Part shown: one piece after another, positions 1-64,000 of the stretch | Layout: each line of letters opens with the position of its first letter | Position numbering within the stretch: position 1 is the first letter of the stretch | Assembly (NCBI RefSeq): GCF_023055435.1 | Contig: NW_025964223.1 | Span: 58,466,001-58,530,000 of the forward strand | Reading direction: 5' to 3' | DNA: 64,000 nucleotides | Source: Haliotis rufescens | Lineage: Eukaryota | Program-made: the position numbers and the translations under genes | The notes under the pieces: model-generated | Told to the model about the DNA's origin: nothing | Seen by the model: the letters and a program-made list of their open reading frames with translations, nothing else | Database searches by the model: none

Positions 1-14423: not shown

Positions 14424-14748
14424 ATCATCATCATCATCATCATCGTCATCATCATCACCATCATCGTCATCATCATCATTATCATCATCATCATCATCAT
14501 CATCATCGCCATAATTATCACATTTTCAATGACCAACAACCCACCCCATCTCCCTCTATAAATGCCATGATCATCAATGTTTTATGGATGCTGGAGACTT
14601 TGGCAATGGTTATGATTCGTTTGATGATGATAATGATGACGATGACGATGATGATGATGATGATGACGACGACGACGATGATGATGATGATGATGATGAT
14701 TATGACAACGACGATGATGATTATGATGATGATGACGACGACGATTAT
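14424..14748. repeat. (CAT)n and (GAT)n microsatellites in inverted arrangement
   Basis: Direct inspection. Confidence 0.9.
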
Positions 14749-15960
14749 TGTCGTTTCCATATCTGCACTTATATAGATATGCTCAAAGAATTGTTTGATT
14801 TTGTACCCATATCCATAACAACCAGAGTCATTGTAAAACTAGCTCCTCACGTTTACTCTTTACTCCACACCAAACACCCCCCGGTAACCTGTTGACAGCT
14901 CGAGTCACAGATAGTAATATCAAGTAACTCACAACCATCGACAAATACCTAAAACATGTTTCAAACAACCCCAGCACACATCACTACGGGCACGTTCGAG
15001 AGTCATCAAGATTACTTCATCTGTGAAGGGCAAGACAATGATGGCAATGACACCATCCGTGGTAAACTTAGCCAGAGTACTGATTTCACAGTTGACCTAC
15101 ATACGTAAGCACTACACAACTTAGGATACCTCGGAGAGCACTCTGACCTGTCTCTAGACGGACTTAAAGTCCTACACAACACATACTTCGAAGCAACACA
15201 ATTATAGATTCTATGAAATTAGGAAAAAGGAGGTCCTACCTGCAATGCATAACATCCCTTGAAGTATGATGAGGAGGCTAAGGTGCATCATTTCGCTTTA
15301 ATAACAATGTGCACATTCCAAGATGAAAGTCCTACAACTGCGAACAGTCGGTCACACTCGCGAGCGTCGTGGCTTGTCTAATTGAATGTTGGCAAGCAGG
15401 AGGTCGCAGCACTGCGAGAGACGAGGAAGAAGCTCGTTATCCGCCAATCGCTAGCGCAGACGACAAGAGCTCTCGTAGCGAGCCAGCTCTCAGAGCAGAC
15501 GTCAAATTTTGACGAATTTCTTCTTCTAATCGGTTAATTCAAATGCATCAATGCAACGCCTGGAAGAAAGTTAACCGAATGGAACCACGCTTCAAATTTA
15601 AACTAAATGTAGAGGAGAACTGGGTTAACGGCGGAGCTAGATAATATTTTATTTTTGACATATCGAGAGATAATTTCTTAGCTGGTTCAATATATGTGTG
15701 ATAGTAATAAGATATCTTCGCTCATGCACTTACTGCAACGTTTAATACAAGTTTAATGTATATATTGATTTGTGTGATTCCTTTACGCGTAAAAGTAGTT
15801 TAGAGTAAATTGACGTTTCCCGGTCAGAGCAGGTATGTGAAGAACTTGAAATAGATCCTCGGCTGTCCGGCTCCATGCCATTTAAAGTTGATTGTGTATG
15901 GTGCTGGTGTGTAAGAATGTGTCTCTTAGCTCTTGTTTTACTGTTTTGTTCTCACGTGAC

Positions 15961-16128
15961 GGGGGGCGGTCGGGTAGCCTAGTGGTTAAAGCGTCCGCTC
16001 GTCACGCCGAAGACCCGGGTTCGATTCCCGACATTGGTACAATGTGTGAAGCCCATTTCTGGTGTCCCCCGCCGTGATATTGCTGGAATATTGCTAAACG
16101 CGGCGTAAAACCAAACTCACTCACTCAC
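15961..16128 (+). mobile_element. SINE family A
   Basis: A box gtagcctagtggttaa, B box ggttcgattcc, (ACTC)n tail, TSD ctcacgtgac. Confidence 0.92.
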
Positions 16129-16219
16129 GTGACGGGATATATACCCGAGTGACATGAATATCGGCCTTAAAAAACCGACTCCTGTTTCCAGCGACCGCGT
16201 GTTATGTCATGATTCTTTA

Positions 16220-17060
16220 AATTGGTTCACGGATCCACCGACTATTTATGTGAAATATATTAAAATAACTATCTTAAAAGCACCACTTTTGTATTCCGCC
16301 GACTGCAAACATACATATTCCCAGCAATGTGCATACAATGCATTAAACAGAAAGTACAACAAGACCGTCTTCATAAACACTTTATGCATGGCAACGTAAT
16401 ACTTCAAGAACAAAACATACACACCTGACGTAATCACAAAAAAACAGTAAAGCAAAGAATTTTTTTTAAACTCTGCACAATCGGAGATATATTGCTGGAT
16501 CAACCAAATCTCCAGTTAATAGTCAAATAGCCAATTCTTATCCACTGAATTACCAATCTGAACTGACGTTAAAGACACCATAGAAACTGCCTCGTCCGGT
16601 TCATATTTACATCTAAGAAGGTGACAAAAATGTCCACAAGACTTCAACTTTCCAATAGTCAACGTTCCCTCTATGTCGAGCAATATTCCAGTAGCTCCAG
16701 TCCTTGCTGTCAACATTCCACAACTTTTGAGGTACAATCGAGCATGCTCTTTCTACGAGCTTTCAAAGAGTGTTATGCGACTCTTACTCTTAACTCAAGG
16801 TTCAGTAAAATTGTCAAAACGTTTTGTTGTAGACGGAGTCATCTTTCATAATTTGATACATCAGTGACAATGATGATGTCCGATGCAATTTCGTTTTGTC
16901 TAATACCCTATGTTCTCGTGTTTGTTTAGGTGAACCCTTGACGTGCCGTTGCAAGTGTTTGTGACCAGTCACCTGTGGGGCAGGATACCCTTACTATTTC
17001 GCGAACCCCTAGTATCATCACAATTTGAGATTCTTTTCATGTAATAAGTGTGAATAATGT
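16220..17060 (+). mobile_element. Penelope-like (probably Naiad-type, C-terminal RT) 3' fragment
   Basis: DFNFPIVNVPSMSSNIPVAP...QLLRYNRACS thumb-region motif, ORF ends with no downstream endonuclease, then the conserved gtggggcaggata...tttcgcgaac 3' motif. Confidence 0.75.
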
Positions 17061-17329
17061 ATCAGGTATATTCATAAGTGTTCTTCAGGTGAGCTTTAGT
17101 TGTATCTTTGATTTTTTTTCCTTGATCTTATTTAACCATTTATACCCCTGGGTGTCCTTACAGTCAGGATAGCTACGTAGTTCCTATATAGTCTCACACA
17201 TAGGAAAAATTATATAATATGAAATGCTATTGTGTACATTTCTTTCGTTTGTGGGAACTATATATTGTTGTGATAGAGAAGGTAGCACTTATTTAAATTT
17301 TACGTCAAAGCCAGAGAACAATTAGTCGC

Positions 17330-17735
17330 GATTACCCGAAACAGATTCAGGTACATCGTAAATATCACAACACTGGTGATAATTATATGAATGGAGGAAT
17401 GACTTCAACTTTCCAATAGTCAACGTTCCCTTCATGTCGAGCAATATTCCTGCAGCTCCAGCTCTTGGTGTCTACATTTCGCAACTTTTGACGTACACTC
17501 GAGCATGATCTTTCTGCCAAGATTTAAAAGAGCGTCACACCACTCTTGCTCAGAAGCCGTTTGACATGAAGTTACAACATTCGTGGCCTCAATGTGGCTT
17601 TCAGAAGGTTTTATGTGGAGGAGATTTCCAAATTTGACGCATCAGTGAAAATAATCATACATGGATAGGATATGCAGGATATGCTCACCTTTTCGCGAAC
17701 ACCTGTCATCATTACTATAGTGATTCATAGACACA
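17330..17735 (+). mobile_element. Second Penelope-like 3' fragment
   Basis: gacttcaactttccaatagtcaacgttccc shared with 16641-16670; same 3' motif near 17675-17720. Confidence 0.7.
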
Positions 17736-17741
17736 TGCTCA

Positions 17742-19275
17742 TGACGGGGCACATTCCGCCCAATAACCCCTATAGGAAGGCAGGCACGGACAAATGGGGG
17801 CACATTCTGGCCAGGAACCCCTACGGGAAGGCAGGCACGGACAAATGGGGGCACATTCTGTCCAGGAACCGCTACAGGAAGGCAGGCACGGACAAATGGG
17901 GGCACATTCTGCCCAGGAACCCCTATGGGAGGCAGGCACGGACAAATGGGGGCACATTCTGCCAAGGAACCCCTACGGGAAGGCAGGCACGGACAAATGG
18001 GGGCACATTCTGTCCAGGAACCGCTACAGGAAGGCAGGCAGGGACAAATGGGGGCACATTCTGCCTAGGAACCCCTACGGGAAGGCAGGCACTGACAAAT
18101 GGGGGCACATTCTGCCCTGGATCCCCTACAGGAAGGCAGGCACGGACAAATCGGGGCACATTCTGCCCTGGAACCCCTACGGGAAGGCAGGCACGGACAA
18201 ATGGGGGCACATTCTGCCCTGGATCCCCTACAGGAAGGCAGGCACGGACAAATGGGGGCACATTCTGCCCAGGAACCCCTATGGGAGGCAGGCACGGACA
18301 AATGGGGGCACATTCTGCCCAGGAACCCCTATGGGAGGCAGGCACGGACAAATGGGGGCACATTCTGCCCAGGAACCCCTATGGGAGGCAGGCACGGACA
18401 AATGGGGGCACATTCTGCCCTGGATCGCCTACAGGAAGGCAGGCACGGACAAATGGGGGCACATTCTGCCCAGGAACCCCTATGGGAGGCAGGCACGGAC
18501 AAATGGGGGCACATTCTGGCCAGGAACCCCTATGGGAGGCAGGCACGGACAAATGGGGGCACATTCTGGCCAGGAACCCCTATGGGAGGCAGGCACGGAC
18601 AAATGGGGGCACATTCTGCCCAGGAACCCCTATGGGAGGCAGGCACGGACAAATGGGGGCACATTCTAGCCAGGAACCCCTATGGGAGGCAGGCACGGAC
18701 AAATGGGGGCACATTCTGTCCAGGAACCCCTATGGGAGGCAGGCACGGACAAATGGGGGCACATTCTGCCCACGAACCCCTACAGGAAGACAGGCATGGA
18801 CAAATGGGGGCACATTCTGCCCTGGAACCCCTACAGGAAGGCAGGCACGGACAAATGGGGGCACATTCTGTCCAGGAACCGCTACAGGAAGGCAGGCACG
18901 GACAAATGGGGGCACATTCTGTCCAGGAACCGCTACAGGAAGGCAGGCACGGACAAATGGGGGCACATTCTGCCCAGGAACCCCTATGGGAGGCAGGCAC
19001 GGACAAATGGGGGCACATTCTGCCTAGGAACCGCTACAGGAAGGCAGGCACGGACAAATGGGGGCACATTCTGTCCAGGAACCGCTACAGGAAGGCAGGC
19101 ACGGACACATGGGGGCACATTCTGTCCAGGAACCCCTACAGGAAGGCAGGCACGGACAAATGGGGGCACATTCTGCCCTGGAACCCCTACAGGAAGGCAG
19201 GCACGGACAAATGGGGGCACATTCTGCCCTGGAACCCCTACAGGAAGGCAGGCATGAAAAACTAGGGGCACATTC
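17742..19275. repeat. 50/51-bp GC-rich minisatellite, about 30 copies
   Basis: ggcaggcacggacaaatgggggcacattctgcccaggaacccctacaggaa. Confidence 0.97.
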
Positions 19276-19859
19276 TTCGGGAAGACAAGCTGGAGAGGAG
19301 TACCCTTTGTGGGGCACCATCAGATCTAACACTGTGCTGCCTTGGCATCCAATGCAGCAGCCAATCAATGAATATAAATGCTTCAATATCTAAATGTTTC
19401 AGGACACCAAATTGTTATAGCGTCAAATGGTGTGACTCTCGGGATACACATCACTGACGATATCAGGTGACATTTGACGTGTGATGGAATTATCCGCCCA
19501 TGGATTACATACCCCACGTTCTCGGGTTCTACCGTTGTGACTGACGTTTCGTAATGTCATTTGTTCATTAATCAATGAACTTACAGTCAGGTTTATACTC
19601 CGTGAAGCGTGCGTCCTCGAGATTTGACATCCGACTGACGCTAACAGCCCTGATACGTAAACTCAAAATTGAGTTAATGGTGATCTTCTCGCAGCCAGAT
19701 TCAGTTGATTCGACTTCAACAATTGAATCGTATGCATCACTTTGCCACGTCAAGTCACAGCTTCATGTACAGCGGGACAATCTATAGCTTGACGTGTTTG
19801 TGTGATAGTATTACATTTAGTTATTTAGTTATAATGTTATTTACCAAAATACAATTTTG

Positions 19860-20290
19860 TTCTTAAAAACGTTTAAACAACGACTTAAAGATATGTATAT
19901 TGCCAAGGCTGGCCAGCTGACATAAGACGTTCAACAAATCTTCATGCCTAGTCTATGTTTAAGATGGATATAATGCTAGATATATATTTAACTACTATTC
20001 CATCTGTATGTTAACGCAGATGTTTAACGTTCAGATGTGGTATCCATACTCTTAATATACACTTATACAGACATTCCAAAGATAATAACAGGGATTTGTA
20101 CTTACTGCAAATGTTACCAAGTAGATAAATACCATGAGTTATTGATATGTCCAGTATATAAAGAACCAAATACCTGCCTCACTGTTATTATACGTATCCA
20201 ACACAACGAGAATTTATACAGTTATTGAACAGCAAAAATAGCCACATTCTTCTCCGACTTGCAATTGTTGTTAATAACATATTTGAATGA
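19860..20290 (+). mobile_element. LINE ORF2 C-terminal remnant
   Basis: Degenerate FKQRLKD...ICTYC...VDKYHELLICPVYKE (CCHC-like zinc knuckle of non-LTR ORF2). Confidence 0.6.
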
Positions 20291-22290
20291 AAGATGACAC
20301 ATTGAATATTATTACGACTCAAATGTGTACATCTATTCAGATCCAATATACAAGTGGTGCTCCACGAAGAATTTTCCCACAACAAAATGTCATTTTACAA
20401 TTGCACTCATGACCTCATATACGAAATAAATCTTGTTTACCAAATGTATTACACAATTTCTTTAATCCAGCAATATAAAGAAACGGATGAACAGGAGCAG
20501 TCACCCAGACAGTGACAGACGCGCGCAGCCTCGCACATTCTTCCTCGTGAAGATACATCATGAGTCAATGTCCGGCCTTGGCGAGCTCTGATTCAGTGCC
20601 GTGTTGTTGACCAACTCTGGCCGAGAAGGTTGACTTGGCATGAATCATTATGAATCATGCTGATTCAAGGATTTCTCAAAATGTATTAAAATTACAATGA
20701 TATTTGGTTGGTGAAGATTTATGTCCATAGAACCGTTGCAGGTATTAACGTGATGTTGTCCCGTCTTTAGAAACGTTCTACAATGAAAAACGAGTGTTGG
20801 ACGGAAAATATAAGAAGCAAACATTGTTAGTCGGCAAAGTACGCAGCTGATCATGATAACATTTGCAGTTTATGTTGTTGAGTAGAAAATACAGATATAC
20901 TGCGATGTCTCCAGACTGTCTGTAGAAAGACTTCGATTTCTAATGACGATGACACACAATCAGCCGTCGGGGGACGCTGATACACAAACAACCAGCTCAT
21001 CACACAACACAAGTTCCTAAAGATAGGAATTAAACTACCAACGGACATTCAGAATACATACTCCGTGTACTAAATGATATCCTTCTTGTTCACTAGGAGT
21101 TGGAGAGCTCAAAAGCTCAACATGGCTCTCGTGATACGCTTTTAAATTTGGGAAAGGAAATGCTAAAAGCCTCCTATTTACTACCGATTTCTGCCTTAGT
21201 GTCATAGAGTTGAAATTCAGAACCATTTTCCAAATGGAATACGAGATTAATTTTGAGCTTTGGGGTTTCCATTTTTTTAATTATAAATATGGAATGCTGA
21301 ATAGTCAAGCTTCAGTGCGTGGTAGCATCCCGATGTTCTCTGATTGACATTTTCCACTAAAAGGATCCCTTGGTTTCTACTGACTTCACGAAGCACCAGT
21401 GAGGATGAAGTATAGATTCTTTATGAACAGCCAGTATCAGCAGCTCGTTCTCCAAACCAGGGCGATTCCAAGGTCATGTGGGATATATGGCTTAAGTTGG
21501 GTGTCGACCTGCTAAAAAGAGAATCTGGTCGAAATAGTTCACCCACATTGAGCCTGCACGCCATGACATAGCTGAACTTCAGTTCAAAGTAAAAGGAGGC
21601 ATGGAGTGGCCATACATATACAGTTAATCGAAATGTTCGCGGCCTGACATACAAAATCGTTCAGAATCAAAACTGTTCATTACATTATATTTTTTACAAT
21701 AATCGGATTATTATATAATCTCNNNNNNNNNNNNNNNNNNNNNNNNNNNNNNNNNNNNNNNNNNNNNNNNNNNNNNNNNNNNNNNNNNNNNNNNNNNNNN
21801 NNNNNNNNNNNNNNNNNNNNNNNNNNNNNNNNNNNNNNNNNNNNNNNNNNNNNNNNNNNNNNNNNNNNNNNNNNNNNNNAAGAGTTAGATAGAAGTGATT
21901 CTTAGCCCCAATGTGCAGCTGCTACCATTACCAGTCCTTATGTCCTTATGTCCTTATGTCCCTATACAGAAGGGCACCTGGGCGGAGATTTCACCTTGTT
22001 AACTCTCAACCGACGTAGTTCTGTGGCATAGGTGTGTCTATTGATACTGTGACCTCGTTGTAGAGAGCAAGTCATGATTATCCACTTCCTGTCCCCGAAA
22101 ACCAAAGCTCTGACCTTGCTTGCTGACGTCACAGGTGCAGGTACTAAATCTCAGATCTAATCTTAGTTGCCGCCATATCGCAGTTTCTCCCACCCCTAGT
22201 TGTCTACTCAGTACAGATGCACTTTCCAGTTGGAAAATGGCTTCCCGGAGGTGATATGATATTATATCATAATAAATTAGAGAGAGAGAG

Positions 22291-22570
22291 ATTTGTTTGT
22301 TTGTTTGTTGTTTCACGCCGCACTCAGCAATATTCCAGCTATATGACGGAGGTCTGTAAATAATCGAGTCTAGACCTGATAATCCAGTGATTAATATCAT
22401 GAGCATCGATCCACGCAATTGGGATCGATGACATGCATCAACCAAGTCAGCGAGCCTGACCACCCGAACCTGTTAGTCACCTTTTACGACATAGACTAAC
22501 AAGCATAGTCACCTTTTACGGCAAGCATGGGTTGCTGAAGACCTATTCTACCCCGGAATCTTCACGGGTC
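22291..22570 (-). mobile_element. SINE-like family B inserted in (AG)n
   Basis: Full-length match; AG repeats on both sides. Confidence 0.88.
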
Positions 22571-22594
22571 AGAGAGAGAGAGAGAAAGAGAGCG

Positions 22595-22626
<32 letters not shown>

Positions 22627-23170
22627 CTCTAAAAATCAGGACCGTTTGCGATATACGTATTTGTTGAGGGAGTCAGGGGTCAAGAAGAACCACAGATATT
22701 TTACGAGCGCTTTGATGAATATCAGTTGCGGTTGAAAGAGTGTGTGTTTGATTCTACAGGAATAACGTTAAACTTGAATCCCGAACTTTGACCTTGTCTG
22801 TTGGGCTAGACATGCGTAAAAGAACTTTACCTGGTCAGTTGGTCTGTTTTCTGGTCAGCCTGTTAAAGCAGAGTATGATATTATTACATAATCAGAAGCA
22901 ATATGTGTCATGGATGTACATGTACACGGAAGTGCAATCTATAATAGCTGAAATCAGATCTTTGTGTTCACGGGAGCGAGTACTAAGATCTAATTTTAGC
23001 GAGATTGATTAAAGTGGTTCCGTCGTTTCTTTCTTGCACGTTGATAAACCTGTCAACGGATGCTTATACCCTTAATACTTGCAATGTGTCAAGCACTAAG
23101 ATCTTAGATTAATGCAAGTGGTTCCTTTTCCTTAAACGGTGGGGGCGATGTACTTGGGAGAGGGGAAAAG

Positions 23171-23533
23171 GGGAGACACGTGTGGCCCAGTCGTCTAAGG
23201 TGCCGCAATTCGCTGTGCAGAGTTGCGTCCCTTGGACACGCCAGAAACCTATGATCGTCGGTTCGGATCACGGGGTCAGTCCACAAAGCGATCGTTGTGT
23301 AACTCTCGTACATAAACATAGATTTGTGACAGTTGTAGCCTAAGATCGCTTTGGGGAACCGGGCTCAGGTTTGCCCTGATTACGTTTCTAGGTCTGTCAG
23401 CACCATACCGGTGCTCATGGGTTTCACCAAAATGGTAAACGTCCAAGACCTGCCTCATACCACAGTGAGCTGACGCCCCGTGATATAACTTGAATACTGG
23501 AATACTAATAGGCGTTAAACCCAACTCACTCAC
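23171..23533 (+). mobile_element. SINE family C (tRNA-Leu/Ser-like head, V-domain-like core) with MITE insertion
   Basis: gtggcccagtcgtctaagg A box; (ACTC)n tail. Confidence 0.8.
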
Positions 23534-25077
23534 TATAAAAGGGATACTATCGCTTTTATCTTACACGTTGATGCCACTGTATCTGTAAATCTCCTAACTG
23601 ATATTTGTATTCCTTTATACTTGCTACGTGGATGGGTTTCGTATCTAATAGAACAAAGTCAATATTAAGCCAGTTATTATATTGGAAATCAAAGAAAATA
23701 GAATATGTATTGAAGTGAATCTTGTTTTGAAGTAAATGGTTTACCTGTTGTTCTAGCTTATTCCAAAATTCCTCGGTAGTCCCTCATTCTGAATAAACAT
23801 GTTTTAAATTTTCTTCAGAAGTTTATTATCTTTCATTCCATGGTATCCCTTGTTAGTAAAAAGTATCTCGTATAGACCTGAAATTCCAAGAGCGTTATGT
23901 CTCTACTGCATTTGTTCTACTGGATAACTTCACTGCTCCGTGAAATGTTGCTGTTGTTGTTCTTGTTCTTGTTTTTGGTTTTTTTTTATTTCCCACTTTA
24001 GACAACCCGTGGGTAAGTCATTGTTGATATCTACAGCATGGAATCATCTCCATCGGTCTTTGGATGAATGCAATTAAGAACGATAACTCCTTGAACAATT
24101 ATATGAGGAATGTAAGTTCCGAAGCGTATTATCACTTTCCAAAGCGTAGGAATGATTACATCTCACATTCTTGAAAATTCTACGATAAATGTGGGAAAGG
24201 CTTGATTCTTGTTGGTCAATCAGAGGTATCGGTATCAAATCACAATACACACCCCTGATTGAAACAACCGATATGGCGACAGTGATGAATATTAACAGAA
24301 AAGTACTCATTGTCAATGTCAGTAGGCATAATTAAATATACACAATAATAGGGATAAAATGCAGATTTGCGGGAGGTATAATATCTAAAGTATGGGTCAC
24401 AATATATTTTGGGCAGGAAACATGATTGAAAACAACTGAGAGAGTGTATTTCAAGTTTTGGTGAAATTAGAGGGTTTGAAATTTTTGGCCTGTCTGCAGC
24501 TTACTGTGACTAAATAGTGACTAAACCTTGCAAGGTTTCCGATATAACACCCGTCTACTTTTGAATAAAAGCAGTTTATCAAGATGTAGGTTTCAGTTGT
24601 TTGAACTACTTCCGGTTCCGGTACGGCTCCAAACAATACCACTTGTGTATTCCACTTATAAATAAATACTGATACCCAGCTGAATATACTGATTTGAACA
24701 TGTTAGTTAAAAGCCAAACTATTTTTGCTTATTCGAGTACAGAATTAGACTAGCTGTAACATAGTTCTGTAACATTCACTGCTGGGAGGAATTCTACACT
24801 GCACAATCAGTAGCAGTGGTTGAGAAAGCGCACATGTTTCACACTGTGTTATCAATCGATGTGCATCCCACGGGAGATAACTCTCCTTGCCTTAGTCTCC
24901 CTGCATCGTCAAAATCCATCACACAACGGTTGACACTATCACGCCAGTGCAAGCTATGACATTACAAGTATGGTAAGCCGTGAAATTGCAAGTGTGGTAA
25001 GCTATGACATTACAAGTATGGTAAGCCGTGAAATTACAAGTGTTGTAAGCTGTGATATAACAAGTATGGTAAAAAAA

Positions 25078-25339
25078 GACGATGCAGGTTAGAATACGTC
25101 TTCAGCAACCAATTCTTGCCGCAAAAGTCGACTATGCTTGCCGAAAAAGGCGACTATGCTTGCCGTAAAAGGCGACTAACGGGATCGGGTGGTCAGGCTC
25201 GCTGACTTGATGATGCAATTGCGTGGATTGATGCTCATGATGTTAATCACTGGTTTGTCTGGTTCAGACTCGATTATTTACAGACAGCCGTCATGTAGCT
25301 GGAATATTGCTGCGTGCGGCGTTTAACAACAAACAAACA
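25078..25339 (+). mobile_element. SINE-like family B (three hairpin copies)
   Basis: Consensus match. Confidence 0.8.
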
Positions 25340-25989
25340 GAACATACATGTAGTTTCACTAACAGACGTGACTGGCGGGGGTGCACATCACTACGCACAT
25401 GCAACATACGTTAGGACATCGTCAACGCTAAGGAGCTATACAAGTTTCTGTCTCGTGTTTAGAATGCAGGGTGCCGTTGTAGAAAGCGATCTTTGCGCTA
25501 AGGTGATCGTAACTCCCATACCATGAAATAGACTTAAGCCAGTCGTAGCGCTAAGGTTGTTTTGCACAACGGCACCCAGGAGTGTCCCACATCTTCACAA
25601 GTGGTTCACTCGGCCGCTGTAGGCCGTGCTGACATAGGTGGCGGCTGTACCTGCTATCTCCAGTAAACATGATAGCTAATCAGCTCGTTTGTGACTGATA
25701 GCTGACAAGGTCATCCAGAAATTATGTTCACCATCAAGCCACAGCAGGCATGCGACAAAACCTANNNNNNNNNNNNNNNNNNNNNNNNNNNNNNNNNNNN
25801 NNNNNNNNNNNNNNNNNNNNNNNNNNNNNNNNNNNNNNNNNNNNNNNNNNNNNNNNNNNNNNNNNNNNNNNNNNNNNNNNNNNNNNNNNNNNNNNNNNNN
25901 NNNNNNNNNNNNNNNNNNNNNNNNNNNNCGTGTATAACCTATCGTGTCTAAAAGACGACAAATTTCATGGTTGATGCTGGTAGACAACC

Positions 25990-26450
25990 ATAAACCTTAA
26001 TACAATGTCCTCTATATTCACAGAAAGTATTTTAGACGAGTGGAGGTAAAGCAATGATCTTTTGCAATCTCAGAAACGAACCATGTTTAAATCTCTCAAA
26101 ACAGTTGATTGTTCAACTTTGTACACCACTCCTATGATCCATGGGGCTTTTGTCACTAAATATCTCTTTATTCAGAGGTTCAAAGCAATTTGTCAAAAAT
26201 TATAGCAAATGTTATTTGGAGTTTACTGAAGAAACACGTGAAGTGCTGGACTTCCTCATAGAAAACATATATGTGACCTTTGAGGGTAAGACGTTTAGGT
26301 AAGAAGTAGGCATCCCCATGGGCACCAACTGTGCTCCCCTTCTTTCTGATCTGTTTCTTCATGCATATGAATCGGAATTTCTGCTCGGGTTCGCAAAACA
26401 AGGGAACTTGGCCAAGACGACAAACTTAAGATTCAGGAAAACCGATTTTA
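25990..26450 (+). mobile_element. Penelope-like element reverse transcriptase fragment (degenerate)
   Basis: FLIENIYVTFEGKTFR*EVGIPMGTNCAPLLSDLFLHAYESEFL is a PLE RT motif; in-frame stop. Confidence 0.85.
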
Positions 26451-26687
26451 TAATTATTATTTGTATTATTAATTTTCATGAAATATGTTGTTTTTTGTCA
26501 GGTATTTAGCCACAATTACACATACATGATCTTACCTCATCACGTGGCTGGAGGTGCGAAGGCAGGGTCCTATTGCAAAGTGCGACATACAAATAGAACA
26601 TTAAACATTATAGCTAGTTAATGAATGTTCAAACATTATTTAACAAGAGATTATGATCATTGTGCTCATATTATTCTAAAACATGTA

Positions 26688-26965
26688 GGGGGCACGGGTG
26701 GCCGTGTCGTCCAAGGCGCCCCGATTCGCTGTGCAGAGTTGCGTCCCTTTGGCGCGCCAGAAACCTATGATTGTTGGTTCGAATCCCGGTTCACCGCGAT
26801 TATGTTTCTAGGTTTGTTAGCACCATACCCGTGCTGGTGGGTTTCACCGAAGTGGTAAACGTCTAAGACCTGCATCACTTCGGGCTTTCCTCCCACATTA
26901 AGCTGACACGCCGTGATATAACTGGAATACTGTTAAAAGCGGCGTTAAACCTAACTCACTCACTC
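26688..26965 (+). mobile_element. SINE family C
   Basis: A box, ggttcgaatcc B box, gggtttc..ctttcctcccaca, shared tail. Confidence 0.9.
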
Positions 26966-26969
26966 TAAT

Positions 26970-27345
26970 ATGTTAAAGTGTTCTGACAATTCCTTTACAA
27001 AATGTTCGATGTGGCAGTTGCCTTTGGCAAATGCAATTCCTTATTTTGACCTGTATGCGTTCCCGTGTTTTTTCAGTGAACAATAGACATGCCTTTGCAT
27101 ATGTCTGTGACGGGTGCCACAAGTGGGGCAGGATACGCTCACCTTTTCACGAACACCTGGGCCCACTTGCACAAAGCGATCTTAGCGCTAAGACTATTGT
27201 AAGCCTATGTTAAAGTATGGGAGTTACGATCATCTTAGCGCTAAGATCGCTTTGTGCAATAGGGCCCTGGTCTCATAACTATCTTATATTAATTCATAAA
27301 CACGTGCTCATGACACAGTCGGAATTGTTTAGTCGACTCTGAATT
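26970..27345 (+). mobile_element. Penelope-like 3' fragment interrupted by a MITE
   Basis: Same 3' motif; MITE inserted at 27160-27266. Confidence 0.65.
27160..27266. mobile_element. Short PIF/Harbinger-like MITE (related copies near 23272-23365, 25468-25578, 51692-51806)
   Basis: GGCCC..TTGCACAAAGCGATCTTAGCGCTAAG inverted ends, 3-bp CTG duplication. Confidence 0.65.
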
Positions 27346-27377
27346 TAGAAGATTTTTTTTGTTATGAATATGGAAAG

Positions 27378-27602
27378 GTGAGTGAGTGAGTTGGGTTTAA
27401 CGCCGCTTTTAACAGTATTCTAGGTATATCGCTGCGGAGGAAAGCCCGAAGTGATGCAGGTCTCAGACGTTTACCACTTGGGTGAAACCAAAGAGCACGG
27501 GTATGTTGCTGACAAACCTAGAAACATAATCGGGGCGAACCGGGATTCGAACCCACAATCATAGGTTTCTGGCGTGCCAAAGGGACGCAACTCTGCACAG
27601 CG
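27378..27602 (-). mobile_element. SINE family C, truncated
   Basis: Consensus match. Confidence 0.83.
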
Positions 27603-27914
27603 AGAATATGGAAAGGGTTTTGTCACTTTTACTTGAATATTTGAATTGTAATAATGACTTTGATCCTCCATTACTCATCAAAATGATTTCTAGCTACACA
27701 TACCTTGGTATGTTGATAGATCAGAAAGATAACCAGTATGATGTTTATCGCTCACAAAATGGATATTTCTTGAAAAGCCTAGTTTGCAATATTTATCATT
27801 TTTGGTCGTCAGATTGGCTTTTTTTGTGATTTTAAGTATTGGAAAACATGCCGCTATCTTCGTTTATTAATAATCGCTGCATTTCGTGATTCTATTAAAG
27901 GTGGCGAGGACTAT

Positions 27915-28250
27915 AATATTGCTAATATCGCTAATATCACAAGTATTGCTAATATCACAAGTATCACTGATATCGCTGTGTCACAAGTATGGCTAATATC
28001 GTTAATATCACACGTATCGCTAATCCCGCTAATACCCAAAGTATTGCTAAAATAGCAAATATCCCAAGTATTGCTGATATCCTAAGTATTGCCAGTATCG
28101 CTATAATCACAAGAATGGCTAATATCGTTAATATCACAGGTATCGCTAATATCGCTGATATCACAAGTATTGCTAATAGCGCTAATATAACAAGTATTGC
28201 TTATATCACAAGTATCGATAATATCACTGTATCACAAGTATCGATAATAT
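27915..28250. repeat. Degenerate 9/27-bp AT-rich tandem repeat
   Basis: atatcgcta / atatcacaagtattgcta. Confidence 0.85.
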
Positions 28251-28282
28251 AGCTGATGTCGCCCTCAACGCCCACTATTGCC

Positions 28283-28428
28283 GAGTGAGTGAGTGAGTAA
28301 TATTCCAGCAATATCATGGCAGGGGACACCAGAAATTTGCTTCACACATTGTGCCCCTGCGGGGTTTCGAACCCGGATCTTCAGCGTGACTAGCTAACGC
28401 TTTAACCACTAGGCTACCCCATCGCTCC
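28283..28428 (-). mobile_element. SINE family A
   Basis: Consensus match; TSD cccactatt/ctgccgag. Confidence 0.85.
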
Positions 28429-28566
28429 CACTACTGCCGAGGAGAGTCCAATCTGTTTATCTCTACACTCCTGGTGATATCTGATTATCTATAGAAAGTC
28501 CTGCTCCCGTGTTGCTTTTCATCCTACTCTATATCTTTGATAGATTTGTTTCTTCCAACCGGGTCG

Positions 28567-28849
28567 CCACCGCGGTGTAGTGGTAGAGTGTCCGCCCGGA
28601 GAGCGGAAGGTCCGGGGTTCGATCCCCTGCCGCGGCATAGCAAATGACGTTGCAAAATGGTACTTGTTCTTACCATGCTTGGCGCTCGGCATTAAGGGGC
28701 TAAAACAAGGACTGGTCGGCTCGGAGTCAGTATACTGTGTCTGAGTAGGGTATTCATGTTAAACTGCGGCAGGGTATCTCAGTGTGCTAGCACTATAAAA
28801 TCGGCTTTAGTCCGGACTGGTACAAGCAGCCACACATACAGACACACAG

Positions 28850-28880
<31 letters not shown>

Positions 28881-28947
28881 TGCATGTACGTCGCTATATA
28901 AGTGCGATAATCTTTGACGCGAGGTTAAACCACATTTCACCTCACCT
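28567..28947 (+). mobile_element. SINE family D (tRNA-derived, mollusc-type core, (CACCT)n tail)
   Basis: gtgtagtggtagag A box, ggttcgatccc B box, ggactggtcggctcggagtcag, gtgtgctagcactataaa. Confidence 0.85.
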
Positions 28948-29109
28948 TCCAAAGCAGGTTTTATATTATCATACATTTTATATTTATCGCTTTATCCCAT
29001 TTGACTGCCTGTCTAACCTACGAGTGGATGTGAAACGCAGATGAACAAGAAACAGAATTACCAGCATTTGTGAACATCTCGAATCCTGTCACTTTTCAGT
29101 TGTTTCATG

Positions 29110-29230
29110 GGCATTACTTAGAAGTTGACGGATGACAAAGTAGACACAATTTTAGATAACAACTTCTATATTTACTGTAAAGCCGACGTTTCGGTATAGA
29201 TCCTATTACCGTTGTCAAGCAAGCCTTGCT
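29110..29230 (-). mobile_element. Solo Penelope-type pseudo-LTR with minimal hammerhead-like motif
   Basis: Minus strand reads gc-TTGACAA-c-GGTAATAGGATCTATACC-GAAA-CG-TC-ggcttt, followed by an AT-rich tail. Confidence 0.55.
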
Positions 29231-30377
29231 TTTTCTACTTTGCATGTCACGTTCATTAAAATTTAATTATATTAGTGTGATTAATAATAGCTTACCGGTT
29301 GCTTATATGCCACGAATGTATACGTAGTATGTGTGATTTCATAAGGGTGGATGATACACAGCAGTAAATACAGATGAAGATACTGACGCCTTACATGTGT
29401 TTACCGAACTCTGGCTGACCAGCACAATGAGAAATACTGGTCCTGGATCATGCCCGATGTTCGTTAACTGGAACATGGCCCGTTAGTTGTAATATTTCCT
29501 TATTTCACAATTTCCAATCCCATATTATATGGCATGTAGCATGTAAAATATTTTTAAAACTTTGTCCATTTTTCCAATGTTAATAGTTTGATGGGCGATG
29601 TAATGTTAAAGTGTTCGCGTGTTGGGCGGAAGGCCTGGGGTCTCTCACTCACTCACTCACTCACTCACTCACCCACCCACCCACCCACTCACTCACTCAC
29701 TCACTCACTCACTCACTCACTCACTCACTCACTAACCCACCAAACGAACAACACCACAAATTAAAGCAGCATGATATTCCACCTTTACAGACGTGTCCCA
29801 GATTAAGCTTGCAGATAAACTGTTTGCATGAACATGTCTAGACTATCAGTCTGACATAAGTACAGATGCATGCACATTAAACCTTAGATAATTCAGTCAC
29901 GCCATAAGGACATAGGTGGTGAATACTGAATAGACGTTCGGTGTGTTTGGAAAATTATATCGCAAAACAAAAACAGCGGTTCACCCCCTCCACTCTCCAC
30001 CCTCCTCTCCGCTGACCTCATCTCAACACACACAGGGACAGACATACACACACTCGCACGCGCACACACACGCGCGAGCAGACGTACATACGCACGCACA
30101 CACACGCCTCAAAGAAAAAGAATGGTGGGTTTCAACCGTATATTAACTAGTTAGCTTATCATTTGTTGAAGGTGCGTGTACAGAATGTATGTCGGGGAAA
30201 AGGTAAGGACAGTTTCCATCTTAAAGGCCTTTTCTAAACCAAATACAAAGTGGTAAAAAATGAATAATAATTAAACGTGAGTTCCTGATTCAGGCCAAGC
30301 TAACAGGTCTTGTGTCCCTCGGCCCTCATACCAGGGTGTCAATGTCAAGATGACATGACATCATTATATTCTGTGCA

Positions 30378-30496
30378 GTGTGCAGTGTGCAGTGTGCACC
30401 TTGATTTGCTGCAATAATTGGTTGACGTCATCAACTTGTCACCATGTGACTGGGGAACATCACGTGACCATAGATAGCTCCACGAGCCGTATATAA
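30378..30496 (+). promoter_or_regulatory. Ferritin A proximal promoter: 3x MRE core, CRE, E-box, TATA
   Basis: GTGTGCA x3 (TGCACAC on minus strand) 30378-30398; TGACGTCA 30423-30430; CACGTG 30461-30466; TATATAA 30490-30496. Confidence 0.65.
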
Positions 30497-30530
30497 GCTG
30501 CAGGTGACAAGAGTGGCCCCAGTCTACTCT

Positions 30531-30562
30531 TTGCTTAGCTGCGTCAGTGTGCGTACGGGCAA
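30531..30562 (+). promoter_or_regulatory. Iron-responsive element (IRE) in ferritin A 5' UTR
   Basis: ttgctt-AGC-tgcgt-CAGTGT-gcgta-C-gggcaa: CAGUGN loop, 5-bp upper stem, bulged C, lower stem; about 40 nt after the TATA box. Confidence 0.85.
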
Positions 30563-30626
30563 GAAGACAGGAGCGTCAAACTTTCATCTACAATTCCACA
30601 TTCCATACGAGAACTTATCTGCCACC

Positions 30627-30731
30627 ATGCCAGAAAGTCAAGCACGTCAGAACTACCACGTCAACAGCGAGGCGGGCGTCAACAAACAGATTAACGTCCT
30701 GCTGAACTGTAGCTATGTCTACCATTCCATG
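30627..30731 (+). CDS. Ferritin A (atypical, ferroxidase-centre-degenerate) exon 1, aa 1-35
   Basis: GCCACC-ATG Kozak at 30621-30629; translates MPESQARQNYHVNSEAGVNKQINVLLNCSYVYHSM (ferritin helix A); phase-0 donor GTGAGT at 30732. Confidence 0.96.
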
Positions 30732-31312
30732 GTGAGTGTCACACTTAGATCTCTATCTACCAATCCATGTTGAGTGTCACATCTATATTTCTATGTACCA
30801 ATCCGTGGCGAGTGTCACACCTATATCTCTATCTACTGTCCCATGTTGAGTGTTACATCTATATCTCTATCTACTGTCCCATTGTGAGTGTCACATCTAT
30901 ATCTCTATCTACCAATCCATGGTGAGTGTCACATCTATATCTCTATCTACTGTCCCATTGTGAGTGTCACATCTATATCTCTATCTACCAATCTATGGTG
31001 AGTGTCACATCTATATCTCTATCTACTGTCCCATTGTGAGTGTCACATCTATATCTCTATCTACCAATCCATGGCGAGTGTCACATCTATATCTCTATCT
31101 ACCAATCCATTGTGAGTGTCACATCTATATCTATATCTACCAATCCATTGTGAGTGTCACATCTATATCTCTATCTACCAATCCATGTTGAGTGTCACAT
31201 CTATATCTCTATCTACCAATCCATGTTGAGTGTCACATCTATATCTCTATCTACCAATCCATGGCGAGTGTCACCCTTAGATCTCTATCTCTTAATCCAT
31301 AGCGAGTGTCAC
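30720..31312. repeat. 38-bp minisatellite (16 units) spanning the ferritin A exon 1 donor
   Basis: ccatggtgagtgtcacatctatatctctatctaccaat; units start at 30727, 30765 ... 31297. Confidence 0.95.
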
Positions 31313-31922
31313 AGCTTTACAATTCTCCCACTTCCACATTTTCCACACACAATCTCCCTCACCACCTCCATTACCCCCACCACCACACACACACAACGAA
31401 CACACACAAACACACTCAACCACCCCACCCCACCCCACCCCACCCCACTCAACCACGCTCCCCCCAGCCATAGTGCACTTGTCCTGGTCTGGTGCGCGCT
31501 GACCCACAATACGTCCTTGACATTTTGTTGAGATAAAATCTTGTGTAACCCGATAGCCAATGTAGCGTTGCTATTATTCAGACAGACAACCTCTCTCACG
31601 GAGTAATAGTATATGCGTGACAATATTGGTTTATTGTTACGCTGATTGGACGTTACGTAACCCTAGAACCACCAGCTTCAGATGTAGTGTCTGCACATGA
31701 ACAGCTGTCTACATATTGCACGTGGCGCGTGATCATAATACACTATGCAGATGAAGACGATGAATTGAGAAAATAAGGACTGTTATGTTCACAATATCTT
31801 GTAGAGTTGTCTGATGAGTCTATAAAAGCAAAGAATAACTTGATAGAATATTTTATTTATTTATTTTTCTAATAATTGTGTGCTTCCTCTGCTCCGACTC
31901 AGCTGATTCTCTTGTTGTTTCC

Positions 31923-32073
31923 GGGACGGTCGAGTGGTTAAAGCGTTCGCTCGTCACGCTGAAGACCAAGGTTCTATTCCCGACATGGCTACAATATGTG
32001 AAGTCAATTTCTCGCGTCCCCCGCCGTGATATTGTTGGAATATTGCGCGGCATAAAACAATAATCACTCACTC
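31923..32073 (+). mobile_element. SINE family A inserted at the ferritin A intron 1 acceptor
   Basis: Consensus match; 14-bp TSD ctcttgttgtttcc at 31909-31922 and 32071-32084. Confidence 0.9.
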
Positions 32074-32086
32074 TTGTTGTTTCCAG

Positions 32087-32233
32087 GCCTGGTATTTTGA
32101 CCGGGATGACGTGGCCCTGAAAGGATTCTTTGAGTTTCTCAAGGATGCCTCTTGCAAGAAGCGCGAGTTCGCCGAGAAAATGATGAAGTACCAGAACCAG
32201 AGAGGTGGGCGCATCGTGCTGCAGGACATCAAG
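32087..32233 (+). CDS. Ferritin A exon 2, aa 36-84
   Basis: Acceptor ttgtttccAG; [49 protein letters not shown]; donor GTAATC at 32234. Confidence 0.97.
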
Positions 32234-32248
32234 GTAATCACTGAGATG

Positions 32249-32620
32249 TGGCTACAGAACGTCACATTTAACATGGGGTGGGTCCCCATATATCGTCCAG
32301 AGGCAGGGCTGCAGAACGTCACGTTTAACATGGGGTGGGTCTCCATATATGGTCCAGAGGCGGGACTGCAGAACGTCACGTTTAACATGGGGTGGGTCTC
32401 CATATATGGTCCAGAGGCGGGACTGCAGAACGTCACGTTTAACATGGGGTGGGTCTCCATATATGGTCCAGAGGCAGGGCTGCAGAACTTCAAAGTTAGC
32501 TTAGGGACGGGGCTGCAGAAAGTCAGCAGTAACTTAGGGACGGGGTTGCAGAAAGTCAGCAGTAAGTTTTTGACGGGGCTGCAGAACTTCGCAGTTAACA
32601 TGAAGACGGGGCTACAGATT
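32249..32620. repeat. 57-bp (x4) plus 30-bp degenerate repeats in ferritin A intron 2
   Basis: ggctgcagaacgtcacgtttaacatggggtgggtctccatatatggtccagaggc. Confidence 0.9.
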
Positions 32621-32993
32621 ATCCAGTATACATAAAGGCGAGGCTACAAAATTTTACATTTGATAAGGGGCGGGGCTATACTACATCACATTTAAGGGCG
32701 GGGCTACAGGTCACCCAGATAACAATGGATTGCCATAGAGCTGCAGAAAAAACATGAAATCACTGAAACCTGACGCTGTCGCCGCGACGGATGCAGTGAA
32801 TGATGACTTGTGTCCTAGATTTACAGACAAGAGCAACAGAGCGACGCAGGTCATCAAAACATACGATAGCGTACATGTCGCACTCCCACCATTCTCTTAC
32901 AATGTCGTTACTGTCGGAGCAGGGTCAACATTATTAAGAAAGTGGTCACATTTGTTTGTTTGTTTGCTTGCTTCTTAGCTGCACAGATGTGTA

Positions 32994-33231
32994 TTTGTTT
33001 GTTGCTTAACGCCGCACATAGCAATATTCCAGCTATGTGACGGTGGTCTGTAAATAATCGTGTCTGGACCAGACAATACAGTGATTGATATCATGAGCAT
33101 CGATCTACGCAACTAGGATACGATGATATGCATCAATCAAGTCAGCGAGCCTGACCACACGATCCCGTTAGTCACCTATTACGGCAAGCATGGGTTGCTG
33201 AAGACCAATGCTAACCCGGATCTTCACGGGT
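32994..33231 (-). mobile_element. SINE-like family B in ferritin A intron 2
   Basis: Consensus match ending ggatcttcacgggt. Confidence 0.85.
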
Positions 33232-33461
33232 TGGACGCATTTACTCATTTTAGAGAACCTAGTAAACATCAGAAGAACAATATCATAACACATCTAGTGA
33301 TGTAGGTTTAGGGAATCTCCATCTGATTATTACAGATGTTACAGATTATTAAAACTATCATCGCTGTATTAACAGACTTGGCATAAATCCAATCAGATTG
33401 AGTCGTTTTGCTGTGTGTGTAATGTTGATGTAGTCGGGTACATGTAAACGTGTTGTTGCAG

Positions 33462-33587
33462 AAGCCGCCCCAGGACGAATGGGGGACAGGCCTGGACGTG
33501 ATGCAGTCTGCCCTGGCCCTGGAGAAGAGCGTCAACCAGGAGTTCCTGGACCTGCACAAGGTGGCGGACTGCAACACTGACCCACAG
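33462..33587 (+). CDS. Ferritin A exon 3, aa 85-126
   Basis: Acceptor tgttgcAG; KPPQDEWGTGLDVMQSALALEKSVNQEFLDLHKVADCNTDPQ; donor GTGCGT at 33588. Confidence 0.97.
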
Positions 33588-33649
33588 GTGCGTCAGGTCA
33601 CACACTGCTGGGGGTGGGGAGGGTCATGGTATCAATGGTAGTGGGGAAG

Positions 33650-34058
33650 TCGGTGAAGGGTCAGGTCAAATACCGTGAGGGTAGAGGGTGAGGCGGTGAA
33701 GAGTCAGGTCAAATACCGTGAGGGTAGAGAGGAAGGCGGTGAAGGGTCATGTCAAATACCGTAAGGGTAGAGGGGGAGGCGGTGAAGAGTCAGGTCAAAT
33801 ACCGTGAGGGTAGAGAGGAAGGCGATGAAGAGTCAGGTCAAATACCGTAAGGGTAGAGGGGAAGGCGGTGAAGGGTCAGGTCAAATACCGTGAGGGTAGA
33901 GAGGAAGGCGATGAAGAGTCAGGTCAAATACCGTAAGGGTAGAGTGGAAGGCGGTGAAGGGTCAGGTCAAATACCGTAAGGGTAGAGTGGAAGGCGGTGA
34001 AGGGTCAGGTCAAATACCGTAAGGGTAGAGGGGAAGGCGGGGAAGGGTCAGGTCAAAT
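33650..34058. repeat. 43-bp G-rich minisatellite in ferritin A intron 3
   Basis: ggcggtgaagggtcaggtcaaataccgtaagggtagaggggaa, about 9 copies. Confidence 0.93.
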
Positions 34059-34139
34059 AGGCATGTATGTAGTGGTCGCTGTACTGCATATCTTCCCATG
34101 TCACACATCAACTGAGTCTCTGCTGTCTTGCTACTGCAG

Positions 34140-34277
34140 ATGATGGACTTCCTGGAGGATGAGTTCCTGGAAGAGGAGGTCGAGATGATCAAGAAGCTCT
34201 CCGACCACGTGACCAACCTGAAGCGCGTTGGACCAGGTCTCGGAGAGTACCAGTTCGACCACGAGACTCTCAGTTAA
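34140..34277 (+). CDS. Ferritin A exon 4, aa 127-171 plus stop
   Basis: Acceptor ctactgcAG; [48 protein letters not shown]; spliced CDS is 516 nt (171 aa), with three phase-0 introns as in typical animal cytosolic ferritin genes. Confidence 0.97.
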
Positions 34278-34534
34278 ATTGGTCCGCGGCCTTCCGGTCA
34301 CCATGGTAACCGATGACAACGCCCGACAACGCCTACTGCTTCTGTCCTATACTTTCTTGTAAGAACTAAAGCCCCGCTTCTTGTAACTGGCAGCCTGCTT
34401 CACGTGACGCGTGACGTGAATTCCAAAATGAGATGAAACATTTAATTTTTATACGTGTCTTATCTTTTTATACATTTTGTCTGTTGAATTTTGTTAATTT
34501 TCCCTGTTATAAACTCCTGTAAAACAACATCTGC

Positions 34535-34540
34535 AATAAA
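34535..34540 (+). terminator. Polyadenylation signal of ferritin A
   Basis: AATAAA about 260 nt after the stop codon, following a U-rich 3' UTR. Confidence 0.6.
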
Positions 34541-34680
34541 TCCAAGCATGCATATGGGCGTCTTCATCCTCTATAGACATCTTCAGTGATCCGTACGTGT
34601 GCAATTGCTCCTCCTCGGCCCTATACACAGAGACAGGCAGAAAGACTCGTGTGAAGAGAACAGCATTTGAATCTGTTGGA

Positions 34681-34936
34681 GACCCGTGAAGCACCGGGTT
34701 AGAATAGATCTTCAGCAACCCATGCTTGTCGTGAAAGGCGACTATGCTTGTCGTAAGAGGCGAGTAACGGGATCAGGCTCGCTGACTTGGTTGATGCATG
34801 TCATCGTATCCCAATTGAGGGGGTCGATGCTCATGATGTCAATCACTGGATTGTCTCGTCCAGACTCGATTATATACAGTCCGCCCTCATATAGCTGGAA
34901 TATTGCTGAGTGTGACGTTAAACAACAAACAAACAA
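34681..34936 (+). mobile_element. SINE-like family B just 3' of ferritin A
   Basis: Starts GACCCGTGAAG. Confidence 0.87.
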
Positions 34937-35099
34937 AAGTCAGTTAGACAAAGTCACTTTGAGCAGAATTTCAATCATTTCACAGACACGGATTGTCAGA
35001 TTCAGCAGGTGACTGGCGCTAGAAAATATCAAAGTGATGTAGATCCTAGACGACTGCCGGTCTAATTCTACATTCAGTACTCTATATACATTCAGTACT

Positions 35100-35470
35100 C
35101 TACTCTGCCCTGCCCTGCCCTGCCCTGCCCTGCCCTGCCCTGCCCTGACCTGCTCTGCCCTGCCCTGCCCTACCCTACCCTACCTTCTACGCTCTACATT
35201 CACCACTCTACACCCTACCCTACCCTACCCTACCCTGCCCTGCCCTGCCCTGCCCTGCCCTGCCCTGCCCTGCCCTGCCCTGCCCTACCTTCTACATTCT
35301 ACGCTCTACATTCACCACTCTACATCCCACCCCACCCTACCCTACCCTACCCTACCCTACCCTACCCTACCCTACCCTACCCTACCCTACCTTCTACATT
35401 CTGAGCTCTACATTCAGCACTCTACACCCTACCCTACCCCCAGCCCTACCCCCCTACCCTATACATTCTA
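35100..35470. repeat. (CCCTG)n/(CCCTA)n pentanucleotide repeats
   Basis: Direct inspection. Confidence 0.92.
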
Positions 35471-36261
35471 CGCACTACACAAAATTTACTTTCTTCAATC
35501 AGCAATTTATACTCTACGCTCTACATTCTACGCTTTATATTAAAGACTCTACATTCCACGCTCTACTCCCTAACCTACAGTCTACGCTTGACACCCTAAG
35601 CTCTACATTCTACTCTCTCCACTACTCACACTATGAATCCAGAAGGGACATTTTCGCCCTTTGAAAACCAAGCAAAAAGTATGACAAAAATTAACAATTG
35701 TCGTATTTGGAATAGTTTTGATTTTTTATAGAAGGGGGACAAAGTGGCAGGTCACGTTGTCAAGTGGTTTGAAGTGCTATTCAAACACATAAAGATTTAT
35801 AGTGATGTAAGTCACCTCATATACCTTATGGTTGGATTCGAACCTGTTTTAATTGTATTTTGTGCGAACGCATCCAATAGTAGACCGCAGAACCCTGTAA
35901 GATGTGGTTGAAACATTCAGTTCCTGTACAAAAATTATTAATCTCAGACGTGACCTCGTTCTATACTTCTCAGGGAGCTGAACGTCATGGCACCCTGTAA
36001 TCTGAGTATGTATCTCTGCTCATCAATGAGTGTCACTGAGTTGTGCTACAGAGACCAGGGTGTCATTATACAAGAATAAAATAATGGAAACGTGGTAATA
36101 GGTTCACAGGTTTATTATTATCAGCTAGTTGTATAGACTAGTATAGATGACAATAAAAAGGATCAAAATACCCATGTTACACTGACAACGACCACTGATT
36201 AATTAAACCAGGACACATATACAAGCTGAACGGAACTTTTTTCCACTCAGGCTGCTATCAG

Positions 36262-36799
36262 CATCTTCCCGAGGCAAGAGAGTTAACTGACTATAAAAGT
36301 CCAGTTTCCACCCTTGCCGAACTAGGCTGGTATTATGGAGTTACAGTTTGGCTGGACTAACGAGTCTATGCATAGTCCAATCAAAATTGCGCACCGAAAT
36401 CGAAATCCGGTTCGTAAACTGTCGAGCAGATTTCGATCGATTGCAGGATTTGCAAAGCATGTGCACCGCCAACTCGTTTTCAGCAGATATTCTCCGAATC
36501 TTTTCATGTTTTTAATCAAAGTGATTTGATGCATTTCGCGATGTAAGACCCGTTTTATCACAATATAGATCTTGATTATCGATCAGTTCATCCTGACTTG
36601 GGCGCCACCATTTTGTGTAAAGCAAACGCAAGTGATACGAGAGGTGGAATCTGATTGGTCCATAGGAGAGGCTTAGAAGGGACATAACTGGTAATAGCCA
36701 CTGGTGGCGCTACGATCGAGCCCAGTAATTCCAACCTAGTTCGGCAAGGGTGGAAACTGGACTTTTAAAGTCAGTTAACTCCCTTGCCTCGGGAAGATG
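36262..36799. mobile_element. MITE with about 70-bp TIRs and 8-bp TSD (hAT/P-like)
   Basis: CATCTTCCCGAGGCAAGAGAGTTAACTGAC... and its reverse complement; flanks gctatcag / gctgtcag. Confidence 0.85.
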
Positions 36800-37830
36800 G
36801 CTGTCAGCGGCATCAGAGGTACACAATTATTTCAACAACATAATACATATAAATATGCATGCATATATACAGAATCACTAGGGTAACAATGTACCTGTAT
36901 GTACAATTCAATCAGAAGAGAGTTACTTGATAGATTTGAACAATGACAAGATGGTTTTACAAAATGTGGACAATTTTCTCAATGGTCCTAATCGTGGATT
37001 TTTTAGAAGTAAATTCATTATACACATATTGGGTTCAATGTCGTAAATCTGTGTAAAAATTGTTTTCTTTCGTTTTCTGAAGATAGACAAATTAACAAAT
37101 ATTGGAATCACCTTAACAAAGCGGACATTTTCTTTCGGTTAAAGCTTTTTTTCTCCATCTCCCAGTTTCAACAGGTAGATTAGGGTTACAAGTTCAAAAC
37201 TGAAGTAAGACACGCCAAACGTTTTCCTGCAGTAGTTTAAGTAATATTCAAAATTTAGACAATCATTTGTCATGACACTATACATTGTGCCTTTCAAAGA
37301 CTTATCTCTTGCACTTATCAAACGCTGTAGGTTAATGTCATTTAATTTAGATTAAGTAGGATTAAGTAGTAGCTAAATCAAGACTTTTACAAGATATTGA
37401 CAAGATACATAGACGGCCAATTAAGTTGACTGTGACTGGGTTAAATAGCAGGAAATAAACACAGGGTCCATCCCCAAAACAAGTCTCTTGGACAATAAAA
37501 TAGGCGAAAAACGCCGAATAGCTAACTACTCTTATAGACGAAAGACTTAGTCACTTTGACAGGGCAAGGAAATTCTAAACTTCCCAAAGATACAAGGTAC
37601 TTGACCTACGGAGTATCTAGACTCACAATCATTATAAATGTACTTGGCCGAAAGAGTAACTTTACGCCCAATAAGAAATAGGTATTTGACCTAAACTAGT
37701 CAATCCCGGGTTAGTTGGTTATCCATGGATTTCTAGAAGAAGGGAGTATGAAAAATCCTAACCAACAAGTTGAGCTCAGTACAACTAGAATACGTCAGTA
37801 CTAGATTAAAACTGCCCTGTAATTACTTAC

Positions 37831-37998
37831 GAGTGAGTGAGTGAGTATGGTTTTACGCCGCTTTTAGCAATATTCCAGCAATATCACGGCGGGGGACACC
37901 AGAAATGGGCTTCACACATTGTACCCATGTCGGGAATCGAACCCGGGTCTTCGGCGTGACGAGCGAACGCTTTAACCACTAGGCTACCCGACCGCCCC
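37831..37998 (-). mobile_element. SINE family A (young)
   Basis: Near-consensus; TSD aattacttacga. Confidence 0.93.
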
Positions 37999-38184
37999 AA
38001 TTACTTACGAAGGAAACGTATGTATCGAATGACAACCCAGCAGCAAGACGACCCGTAACGGTCTAGCGTTGACTGTCGGTCAAGACACAGGATTTCGCCG
38101 CGGACCTCGGAGAGAACAACCTGTCCTGGTCAGCAGTGGGAATGCAACAGCCTGGTTAGGCAACCGAAGTGAGTTTAGTTTCCC

Positions 38185-38398
38185 TAAAGATGGCACTTGT
38201 TGTTACCCTGCCAGCGCTCGGCATTTTGGGGCTAAAACAAGGTCAGGTCGGCTCGGCGTCAGTATACTGTGTCTGAGTGGGGTATTCATGTTAAACTGCG
38301 GCATGGTACCTCAGTGTGCTAGCACTATAAATCGTACATGCACGTCGCTATATAAGTGCAATAATCTTGGACGCGACGTTAAACCCCATTTCAACTCA
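38185..38398 (+). mobile_element. SINE family D, partial
   Basis: Core and tail match. Confidence 0.78.
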
Positions 38399-38498
38399 TC
38401 GGTAAGATTGATATGGCATGCAAACGCATACCCAACGTTTTTATAGCCCAACAAGTAATGTTGCACGCGCATATCATGTTGGTGTGGTTCGGCGCCAT

Positions 38499-38649
38499 AT
38501 ATTATTAGTTATGGTGTCTTTACGTGTCATACGGTGTCATATAAGGTTAGGAGAAAATATTGTGCCTTGCCCACGCCTCGCCCAATATATTTCTCCAAAC
38601 CTAATATGACACCGTATACGGCAACTAAAGACACCATAACTAATAATAT
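38499..38649. mobile_element. Fold-back palindromic element
   Basis: atattattagttatggtgtcttta...taaagacaccataactaataatat arms. Confidence 0.75.
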
Positions 38650-39106
38650 GAAGTATTATATTGAGCCTTGTTATACTAATTTCTAACGGTTTTGGTGAGA
38701 CTCTGGTGATGTTCTACAGCTGTCCTACAAAATCCCAGGCCACCCCCATTGTCCTCGAACTCGGTGTCGCGAAAGAGAGTTGTCTCCCCCTAATAACTGG
38801 AGGGAGCATTTGTCACCACGCATCTTTGTGGAGGAAGGTTAATGGGAAACGTTCGTCCTCACTAGTGTCCCATGGTCCAACCCTATGTCGTTGTCATTCG
38901 GTGCACAAGTAGTTGTTACTTGACAAACTTGATAAACAGCACGTATGTAATCAACATTATCTATTCCTACAAGATATGTCCCGTCACGCGGTGTTTGTCC
39001 ATCTGAGCACCATTGTGGCGACACATTTATTGAAACATCTGTTTCTTATTATTGACGTCAGGGAAAGAAGTAGTATATTAAATCTGTCAACATTTGTATC
39101 ACCTGT

Positions 39107-39383
39107 TGGGGGCACGGGTGACCGAGTAATCTAAGGCGCCGCGATTCGCTGTGCAGAGTTGCGTCCCTTAGGCACGCCAGAAAACAATGATTGTGGGTTC
39201 GAATCCCGGTTCGCCCCGATTATGTCTCTAGATTTGTCAGCACCATACCCGTGCTCGTGGGTTTCACCGAAGTGGTAAACGTCTGAGACCTGCATCACTT
39301 CGGGCTTTCCTCCTACATTAAGCTGACACGCCGTGATATAATAATGTTAAAAGCGGCGTTAAACCCAACTCACTCACTCACTC
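39107..39383 (+). mobile_element. SINE family C
   Basis: Full-length consensus match. Confidence 0.9.
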
Positions 39384-39805
39384 ATTGTATCTCCTGGTAT
39401 GAATTTCATATTCACACGCCATCCTTAAAACAATGACTATCATGTGTAAATGTGCAATTTGTATTTAAATATCAAAATCTACAGTCCTTCACCTTTTTGT
39501 CCCGCGACTTCGCTCATCACATATATTCTGTAATACACTGGTTTACACGGTTTGTTACGGGTACTCGTCTTGTTGTCATTAAGACACACCCAGTTGAACT
39601 GCACTTTATATAAAAGCTATTATATGCGTAAATTTTTAAATGGATCCGGCGGTCAAGTTTGGTGACTTGATTGCTGACATCGTACCCCTATCGTGGGATG
39701 TAGCTCAAACCGTCAATCACTGGTTTATCGGGTCCAGACTCAATTATTTACATACCGTCGTCATATAACTGCAATATTGGATGATGTTGAGTTCAAAAAC
39801 AAACA

Positions 39806-39972
39806 GGGCGGTCGGGTAGCCTAGTGGTTAAAGCGTTCGCTCGTCACAACGAAGACCAGGGTTCGATTCCCGACATGGGTACAATGTGTGAAGCCCATTT
39901 CTGGTGTCCCCCGCCGTGATATTGCTGGAATATTGCTAAAAGCGGCGTAAAACTATACTCACTCACTCACTC
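39806..39972 (+). mobile_element. SINE family A
   Basis: Near-consensus; TSD tcaaaaacaaaca (inserted in the tail of an old family B copy). Confidence 0.92.
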
Positions 39973-40444
39973 AAAAACAAACAAATAAAAAGTTATGCAA
40001 GTTTCTACTGCCAGTGGTGCTGTGTGATAACAGGTGTTATCTCGCCAGGTGCCAATCCTAGTTTATGTGCACTACTAAAGACGTGCACGTCTTGCTATCA
40101 TGCTTTCGTGACATATGCTGTAATGGTTTCATTTCATATTCCTTTGCCAACATAAGTTAAAAAAGGGTCGGTATGGGGCGGGTGAGGTGGCATTGGTTTT
40201 AACGTCGCGTGCATGCACGCCGCTAAAGAAGTGAAATACTCGTGATGTTAAACCCCATTTCACCTCACCCCCATCTCCATTCCTTAACAATTAGGCGTTA
40301 TTATTGTTACCAGTATAGGGTATGAATGTATTCATATAATATATAGGAAATATATAGGAAACCCAAATCAAACCGACTACAGCTCCATCATCCCGCGTCA
40401 CACCGAAAGACTGTGACTGATGAACCCGCCTACGCCTTGCCCTA

Positions 40445-41135
40445 ACAGCATCTGGACCTGCCCCCCTTCCTCCAACCTCCACCTCACCTTGTCCCACCTC
40501 CTCTCACCTCCTCCAACCACCACCTCACCTTGTCCCACCTCCTCCTCCTCCTCTCACCTCCTCCAGCCACCACCTCACCTTGCCCTGCAGCATCTGGGCC
40601 TGCCCCCCTTCCTCCAACCTCCACCTCACCTTGTCCCACCTCCTCTCATCTCCTCCAACCACCACCTCACCTTGTCCCACCTCTCACCTCCTCCAACCAC
40701 CACCTCACCTTGTCCCACCTCCTCCAACCACCACCTGACCTTGTCCCACCTCCTCCTCCTCCTCCTCTCACCTCCTCCAACCACCACCTCACCTTGTCCC
40801 ACCTCCTCTCACCTCCTCCAACCACCACCTCACCTTGTCCTGCAGCATCTGGGCCTGCCTCCATTCCTCCAACCACCACCTCATCTTGTCCCACCTCCTC
40901 TCACCTCCTCCAACCACCACCTCACCTTGTCCCACCTCTTCTCACCTCCTCCAACCACCACCTCATCTTGTCCCACCTCCTCTCACCTCCTCCAACCACC
41001 ACCTCACCTTAACCTGCAGTATCTGGACCTGCCCCCACCCACCCCCCACCCCCACCCCCCTGCCCTCTTCCACCAACCACCACCTCACCTTGTCCTACCA
41101 GCATCTGGACCTGTCCCCTTTCCTCCAACCTCCAT
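40445..41135. repeat. C-rich compound minisatellite
   Basis: ccaccacctcaccttgtcccacctcctctcacctcctccaa units. Confidence 0.9.
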
Positions 41136-41147
41136 TCAATCACCTTA

Positions 41148-41432
41148 GAGTGAGTGAGTGAGCGGGGTTTAACGCTACTTCGGACAGAATTCAAGTCATA
41201 TCACAGCGTGTCAGCTGGAGGTGGGAGGAAAGCCCGTAGTGATGCAGGTGTCTGACGTTTACCACTTTGGTGACACCAACGAGAACGGGTATTATAGTGC
41301 CGACAAACTTCGAAACATAATCGAGGCAAACCGGGATTCCAAACCTAAATCAGAGGTTTCTGAGGCGTCCAAGGGATGCAACTCTGGACAGCGAAATGTG
41401 GCGCCTTAGACGATTTGGCCACCTGTGTCCCC
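41148..41432 (-). mobile_element. SINE family C (diverged)
   Basis: Consensus match on minus strand. Confidence 0.8.
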
Positions 41433-41833
41433 ATGAAGATCCGGATTAGAAAACATCAGCAGCAACCCATGCTTGGCGTATAAGGCGACTAAGAGCATGC
41501 CATGGTATCCCAATTTCTCTTCCTTAAACATAAATCTGTTCAACTATAGTCAGTAAACACACAAATACAGAAAATATACATCAACGTCCGTACATAGCAG
41601 TGATCAGTTTTTGGGAGATGAAGTTCCCTCCTTACAACACAACCCGCAATGTGTAGAATTGAGCTAGATTTGCATCAGTGAGTGAGGGTCCAATGCAACT
41701 TTGATCTTTATTTCAGTCTCAGCAGCGTGTCAGTTTATTGTGGGTGACCCATGTCACAAACGTTTTACTACAATAATCGTGTGTGACAAAAGGGACAAAC
41801 AAGGACAGTCGTCGTGGACTCGACTTTTAATTT

Positions 41834-42114
41834 GGGGGCACAGGTGGCCCAGTCGTCTAAGGCGCCGCGATTCGCTGTGCAGAGTTGCGTCCCTTGGGCA
41901 CGCCAGAAACCTATGATTGTGGGTTCGAATCCCGGTTCGCCCCGATTATGTTTCTAGGTTTGTTAGCACCATACCCGTGCTCGTGGGTTTCACCGAAGTG
42001 GTAAACGTCCGAGACCTGCATCACATCGGGCTTTCCTCCCACATTAAGCTGACAAGCCGCGATATAACTGGAATACTGTTAAAAGCGGCGTTAAACCCAA
42101 CTCACTCACTCACT
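41834..42114 (+). mobile_element. SINE family C (young)
   Basis: TSD actcgacttttaa. Confidence 0.92.
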
Positions 42115-42584
42115 CGACTTTTAAGTAATGCCAATCAAGCAATAGATCGGCCAGCGAAAAGGGGAGGCAACTCTGCACCGCGAACTTCTTGGCCTCACGT
42201 GATTGGCGTCTGTGTCTAGTTTTGGTGTGGTTGTCTATCCATACATCTGAGCATCTGTGTGTCTTCTGGCCGTTTCGACGCCGACTCAGTGTAGCATGTG
42301 ACCTGAAATGCACAGGCAGGCAGGGACAGCCAGAGAAAACAGGCAATGATAGGCCCTCTCAGTCCTGTGAGATGCTACTTGACCCAGTTGCAGGGGTTAA
42401 AGATCACATACATGTGTTATTGTTGTAGATAAGGGAAGGTCATCTTCACTGATACCGATCTGTGAACAACATTATGTTTGTACAAACACCTGTTGTATCT
42501 GTATTTGTGACCTGTGGATATATTTGAAATCATTTGCACAGAAATCTGTAATTAATATCAATAAAATAATTCCAGATTTTCATC

Positions 42585-42760
42585 GAGTGAGTGAGTGAGT
42601 GAGTGAGTATGGTTTTACACCGCTTTTAGCAATATTCCAGCAATATCACGGCGACGGGCACCAGAAATGGGCTTCACACATTGTACCCATGTCGGCAATC
42701 GAATCCGGGTCTTCAGCGTGACGAGCGAACGCTTTAATCACTAGGCTACCCGGCCGCCCC
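42585..42760 (-). mobile_element. SINE family A
   Basis: Consensus match with (GAGT)n. Confidence 0.9.
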
Positions 42761-43358
42761 TAGATTTCCTTGGATTTCCTTGGAAGCTGCTGTGGACTCC
42801 CCATGAACGATATATCTGAACTGAACTCACCTTGGAAACGCTACATCTGAACTGAGCTCGACCTAGAAACGATTCATATATGTGATTGATTTACACATAC
42901 ATGTTTGATTTGTAAAATAATATTTTGATGTACTTTTATATGCATGTACTTGTTCCATCACTAATAAGGGTTATCACCTGTCTTCACTGATAACACATCG
43001 TTACATGGATGTGATATATCAGTTACACAGGGGGCGAAGAACAGGTAGTGAGATTGTAAATCCGTACGTCACATCGGCACCATACAAGGTGACCTCGTAT
43101 TGACCTCGTTTTGATAAGATAACTGTGACCTTGAAGCGGCCATGTTGGAATATCAAAATAGTCAATATGCAATAGAAAGTCCACTCATTTGAACAACGGG
43201 TATCTGACGAGTACTAGTTTAGTATCATATATTTACATTTGACATAAATAAGCAAACGATATAAAGAATTTAGAAAAATGCATTCTTTGTATCGGAAAGT
43301 CTACCCCATTTTTCCCACACAAAGAAATATTCAACATCCTCCCTTTCATTTAACTCAC

Positions 43359-43604
43359 AACCCGAGAAGATCCGGGCTAGAATAAGTCATCAGAAACCTA
43401 TGCTTGCCGAATAAGGCGACTATGCTTGTCGCAAAAGGCGACTAACGGAATCGGATGGTCATGCTCACTGACTTGATTGATGCATGTCATCGTATTCCAC
43501 TTGCGATTGTTTGGTCCAGACTCGATTATTTACAGACCGCCGTCATATAGCTGGAATATTGCTGAGTGCGGCGTTAAACAACACACAAACAAACAAAACA
43601 AACA
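43359..43604 (+). mobile_element. SINE-like family B
   Basis: Consensus match with internal deletion. Confidence 0.8.
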
Positions 43605-44303
43605 TTTTACTTAGCAAGGTACTGTATAAGTCGAAAACTGTTTTATTGCGCATTTGACAAGACAGGACAATAGGTATGACTCATGGGCCGTTCACTGGCA
43701 GCGCTCCAACCTGAGCATCGTCCCATGATCCTGTGTGTGTGCGTGAACATATATGCTTTGCGTACTTGCGTTTATTTACGTGTTTATTCTGTGTGACTGT
43801 GATGTTAACTCATTCGATACAGACCATGTTCTGGTACTGAATTTGCAAATTGTTCATATCATTCTAAAAGCAGGTGACTGTCAATTGCGCTATGCCAGGT
43901 TGAACGCAGATCGCTCGATAACAACGCGACTAGCAAACCTTCACTATAACAACGTAACTTCGTTTTATCGCGGAACCAGCATAGATCTTGACATCAATGC
44001 AATAAACCGACTGGAACGGCTGAGCTATCGGAAGTCTATGAGGCAGATTGTTTCAACCAGATAACTATTCTTTAGCCAAAACAAAATCTCCATCAATGTT
44101 TGTAAGTATCATAACACTCAAACATCCCGGGAGTCCCGGGATCCACGAGCACGTGGGATGGTGATGTGACACAGTGGTCACCTGACTGCTTGGAAACCTT
44201 TGGCCTCAAACTGTTTAGTTGTCTTAATGTGATAACATGATAACATATATCCCAACAATCAATATTGGTTATCAACAGCCGGCTATACGAGCGTCGGTTT
44301 GTG

Positions 44304-44760
44304 GTTGGTTGGTTGGTTTGTTGTTTAACGCCGCACTCAGCAATATTCCAGCTATATGGGGGCGGTCGGGTAGCCTAGTGGTTAAAGCGTTAGCTCGTCA
44401 CGCCGAAAACCCGGGTTCGATTCCCGACATGGGTACAATGTGTGAAGCCCATTTCTGGTGTCCCCCGCCGTGATATTGCTGGAATATTGCTAAAAGCGGC
44501 GTAAAACCTCACTCACTCACTCACTCACTCACTCCAGCTATATGACGGCGGTCTGTAAATAATCGAGTCTGGACCAGACAATCCAGTGATAGTTATCATG
44601 AGCATCGATCCACGCAATTGGGATCGATGACATGCATCAACCAAGTCAGCGAGCCTGACCACCCGATCCCGTTAGTCGCCTTTTACGACAAGCATAGTCA
44701 CCTTTTACGGCAAGCATGGGCTGCTGAAGACCTATTCTACCCCGGAATCTTCACGGATCG
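44304..44760 (-). mobile_element. SINE-like family B (split by a family A copy)
   Basis: TSD gtcggtttgtg. Confidence 0.88.
44358..44533 (+). mobile_element. SINE family A nested in a family B copy
   Basis: TSD tccagctatatg at 44347-44358 and 44533-44544. Confidence 0.93.
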
Positions 44761-44849
44761 TGTCGGTTTGTGACTGATGAGTGAACACAGTCAGTTGCAT
44801 CACAAAGTCCCCATCCACACTGGTAATTCCCCAATCTCAAATACAAATA

Positions 44850-45024
44850 CAGTAAACTACGTTTATAACGAACACGCTTATAACGAATTGACCTATATAA
44901 CGAACTAATTTTTTAGTCCCGACCATTTGTTGTTTAAATGCTGTATATATGCTTTTAACGAACTACGGTTATAACCAACTGAAATTAGAGGTCCCTTCGA
45001 GTTCGTTATAACCGTAGTTTACTG
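44850..45024. mobile_element. Tc1/mariner(pogo)-type MITE
   Basis: TA-CAGTAAACTACG...CGTAGTTTACTG-TA with internal TATAACGAA repeats. Confidence 0.8.
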
Positions 45025-45463
45025 TATCAGATGATATTTCATGAATATATTTGTGATGCAAATAATCGTTCTGTAGTTGAGAGTAGGTGCCTTGCATCTG
45101 TTTCACGACGACCTGTAAACAATCGAGACCAAGCAAACCAGTGGCTAATAGCATGAGCAAAGATCCAGTCAGTCCCACATTGTGACCCACCGATCCGCAT
45201 TTATATTGGCATAAAACCAAACATAGGTACTGAGGGTCAATATATTTTGTAACCCCCTAATTTAATACTAAACACAGAGTTCAGACAAGCAAAAGAAATC
45301 CAATTAAGTTTGTGTTGCTCAGATACAAATACGTATGAAAACCCATTAGCATAACAACGCTCTGTATAATTAATCGACTTGCGTGTATATATTTCTTTAC
45401 AGATATATTTACTGATCGAAAGTTGGTACCACACATGAACTAAGCTGCAGTGAATATTATATA

Positions 45464-45610
45464 GTGAGTGAGTGAGTTGGGTTCAACGTCGCTTTTAACA
45501 GTATTCCAGTTATATCACGGCGTGTCAGCTTAATGTGGGAGGAAAGCCCGATGTGATGCAGGTTTCAGACGTTTAACACTTCGGCGAAACCCACGAGCAC
45601 GGGTATGGTG
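45464..45610 (-). mobile_element. SINE family C, 3' part
   Basis: Consensus match. Confidence 0.8.
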
Positions 45611-45722
45611 AATAATATATAAAAAAATGACCGTCTATTTTTTCGTTAATTGGACATATACATGACTGTTGTAAGTTTATGATACATGTTACAGACTTGG
45701 GGTAACATCCCAATACATATTA

Positions 45723-47163
45723 TACTCAACAACAAAAGTTCCTGTGACACCAATATTTTAGTGTATTTTTCAAACAAGTAAAATTTGGTTTTCAATATTG
45801 TAGGACATGTATGGAATCAAGTCACAAAAACGAAATTGCTGCAGAAAAGCATGCATTCCATGCAAAAGTTGACTTTTATGCAAGCCCCATGCATTTCACT
45901 ACCCAAGAATGGGTATAAAAACATGTGCGTTAACGGGATTCCATATGGATTGTTTAGCATCGTGCTGACAACAACCACTCAGAAAAACCACAAAATTTCG
46001 CAAAATATTCAACATTACGAAATGCCATGCCTGTCCGAAAATGAGCGTCTGCAAGCCATTGGTATGCTTGAAGCAGGGTCGAGTCAACGTGATGTTGCAA
46101 GACAATTTAACGTCCACAGAAACACCATTTGGTGTTTATGGCAACGTTGGCAACAGACGAATGCAGTCGGAGACCATCCTCGGAGTTGCAGGCCAAGCGT
46201 AACCAATAAACGACAAGACAACACACCTACGAAATCGATTCCAGCCAGCAACAGTGACTGCAAGAAGCATCCCTGGACTTCGACGAATATCTTCACAAAC
46301 CGTACGTCGTCGCCTCAGATGTGCAGGGATTGTGGCCAGAAGACCCGCCAGATGTCCCATTTTGACAGGAAACCACCGTCAAGCACGTCTACAGTGGTGC
46401 AGACAGCGTCTACGCTGGACGGCCATGCAGTAGGGACAAGTTCTATTCACTGACGAGTCTCGTTTTCACCTCAACCACAGCGATGGACGGATTCGAGTGT
46501 ACCGACGTCGAGGTGAACGTTACGTCAATCATTGTGTCATGGAAGAAGATCGGTTCGGGGGCGGCAGCGTTATGGTATGGTGTGGGATTACAGCAAGACA
46601 GAGGATTGATAGTGGTAGAAGGAAATCTCAATGAACAGCGCTACCGCGGCCCTGCTGTTCTACCGTTTTTGCGTCGTCATGGCCCAGGCATTACCTTTCA
46701 AAATGACAACGCCCGGCCTCATATTGCTCGACTTGTTCAGGATTCTCTTCAACAAAACAACGTGAATGTCATCCCCTGGCCGGCTTGCTCCCCTGATCTC
46801 TCACCAATCAACCACGTGTTCCACAGACATTCCAGGAACTTCGAAACATGCTCCAGCAGATATGGACAGACATCCTACAGGACTTTGTGCGACGCCTGGT
46901 CCATTCCATGAGGCGAAGATGTGTTGCTTGCATCGCAACCAGAGGTGGACACACACGCTATTGATTTGTAAATTGACATTTTGGCATGTTCATGATTTTT
47001 TTTATGAAATCACGCATTTTCTGAAGTCAGTATGGCAAATTAAACCATTTGAACACTTACAGGTGTCTTTTATATGTTGCAAATCGAAATTGTTTCAAAT
47101 TTGGTTTTACATAACTTTGCATTAAATCTTATTCAATGTCACAGGAACTTTTGTTGTTCAGTA
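45723..47163 (+). mobile_element. Tc1-family DNA transposon, defective
   Basis: Terminal inverted repeats TACTCAACAACAAAAGTTCCTGTGACA / TGTCACAGGAACTTTTGTTGTTCAGTA with TA on the left; transposase remnants inside. Confidence 0.93.
46022..46964 (+). pseudogene. Tc1-type DDE transposase pseudogene
   Basis: HTH region MPCLSENERLQAIGMLEAG..., VLFTDESRF, GGGSVMVWCGI, FQNDNARPH, WPACSPDLSPI, RGGHTRY*; split by frameshifts and an in-frame stop. Confidence 0.92.
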
Positions 47164-47585
47164 TTTATAAATTACAAGTCTCTTGAAACAGCATTTTAAG
47201 CAGACCTATGTTAAAATAATATCTACTTATTGGTGTAAACATACCCAAATGACAGGACCCAAGGGAGTAATATTTACTGAATACCCCCCCCCAAAAAAAA
47301 ATAACAAAAACCCCACGTGAATGGTAACTTGGGAGTGAATACACAAAGGATGAAAAAATGTCCGGAGTCACATGGCCAGGAAGTTAGCCAACAATGGGAA
47401 ACTGTCACTTGACTGAAACACATTGTGACAGTTGCACTATAAGGAAATTATTACCACAGTTGATCCATGAACAGTTTCCCTGTAGCGTAGCTTACCACAA
47501 TTATATTAATTTATTTAACAATGGCAGCAACAACTTGATCTATTTAGTTGAATTATGTTTGAAGACAATCAACATATGCATTTTT

Positions 47586-47850
47586 GACCCGTGAAGATCC
47601 GGGGTAGAATAGATCTCCAGCAACCCATGATTGCAGTAATAGCGACTATGCTTGCCGTAAGAGGCGACTAACGGGATCGGGTGGTCAGGCTGGCTCACTT
47701 GGTTGATGCCTGTCATCGTTTCCAAATTGCTTGGATCGATGCTCATGATATCAATCACTGGATTGTCTTGTCCAGACTCGATTATTTAAAGACCGCCGTC
47801 ATATAGCCGGAATATTGCTGAGTGCGGCGTTAAACAACAAACAAACAAAA
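47586..47850 (+). mobile_element. SINE-like family B
   Basis: Starts GACCCGTGAAG; flanking aacatatgcat duplication. Confidence 0.88.
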
Positions 47851-47940
47851 CATATGCATCATTCGGGGGATAAACCTATTCTGTGTTGTCATCTAAAACG
47901 GAATGCGTTCAACTATGATTCAAGTCAACACTTAAAAACA

Positions 47941-48104
47941 GGGGGCGGTCGGGTAGCCTAGTGGTTAAAATGTTAGCTCGTCACGCCGAAGACCCGGGTT
48001 CGATTCCCGACATTGGTACAATGTGTGAAGCCCATTTCTGGTGTCCCCCGCCGTGATATTGCTGGAATATTGCTAAAAGCGGCGTAAAAACCTCACTCAC
48101 TCAC
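47941..48104 (+). mobile_element. SINE family A
   Basis: Near-consensus; TSD cacttaaaaaca. Confidence 0.92.
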
Positions 48105-48245
48105 TTAAAAACAGGATAGGTTTGTCTGTGATCATGACGAAAATTCGTACCTAAAAAGGACTCTTTCTCGTACACACGTATTCCCTACAGCGAGGCGGTC
48201 AGAAGTAGTTAATGCTGTTTATAAGCACTTTCAAATGAGCAAGAT

Positions 48246-48317
48246 CATCTTCCCCAGTTCGGCAAGGGTGGAAACTGGACTTTTATAGTCAGTTAACTCT
48301 CTTGCCTCGGGGAGATG
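48246..48317. mobile_element. Internally deleted derivative of the 36262 MITE
   Basis: catcttcccc fused to agttcggcaaggg...gggagatg. Confidence 0.75.
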
Positions 48318-49049
48318 TAGTAAGATGGACTAATCAAATTAAGATCATCCTTCGATGTCATGGTAGAGTGTGTTTTATTGCTAATGTAGCTCGCCTTCCA
48401 TGACCACTACACAAACACGCAGCACAAGAGGAAGAAGGGAAAGATGGGGTGGCCGTGTGGTTAAAGCGTTCGCTCGTCACGCCGAAACCCATGTTCGATT
48501 CCCCACATGGGTACAATGTGTGAAGCCTATTTCTGGTGTACCCCGATTGGTATAGTGTTCAGAAACTACAACAGTTCATCTGTGTCAGATTTATCTGCGT
48601 CGCACTCACCATCCTCGTGAGCGATTCATAAGCGCATCCTTTTACTGCACTATAAACGTGGTGATGAATATGCAATTATATACCACCGTGCGGATGGCGT
48701 TATTAAATCGTGATAAGCCCTTAGGACGTGAAAAACAAATGATAGAAGTATTTGTGCTTCAATCAGAGTTGTATTTTATATGATCTGGCGTTCAGCTGTT
48801 GCTCGTAGATTATAACGACCTCATCATTCAGATGTATCTATCACGTGACTGTTTACGGTTTCAGGACCATAAAGCATATCGGCCGCATCATAAAGCCATG
48901 GAACGACGGCAAATTACAGTCAACACAAAGAGGTGTCTACTTGCAGCAGGTGGTACTGTAGCATGTACATGGTATTGGGTCAGAATGGTGGTGCATGACT
49001 GTCCTGTTCATAAATAGATGGGTGATTGGTGTCTGATTATGGTGTATAG

Positions 49050-49892
49050 GATCGGTACAGACAAAGAGACGGTCGGTGTCTGTATGGTGTCTAGTGTCGG
49101 TACAGATTAAGATAGACGGTCGGTGTCTGTATGGTGCCTAGGGTCGGTACAGACAAAGAGACGGTCGGTGTCTGTATGGTGCCTAGGGTCGGTACAGACA
49201 AAGAGACGGTCGGTGTCTGTATGGTGCCTAGGGTCGGTACAGACAAAGAGACGGTCGGTGTCTGTATGGTGTCTAGGGTCGGTACAGACAAAGAGACGGT
49301 CGCTGTCTGTATGGTGTCTAGTGTCGGTACAGAACAAGATAGACGGTCGGTGTCTGTATGGTGTCTAGGGTCGGTACAGACAAAGAGACGGTCGGTGTCT
49401 GTATGGTGTCTAGTGTCGGTACAGATTAAGATAGACGGTCGGTGTCTGTATGGTGTCTAGGGTCGGTACAGACAAAGAGACGGTCGGTGTCTGTATGGTG
49501 TCTAGTGTCGGTACAGATTAAGATAGACGGTCGGTGTCTGTATGGTGTCTAGGGTCGGTACAGACAAAGAGACGGTCGGTGTCTGTATGGTGTCTAGTGT
49601 CGGTACAGATTAAGATAGACGGTCGGTGTCTGTATGGTGTCTAGGGTCGGTACAGACAAAGAGACGGTCGCTGTCTGTATGGTGTCTAGTGTCGGTCCAG
49701 ATTAAGATAGACGGTCGGTGTCTGTATGGTGTCTAGGGTCGGTACAGACAAAGAGACGGTCGCTGTCTGTATGGTGTCTAGGGTCGGTACAGATAAAGAT
49801 AGACGGTCGGTGTCTGAATATGGTGCCTAGGGTCGGTACAGACAAAGAGACGGTCGGTGTCTGTATGGTGTCTAGGGTCGGTACAGACAAAG
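49050..49892. repeat. 45/47-bp minisatellite
   Basis: gtcggtacagacaaagagacggtcggtgtctgtatggtgtctagg. Confidence 0.96.
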
Positions 49893-50383
49893 ATCGGGGT
49901 TTGGATTGGGTCTGATTGGGTGGGATCAGCGCTCCTGTAACGTTGTGTCCTCGTCCTTAACGAGATCCTCTATTACGGCTTTCACGTCGCATTTCTCGTC
50001 GACCGACTCCATGAGTTAATCCCGCCTCATGACAAAAAGTACATGCCTACACGTTAGCCTCTATCCCACTGCTTGGTGGACCCATTGTTACAGCATTACA
50101 TAATTCATTACGTCACATACACACTGCATCGTCACGCTGACGCACATTGCCGTGACATTCGTTACAAGACAACATTGCGGGCCTTCTGCGACGCAAGCAC
50201 GACAGAAAGGCTGACCTAACTTCTATATAACACCTAGCCTTCCTCCTGAGCAACGTTTGTTTAAACCTCACCTGAAGCCTACACAGGGCCGCCAGCAACA
50301 ACGACTTCATCAACCTCCTCACATTGGCAAGACACTGACTGGACATAGGCTGGACATAGGTCAGTGGCGACTTACATACAGTT

Positions 50384-50608
50384 GGATGGTTGGTATGTTG
50401 TTTAACGTCGCACTCAGCAATATTCCAGCTATATCGAGTCTGGACCAGACAATCCAGTGACAGTTATCATGAGCATCGATCCACGCAATTGGGATACGAT
50501 CACATGCATCAACCAAGTCAGCGAGCCTGACCACCCGACCCCGTTCGTTGCCTCTTACGGCTAGCATGGGTTGCTGGAGACCTATTCTACCCCGGATCTT
50601 CACGGGTC
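50384..50608 (-). mobile_element. SINE-like family B
   Basis: TSD tacatacagtt at 50373-50383 and 50609-50619 abuts the GACCCGTG start. Confidence 0.9.
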
Positions 50609-51210
50609 TACATACAGTTAATGATATTATATTCTGACAAATGTTCTATTCGGGATTACACTTTCTCAGTAAAGTACAAATTCTAGTACTGTTTTGGGTT
50701 GAGTCCCACCCGGGATTAGTGATTAGCTGCCTTGCTCTGAGACCCTATCTGTTATTTGATCACTTTCTGAAAGTCATTGAGTATAATATTCTTTATCATT
50801 TAACTTAAGCATTTATCCATGACATAAGCTTATGACATAAAAACATGTATGTCATACCCCAATGACATAAGTATGCAAATTAGATATGCAAATTAGATAA
50901 CCGGAAGAGGGAGCGGTTTGATTTGAAACTATATATTATAAGTGAAGTTACACCAGAGATATAATCAGATTACACAGAATCGTTGTTGTTACCGTTATTA
51001 AAGTTTCAATTATTCTGCAAAAGTCTGTTCAAGTATTTTGTTTAAAATAATCCGAGGAACTTTTTTTCTCAGCGAATTGTTTATTTTGGTTTACATGGCT
51101 ATGGAACACATGTATCACTACGCACGATCTATACGTAAGATTTCGACAAGTTGCTGATGTTAATGTTTAATGCAATTATTCCTTTATTTTGAAGCAAAAA
51201 TGTGAAAATG

Positions 51211-51370
51211 ATAAATAGAATTCATCACTCGTGTTTTTTAATATGGGAAATATCAACCTCGTCCCGTTAATCGGTATTTGCCTCGCCAAAGGCTCGGCAA
51301 ATACCGATTAACTAAGACTCGGTTGATATTTCTCATATTAAAAAACACTCGTGATGAATCCTCTATTTAT
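51211..51370. mobile_element. Fold-back palindromic element (about 160 bp)
   Basis: Nearly complete hairpin ataaatag...ctatttat with periodic CTCG motifs. Confidence 0.8.
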
Positions 51371-51979
51371 TACTTGCCCGTGAAGAGATCACCCGTTTAA
51401 TAAACATACAGCTGTATTACACATTGTGTAATACCAAAACGTGTGCTTATGTACTCTCGGAACACGTTTCACGAACAAATATTAAAAGCTCTCAACATCC
51501 CTTGGCTTATTCAACGACATTGCGTGTGGAGATGATAGATCACTGAGAGGAGCTTATGCACACTGGATGACCCCAGCAACCTTGTTGCTAGGTTGACGTC
51601 ACATGGCATTGTTTCGCCGAAGGATCTTGCAACAAAATTCCACAAATTACGTCATCGGGTATTGTGACGTGATTGTAAACTTTGAGGTGCAAGGCCCCGT
51701 TCCACAAGGCGATCGTACGGTAGCGCGACGACATTCGTTGGTCAAAGTTAAAGTATATGAGTTGCGATAACCTTAACGCTACGATAATTTTGTGGAACGG
51801 ACGCCTGAATTCTAAAGGTGGACCCTTGGATGGTATTAAATTCAAACGTTTCAACTTTTGACGTATTTGAAGTATTACTGTCTTAAACTCAGTTTGATTA
51901 TGCCGTGGATCGTGTAGGTGTCAGCCTATTCACACTCAACAGTATAATTCTAAAAACGTTATAAATGGCCAGTAATAAA

Positions 51980-52127
51980 TAAAATACTAAACTCGCTCCC
52001 GTGTAAAACCAATTTTATGAAACTCGTGAATAGTAATGGTATCTGACTCGCTTTCGCTCGTCAGATACCAGACCTATTCACTCGTTTCATAAAATTGGTA
52101 TTACACGGGAGCTCGTTTAGTATTCTA
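51980..52127. mobile_element. Fold-back palindromic element (about 150 bp)
   Basis: Nearly complete hairpin with the same CTCG spacing as 51211-51370. Confidence 0.8.
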
Positions 52128-52747
52128 TATATCCTGAACAGCTGGCTGGAAGAAAAAAATCACATCATACAGCTATCGCACAGTTTATACCACTCCACTG
52201 TTAATAGGGCTATTGAGACATTTCATACATACAAACATGTCCTTGTGATAAATATTTAGATTGACGTATCCTCGAATAATGAGAATACCCATATCTAAAG
52301 TTTGTTATTATTTATCATCCAAATCATCCACGTAAGATATTGCGTGAGTGACATTAAGTGAGGCGATAGCCCTACATTGACATTAACTCACAATACTTTG
52401 CAGAACAACGTGACGTCATAAGTCACCATGACGTCACAATCAAATAACTTTTTATTTTTAATTTTACACGATATAGGGCTTTTTCCATTGGATGAGAGAT
52501 AGGTCACATGACCGCGAAATTGACGTTCATATGTGTATTCAATTTGACTACTGCCACATTCCTGGGGAAACCCTGGGAATTCCCTAGCACGAATACATAC
52601 AAAAGCGTAGCCACGAGTGAAAATATCTCCTTTTACCCCGTCACGAGATAAGAGAAACATGATATTTCACGAGACATATCCTATTTATAATACATTTTTT
52701 TTGTGTAGGTGTCAACCGGAAAATTAAATTATTTCAATAAAAACGAG

Positions 52748-53054
52748 ACCGCCTCCGTGGGCTAGTGGTAGAGCGTCCGCCCGGAGAGCGGAAGGTCCGG
52801 GGTTCGATCCTCGGCCGCGTCATACCAAAAGACGTTAAAAGATGGTACTTGTTGTTACCCTGTCTGGCCCTCGGCATTAGGGGCTAAAACAAGGACTGGT
52901 CGGCTCGGAGTCATTATACTGTGTGCTAGCACTATAAATCGGCATCAGTCCGGACTAGTACAAGCAGCCACACAAACACACACACGTACATGCACGTCGC
53001 TATATAAGCGCAATAATCTTGGACGCGACGTAAAACCCCATTTCACCTCACCTC
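52748..53054 (+). mobile_element. SINE family D
   Basis: Full head; TSD tcaataaaaacga. Confidence 0.88.
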
Positions 53055-54133
53055 ATCAATAAAAACGAAAAATCTTGAAGCGTAAATTCTCCAAACCTAA
53101 CACACAGGGACAGGTCATCACCCCTTGTGTCTGCGACTTAAAAGTAGTTTTGTGTTTGCAAAATCTTAAACAATATAAGCAAAAGTATTAAAAAAATGTA
53201 AAGGGTCATGAACATTCTTTATCATGCATTTAGATATGATTATATACAAAATCAACTTTAACAAAAATAATTCCTTAAAACTAGGAGACCGCTGTTGGAA
53301 GCGAAAGAATACACGCTGCTCAAGTGACAATAATGGCGCTTTGCGAAACGAACAGTCTCGAGTTAGAAATTAGAAATTTACAGTTTATAACGGAACATTT
53401 TCGAGAGAATAACAAACGGCAAGAAGTGATATTAACTCCATACATGACAATCTGTCAGTATTTTTGCCTTGTCGGTGTGGAACTAACGTAAAAAGGAAGA
53501 CAACAGTTTGTGTACGGGCGCGACACTTACGATAAAGCGAGACAAGTGTTATGTTCACTGCTATGAAAATGTCACTTTTCTCAACTTCAGAAAACTCAGT
53601 CTTTCACACTGAAGTGTATAATAAACCTGTACACTGGCCATTACTGTATATAAGATAGCTACGCTATAAATCACAAAAAATTAGGAAGAATGAAGCGTGG
53701 TTTATTTCACGATAAAACATTATTCTATCACAACACAATTTCTGGAGATTCGCACATGCACTCACAACTTGAGAGGAGGTGTCTGGTGAGTTGTTTCCCA
53801 TAGATGTAGCTGGGCAACGTAGATAAACGCGATAGTCGAACAATTGCATCAAAAAGCGGGAGAGATATGACAATCGGTATTGGGAGAAAAGGTACAGGTA
53901 ATCGACGTGAGTATTGTGAGAATATGCGGGAAATACCCACCTGTTCACGAAATGGACTTGTCCGACATTGCTGAAGTTGGAGTCTATTTAGAGAGTCACC
54001 ATTATTTAAATACGGGTAAATCTTATAAATAAGCGACTCGTGGTAGTTGTTAATCGTACAATAAAACACTGCAGGGAGACTAAACCATGAGGGGCGCACG
54101 AGCTTTTTTCTTTTCCTTAATTACAAACAGATG

Positions 54134-54254
54134 ATAAATAGAATCTCGCTCTCGTGTCTTTTGATATCAAATATATGGATAAAAGTTTAAAACTCCACTC
54201 CTTGTGTTGACACTATTTGGTATGAAGAAACACTGAGGTGAGATTTTCTATTTA
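54134..54254. mobile_element. Degenerate fold-back element related to 51211-51370
   Basis: ataaatagaatctc..ctcgtgtctttt ... gagattttctattta. Confidence 0.55.
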
Positions 54255-55039
54255 ACTAAGTCGCGTATCTTATAGGGACAAAAACGCTTTCCTCAGGCAC
54301 GTTGAACTATTCTGAGATGAGAAGAACCTGTCAGCTACACCCAGCGTTTGTTCAGACAACACTCCGTGCATTGAAACAATCGCGCTGGTTAATAACAAAG
54401 CTATGTCCGGCAATTATACAAAGAAATCGTTAAATGCCACATGACATATGATATAAACATCATATAAATACAACAATATCACACCTTGCAGTTCAAGTAG
54501 TCCCGGGTCCTTGCTTATCTAACGCCTAACACTGCAATTACAAATCATTCACTGCACCGGTCGACCCGGATATTACCATAGAAGGCATCAATTGCCACGA
54601 CACCGGAATCTTTCTGTGACTTACTGCGTGCTAAGTGGAATGACGATGCAGATCAGGAATAAGTCATTATGCGTTGCCTCGTATTATGTACTAAAGATCG
54701 TGTTTGTGTATGATTGCAGTGCCAACTGTAACACCGCGTGACCGATAGTTAATGCCGATACAGAAACCAGCTCCATATGTTGACCTCGTGTGATCTCCGT
54801 TATGAAACGCCCAAGGGCACATTACCCCATACCGCACACATTAAAGCCACTTAGTACCACTATTGACCGTTTGCCGGAGAAATCTTGGAACAAATGACGG
54901 CAACAAGTGTGTAGATTTAATAATACATATATAACGACAGGGCATGACCGGGGTGTTGACAGGTCATTCCTACACGGGTACCTGGTCATGGAATCACCGG
55001 CATCTACCCGATGGAAACAAAATGGGGTGGGCACCCTTG

Positions 55040-56095
55040 CTATATCCCGTTATAGCGGGTGGGTTTCTAGCTACACCCTCTATATCCCGTCACACGGGGT
55101 GGGTTTCTAGCTACTCCTCTATATCCCGTCAAATGGGGTGGGGTTCTAGCTACGCCCGCTATATCCCGTCACATGGGGTAGTTCCAGCTACCCCTCTATA
55201 TCCCGTCACACGGGGTGGGGTTCTAGCTACGCCCGCTATATCCCGTCACATGGGGTAGTTCCAGCTACCCCTCTATATCCCGTCACATGGGGTGGTGTTC
55301 TAGCTCCCCCTCTATATCGCGTCACATGGGGTGGGGTTCTAGCTACCCCTCTATATCGCGTCACATGGGGTGGGGTTCTAGCTACCCCTCTATATCCCGT
55401 CACATGGGGTGGAGTTCTAAATCCCCCTCTATATCGCGTCACATGGGGTGGGGTTCTAGCTACCCCTCTATATCCCGTCACACGGGGTGGGGTTCTAGCT
55501 ACTCCTCTATATCCCGTCACATGGGGTGGGGTTCTAAATCCCCCTCTATATCGCGTCACATGGGGTGGGGTTCTAAATCCCCCTCTATATCGCGTCACAT
55601 GGGGTGGGGTTCTAGCTACCCCTCTATATCCCGTCACATGGGGTGGGGTTCTAAATCCCCCTCTATATCGCGTCACATGGGGTGGGGTTCTAGCTACCCC
55701 TCTATATCCCGTCACACGGGGTGGGGTTCTAGCTACTCCTCTATATCCCGTCACATGGGGTGGGGTTCTAAATCCCCCTCTATATCGCGTCACATGGGGT
55801 GGGGTTCTAAATCCCCCTCTATATCGCGTCACATGGGGTGGGGTTCTAGCTACCCCTCTATATCCCGTCACATGGGGTGGGGTTCTAAATCCCCCTCTAT
55901 ATCGCGTCACATGGGGTGGGGTTCTAAATCCCCCTCTATATCCCGTCACATGGGGTGGGGTTCTAAATCCCCCTCTATATCGCGTCACATGGGGTGGGGT
56001 TCTAAATCCCCCTCTATATCGCGTCACATGGGGTGGGGTTCTAAATCCCCCTCTATATCGCGTCACATGGGGTGGGGCTCTAGCTACTCCTCTAT
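55040..56095. repeat. 39-bp minisatellite, about 27 copies
   Basis: ctatatcccgtcacatggggtggggttctagctacccct. Confidence 0.96.
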
Positions 56096-56319
56096 GTCCC
56101 TCTATATATCTAGCAACACAAGACAACACCGAATACATACAGAAAGTAAGGAACGTGGGAACACAAACAACTAAATGTTTCAAAGAGCAAACTTCTGCAC
56201 AAAATACAACACATTTACATTTACACAACAGAATTACCAAAGGTCATGACGTCATAAACCCAGGTCAGCGAGCAGTTCCATGTGGAATATACAACCCAAG
56301 CGGCAGAACTCCTGTAACT

Positions 56320-56588
56320 TTTGTTTGTTAGTTTCTTGTTTAACGCCGCACTCAGCAATATTCCAGCTATGTGACCGCGGTCTGTAAATAATCGAGTATG
56401 GACCAGACAGTCAAGTAATTGACATCATGAGCACCGATCCACACCATTGGGAAACGGTGACATGCATCAACCAAGTCAGCGAGCCTGACCACCCGATCCC
56501 GTTAGTCGCCTCCTACAACAAGCATAGTCGCCTTTTACGGCAAGCATGGGTTGTTGAAGACCTATCCTACCCCGGATCTTCATGGGTC
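56320..56588 (-). mobile_element. SINE-like family B
   Basis: Starts GACCCATGAAG; flanking tgtaac-tttgtt duplication. Confidence 0.87.
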
Positions 56589-57096
56589 TGTAACCTTTGT
56601 TGGACAGCATTGTCGGTCTCTCCGTGTTTTTGTTTAGTCATTTCTCTTGTACATTCTCACGGGAACTCAACCTTGTTGGTAACTACATACTGTATTGTAC
56701 TGTACTGTACTGTACTGTACTGTACTGTACTGTACTGTGGGCTTTAAAAGAGATAGTCATTGTTAGAAAATGAACAATTAAACACTCAGATATGAATTTC
56801 ATATAAACATTTGTGACAAAATATAGGTAATTAAGCATGTGACTTCGATGAGTGATAGTCTCGGCAGGCCTGGGGTAGCTGTCATGCAGGGAATACCGCT
56901 GACCATGACGGTACATGAATGTGACTGTTGGCTCACGTTCCTTCACATGTGATCTATGACGTCATAATAGGTACAGTGCTTATGCAACAGAAACAAGTTA
57001 TACCCCTGTGTCATGGTGTGAAAATAATGTATGCCTGGTCACATCACGTCGTGTGTTATATTGCGACGTCATAATAGTTAATAATAATGTGATAAT

Positions 57097-57420
57097 GTGA
57101 GGCGAAATTTGGTTTAACGTCACGCTCAATATTATTGCACTTATATGGCATATATAGTGTTGTGTGCTGTACAAGGGGGAGCTGTGTGTACTAATCCGGA
57201 CTAATGTCGGTTAATAGAGCTTAATCACTGCGATACCATGCCGCAGTTTAACAAGGATACGATAATACCCCACTCAGAAGTCTTGTTTTATACCCCAAAT
57301 GTCGAGCGCCAGGCAGAGTAACAACAAGTACAATCTTTAAACCTCTTTTGGTATGACGTGACTGGGGATCGAACCACCGAATTCCGCTATCCGGGCTGAC
57401 ACCAAAGCACGGACGCGGTC
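57097..57420 (-). mobile_element. SINE family D (diverged)
   Basis: Reverse-complement match to family D. Confidence 0.65.
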
Positions 57421-57543
57421 AGTGTGATAATAAAATTGAAATAGGTGATAATCATTAGTATTGGTTCAGAGGAGAGGAAATATTTGGTCTCTTGACGTCA
57501 ATTCTCATTTAGCTAATGTTATGTCTCACCATTTGCATTCATT

Positions 57544-57781
57544 CCGCTGTGCAGAGTTGTGTCCCTTGGCTACGCCAGAAACCAATGAGTGTGGGTTCGA
57601 ATCCAGGTTCGCCCCGATTATGTTTCTAGGTTTGTCAGCACCATATCCGTGCTCGTGGGTTTCACCGAAGTGGTAAAGGTCTAAGACTTGAATCTTCAGG
57701 CTTTCCTCCCACAATAAGCTGACACGCTGTGATATAACTATAATACTGTTAAAAGCGGCGCTAAACCAAACTCACTCACTC
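57544..57781 (+). mobile_element. SINE family C, 5'-truncated
   Basis: Consensus match. Confidence 0.83.
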
Positions 57782-57793
57782 ATTTGTTCGTGT

Positions 57794-58017
57794 AGAGAAT
57801 AGGTCTTCAGCAACCCATGCTTGTCGTAAGAGGCGACTAAAGGGATCGGCTGGTCAGTCTCGCTGACTTTGTTGATGCATGTCATCGTATCCCAGTTGCG
57901 TGGATCGGTGCTCTAATGTCAATAACTGGATTGTCTGGTTCTGACTAGATAATTTACAGACCGCCGTCTTATAGCTGTAATATTACTGTGTGCGGCGTTA
58001 ACCAACAAACAAACAAA
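57794..58017 (+). mobile_element. SINE-like family B, slightly 5'-truncated
   Basis: TSD ttgttcgtgt. Confidence 0.85.
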
Positions 58018-58416
58018 TCTTGTTCGTGTGACCTGTTCTATACTGAGTATAATGGGTGTATCCATACTTCACTCCAACAGCTGCTGTCAGCTGAAGGCTT
58101 ATCAGTACGCTAGACTAACCACATCGAGTGTTACGTACAATAGTTGTTCCTGGCATGTCTAAACATCTATCAGTCTACCCAATGCAGTGTATACAGTCTA
58201 GTCACGGCCCGTACACGCTCTGTGCTCATCCAATGAAACACAAGTAATCAGAGCGGAACCGTTTTCTAAAGAAGATAAAACAAAAAAAATTGGAATGATC
58301 TCGAACATTTAATACTCTATCAATCAAATACCTTTATTGGAAAAAGGCATATCCATGGATGGGGAATCAAAGGAATCAAACCGAACATAGAACCTGAATA
58401 TAAAAAAGAAAAAAAA

Positions 58417-58477
58417 GATAAATCTACATAACGTACATAGGTCATTTTCAGTACAAATGGATATATATGTATCAAAT

Positions 58478-58539
<62 letters not shown>

Positions 58540-58606
58540 AAATGGATAGATATATATATTATCCATTTGTACTGAAAATGACCTATGTACGTTATGTAGA
58601 TTTATC
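58417..58606. repeat. Perfect 47-bp inverted repeat flanking (TA)n
   Basis: 58417-58463 is the exact reverse complement of 58560-58606. Confidence 0.93.
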
Positions 58607-58750
58607 GTTTTGGTTGTTTTTTTGTTCAACGCCGCACAATATGCCCGATATATGACGTTAGCCTGTGTATAATGGAATCTGTACCAGACAATCCAGTGAT
58701 TGATACGCGTATCGACCCACGTTACGATGACACAAAATCAAGGAAGTCAC

Positions 58751-58953
58751 GGAGTCTCAGCCCGATCCATTAAGTCGCCATCACGCCACCATAGGTACCT
58801 GGAGTCTCAGCCCGATCCATTAAGTCGCCATCACGGCCACCATAGGTACCTGGAGTCTCACCCCGATCCATTAAGTCGCCATCACGGCCACCATAGGTAC
58901 CTGGAGTCTCACCCCGATCCATTAAGTCGCCATCACGGCCACCATAGGTACCT
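58751..58953. repeat. About 51-bp tandem repeat x4
   Basis: ggagtctcaccccgatccattaagtcgccatcacggccaccataggtacct. Confidence 0.9.
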
Positions 58954-60183
58954 GGCCACCTAGACTGGGACATCAAACTAACGGGCAAAACATTTTAGTT
59001 GATTTTATCATGTTATAATACGCATAAATTGCATAATACACAGCTGTGGATGTGTATCTTAGAAATCGTATCTTTGGCATCAATAAATTCCCTTTTTTTC
59101 TGCGCAAATTTACAACATTTCAAACATGGTATGGGTCATGTGGTTGCAAATTCATTTCTCACCCTAGACTTCACTGACCTAATTAATTGTACGCAAAACT
59201 ACCCAGCCAATGATTACTTGTTTACAAACTGTTGCGGGAGTGAGGGATGGTTATACTGTAGTCTTGCACCATGACTGTGGAAGATATTTATTTTATGAAA
59301 AAAACACAATCTAGAAACGTATACAAAGCAAGTCTAGGCAGCTCTAGATAGCTCTATGACTAACTCAATGGTAGTCTCGTTACACTGGTTTAATCAAATT
59401 TAACGACAGTGCTTTCAATTTTCAATAACAAAAACACAAGTCGGTATACATACTTTTACCCATCAGTTTAAAACCGGGTAATGATTCGGCACCATATTAA
59501 AAACACGCATGAATACGTATCAGATATTCATGTACCTACATGACTGTAGAAACATCAATTTGATAAAATAGCAAGTGCGTCTGTCTAACTAAAATATATA
59601 TGACCCACAAGATGTTGAGGACCCCCCGATTCACTCAGATAACTATAGTTACTGTCATGGCACTTGGTCTTTGACTAGTTCTTTTAGTAGTATATATGCA
59701 GGTTCGAGATACCAAGAGACAAGACTCTTGCCAGAACTGACTAATCCAGACACCTGTCTAAACCGGACTAATATCATCAGTTCCACAAGACCAAATTAGA
59801 CAAGTTTAACTATATAAACGAGTGATTTGGGAGGGAAATTTCGCTTATAGCTACATATTTATTTAGAATTGATGCTTAATTTTGCATTGTCGTCTTTAAA
59901 ATGACAACTTATTTATGTACCTTAAATAATTACAAGGCTACATAACGGAACCCGTGAAGGAATATTGATAAATGCAACTTAAATAACCTCCACTAAAAGC
60001 CACACCCCAAACTCGTATAATACATTGATAAATATACTCAAATGACACCTGCATAGGGTGATTGGTGTGTGAAATTCTTTGAGATTTTTTTGAATTGCAT
60101 ATTTTCCAATCTTAAGAATATATGTTTCAGCAAAACTGCATATTCATACCTTCGGTGGATTTTCCTTAAGCAAATACACCCAG

Positions 60184-60285
60184 CACGTGACATTGAGTTA
60201 ACGCCACCTCCTCAACAGGGCCTCAAGTAACCCGGATGCTCTATGACGTCACCGTATTGTTGTGACCCAGCGCTCTGCTATAAAA
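60184..60285 (+). promoter_or_regulatory. Ferritin B proximal promoter: E-box, CRE, ARE-like, TATA
   Basis: CACGTGAC 60184-60191; TGACGTCA 60244-60251; GTGACCCAGC (RTGACnnnGC) 60262-60271; TATAAAA 60279-60285. Confidence 0.65.
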
Positions 60286-60314
60286 GCGGGGTCGCGCGGA
60301 GTGTTCAGCAGATG

Positions 60315-60348
60315 TTTGTCTTGCTGCGTCAGTGAACGTACGGGCAAA
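60315..60348 (+). promoter_or_regulatory. Canonical ferritin IRE in ferritin B 5' UTR
   Basis: tttgtct-TGC-tgcgt-CAGTGA-acgta-C-gggcaaa: CAGUGN loop and UGC/C internal loop typical of ferritin IREs. Confidence 0.93.
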
Positions 60349-60427
60349 ATCGACGCTATCAAAAGCACTTCTTCAACACCCATTTAATCTCATTTATTCC
60401 CAGTTGTCAGTCCGAGAATCTAGCAAG

Positions 60428-60532
60428 ATGGCCCAAACTCAACCCCGCCAGAACTTCCACTGCGAGAGCGAAGCCGGCATCAACCGCCAGATCAATATGG
60501 AGCTGTACGCCAGCTATACCTACCAGTCAATT
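60428..60532 (+). CDS. Ferritin B (canonical soma/H-type) exon 1; gene continues beyond window
   Basis: [35 protein letters not shown] with ferroxidase ligands E25 and Y32 intact; donor GTAAGT at 60533; no ferritin exon 2 seen before 64000. Confidence 0.95.
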
Positions 60533-61611
60533 GTAAGTATATAATGCGCATTAATGGCTGGACTGTTTCCGATGTTAATCCAGGGTAATTTGGGCAGGAC
60601 TAAAGTTGTTTTGCCAAGATCTGTATTTCGAACCCATATTTATGCTTGATGACATTCACTGATTCAGATCCATGGTATGGCATACCTGTGACACGTTGTA
60701 TGTGGGAACATGAATTTGCGTAATTGTTCATTTATAAGCGACTGTTGAGAATTCGGAAATGGTATGGCGTTAGCGATTTTACATTTGGTGATTGGAGGTA
60801 GTTGACAGACTGTCTGGAGGAAGGTGTTGGGACGAGGATGTGTAAAACTTGCTGATAGTGTGTCGATCTTTGCAGGAACACTTTTAGATGACTAATATGT
60901 TGACACGTATACAAACATATCCTGACAAAATGTGATACGTCCGGCATATTTCTGGTCAAGTCCTATTGACTGACAAATAGTTTACGAAACTGAACCCGGT
61001 GGTGATATGTTTACAACCTTTAGAGAAGGGGGGAAGGTCACTGATCACGTGATCAAGCTTGTTCACCTCACGAGGCAGAACACGTGACTTTCCATGATCG
61101 TGCAAAATCTGGTGTAGTGCCGTTGTGTACGTGTTTTGCATTCTTTGTATTCGTGTACACGATTTTCACGGATCAATGACTACTGACAATACAGTATACT
61201 CGTGACGCATAGAAACGTCATTCTTGCTGTATCCTCTTACTAAATAGATAAATGTAATAATTCTATATCAGTTATTGAAATGTCCCAGGTGAGAATGGTC
61301 AGCCTGTTACTGGAGGAAGAATGAATCACCACATTGCATTGCGCCCATGGTCGTGTTTAGCTCTGGTAAAAAAAATAAATCGGTTGACGCAGTGACAGGG
61401 ATGATTCATAGCGTGATGAGCTGGAACACATCCTCGTCGTCATCCGTTCTCTCACACATCTCCTAACACACTGTTTCACACATCACACACTATGTCACAC
61501 ACATTACACATTATCGCACACAAGACATCCTCAAACAATGTCTCCAAACTTTTGGGCACATAATATATTTATACCGCAGTTATCCAGGTACTAGTATCTG
61601 CTGAAATGTGG

Positions 61612-61782
61612 TTTTATTTGTTCCTCGACCAGTGGATCCGTCCGTTTCCATTCCAGTTATCATTCTCAACTCACTGGGGAGTATATAGCCCAAGCTGCTA
61701 AGGGGCGCAAGAAGGTTTTCACACCCACCTCACATATCGGGTACCCATTCCCTGCTGGGTGAATAGAGGCGCATATGAACTA
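61612..61782 (-). mobile_element. SINE family E fragment in ferritin B intron 1
   Basis: Reverse complement of 13630-13776. Confidence 0.6.
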
Positions 61783-62240
61783 TCCTCATACATTATCGCC
61801 CATATCACACACATCACCTTATCACACACTATCTCATATATCACACATATGACACACAGCACACACTATCTCACATATGACCTCACACAGTATATCGCAT
61901 ATCACAAACCACATCCTCACTCACAATCACCAATAGGGTATTATGTCATGATAATGGGCCGCCCAATATTGCAGAATTATGTTATACCTCAACTCCAACA
62001 GCTGGTCACACTTGCACACAACGACTCCTGTACTAACTAACAAGATGGACGATCTGTTATCGCTAAGTGAAGACCAAGTCAGGATGAATACGAACTACAT
62101 CGTGACCTACATCAATACATCAAACAAGATCACTGAGCTACGTTAATATCTTCAGTCAGTAGGTGTGGCAGACGGTGTATAAAATACGTAATCTGGTCAG
62201 GTCGATAGACAGATCGTCTCTCCTGTAATCAGAGCGTGGA

Positions 62241-62412
62241 CAGGCTCGCTGACTTGCTTGATGCATGTCATCGTATCCTAATTGCTTGGATCGATGCTCA
62301 TGATGTCAGTCACTGGATTGTCTGGTCCAGACTCGATTATTTACAGGCCCCCGCCATGTAGCCGGAATATTGCTGAGTGCGGCGCTAAGCAACAAACAAT
62401 CAATCAATCAAT
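62241..62412 (+). mobile_element. SINE-like family B, 5'-truncated, in ferritin B intron 1
   Basis: 3' half match. Confidence 0.8.
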
Positions 62413-64000
62413 GTAACCGGGGCCCGAATTATCGACAAAGTGTCATAATAGGTAAACAATTCCGTATGATCGAAAGATCTATAAGTTTACCGTATGAACT
62501 GTGGCCCCACATAGATTCACAGAATCCTTTCAGCTGAGATCTAATCCTTACCAACATGTGTGCGTCTCACTGGAAGAAAAGAAACATTCAATCGCTGAGA
62601 ACGCGGCGGACGGGCTTTCAAATCACCATTAATTGTCCACACAAATAGCTTATCGACAATTTGGAAACTTTCCAAACGTCGAAGGCTCCGGGAGTCTATT
62701 TTAAGTTTGGCCATATAAAGTGTTGTCATCTCTTGAAAGATTTATTACTTTCATTCGGAAAAGTCTCCCAAGATGTTCGTGCTCGCAAAGTAAACAATGA
62801 TCAATAATAAACAGCCACCCTCGGAAAAAAGGGTCAGTAATTAATCTCGGAAACAGAGCAACCAGACAATGTTCAAACTTTGTCGTCGAGTTGGGAAACG
62901 TAAGGTAGCCATTGTTAGTCCTATTTTTGTATATGGTTATATGGATGAGCGTGCAACCAGTATCGTAACCCTACTGCCTGTCCCTACCCCCACCCCACAC
63001 AGACTTGCGTCACAAGCGATACGCTTATCGTTTCCTTTACAACTGGGAATACGGGAGACGAAGCTTGTTTAACCCCTGAGATTCCATATAAGGACATTAT
63101 GTCATAAATTAAACATCCTTATTCCGACATTTCCGTGTCTAGGTCTTTGGCATATATATTGTGAAGTAATTACGGATGAATATCTGTATGTACGCCAAGC
63201 AGCAGATCTAACTGCCCATCACGCCCCGTCCTCGTGACTTGACTCACAGCCTCGTTCTGGGCAGGTCTGCTATCTAGCCGCCGCCATTGTTGTAATCGTT
63301 AATACATATACATATAGGCGTGGTTCCTCGTTAAAGGCATAGCGTTGGCCATTATATCTCAAAATAATAAGAACATATCAGCAAATAAATGTCTCAGTCG
63401 TATTCTTAGCTATTATTCACTGAATTAGAGTCACAGTTCACAGTATACACCATACATATGTTGAGTACTGTCATTAAGCTTAAGTAGGCAGCATGACTCC
63501 CTATAGTTGTTTGGAAAAGCGTACGGCCTTTTCACACAGCATTGTGATGATACGTACGTACATGGCGAACTCAAGGCTGTACGTGTACGAAGTGAACTTT
63601 CCACAGATATATCCACAAAGGATACTTTTTGTGCGGACGTAATCTGGTACACAATGGCTTGTTATGATATGTGATGCGCCTGTCGTGTATATACATGCAT
63701 TATACACATTGTGTAATTGCCCCCAAGGATATGTCAGTCAAGATTACGTAAACCAGATCGTGACAGAAATATTGCCGTCCTAATAAACTCACAAATTACT
63801 TATCAAGTGCACTCTAAAAATAGACTGGATGACGAATCCGCCTTGTGTTTGCAGCTGAACTGATATCTCAGTCGACCCGACTCAAGATAACCGTTGTGCG
63901 TTGGTTCCTGAATGTGGGTCAACGTGTACCCAAGCTCGCTTGAACCAGTGGTTATTTAACGTGTGGTTGTCGATTGAGGAAGACACCACGAACAGGAGAG

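Follow-up and report, generated by a model that had tools for sequence, protein, structure and literature searches.

The ferritin gene on the forward strand of a 64,000-nucleotide stretch of Haliotis rufescens DNA (the window) has an intact reading frame and lacks most of the classical ferroxidase residues. This raises the question of whether its product is a non-catalytic partner of catalytic ferritins, a subunit with some other role, a catalyst acting through another site, or the remnant of a decaying duplicate.

Gene structure and fold

The gene consists of four coding exons of 105, 147, 126 and 138 nt (Table 1). Every intron is GT-AG and in phase 0, the start codon lies in the context gccaccATGc, and the spliced translation gives 171 codons followed by TAA. 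The spliced product is 100% identical to H. rufescens RefSeq XP_046363769.1, "soma ferritin isoform X1". Spliced translation, RefSeq identity and direct reading of the sequence confirmed the initial annotation, which had described a clean 171-aa CDS with canonical splice sites, Kozak context and polyadenylation signal. Full-length searches were run with XP_046363769.1, and the exons were searched singly. Exons 2 and 3 scored above the 24.5-bit cut-off of PF00210 (Ferritin) and exon 4 below it, and exon 1 had no Pfam match; exon 2 was 100% and 98% identical to the database proteins P0012 and P0013, respectively. The gene is single-copy in a genome that contains five ferritin genes in total. A minisatellite starts within the 3′ end of exon 1 and carries the repeated exon 1 donor site into intron 1, and no tRNA gene was found by ARAGORN in the introns.

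Table 1. Positions of the features of the 171-aa ferritin gene and of its neighbour FerB, numbered within the window except in the last row
Feature	Position	Strand	Evidence or remark
TATA box, TATATAA	30491..30497	+	Sequence reading; ~30 nt 5′ of the presumed transcription start
IRE-like 5′-UTR hairpin	30530..30563	+	Folding and paralogue conservation
Exon 1, coding part, 35 aa, helix A (L25, N27, C28, Y32)	30627..30731	+	Donor gtgagt
38-bp minisatellite, 15.7 copies	30718..31313	+	TRF
Exon 2, 49 aa, helix B (C58, K59, K60, F63)	32087..32233	+	PF00210, 32.4 bits
Exon 3, 42 aa, loop and helix C (E105, E111, F112, H116)	33462..33587	+	PF00210, 25 bits
Exon 4, 45 aa and TAA, helices D/E (D129, E132, E139, E141, M142)	34140..34277	+	PF00210, 16.3 bits
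Polyadenylation signal, AATAAA	34535..34540	+	Sequence reading; 258 nt 3′ of the stop codon
IRE-like hairpin of FerB, CAGUGA loop	60315..60348	+	Folding, UTR alignment
FerB exon 1 (E25 and Y32 retained)	60428..60532	+	tblastn, splice check, translation
FerB exons 2-4, past the window end	L010 4698-4844, 5109-5234, 5861-5998		tblastn, splice check, translation

The AlphaFold2 model of the product (mean pLDDT 89.8) contains five helices (residues 12-38, 47-73, 94-121, 125-156 and 160-170), which form a four-helix bundle and a short fifth helix. In a comparison with structures up to 2026-04-08, among which PDB 9x0l was not included, solved mollusc, annelid and sipunculan ferritins were among the top fold matches, with TM-scores of 0.93-0.96. 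In a sequence search of PDB, XP_046363769.1 matched solved ferritins with E-values of 1e-60 to 1e-87. The predicted model shows the ferritin fold to be retained. No signal peptide was found, the N-terminus is collinear with those of soma ferritins, and the sequence supports a cytosolic-type ferritin.

Residues of the ferroxidase centre

In mollusc numbering, the seven ferroxidase residues are E25, Y32, E59, E60, H63, E105 and Q139 (PMC13026281). Five of these positions are changed in the abalone product (L25, K59, K60, F63 and E139), so that only Y32 and E105 are left of the set that defines catalytic (H/M-type) subunits. The substitutions E25L, E60K and H63F eliminate all three site-A ligands, while E59K and Q139E alter the second shell. 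This mapping held when the product was aligned with mammalian L-type, turtle H-like and canonical mollusc ferritins, and the translation bore out every residue assignment made in the initial annotation, i.e., L25, C28, Y32, C58, K59, K60, F63 and E105 in the first half of the protein and H116, C121, M128, D129, E132, F135, E139 and M142 in the second. Among 306 surveyed ferritins, the seven positions read EYEEHEQ in 210, and the pattern LYKKFEE occurs in seven Haliotis sequences only. A representative set at 50% identity gave the L chain and other site-less ferritins and was too coarse for close kin. Oxidation of Fe(II) at the classical site would be impossible for such a subunit.

Outside the seven positions, helix D is unusually acidic (D129, E132, D133, E134, E137, E138, E139 and E141) and the three-fold channel residues H116, D129 and E132 are retained, both as had been noticed before. 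These two characteristics would favour the view that iron is still oxidised at a non-classical site, such as the cluster of acids on helix D or a site between subunits. We regard this as improbable, given that the three site-A ligands are lost and that two lysines and a phenylalanine occupy the site; to our knowledge, no animal ferritin oxidises iron at an alternative site at H-chain rates.

The reduction of the helix-B nucleation acids noted earlier was also found: positions 58, 59 and 62, numbered according to PMC13026281, are C, K and E, versus D/E, E and E in canonical mollusc ferritins. Since only E62 is acidic among the three, the abalone subunit would fit the nucleation role of the L chain less well than canonical mollusc subunits do. 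The cysteines reported at positions 28, 58 and 121 are present in the H. rufescens product, but C121 is not a characteristic of the whole clade, being Ser in four of the seven orthologue sequences. Likewise, C128 is absent (M128), although its description as the usual residue was too broad, as it is found in only some canonical mollusc ferritins.

Comparison with the vertebrate L chain

The mammalian L chain has a K62-E107 salt bridge, and the mammalian L-type ferritin of the surveyed set reads YYEKGEE at the seven positions. The abalone residues K60, E105 and E139 correspond to K, E and E in the mammalian L columns (H-chain positions 62, 107 and 141), a bulky residue takes the place of Ala144 (M142 here), and Tyr29 (Y27 in mollusc numbering) is lost. 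Both genes have four exons, and the abalone product, like the L chain, is predicted to be non-catalytic. The L-like set originally proposed therefore stands for K60, E105, E139 and the bulky M142, but not for F135, which the alignment showed to be the ordinary state in molluscs and which thus falls outside the specialisation.

The two subunits differ in how the rest of the site was replaced. H-chain E61 is Lys in abalone and Glu in L, His65 is Phe in abalone and Gly in L, and E27 is Leu in abalone and Tyr in L. Additionally, compared with the L chain, the abalone subunit has fewer helix-B nucleation acids, keeps the H116, D129 and E132 channel, and has a separate origin. By analogy with the mammalian K62-E107 pair, K60 probably pairs with E105 and E139 and so plugs the vacant site.

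Conservation in Haliotis

The LYKKFEE site and an intact frame of 170-171 aa were found in seven sequences from six Haliotis species, which are 89-100% identical to the H. rufescens product. At 20 positions, all seven sequences are fixed for a residue found in <5% of canonical ferritins; variation within the clade affects 24 of the 171 positions. The sharing of the replacements among orthologues, which the initial annotation had named beforehand as a check, was therefore observed.

RefSeq models exist in five genomes (those named are XP_046363769, XP_071115219, XP_046584390 and XP_067676777), together with three GenBank proteins from outside RefSeq, ADK60915 from H. discus hannai, AXU24205 ("ferritin 1") from H. 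rufescens and AMA34095 from H. diversicolor, which we take to be cDNA-derived. The case for expression rests on these three presumed-cDNA accessions and on the RefSeq isoforms. The Haliotis records labelled "ferritin", "ferritin 1" and "soma ferritin(-like)" refer to the same gene, with no difference in the protein; the papers behind the GenBank records are PMID 20647051 and PMID 30125708. The gene is thus already known as an object: it had been cloned and annotated, it has GenBank and RefSeq entries, and PDB holds the structure of a relative, 9x0l.

That the gene is a decaying or non-functional duplicate might be argued from its long stem branch and from a dN to FerB that exceeds the dN between the two canonical paralogues (see below). 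We give this reading almost no credence. The open reading frame is intact, with 170-171 aa in six species, the rare derived residues are fixed at 20 of 20 positions, and GenBank proteins from outside RefSeq are available for three species. The splice sites, the start context, the hairpin and the polyadenylation signal are also intact, and TsFerB, ~76% identical and with half of the rare states, has been solved as a cage. The initial annotation had likewise judged that the gene is not a pseudogene, and this follows from the replacements and intact reading frame that the orthologues share. A pseudogene was accordingly rejected on the basis of intact ORFs, fixed derived residues and database proteins across species.

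Phylogeny and the tandem neighbour

In a tree of 40 proteins, in which TsFerB was absent, the abalone sequences formed a clade with support of 100/99; its stem branch measured 0.41, and no crown branch exceeded 0.044. This clade was placed inside the invertebrate ferritins (96/94), and the vertebrate H and L chains formed a separate group. Forcing the abalone clade together with the vertebrate L chains had a cost of 14.8 lnL and was marginally rejected (AU p=0.037). Because the clade falls apart from the vertebrate H and L chains, its likeness to the L chain is convergent, in agreement with the earlier proposal, for which such a tree had been named as the check; the sequences argue against common descent with the vertebrate L chains, the AU rejection being only marginal. 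A clade with FerB was not rejected when imposed (AU p=0.22), and the abalone clade was not adjacent to FerB in the free 40-protein tree.

FerB is a canonical, catalytic-type ferritin gene located ~30 kb downstream in the same orientation, with the same exon sizes (105/147/126/138 nt). In a second canonical paralogue, FerC, the exons are 99, 147 and 126 nt plus a slightly longer last exon, and the phase-0 introns lie at the same codons. The 171-aa gene and FerB differ by a dN of 0.29 and a dS of 0.94 (omega 0.30); the omega between FerB and FerC is about 0.10. The GC3 values of the tandem pair are 0.78 and 0.81. With a dS to FerB of ~0.9, the gene may derive from a catalytic soma ferritin that was duplicated long ago, and a tandem origin would be the most economical. 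A burst of change would then have taken place on the stem branch, followed by purifying selection.

Promoter and 5′ UTR hairpin

Besides its exon structure, the tandem pair shares a TATA box, and its two IRE-like hairpins are almost identical. The TATATAA box of the 171-aa gene aligns with TATAAAA before the neighbouring ferritin gene. The hairpin is composed of a lower stem, an AGC/C internal loop, a bulged C at position 30539, a 5-bp upper stem with two G.U pairs, and a CAGUGU loop at 30545-30550. Its core, CTGCGTCAGTG, is repeated at 60324 before the canonical neighbour, and the two UTRs align across this core. Rfam scans gave no match to an IRE family at the gene or in the 5′ UTR alone, even at E<=10 on 151 nt, and none at the two canonical paralogue loci, where the FerB hairpin was missed as well. 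The iron-responsive element initially proposed here is a candidate: the hairpin folds and is almost unchanged in the FerB UTR, but it was not matched to an Rfam family. If the hairpin is an IRE, as predicted, binding of IRP close to the cap would make synthesis of the subunit responsive to iron.

Relationship to TsFerB

The best PDB match of the abalone product was 9x0l, "TsFerB" (292.7 bits), an entry with 24 chains and ~76% identity by hand count on the printed alignment. TsFerB has 10 of the 20 rare states fixed in Haliotis, namely L25, N27, E51, K59, K60, V97, E111, F112, E139 and H167, and four further sites are similar: 24, 50, 63 (Trp for Phe) and 142 (Leu for Met). It differs in carrying Ala28, Asn58 and Ser121 where the abalone product has cysteines. 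TsFerB was deposited alongside a canonical ferritin, 9x0k ("TsFerA"), just as the abalone gene is paired with FerB. Since TsFerA shows no special closeness to either of the catalytic paralogues in abalone, TsFerB probably comes from a host that is not closely related to Haliotis. A literature search found no paper on TsFerA or TsFerB.

Proposed role

We think it rather probable that the gene is an ancient duplicate under IRE control whose product is a non-catalytic partner that co-assembles with catalytic subunits. It would enter 24-mers together with FerB and FerC and tune the stability of the shell and the rate of iron turnover. The added helix-D acids D133, E139 and E141, rather than helix B, may supply metal sites on the cavity side.

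The 24-chain TsFerB entry, made of a single sequence, is a counterpoint to hetero-assembly, as it suggests that homopolymers are also possible. The product could mainly form homopolymers with a role other than iron storage of the H/L type, for which the candidates are the binding or detoxification of another metal, an immune or stress iron-withholding shell that mineralises slowly without catalysis, and shell or radula formation. Besides the 9x0l entry, the reduced helix-B nucleation acids, the new Cys28 and Cys58 fixed across the Haliotis sequences, and the treatment of abalone ferritins as immune or stress genes in the literature are in line with such a role. However, TsFerB has Ala and Asn in place of C28 and C58, which are thus not general to this type of ferritin, a one-sequence entry may reflect expression of a single subunit and is silent on native composition, and the tandem linkage and shared IRE-like element fit co-regulated partners of a catalytic gene. 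On balance, a mainly homopolymeric protein seems unlikely.

A more far-reaching possibility is that some molluscs have a two-gene cytosolic system, catalytic and non-catalytic, arranged in tandem, controlled by IREs, forming a mixed shell, and independent of vertebrate H/L. We advance this only tentatively. If real, the system would be older than Haliotis, because TsFerB, from another organism, has the same rare residues. Recent mollusc papers repeat the general view that H/L heteropolymers are confined to higher eukaryotes, the subunits of molluscs being H- or M-like (PMC13026281); our literature search found no account of such a two-gene mollusc ferritin system. The practical value is limited, since databases already list the gene and hold the structure of a relative. 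With Lys for the bridging Glu, Glu for Gln and a bulky residue for Ala, the abalone subunit would repeat the origin of the L chain as a natural experiment, and could reveal the substitutions by which a ferritin loses its catalytic site and yet keeps the fold. It may also provide a test of the mixing of catalytic and non-catalytic subunits as a general means of tuning iron storage.

Separate losses of the ferroxidase site

Site residues have been lost separately, with other sets of replacements, in the cnidarian Sanderia (EYKKNEQ), in Clytia (EYKKAEV) and in the nematode Panagrolaimus (LYCQQEQ). Within the abalone itself, a secreted-type gene on contig C24 ("...SSHKARTEAE...") shows an independent loss of site residues; this gene belongs to a divergent secreted-type branch, with 43-49% identity in exon 2.

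Gene model and identity

The exon structure was obtained by reading window positions 30300-34600 and splicing the exons in a script, which gave a four-exon gene (see table) whose introns are all GT-AG and in phase 0, with the start context gccaccATGc and a product of 171 aa followed by TAA. When the exons were searched singly, exon 2 and, separately, exon 3 passed the Pfam Ferritin cut-off, the match of exon 4 fell below it, and exon 1 had no Pfam Ferritin match in this exon-by-exon search. A search with the open frame beginning at exon 2, followed by a cluster look-up, identified the gene as H. rufescens "soma ferritin isoform X1" (XP_046363769.1, P0124); this database protein is identical to the spliced model and was used for the full-length searches. 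The spliced model and this identity agree with the initial annotation of an intact 171-aa ferritin gene with an altered site, every listed residue of which was right in the spliced translation.

The 90% cluster of the gene includes RefSeq models from H. cracherodii, H. rubra and H. asinina, as well as ADK60915 ("ferritin", H. discus hannai), AXU24205 ("ferritin 1", H. rufescens) and AMA34095 ("ferritin", H. diversicolor). The seven Haliotis sequences are 170-171 aa long and 89-100% identical to the window product. Support for expression rests on the last three records, non-RefSeq GenBank entries that we take to be cDNA-derived, and on RefSeq isoforms X2 and X3. The gene is already represented in databases, and the structure of a relative is available.

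Features of the abalone ferritin gene and of the other ferritin genes of the genome (window positions unless a contig is named; C556 and C24 are other contigs of the same genome)
Feature	Position	Strand	Details
Upstream element	30419-30475		
Exon 1	30627-30731	+	105 nt
Intron 1 minisatellite	30718-31313		38-bp unit, 15.7 copies, 87% matches; begins within last codons of exon 1
Exon 2	32087-32233	+	147 nt
Intron 2 minisatellite	32250-32618		57-bp and 33-bp units
Exon 3	33462-33587	+	126 nt
Intron 3 minisatellite	33637-34059		43-bp unit, 9.8 copies
Exon 4	34140-34277	+	138 nt
AATAAA	34535-34540		polyadenylation signal, 3' of the stop codon
Upstream element, FerB	60240-60265		
FerB start	60428		extends past window end
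FerC	G000:C556:37318873-37324204 (L011)	-	third cytosolic-type gene, fully catalytic
Divergent ferritin gene	G000:C24:9072603-9075317 (L012)	-	probably secreted-type
Divergent ferritin gene	G000:C24:9082236-9086388 (L014)	-	probably secreted-type

Ferroxidase site and likeness to the vertebrate L chain

In the mammalian L chain, K62 pairs with E107. From an alignment of 306 fetched ferritins we extracted the residues at the seven ferroxidase positions (25, 32, 59, 60, 63, 105 and 139 in the mollusc numbering of PMC13026281). The canonical string EYEEHEQ was found in 210 of the 306, and LYKKFEE in the seven Haliotis sequences only. The abalone protein has lost all three site-A ligands (E25, E60 and H63), carries Lys for E59 and Glu for Q139, and retains Y32 and E105. 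At 20 positions, all seven Haliotis sequences share a residue that occurs in less than 5% of canonical ferritins (N13, V24, L25, N27, C28, F50, E51, L53, C58, K59, K60, F63, V97, S100, E111, F112, T123, E139, M142 and H167). Within the clade, 24 of 171 positions vary, and C121 is not conserved.

At the same columns, a primate L-type ferritin of the fetched set reads YYEKGEE, and seal "ferritin light chain-like" proteins read YYKKGEE. As in mammalian L-type chains, Lys replaces the bridging Glu, Glu105 is kept, Gln139 has become Glu, Ala at 142 has given way to a bulky residue, and Tyr at 27 is lost. In contrast, the two differ at positions 25 (Leu in the abalone protein, Tyr in L-type), 59 (Lys versus Glu) and 63 (Phe versus Gly). 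F135, initially counted in the L-like set, is really present, but the alignment shows it to be the ordinary mollusc state and not a special feature. At nucleation positions 58, 59 and 62, E62 is the sole acidic residue.

The AlphaFold2 model (45-row alignment) had a mean pLDDT of 89.8 with five predicted ferritin helices, and its top Foldseek matches included solved mollusc, annelid and sipunculan ferritins (TM-scores 0.93-0.96).

Ferroxidase residues are also lost in the fetched ferritins of the jellyfish Sanderia (P0264, EYKKNEQ), the hydrozoan Clytia (P0291, EYKKAEV) and the nematode Panagrolaimus (P0228, LYCQQEQ), two of the three having Lys-Lys at 59/60 as in the abalone protein.

Descent

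In an IQ-TREE analysis of 40 proteins, the stem of the abalone clade (support 100/99) measures 0.41 changes per site, and no crown branch exceeds 0.044. The clade falls within the invertebrate ferritins (96/94), and the vertebrate H-like and L-type proteins form a separate group; the tree did not single out the parent gene of the clade. Forcing the clade with vertebrate L chains was marginally rejected in the AU test (lnL cost 14.8, p=0.037), in which the convergent columns were kept and bias the result towards that very grouping; forcing it with FerB, the canonical catalytic-type tandem neighbour 30 kb downstream, was not rejected (lnL cost 12.3, p=0.22). Because of this placement the L-chain resemblance is taken as convergent. 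Descent and site chemistry favour the proposal of a convergently L-like cytosolic subunit, which is predicted to function without catalytic activity.

The top PDB sequence match was 9x0l, "TsFerB" (292.7 bits, 24 chains), and 9x0k, "TsFerA", was likewise among the matches. By a hand count on the printed alignment, TsFerB shares approximately 128 identities over 168 positions with the abalone protein. Of the 20 positions with a rare abalone state, TsFerB has the identical residue at 10 and a similar one at four more. TsFerA shows no special closeness to either abalone catalytic paralogue. The organism that carries TsFer is probably not closely related to Haliotis, and the non-catalytic type may predate the genus. 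Among 5.8 billion proteins, no further relatives above 71% identity were found, and a literature search returned no TsFer paper. Two primary abalone ferritin papers, "a novel ferritin homolog" (PMID 20647051) and "two ferritins from red abalone" (PMID 30125708), are known from the papers citing them.

Ferritin genes of the genome and the shared upstream region

The genome holds five ferritin genes, the present one in single copy together with FerB, a second canonical gene, FerC, and two divergent, probably secreted-type genes. FerB keeps all seven ferroxidase residues, has the same exon sizes as the present gene and shares 86% identity with a Mytilus ferritin; the identity of the present gene with canonical ferritins does not exceed 71%. 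The tandem pair gave dN 0.29, dS 0.94 and omega 0.30, and FerB versus FerC an omega of approximately 0.10. GC3 is 0.78 and 0.81 for the tandem pair versus 0.50 for FerC. The two C24 genes lie approximately 11 kb apart; at the ferroxidase stretch, one retains '...EEKEH...' and the other has '...SSHKARTEAE...', the latter being a second, independent site-less ferritin of this genome.

The sequence CTGCGTCAGTG lies 88 nt before the ATG of the present gene and 104 nt before that of FerB, and the upstream regions of the two genes align through the TATA box and the entire hairpin. Both hairpins fold alike, with a lower stem, an internal loop of three bases of which the last is the bulged C, a five-pair upper stem (with two G.U pairs in the present gene) and a CAGUGN loop. 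The folding energy was no better than that of shuffled sequence, so the case for this IRE-like element rests on conservation and not on stability. Rfam scans gave no hit for either of the two hairpins. An element of the TGACGTCA / CACGTGAC type also aligns, with the TATA box, upstream of both genes. The promoter appears to have been carried along in the duplication.

Intronic minisatellites and isoforms

All three introns contain minisatellites. That of intron 1 copies the exon-1 donor site (CCATG/GTGAGT) into the intron, with GTGAGT kept in several copies; since its unit is not divisible by three, splicing at a downstream donor copy would shift the frame. RefSeq isoforms X2 and X3 (P0012 and P0121, 160 aa) run from exon 2 into intron 2 and have fewer 57-bp units than the genome, which suggests splicing inside the intron-2 repeat.
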